From: Arcobacter sp.
GTDB taxonomy: Bacteria > Campylobacterota > Campylobacteria > Campylobacterales > Arcobacteraceae
Reading direction: 5' to 3'
Assembly: GCA_965662175.1 (NCBI GenBank)
Contig: CBFIGT010000081.1
Span: 1 to 10,237, forward strand
Length of the DNA stretch: 10,237 nucleotides
Notes under the pieces: generated by a model
What the model was told of the DNA's origin: nothing
What the model saw: only the letters and a program-made list of their open reading frames with translations
Database searches by the model: none
Made by a program: the position numbers and the translations under genes
Shown: piece by piece, positions 1-10,237 of the stretch
How the letters are laid out: the number at the start of each line of letters is the position of its first letter
Numbering within the stretch: position 1 is the stretch's first letter

Positions 1-510
1 AAAAGGAGTAGAAATTAAACTTCTAACCTTACCATGTGGCACATATTTGTGACACTCCCAACACTTACGACCATTTTCAAGACTTCCATCTTTGCCACTA
101 TGATAATTATCTGCATTTGCTTTTAGCGTTTCATTTTCACTAGTGTGACATCTAACACAATTTGCTTGAACCCTATTTGCACCATCTTCACTAATTTGAA
201 TATTATGTTTATAACTATTCATAGTGAAAGCTACCGAGTGATTCCACCCATCAATTGCTTTTGATTTATATTTTGCAACTTCATCTCCAACAGGAAGGTG
301 ACAATCAACACATTTTGCTACATTTTTGTGTGAACTTTTTTCCCATGTTGCATACGCTGAATTCATTGTATGACAGTTAATACAGGCTTTTGGGTCACTT
401 GACAAATATGAAAGCATATTTGATGCATAAACAGTGTAAACAAATAAAGATGCGGCTATAAGAAGACTTAAAATTGTTCCATAAACAACAACTTTGTTAC
501 TCTTTTCCAT
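1..510 (-). CDS. nrfH: Cytochrome c nitrite reductase small subunit NrfH (NapC/NirT-family tetraheme quinol dehydrogenase); 3' end runs off the window
   Basis: Not in the ORF track; translated by hand from the ATG at 510 (RBS AAGGA at 517-521): MEKSNKVVVYGTILSLLIAASLFVYTVYASNMLSYLSSDPKACINCHTM...W..SSH...KCVDCHLP...KAIDGWNH...NCVRCH...RKCWECHKYVPHG. It has an N-terminal TM helix and four CxxCH motifs, the first as CxxCHxM. The frame is open to base 1. Confidence 0.95.
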   Translation of the reverse strand, partial: MEKSNKVVVYGTILSLLIAASLFVYTVYASNMLSYLSSDPKACINCHTMNSAYATWEKSSHKNVAKCVDCHLPVGDEVAKYKSKAIDGWNHSVAFTMNSYKHNIQISEDGANRVQANCVRCHTSENETLKANADNYHSGKDGSLENGRKCWECHKYVPHGKVRSLISTPF

Positions 511-535
511 CGTATATCCTTTAGCTTACTTTGAA

Positions 536-541
536 ATCATA
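536..541 (-). promoter_or_regulatory. Putative sigma70 -10 element (TATGAT) of the nrfH promoter
   Basis: The minus strand reads TATGAT at 541-536 (5/6 match to TATAAT). This implies a start site near 529, which puts the Crp/Fnr box centre at -41.5. Confidence 0.55.
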
Positions 542-560
542 AATAGAAAATTTGTTTAAA

Positions 561-580
561 TTCTTGACTTAAATCAAGAA
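561..580. promoter_or_regulatory. Crp/Fnr-family (Nss-type) binding site upstream of nrfH
   Basis: Inverted repeat TTCTTGA-CTTAAA-TCAAGAA. The core TTGAC-TTAA-ATCAA matches TTGA-N6-TCAA (Wolinella Nss consensus) and is 9/10 to FNR TTGAT-N4-ATCAA. Confidence 0.8.
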
Positions 581-787
581 AGTGAATATACATTCGTTTA
601 GCTATAACTAAAAGTTATATAAAGAAAAAAAATTAAAATGGTAAATATTTCTTTACCAACCATAAAATCGACTTTCTATTTAATTTAAATATATAAACTA
701 ATTAAAAAATTAATAAAAATTTAAGATATTCAAAAATTTTAAAATTCTTTTTATGGATTTTCTAAAATAAGATTTGTAGATAACTTT

Positions 788-796
788 TGATATAAT
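788..796 (+). promoter_or_regulatory. Extended -10 promoter (TGnTATAAT) for serS
   Basis: TGATATAAT ends 28 nt upstream of the serS ATG and is preceded by spaced T-tracts, as is typical of Campylobacterota RpoD promoters. Confidence 0.7.
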
Positions 797-824
797 TCCC
801 GAAATAATATATAAAAGTAGAGAA

Positions 825-2069
825 ATGATTGATATTAAACTATTACAAAAAGATTTTGAACAAGTTGCAAGTGCATTAAAAAGAAAAGGGCTAGACCAAG
901 AGATTTTAGACAAGTTAAAATCTCTTTCAGAAGATGCAAAAGCAAAAAGACAAGAGATGGAAAATGTTACAGCTGAACAAAATTTACTCTCTAAAGAGTT
1001 TGGAAGATATAAAAAAGAGGGTTTGGACATAGAACCTCTTCAAGCAAATATTAATGAATTAAAAAGTAAAAAGTTAGTTTTAGAAGATGAAGTTAAGGTT
1101 TTAGAAGAGGAGTTATCAACAATTATTTTAGGTGTTCCAAATATGCCTGATGAGAGTGTTCCAAATGGTGCTGATGAAAGTGAAAATGTAGTATTAGAAG
1201 TAATTGGTGAAAAACCAAATTTTGCTTTTGAGCCAAAAGAGCATTGGGATTTAGGTGAGGATAATGGAACTTTAGATTTTACAAGAGGTGTTAAGTTATC
1301 AAAATCTAGATTTGTAGCTATGAGAGGACAAGCTGCTAGAATGGAGCGAGCACTTATAAACTATATGCTTGATTTTAATAGAGAACGTGGTTTTGAAGAG
1401 TGGTATGTTCCTTTTATGGCGAATACAAATACTCTTCAAGGGACAGGTCAGTTACCAAAGTTTGGTGATGATTTATTTAAGATTGAGGGTGAAGATTTAT
1501 ATTTAATTCCAACAGCTGAGGTTGCTTTAACAAATCTTTATAATGATGAGATTATTCCTGTAGAAGAGTTACCTTATATGATGACATCTTATACTCCATG
1601 TTTTAGAAAAGAAGCTGGAAGTGCAGGGCGTGATACAAGAGGTCTTATAAGACAACATCAATTTGATAAAGTTGAAATGGTAGCAATTACAACACAAGAG
1701 CAAAGTGAAGAGGTTTTTGAAAAAATGGTTTCATGCGCTAGTGATTTATTAACATCACTAGGACTTTCTCACCAAAAACTAGAGCTTTGTACAGGTGATT
1801 TAGGTTTTAGTGCGGCTAGAACTATTGACTTAGAGGTTTGGCTTCCAGGTCAAAATAAATATAGAGAGATAAGTTCAATTTCAAATACAAGAGATTTTCA
1901 AGCTAGACGAGCAAAAATCAGATATAAAGAGGGTAAAAAAAATATTCTAGCCCATACTTTAAATGGTTCAAGTTTAGCAGTTGGTAGAACATTAGTAGCT
2001 ATTATGGAAAATTATCAAAATGAGGATGGGTCGATAGAGATACCTTCTGTTTTACAGAAGTATATGTAG
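825..2069 (+). CDS. serS: Serine--tRNA ligase
   Basis: 414 aa. N-terminal coiled-coil arm (MIDIKLL), [15 protein letters not shown], class II motif 2 [32 protein letters not shown], motif 3 [12 protein letters not shown]. Confidence 0.99.
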
Positions 2070-2080
2070 CAAAGCTACAT
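2064..2080 (+). terminator. Hairpin overlapping the serS stop codon (possible weak terminator or 3' stabiliser)
   Basis: ATGTAGC-AAA-GCTACAT, a 7-bp perfect stem with no immediate U-tract. Confidence 0.35.
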
Positions 2081-2385
2081 CATCCGAAATTTCCTTTAAT
2101 AAAAAACAAATTTTTAAGTGTGAATATTCTATAGATGATGATTATAAAACATATGAAAAAGCTAGCTTTGCTTTTTGGGCAACTGAGCGATACTTTTTTG
2201 CAAATAAATATTTAGGATTTAGTTTTATGGGAAATATAAATCACAAACCATGGATTTTAACAAGTGCAAAAGCTAATAATCAAAATTTAGATATTTTAAA
2301 ACCATACAAAATAGTATCACAACACAAAGATATACTGTTTTGTGAATCTTTAGAGCTTACGACCTCAAAGCTACAGCTTATTTAA
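2081..2385 (+). pseudogene. 5'-truncated remnant of a DUF2071/YqjF-like gene (C-terminal part)
   Basis: Frame +1 is stop-free from 2038 to TAA at 2383-2385, and its first ATG is at 2227. It translates as ...IFKCEYSIDDDYKTYEKASFAFWATERYFFANKYLGFSFMGNINHKPWILTSAKANNQNLDILKPYKIVSQHKDILFCESLELTTSKLQLI*. The F-x-x-TERY...G-x-I-x-H-x-PW-x-L pattern resembles the YqjF C-terminus as I recall it. The left boundary is approximate. Confidence 0.65.
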
Positions 2386-2388
2386 TTT

Positions 2389-2760
2389 ATGAAAAAAGCA
2401 TATCTTTTTTATGATGGCCAATGTCCATTTTGTAATCAATACTCTAAGTTTAAAGAACTTAGAAAATGTATTGATATTGAACTTTTTGATGCAAGAGAAA
2501 ATCTACTTTGGAAAAAGATTAATCCAAATTTGAATCTTGATGATGGTATTATTTTATTATTAAAAGAAGACTCAAGAATATTACAAGGTGTTGAAGCCAT
2601 AGCATATCTTGATAATATTTGTATATTTAAAGGTCTGATTTTTAAAATTCAAAAATTTATATTTTCAAATAAATTTTTAGCCCCTTTTGTATACAGTATT
2701 TTAAAGACTCTTCGAAAAATAGCTTTATATTTTAAACAGCTTTTTAAAAAGCAAAACTAA
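2389..2760 (+). CDS. DCC1-like thiol-disulfide oxidoreductase family protein (DUF393)
   Basis: 123 aa with N-terminal LFYDGQCPFC (DxxCxxC), G-x-EA in the middle and a basic Y..L...R C-terminus. Confidence 0.88.
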   Translation: MKKAYLFYDGQCPFCNQYSKFKELRKCIDIELFDARENLLWKKINPNLNLDDGIILLLKEDSRILQGVEAIAYLDNICIFKGLIFKIQKFIFSNKFLAPFVYSILKTLRKIALYFKQLFKKQN

Positions 2761-2769
2761 AATTAGATA

Positions 2770-2794
2770 TATGTAAGTTCTTTGAACTTACATA
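2770..2794. terminator. Probable bidirectional terminator hairpin between the convergent DCC and cheY-like genes
   Basis: TATGTAAGTTC-TTT-GAACTTACATA, an 11-bp perfect stem overlapping the stop codon of the receiver gene. Confidence 0.55.
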
Positions 2795-3165
2795 ATATAA
2801 ACTAACTTATCTAAAACTTGTTTGATTTTTTCTTCATTTACAGGTTTTAATATATAACCCTTTGCTCCAAGTGTAATAGCTTCAATTACTAGTTTTTCTT
2901 CACCATGTGAGGTTAGCATAATAACTGTAGCTGAGGGGTCAAATTCATGAATAAGCTTTAAAGCATCTATTCCATTTTTTACTCCATTAACTTCAGGCAT
3001 AGTAATATCCATTGTTACAAAATCAGGTAGGGTTTCTTTATATCTATCTAAAGCTTCACTTCCATTTGTTGCTTCAGCAACAACAGTATGACCTAAGTTT
3101 TTAAGCTTCTCTTTTATAGTATATCTCATAACTGCGATATCATCAACAACTAAAACATTTGCCAT
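2788..3165 (-). CDS. Single-domain CheY-like response regulator
   Basis: 125 aa. VLVVDD acidic pocket, phospho-acceptor Asp in VTMDITMP, Thr/Ser in MLTSHG, GAKGYILKP. No output domain. Confidence 0.93.
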   Translation of the reverse strand: MANVLVVDDIAVMRYTIKEKLKNLGHTVVAEATNGSEALDRYKETLPDFVTMDITMPEVNGVKNGIDALKLIHEFDPSATVIMLTSHGEEKLVIEAITLGAKGYILKPVNEEKIKQVLDKLVYIM

Positions 3166-3176
3166 ATTTTTCCTTT

Positions 3177-6100
3177 TTAATTAATTATTATAAGTGCTAA
3201 ATTAAAGTTTCCAAAAGAGGATTCCATATTTTTACTAAGAAATTTATTTTTTTTAATCATATTCTCTATTATTGTTTTATCAAAAGCTAAAGGTGCCGAA
3301 AACTCAAAATTTTGATATTTGTTATTGTTAGAACTTAAACAGTTTCCTAAAATAGTATTTAAGCTTTCATCACATAAACTTTGATACATTCCTAATTTTT
3401 CATCATCAGCTAACTTGGCATCAATAAATATTTTGATTATATTATCTAAAATAGTTAAATCACAAGAAAATAGAGCCAAAATCTCATAATCAGGAGTTGA
3501 TATTTTTATAATAGAGTAGTAGTTTTTAAAATCAAATATTGACTTGTTTTCAATCTCTTTAAAATCAATATGTATATTATTAGTTAAAAATGTTTTTGTT
3601 ATCTCTAGTAAAGAGTCTAAAAACTGCTCTTGAATAGTTGATTTATATAAAATCATATTAACTAAAGCTGGGAATCTAATAATAAACCTAGAACCAATAT
3701 TAACTTCACTTTCAACTCTTATTGAACCATTTATTTTTTCTAACTCTTTTGTTAAGGCACTTAATCCTATTCCTCTTCCTGAGATTAAATCTGAGTTTTC
3801 TTTTGTTGAAAAATTATCTTTAAATATTAGATTTATAAGCTTTTCATCATCCATTAAAAGTGCTTCTTCTTCACTCATAATACCCTTTTCAATAGCTTTT
3901 GCTCTAATAATATTAGCATCAATACCTTTTCCATCATCACTTATTACAAGTTCAATCTCTTTTTGATTAACTAATTTAAATTGACATAATATTGTACCCT
4001 TTTCATATTTATTCATATTTACTCTATCTTCAGGTAACTCTATACCATGGTCAACTATATTTCTAAAAATATGAACTAAGTTTTTGATAAAATCTTGATA
4101 ACTATTTCTTACAGTTATATTCTCATCGCCAACAATTCTAAGAGGATTGATTTTTTTATTTAATCTTTGTGCTATATTTTCAACTCTTTTAGGATAAATA
4201 TCTAATAGCATTTTTAGACTTTTTTGATTTAAATTTAAAAAGTCTTTTAATAGATTTTCCATACTATTAATATCTTGTTTATCATTATCAAATAAACTTA
4301 TAACTTTATTTTCATAAAGTTTAAATTTTTCAGCATCTAACTTTATCATTGTATTTGGTTCTAAAAACTCTTTTCCTAAAATTTGTGCTATAAAATCCAA
4401 ATCAGAATTAAAAGAGTCTTTAAGGCTGTTGTTATTTAGTATTTCATTTAAAACTTCATTTGTTAATATATTTTTCTTATATAGTTTTATTATTTTTGAT
4501 TCTAGTTCATGCAGTGCTTGAGTTGTATTTACAAGCTCTTCTTGGGCAAAAAGTCCTTTAAAAGTATGAAGTGATTTTGTTATATTTAAAAAGTTTTCTT
4601 CAATACTATTTCTATCAAGTTTTTTAACACTAAGGTCTGTAATAAAATCAAAAAAACTATTTTTAAGTTCTATAAATTCACTTTTTCTAGTAGCAATTGC
4701 AACAATCATCTTTTGTATTCTATTTTCATACTCTATTTTCTCTTTTAAGCGATTTGTTTCTGTTATATCTTCTAAAATAACCATAAACTCTTTATCATTA
4801 ATAATTTTATATTTTATTGAAAATGTTATACCATTTATGCTATTTTCTTGAGGAAGAAGAGTTAGTAAAATCTCTTTTTGTAAAGAGTTATTTGCTTCTG
4901 TAATACCTCTTATACCAAACTCAAATATCTCTTTTTTCTCTTCATTATTATAAAATAAAGCCTCAGAAATAGAAAGCTCTTTTAAGTCATCTTGTGAGAG
5001 TATATAAAGACTCTTTTTTGAGTAAGCATCTTTTATTATAAGGTTTTTATCAAAAGAGATAAAACCATTATTTGCATTATCAAGTAGGGTTGTAACTTGT
5101 TCATTTAGATATTGGGCATATTTTTCTTGAGTAATATCTTGTCTTACAGATGTATATCCAATTATATTATTATTGTTATCAAAGGTTGGACCTACAGTAC
5201 TTCTAGTCCAATAGTAGTTTTTGTCTTTTGCGAGATTTTTAATCTCACCTGTCCATATTTCACCTTTTTTTATTGTTTGCCAAAGCTCTTTATATACCTC
5301 TTTTGGCATATCAGGATGTCTTACTATATTGTGAGGTTTATTAAAAACCTCCTCTTTTGAATATTTTGAAATATTACAAAAGGCATCACTTGCATAGTTT
5401 ATATACCCTTTCAAATCAGTTTTAGTAAGAATTACATATTGATTTATATATTCATGTAGCTTTGATAACTCTAAACTCTTTTTTTCTATTTCATTCATAT
5501 TATCATCAATATTTTTTATAATAGAGTTTTTAAGTCTAAAACTAAAAATACTTAAAAATAGAATAATAAAAAAGTTAATAAATAAAATAGAGATAATTTT
5601 GTTAAGTTCAATATAATAAAAATCTTCACCAAACTCTTGCATATTTTCTGTAACATAGTTGTTTAGGTTAAAAAAATCATTTTTTAAATTTTCATTTAAT
5701 TTTATTAAATCATCAATTTGATAAATCTCTTTATTATTGATATATTTATCAAAATCTTGAATACTTTTACTTTCCAAAAGATTTTTATAAATCTCTTGAA
5801 ATTTTGGAGTTAATGTTGGAATTATAAATGTTTTTAGAAAATTGATATTTTCAAGAATTTTATTAAGCTTTTCATTATTGGGATTATTTTTTAATAAAAG
5901 AATATTTAACTTATAATAGTTTTCACTAAGTTTTAAAATAAGTTCAGTACTTCTAATAATAGTGTTTAATTCAGTATTTGAGTAGTTTGTATTTTTTTTA
6001 TAAATAATCTTTTTTATAAAATTCTCAATAGAGTCTGAATAAAAAGTAGAAATAGTCTCAAAATCATTATTTTTAGATATTACTTTTGTCCTAATTGCAG

Positions 6101-6440
6101 GCAAGATTTTTGCATAGTTTGGGTCTATATCATTTATATACTCATAAGATATGGAGTACTGTTTTGTTAGATTTTCTAGGTTTTCATTATTTGCTTTTAA
6201 AATATATAAAAGGCTCCAAAACCTCTCCTCTTGCAAATAGCTTAATTCATAAAATTGAGCAATAGTTTTATATGATTGATTTTGTAAATCTTTAGCCTCA
6301 TTTAAATTTTTAATTCCATCTTTCATATTAAAAATAGAGAAAAATAAGATTACAACAGCAGGAATGTAAGTTAAAAGAAATAACTTTTTTGTATACTCTT
6401 TTGAAATGCTCTTATTAATTGTGCTAATATTTTTTTCCAT
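3177..6440 (-). CDS. Membrane-anchored CheA-like histidine kinase: 2 TM + NIT-like periplasmic sensor, PAS, PAS-like, HPt, HATPase_c, C-terminal CheX/CheC-like domain
   Basis: TM segments at about aa 20-38 and 282-301. PAS motif HNIVRHPDMP...W...WTGEIKN...YYW. HPt motif LHTFKG (H625). CheA-type boxes HIFRNIVDHGIE, ISDDGKGID, LIFKDNFST, SGRGIGL. C-terminal SLCDESLNTILGN. Confidence 0.88.
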   Translation of the reverse strand: MEKNISTINKSISKEYTKKLFLLTYIPAVVILFFSIFNMKDGIKNLNEAKDLQNQSYKTIAQFYELSYLQEERFWSLLYILKANNENLENLTKQYSISYEYINDIDPNYAKILPAIRTKVISKNNDFETISTFYSDSIENFIKKIIYKKNTNYSNTELNTIIRSTELILKLSENYYKLNILLLKNNPNNEKLNKILENINFLKTFIIPTLTPKFQEIYKNLLESKSIQDFDKYINNKEIYQIDDLIKLNENLKNDFFNLNNYVTENMQEFGEDFYYIELNKIISILFINFFIILFLSIFSFRLKNSIIKNIDDNMNEIEKKSLELSKLHEYINQYVILTKTDLKGYINYASDAFCNISKYSKEEVFNKPHNIVRHPDMPKEVYKELWQTIKKGEIWTGEIKNLAKDKNYYWTRSTVGPTFDNNNNIIGYTSVRQDITQEKYAQYLNEQVTTLLDNANNGFISFDKNLIIKDAYSKKSLYILSQDDLKELSISEALFYNNEEKKEIFEFGIRGITEANNSLQKEILLTLLPQENSINGITFSIKYKIINDKEFMVILEDITETNRLKEKIEYENRIQKMIVAIATRKSEFIELKNSFFDFITDLSVKKLDRNSIEENFLNITKSLHTFKGLFAQEELVNTTQALHELESKIIKLYKKNILTNEVLNEILNNNSLKDSFNSDLDFIAQILGKEFLEPNTMIKLDAEKFKLYENKVISLFDNDKQDINSMENLLKDFLNLNQKSLKMLLDIYPKRVENIAQRLNKKINPLRIVGDENITVRNSYQDFIKNLVHIFRNIVDHGIELPEDRVNMNKYEKGTILCQFKLVNQKEIELVISDDGKGIDANIIRAKAIEKGIMSEEEALLMDDEKLINLIFKDNFSTKENSDLISGRGIGLSALTKELEKINGSIRVESEVNIGSRFIIRFPALVNMILYKSTIQEQFLDSLLEITKTFLTNNIHIDFKEIENKSIFDFKNYYSIIKISTPDYEILALFSCDLTILDNIIKIFIDAKLADDEKLGMYQSLCDESLNTILGNCLSSNNNKYQNFEFSAPLAFDKTIIENMIKKNKFLSKNMESSFGNFNLALIIIN

Positions 6441-6630
6441 ATAATAACCTATAAAAATTATTTTTTATAAATATATACAAATAGCTACCTAGAATTATAT
6501 ATTAATAATATTATTTTATCTGAAATTAAATTAATAAATCTATAAAATAGAACTTAAACAAATAACTTAGTAAAATATGTTGTTGAAAAAAAATAAAAAT
6601 AATGTCTTAATAAACAAAAAAGAGGAACTT

Positions 6631-7014
6631 ATGTCAAAAGAAATATTTTTAGACTCTTCTACAATGATAGTTTCTGAAACCGATGAAAAGGGTATAATTC
6701 TTTATGCAAATAGTGATTTTTGTAAAATTGCTGCTTATTCAAAAGATGAACTTATTGGAAAACCTCACAATATAGTAAGACACTCTGATATGCCGAAAGT
6801 AGCTTTTGAGGATTTATGGAAAACTATTCAAGCAGGTAAAACATGGAATGGAATAGTAAAAAATAGAACAAAAGATGGAAATTTTTATTGGGTAAATGCA
6901 ACAGCTTATCCATCATCTACAAAAGATGGTAAAAAAAGATATATCTCTGTTAGGGTTAAACCTAGCAAAGAAGAGATTGAAAGTGCTGAAGCACTATATA
7001 AAACATTACAATAA
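6631..7014 (+). CDS. Stand-alone Aer-type PAS protein (CetB-like, probably FAD-binding)
   Basis: [43 protein letters not shown]...LW...[17 protein letters not shown]. Start moved from 6577 to the ATG at 6631, which follows RBS AGAGGA and gives 127 aa. Confidence 0.9.
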
Positions 7015-7022
7015 GGAATAAA

Positions 7023-8330
7023 ATGTTTTTTTCAAAAAGTAATGAATATCAAGAGATTTTAGCTGCACTTGAAATATTAGAAAAATATGTAAATAAAGAT
7101 ATAAATTCAATACCTGAGATTAAAAATATTCTAAGTGCTGAGAGAAAAATTATCTTAGACAAAATAGATAAAATCTCTAAAAATATAAAAGAAAAAGATG
7201 TTTCAAATATAAAAGTATTTGGTGAAATAATGCTCTCATTAGAGAAGCTATCTGATGGTATTTTGGATGATAGAGTAGTCTCTCAAACTGAAAATAAAAA
7301 TATAAACTATATTGGAAAAAGTTTTAATTTAATGCTTGATAAGCTTGATAATACTTTTGATGAGGTAATTAATGTTTTAAATGAGTATAAAAATCAAAAC
7401 TACTTAAACAAAGTTAATGTTGATAGTTTTAGGGATGGTAAATTAAGAGTTGTACTTGAGGGAATTAATCAATTAAGGGATGAAATAAGTAAAAACTTAT
7501 CCCAAAATCATAGAAGAGGTTTGATTTTAGAGAATAGTTCAACTGTATTAACTGAAAATGCTTCAAACTTATCTAATCAAAGTACAAACCAAGCAGCTAA
7601 AATTGAAGAGTTATCGGCAACACTAGATGAAATAACGCAAAAAGTTAAAGAAAATACAAACTCAGCTGTTACAATGCTCAATAATGTATCAAATAATGAA
7701 GAGCAAGTTCATCATGGTTTTGAGTTAGCGAAAAAAACTTCCCAATCAATTGAAGAGATAAATAGCTCAACAAATGATGTTAATAGTGCTATTGTAATTA
7801 TTTCTCAAATAGCATTTCAAACAAATATTTTAAGTTTAAATGCAGCTGTTGAAGCAGCAACAGCAGGCGAAGCTGGAAAAGGATTTGCCGTTGTTGCACA
7901 AGAAGTTAGGAATTTAGCCAATAAAAGTGCTGAATCAGCTAAACAAATTGAAAGCTTAATGAATGATTTAAAATCTAAAACTGAACATGGTAAACAAATA
8001 ATTGAACAGATGACAGCTGGATATAAACAGTTAAATGAAAATATAAAAGAGAATTTTATTCATGTTAAAAAAGTAGTTGATTCCTTAAAAGAGCAAGAAG
8101 AGGGGATTAGTATTATTAATGAAGCCATAAGTGATATTGATAGAAATACACAAAATCAAGCTTTAGTTTCTGTAAAAGTTAATGAAATTGCAACTCAAAG
8201 TCAAAATGTAGCAAAACAAATTGTTAGTGTTACAAGTAACTCTTCATTTGAGGGGAAAGAGCAAATTAGTATTAGAGATTTAAATAAAAATCATGATAAT
8301 TATGATGGGAATTGTCGAAGAAATAGATAG
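7023..8330 (+). CDS. Soluble methyl-accepting chemotaxis protein (HAMP-like segments + MCP signalling domain)
   Basis: Hairpin-tip signature [37 protein letters not shown]. No hydrophobic TM stretch is visible. RBS AAGGA overlaps the stop of the upstream PAS gene (8-nt gap). Confidence 0.93.
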
Positions 8331-8343
8331 TTATATATGAGAT

Positions 8344-8787
8344 TTACTCATATATAACTTTTCTTATTCTATCATTTGTATCTATTTTTACTTGGTCATA
8401 TTTTTTTTGGTAAGTTATTTTTTCTTCATTTGAAATTGGAGTTCTAATTGATTTATATTCAACTACTTTACCATCTTTTTTAACAGCACTAACTTCAGCC
8501 CAAACCCAATAAAAACCTTTGTCTTTACGTAGGTTTTTTATGGCACCTGACCAACTTTTACCATTGTTTAAACTATCCCAAAGCTCTTGAAATATAACTT
8601 TGGGCATATCAGGATGTCTTACAATATTATGGTTCTTTCCAACAAGCTCTTCAATCTTATATCCACTAATCAGAGCAAAAAGCTCATTTGCATATGTTAT
8701 TTCACCCTTTAGATTAGTTCTAGAAACTATTAATTCATCTTTTGGAACAATTGTTTCATATAGAAATTCACTTTGATTATATTCCAT
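8344..8787 (-). CDS. Stand-alone Aer-type PAS protein at the end of the nap operon
   Basis: ET.VP.DELIVSRTNLKGEITYANELF..ISGY...ELVGKNHNIVRHPDMP...LW...WSGAIKNLRKDKGFYWV. Starts 1 nt after the napD stop. Confidence 0.9.
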   Translation of the reverse strand: MEYNQSEFLYETIVPKDELIVSRTNLKGEITYANELFALISGYKIEELVGKNHNIVRHPDMPKVIFQELWDSLNNGKSWSGAIKNLRKDKGFYWVWAEVSAVKKDGKVVEYKSIRTPISNEEKITYQKKYDQVKIDTNDRIRKVIYE

Positions 8788-8788
8788 A

Positions 8789-9175
8789 TTATTTCTCTTT
8801 TTCTTCTAAATGTTTAGCAAAGCCATAAATATCTTTTTTCTTTAAGTCTCCATGATAAACGATTTTACTAGGGTCAACATCTTCATCATTTAACATTTTA
8901 GGAACTGCATCTGCATTTTTTAATACATCAATATTTTGATCCAATTCATCTTCACTATAAGCCATTTGCATATCAGCACTTATTACATGTGGAATTGCTT
9001 CTATCACTCTTAATTTTTCTAACTCTTCATTTACATTAGAACCCTCAATTGTAATAATAATTCGACCTTTTTCATCATGCATATGATAATCACACGCTTC
9101 ACAATTTTTCAAATCTAAAACAACTTGGTCTAAATATTTTGGTACCGTTTGTACTACAATACTTGAAATGTTCAT
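8789..9175 (-). CDS. napD: Periplasmic nitrate reductase chaperone NapD
   Basis: MNISSIVVQT...DEKGRIIITIEG...IEAIPHVISADMQMAYSE. Its position after napF-napL matches the Campylobacterota napAGHBFLD order. Confidence 0.93.
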   Translation of the reverse strand: MNISSIVVQTVPKYLDQVVLDLKNCEACDYHMHDEKGRIIITIEGSNVNEELEKLRVIEAIPHVISADMQMAYSEDELDQNIDVLKNADAVPKMLNDEDVDPSKIVYHGDLKKKDIYGFAKHLEEKEK

Positions 9176-9176
9176 T

Positions 9177-10130
9177 TTAATCCTTTAATTTATAATAATT
9201 TATATTCTTGTCATCACTTGATACTAAAATCTCATTATCATTAATAAATATAATTTTAGTAAGAGTCATATTATTGCCTGTAAGTTTAATTAAATCTTTT
9301 TTTGTAATCGTATCAAAGATAGTTACATCATTGTTTTCATTTGATGAATAAGCAGCTAATGTTGCCTTATCATTTAAAGCACAACTATAAATCAAAAAAT
9401 TTGATTCTTTAAAATAGCTTTTATTATCTATATAAAATACAGAACGTCTATCTTGTCCTGCTGTTAAAATTTTTCCATTTTTAAAATCTGTTTGGAAAAC
9501 ATTATCTAGATTTTGATTTTTGTACTCTTTTAAAAGTTCACCATTTTGAGTATTTAAAAGTTTTAAATTTCCACTCTCATCTGCAATTATAATTTTTTGT
9601 TTATTTTCATTTAATGTAAAATAAGAAAATTTTGATTGACTAATTTGTTTATAATAGATATTTTTCTTTTTTTCAATATCATATAAAAATATTTGATTAC
9701 TTAAAAGAGAGTATATAATTCTATTTTTATCTAAAAATTTAGCTCGTGCAATGAAAACTCTTTTTGTATCAGGAATTATAGTTGTAAGTTTTTCATTTTC
9801 ATATATAAAGATATTTCTTCCACCTTTTTCACCTTGGGAAAGAATTAAAACTTTTTCACCAATAACATCAACCGAATAAACTTTACTATTTATAACATCA
9901 CCCATAAAATCTTTTATTTTAGGTAATAAAATTCTACTTTCTAACTCTTTTGTAGATAAATTAAAAATATCAACACTACTTGCAGTTGTTCCAGCATAAA
10001 GTTTGTTATTTTGGATTACTAAATCAGTTACTCCACCACTTGCCATAATTTTGTAAGTTGGTGTAAGAGTTACAGCTTTTAATGAACTTAGTAAAAAAAA
10101 TAGTAAAAAAAATAGTTTTAAAAATTTCAT
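9177..10130 (-). CDS. napL: NapL, periplasmic WD40/beta-propeller nitrate reductase accessory protein
   Basis: 317 aa with a Sec-type signal peptide (MKFLKLFFLLFFLLSSLKA), LPKIKDFMGD...KVYSVD, DESG, N.DNVF, TAGQDRR and FLIYS motifs. Lies between napF and napD. Confidence 0.88.
   Translation of the reverse strand: MKFLKLFFLLFFLLSSLKAVTLTPTYKIMASGGVTDLVIQNNKLYAGTTASSVDIFNLSTKELESRILLPKIKDFMGDVINSKVYSVDVIGEKVLILSQGEKGGRNIFIYENEKLTTIIPDTKRVFIARAKFLDKNRIIYSLLSNQIFLYDIEKKKNIYYKQISQSKFSYFTLNENKQKIIIADESGNLKLLNTQNGELLKEYKNQNLDNVFQTDFKNGKILTAGQDRRSVFYIDNKSYFKESNFLIYSCALNDKATLAAYSSNENNDVTIFDTITKKDLIKLTGNNMTLTKIIFINDNEILVSSDDKNINYYKLKD
10089..10116. repeat. 12-bp tandem repeat (TAGTAAAAAAAA x2.3) in the napL signal-peptide coding region
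   Basis: TAGT-A8-TAGT-A8-TAGT, encoding LFFL-LFFL on the minus strand. Confidence 0.7.
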
Positions 10131-10131
10131 A

Positions 10132-10237
10132 TCATACCACCTTTATTGCATCTGTTGGGCAAACTTTTAAACAAAACCCACATGAAGTACAGTTTTGAGT
10201 TATTTGGGGTCTAAACATACCAAGAAATTCAATGGCA
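10132..10237 (-). CDS. napF: 3' end of ferredoxin-type protein NapF (5' part outside the window)
   Basis: Translated by hand: ...AIEFLGMFRPQITQNCTSCGFCLKVCPTDAIKVV*. It has a CxxCxxCxxxCP [4Fe-4S] motif, and its stop lies 1 nt before the napL ATG. Confidence 0.88.
   Translation of the reverse strand, partial: AIEFLGMFRPQITQNCTSCGFCLKVCPTDAIKVV

Follow-up and report, generated by a model that had tools for sequence, protein, structure and literature searches.

What kind of signalling system results when sensors, a CheA-type kinase and a CheX-like phosphatase share one polypeptide beside a gene for a lone CheY-like receiver, and what might such a system control? The question is raised by a 10,237-nucleotide stretch of Arcobacter sp. 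DNA (the window), in which the first-pass annotation had described a self-contained, CheW-independent, chemosensory-like system formed by the kinase P0001 and the receiver P0002. The evidence makes it quite probable that P0001 is a membrane-anchored class III-type kinase, likely a dimer, whose H625 is predicted to pass phosphate to D53 of the adjacent receiver, with likely removal by CheX and no part for CheW or receptor arrays.

Architecture of the Kinase

The 1087-aa ORF and its motifs were found at the positions first assigned to them, and the two transmembrane segments were confirmed. LHTFKG spans residues 624-629, NIVDHGIE 794-801, DDGKGID 835-841, FST 877-879 and SGRGIGL 887-893, and the tail carries S1021-x3-E1025-x2-N1028-x21-P1050; hydropathy places the hydrophobic segments at about residues 18-40 and 276-304. 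From the N-terminus, the protein consists of a transmembrane segment, a NIT fold, a second transmembrane segment, an Aer-type PAS domain, a PAS-like domain, an HPt domain, a P3-like hairpin, a CheA-type ATPase and CheX (Table 1). This domain order, the folds and the conserved catalytic residues are plain. Pfam applied to P0001 alone returns a single PAS domain and HATPase_c and nothing else; the HPt, CheX and NIT domains are seen by neither Pfam nor NCBIfam in single-sequence searches, and the first two become detectable only with family profiles.

Table 1. Features of the kinase and receiver genes (window coordinates; residues refer to P0001)
Feature	Coordinates	Strand	Basis
P0001, class III-type sensor histidine kinase with fused CheX	3177..6440	-	ORF, 1087 aa
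TM1, residues 18-40	6321..6389	-	Hydropathy and helix in structure model
Periplasmic NIT-fold domain, residues 41-275	5616..6320	-	VIA fold match and hhalign
TM2, residues 276-304	5529..5615	-	Hydropathy
PAS domain of Aer/MmoS/NifL type, residues 337-440; redox sensing through FAD predicted	5121..5432	-	Pfam PAS_3 and PDB matches
Second, PAS-like domain, residues 446-560, within conserved family core	4761..5105	-	Model and local profile
HPt domain, internal, resembling CheA P1, residues 586-690; H625 (codon 4566-4568) as predicted phospho-acceptor	4371..4685	-	Family profile
Helical hairpin, P3-like but shortened, predicted to form the dimer interface, residues 696-738	4227..4355	-	1b3q fold match and dimer model
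CheA-type ATP-binding domain (P4), residues 739-927	3660..4226	-	Fold match 1i58
Fused CheX phosphatase domain (predicted), residues 936-1087; E1025, N1028, G1032, P1050	3180..3635	-	Fold and alignment
P0002, single-domain receiver, F1 CheY type, 125 aa	2788..3165	-	Pfam Response_reg E 1e-27
AT-rich hairpin, 11 pairs, over receiver stop codon	2770..2794	-	2 found vs 1.1 +/- 1.1 in shuffles, weak

The Catalytic Core and the Putative Phosphatase Tail

The proposed internal HPt domain around H625 is confirmed by its family profile, whose best PDB matches are P1 of T. maritima CheA (1tqg, E 8.6e-6) with the histidine aligned. Searched against the 6713 ORFs of the source genome, the profile matches only P0001 and P1 of the canonical CheA. 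The H-box motif is present in 117 of 120 homologs, and its invariance across the 79 loci with related kinases is partly by construction because the motif was one of the patterns used to search for them; Pfam Hpt reaches E <= 0.1 in 44 of 73 core sequences. The ATPase is of the CheA type, as had been claimed: CheA P4 is its best fold match (1i58, Z 22.7, rmsd 2.6, 186 aligned), and the best NCBIfam matches of P0001 are CheA models, below cut-off.

The hairpin region superposes on P3-P4 of CheA in 1b3q (Z 23.2, rmsd 6.2, 218 aligned), and Pfam H-kinase_dim is absent from the families listed for related kinases. A dimer model of the kinase scores 0.44, barely exceeding the mark of 0.42, a pass that may reflect prior knowledge in the predictor because a similar complex, the CheA P3-P4 dimer, has been solved. 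Among solved structures, 20 of 30 pairs attain the mark, as does 1 of 23 single chains; the best of three controls scored 0.01. Between runs at least 82% of contacts recur, pLDDT is at least 81, and the interface falls mainly at residues 696-738. The model predicts that the kinase likely dimerises through the P3-like hairpin.

The tail folds as CheX. It matches 3h2d (VIA Z 13.8, rmsd 2.9, 144 aligned) and B. burgdorferi CheX (3hzh, VIA Z 13.6, rmsd 3.1, 146 aligned), the first match outside the CheC/CheX/FliM clan reaches only Z 3.9, and Foldseek is concordant. A CheW/SH3 identity is rejected, since the top 11 structural matches are exclusively CheX, CheC, FliM and FliY. The domain combines the CheC-clan fold with CheX size, one E-x-x-N site and a downstream proline, and its catalytic E-x-x-N aligns with that of B. 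burgdorferi CheX. It shares its fold and single site with the CheX phosphatases of B. burgdorferi (3hzh) and T. maritima (1xko) and differs from them in being tethered to a kinase, at 10-18% identity. The two points on which the earlier reading was most exposed to computation, an HPt near H625 and a tail of CheC/CheX rather than CheW/SH3 type, are both found in P0001.

A Probable Class III-Type Histidine Kinase

Profiles, structures and gene context bear out both the domain parse and the CheW-free logic of sensor, HPt, ATPase, CheX and receiver that had been read from the locus; the novelty implied for it does not stand. The protein agrees in architecture with the class III histidine kinases, a common type that was already named in 2017. 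These were reportedly first noted by Wuichet and Zhulin in Sci Signal in 2010 and described by Adebali et al. in J Bacteriol in 2017 (199:e00218-17) as having N-terminal sensors and an HPt ahead of a CheA-type ATPase, without CheW or a dimerisation domain. Their partners are said by the latter to be a single-domain response regulator and CheX, often with an unusual soluble chemoreceptor; the chemoreceptor, like pilT in the genome, is an associated trait and does not enter into the architecture by which the class is defined. Such kinases have been described as standing midway from two-component to chemotaxis signalling. P0001 likewise places its sensors before an HPt and a CheA-type ATPase, lacks CheW, and has a single-domain receiver and CheX as partners, the receiver gene lying downstream as first noted, across a gap of 11 nt (3166-3176). 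It may depart from the class as reportedly described in carrying CheX on the same chain, and it differs in its modelled dimer interface at the P3-like hairpin and in a genome where pilT was not found above the cut-off.

Canonical class II CheA (T. maritima 1b3q, 1i58 and 1tqg) shares with P0001 the folds and motifs of the P1-type HPt, P3-like hairpin and P4 ATPase; the HPt of P0001, however, is internal (586-690) behind fused sensors, and P0001 has neither P2 nor P5/CheW. Fusions of F1 CheA with CheC/CheX have been published from Leptospira and likewise join a CheA-type kinase to a domain of this clan, with a proposed dual kinase/phosphatase role (Berry, Andrianova, Zhulin; PMC10542144). As presented there, they are F1-class CheA proteins of chemoreceptor-based systems, whereas P0001 brings sensors on its own chain and lacks a CheW domain. 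Beyond the first-pass annotation, the analysis adds the NIT fold with one half-site, the predicted P3-like dimer hairpin and the scarcity of pilT in Arcobacteraceae carriers. The literature searched yielded no experimental study of a class III kinase; the present two-gene version, with kinase and phosphatase on one chain and one receiver, is minimal and suits a first biochemical reconstitution.

Conservation Among Relatives

A contig scan with the single P0001 sequence returned no confirmed relative, whereas an alignment-based scan found relatives; the census comprises 82 related kinases in 79 loci. CheW was detected in none of the 82 kinases or the 120 homologs with a local profile built from two sequences, and Pfam scans of the tested kinases likewise lack it. 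CheX is fused in 33 of the 82 and encoded by a neighbouring gene in 27, being fused or adjacent in 60, and a receiver gene lies within 1.5 kb in 69. The grouping of kinase, CheX and receiver is conserved. A phosphatase is nevertheless not obligatory, because CheX is missing from the 1.5 kb around 22 of the 82 (for 3 of these the locus ends within about 1 kb). E-x-x-N persists in every fused copy (33 of 33, the first residue being E in 32 and D in 1, the last N in all) and in all 30 separate ones. On a tree built in a quick version rather than by careful search, the fused trait requires seven changes, at least three of them forced by well-supported branches, which suggests repeated fusion or fission of CheX among these kinases.

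These data bear on whether the kinase is still coupled to chemoreceptors, such as the PAS protein and soluble MCP (7023-8330) encoded divergently at 6577-8330, which is very improbable. The soluble MCP gene adjoins the kinase, and class III systems are said to include such a receptor often, but P0001 has no CheW domain for docking, the MCP lies on the opposite strand, and an MCP occurs anywhere in the locus for only 4 of the 82 kinases. As linked genes, nap/nrf and the divergent PAS-MCP pair were both rejected, as neither was seen in the locus of the closest relative or in five other extended loci.

Sensor Domains

The periplasmic domain resembles the NIT domain (NasR 4akk; PF08376) in fold, with VIA Z 21.9 and rmsd 3.3 over 243 residues, and in keeping the first nitrate half-site, Q70-x-x-R73. 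By hhalign the domain scores 97% against the NIT alignment, compared with 0.1% against an MCP control; searched by sequence against the PDB it gave no match, and it lies under Pfam detection. It differs from NIT in missing the second half-site, G-x-E-R, as do 10 other aligned NIT-type relatives; the only arginines before residue 300 are R73, R117 and R163, with none within 164-299. The NasR nitrate site uses two arginines, according to a passage in PMC8199190. Nitrate sensing is doubtful because one of these two is missing from the fold.

A nitrate or nitrite sensor linked with the nap and nrf respiration genes nearby is an unlikely reading. The NIT fold itself, the Pfam NIT matches in 3 of 34 relatives, and the presence of nrfH and napD in the same window as the kinase speak for it. 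Against these stand the half-site missing from P0001 and its NIT-type relatives, the locus of the closest relative (L034), which has no nap or nrf among the ORFs listed and scanned, and five close relatives whose sensor is of another kind, bearing a CxxCH motif. Soluble PAS- or REC-PAS-kinases that lack any periplasmic portion are frequent among the relatives, in favour of a redox input.

The first PAS domain matches Pfam PAS_3 at E 1e-15 and, in the PDB, MmoS (6e-33), E. coli Aer (7e-30) and NifL (3e-14); its R374, H375 and W387 are invariant in 16 close relatives. The second domain shows PAS-type strand and helix order in the model, and its local profile matches all 120 homologs. Judged by sequence, the FAD-type PAS would be a likelier input than nitrate at the NIT fold.

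The Receiver and the Proposed Pathway

P0002 has D8/D9, D53, T85, Y104 and K107, and its best PDB matches are 6er7 and T. maritima-type CheY 1tmy. Its T-S-H-G loop is common to most partner receivers aligned from related loci. In the proposed pathway, P0001 would sit in the membrane as a dimer and phosphorylate its own H625, from which phosphate would pass to D53 of P0002, and the fused CheX domain would remove it again, all independently of CheW and receptor arrays. The main input would be the cellular redox or energy state, read by the Aer-type FAD-PAS, and some periplasmic ligand read by the degenerate NIT fold may be the second. Kinase and phosphatase on one chain would set receiver phosphorylation and insulate the receiver from the chemotaxis CheA of the genome. 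P0002 would act by protein contact, because it has no DNA-binding domain.

That genome encodes a separate, complete chemotaxis system; its canonical CheA lies on contig C83, within a run of cheY-cheA-cheR-cheD-cheB. The genome has four CheY-like proteins besides P0002. The label chemosensory-like fits the parts of the locus rather than a demonstrated motility output, and the locus sits beside this separate system. A search for carriers devoid of a chemotaxis system came to nothing: five were checked, three of them earlier without a canonical CheA match, and all five have CheW-domain genes.

What the Receiver May Control

As far as is known, the function put forward for class III kinases was drawn from their occurrence together with pilT. 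A passage in PMC6501615 states that these kinases always co-occur with a twitching-motility marker gene, and in a set of 50 carrier genomes chosen from outside Arcobacteraceae, pilT does exceed the cut-off in 43. Among 150 Arcobacteraceae genomes, several of the 46 carriers are single-contig, and there the pattern differs: pilT exceeds the cut-off in only 1 of the 46 and falls below it in 45, including 9 of 10 single-contig genomes. In the source genome, which is 94% complete, the best pilT match has 196 bits against a cut-off of 319. The family carriers are a direct counter-example to a pilT-based function and point to where the real output may be sought. Control of type IV pilus (twitching) motility is unlikely here because pilT was found above the cut-off in neither the source genome nor these 45 carriers, and pili as the target of P0002 are given a slim chance. 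The source genome does have GspE/PilB-type and TadA-type ATPases. A Tad pilus was rejected as output, however, since matches of the TadA-type ATPase query do not follow the kinase (19 of 46 carriers, 9 of 34 non-carriers); seven single-contig carriers have neither pilT nor a TadA-type ATPase. The CpaB model TIGR03177 misses even the source genome and so says nothing either way, and a literature search on Arcobacter and pilT gave nothing relevant among the matches listed.

P0002 might instead be a true CheY that directly biases flagellar rotation, a non-adapting energy-taxis input parallel to the main chemotaxis system. Its closeness to solved CheY proteins, the Aer-type PAS of P0001, the flagellar genes of the source genome and FliM in 44 of 46 family carriers are consistent with this. 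The presence of FliM, however, seems a general trait of the family and not the mark of a specific partner, and the kinase locus has no adaptation enzymes. In Arcobacter, moreover, only the cheZ-adjacent CheY is argued to bind FliM, with W58 among the key residues (PMC9321776, section 9); W58 is present in the cheZ-linked CheY of the source genome, and P0002 has I. The flagellar switch is a minority candidate, though a less distant one than pili, and targets of other kinds are given a similar share. A protein of c-di-GMP or other lifestyle signalling ranks first among the candidate targets, at somewhat under even chances.

A broader reading of the class III-type kinase in this family is held tentatively: Arcobacteraceae class III kinases may have become uncoupled from type IV pili and expanded as modular one-chain kinase/phosphatase switches. 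Their conserved PAS-HPt-ATPase core would dimerise through a shortened P3, their sensors would be interchangeable (here a NIT fold repurposed for a non-nitrate ligand and an FAD redox PAS), and a dedicated CheY subfamily would serve a non-pilus output. If so, the published class function is not general.

The 10-kb window contains no c-di-GMP gene. Hints of the output come from related loci: in L005 the receiver gene is followed by one for a GGDEF protein, and in 7 more of 30 family loci by a gene sharing that N-terminus, probably as one lineage; REC-GGDEF and REC-EAL neighbours occur in L067, L081 and L108. The AT-rich hairpin over the receiver stop codon is possibly a terminator between convergent genes, and a promoter scan was uninformative, returning 49 sites versus 39.3 +/- 6.8 in shuffles.

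Architecture of the kinase and its receiver

The kinase P0001 and the adjacent CheY-like receiver P0002 present the design of the class III histidine kinases. The first-pass annotation had described a receptor, a CheA-type kinase and a CheX-like phosphatase fused in one protein and paired with a CheY. Both ORFs lie where it placed them, 11 nt apart, every motif it named was found at its position in the kinase, and hydrophobic stretches either side of residues 41-275 account for its two transmembrane segments. The observation is real and its domains were correctly parsed. The implied novelty did not hold, as the design belongs to a class already named and fused CheX is common among relatives; the protein is a variant of that class.

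Coordinates of the kinase, its receiver and other features (window positions unless another record is named)
Feature	Position	Strand	Description
Kinase P0001	3177..6440	-	ORF, 1087 aa
Receiver P0002	2788..3165	-	ORF, 125 aa
nrfH	1-510	-	At left edge
DUF2071-like stretch	2101-2385	+	Open, without evident start codon; flanked by serS and a DCC1-like gene
PAS and MCP genes	6577-8330	+	Stand-alone Aer-type PAS gene, then 435-aa MCP without evident membrane segment
nap operon end	8344-10237	-	Ferredoxin fragment, beta-propeller protein, napD; another stand-alone PAS gene directly after
Split NIT-domain gene (L129, own genome)	G000:C25:17969-18687	-	Broken over two frames
Sensorless kinase	L034:9779-11695	+	Second class III-type kinase, fused CheX; closest relative's locus, 3' of the receiver
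Bacillota kinase	L086:3567-6947	+	Kinase-CheX core with [FeFe]-hydrogenase-like sensor
pilT/pilU pair	G001:C1:509582-511677	-	Above cut-off in another family genome

Because Pfam detected only PAS and HATPase_c in the kinase (and a receiver in the small ORF), its HPt and CheX regions were assessed through family profiles and models. The best match to a profile built from 73 HPt regions was T. maritima CheA P1 (E 8.6e-6) with the histidine aligned, in support of the proposed internal HPt at H625; a separate HPt profile, run on 6713 ORFs of the own genome, matched only P0001 and the canonical CheA, the latter in its P1 domain. The tail, folded alone at pLDDT 92, is CheX-like as proposed: its model matches CheX proteins (Z 11-14) ahead of FliM, CheC and FliY (Z 7-9) and unrelated chains (Z at most 3.9), with Foldseek in agreement, and in alignment with B. 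burgdorferi CheX its E1025 and N1028 fall on the E-x-x-N site. CheA-CheC/CheX fusions are described for Leptospira, with a dual role proposed, in PMC10542144.

The receiver retains D8/D9, D53, T85 and K107, and its nearest solved structures are CheY proteins of the F1 type. Its T-S-H-G loop is common to 9 of 13 aligned partner receivers and to none of the four other CheY-like proteins of the own genome.

Catalytic core and dimerization

The AlphaFold2 model of the kinase, built from 34 sequences, has a mean pLDDT of 81 but a pTM of 0.37, so its domain folds are reliable and their mutual arrangement is not. Residues 696-927 match CheA P3-P4 (1b3q; Z 23.2, rmsd 6.2, 218 aligned), and P4 alone matches 1i58 (Z 22.7, rmsd 2.6, 186 aligned).

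Class III kinases go with a single-domain receiver, CheX and often a soluble chemoreceptor and are not known to have a dimerization domain, and the Pfam CheA dimer family is absent from the matches listed for the kinase core sequences. In P0001, however, the model folds residues 696-738 into a hairpin of less than CheA P3 length, which forms most of a predicted homodimer interface. The homodimer scores 0.44 versus 0.01 for the best of three controls (contact agreement at least 82%, pLDDT at least 81), although this prediction may simply reproduce the solved CheA dimer, a comparable complex. Among solved structures, 20 of 30 pairs and 1 of 23 single chains attain the mark for this score.

Sensor domains

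Residues 32-277 match the NIT domain of NasR (Z 21.9, rmsd 3.3, 243 aligned), and hhalign gives the periplasmic domain 97% as NIT-like versus 0.1% for the control. NasR employs two arginines, according to a passage of PMC8199190, whereas the kinase retains only the first half-site, Q70-x-x-R73; the second, G-x-E-R, is missing from all 11 NIT-type sequences aligned. Both nrfH and napD lie inside the window, and neither was seen in the locus of the kinase's closest relative. The model also matches the PAS domains of Aer and NifL, and PAS1 is nearest to MmoS, Aer and NifL. MmoS and Aer bind FAD, as does NifL by its PDB title.

Five close relatives (P0005, P0006, P0008, P0009 and P0010) share the whole cytoplasmic part with P0001 and carry, in place of the NIT fold, a periplasmic domain with a CxxCH motif. 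This sensor swap brings in a probable c-heme domain; a Pfam Tll0287-like match occurs in 3 of 34 members. Elsewhere in the own genome, the split NIT-domain gene suggests a frameshift or an assembly error.

Relatives and gene context

Residues 560-1087, used as a query, matched 3129 of 8000 candidates. The best 120 vary in their sensors, yet the core of PAS-like, HPt and ATPase domains is present in all, and 57 have a fused CheX. One-genome-per-species data confirmed at least 573 of 603 stretches, of which 79 loci were retained, from Campylobacterota, Bacillota, Desulfovibrionaceae, Chromobacterium and others. Their 82 kinases have CheX fused (33), separate within 1.5 kb (27) or not within that range (22). 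CheW is found in none of these 82 kinases nor in the 120 homologs, in line with the CheW independence first claimed, and an MCP shares the locus of only four. Pairing with a receiver extends across the relatives: one neighbors 69 of the 82, 47 of these being single-domain. In a quick tree, fused and separate CheX forms interleave, with 7 changes, at least 3 of them forced, and both retain the catalytic E and N alike.

The window's closest tree neighbor is an Aliarcobacter record. The sensorless kinase in the closest relative's locus sits on a very long branch and is possibly a degenerate partner. The hydrogenase-like sensor recurs in Bacillota loci related to L086, whose partner receivers carry an extra C-terminal domain of ~120-140 residues (a weak STAS match in locus L095); in certain Bacillota loci the CheY-like partner is replaced by OmpR-type or longer receivers.

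Motility markers in carrier genomes

According to PMC6501615, class III kinases extend to genomes that lack chemotaxis genes, and they are invariably accompanied by a marker of twitching by type IV pili. With pilT scored by the TIGR01420 cut-off, 43 of 50 carriers outside Arcobacteraceae pass (50 of the 79 loci, picked as non-Arcobacteraceae, a few of which may belong to the family), which agrees with this link. Within Arcobacteraceae, 46 of 150 sampled genomes are carriers (best match E < 1e-45 with the HPt covered; two weaker partial matches dropped), and only one of them passes; these tallies are counts rather than a test, because kin are not independent. The near-total lack of pilT among these carriers is the best new point, and it challenges the function proposed for class III kinases.

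None of 34 family non-carriers tested passes the cut-off, nor do 9 of 10 single-contig carriers, and the own genome's best TIGR01420 match is a GspE/PilB-type ATPase. The carriers with a TadA-type ATPase number 19 of 46, the non-carriers 9 of 34; seven single-contig carriers have neither pilT nor a TadA-type motor. FliM is present in 44 of 46 carriers, compared with 1 of 11 genomes without a CheA-like match. The pilT/pilU pair of G001 is the sole case in 80 family genomes tested.

Proposed mechanism and output

What the analysis shows for P0001 and P0002 is their parts and folds, the catalytic residues and how the genes are grouped. The kinase would act as a dimer in which a FAD-PAS reads redox state and the NIT fold a periplasmic ligand; it would phosphorylate H625, pass the phosphate to D53 of the receiver and have the receiver reset by its tethered CheX. 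We consider this core model quite probable. A search of mainly open-access literature found no experimental study of class III kinases.

For output, our ranking puts a c-di-GMP or similar target ahead of the flagellar switch, with pili in last place. A tryptophan listed in part of PMC9321776 for FliM-binding CheY of the phylum is missing from P0002 in the alignment. GGDEF or EAL genes lie beside several related loci and none beside the own locus. The own genome's other sets, named by reading sequences (cheY-cheA-cheR-cheD-cheB, cheY-cheZ, cheY-cheC and cheW-cheY), agree with the Arcobacter layout in that part of PMC9321776; given this and the Aliarcobacter tree neighbor, we assign the family to Arcobacteraceae.

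Other genes in the window

The stretch between serS and the DCC1-like gene resembles DUF2071 over the last third of that family (E 1.1e-5, profile positions 128-198 of 212) and looks like a truncated gene remnant. The PAS and MCP pair, which is transcribed away from the kinase and shows no conserved linkage to it, resembles a split energy-taxis receptor of the CetB/CetA kind.
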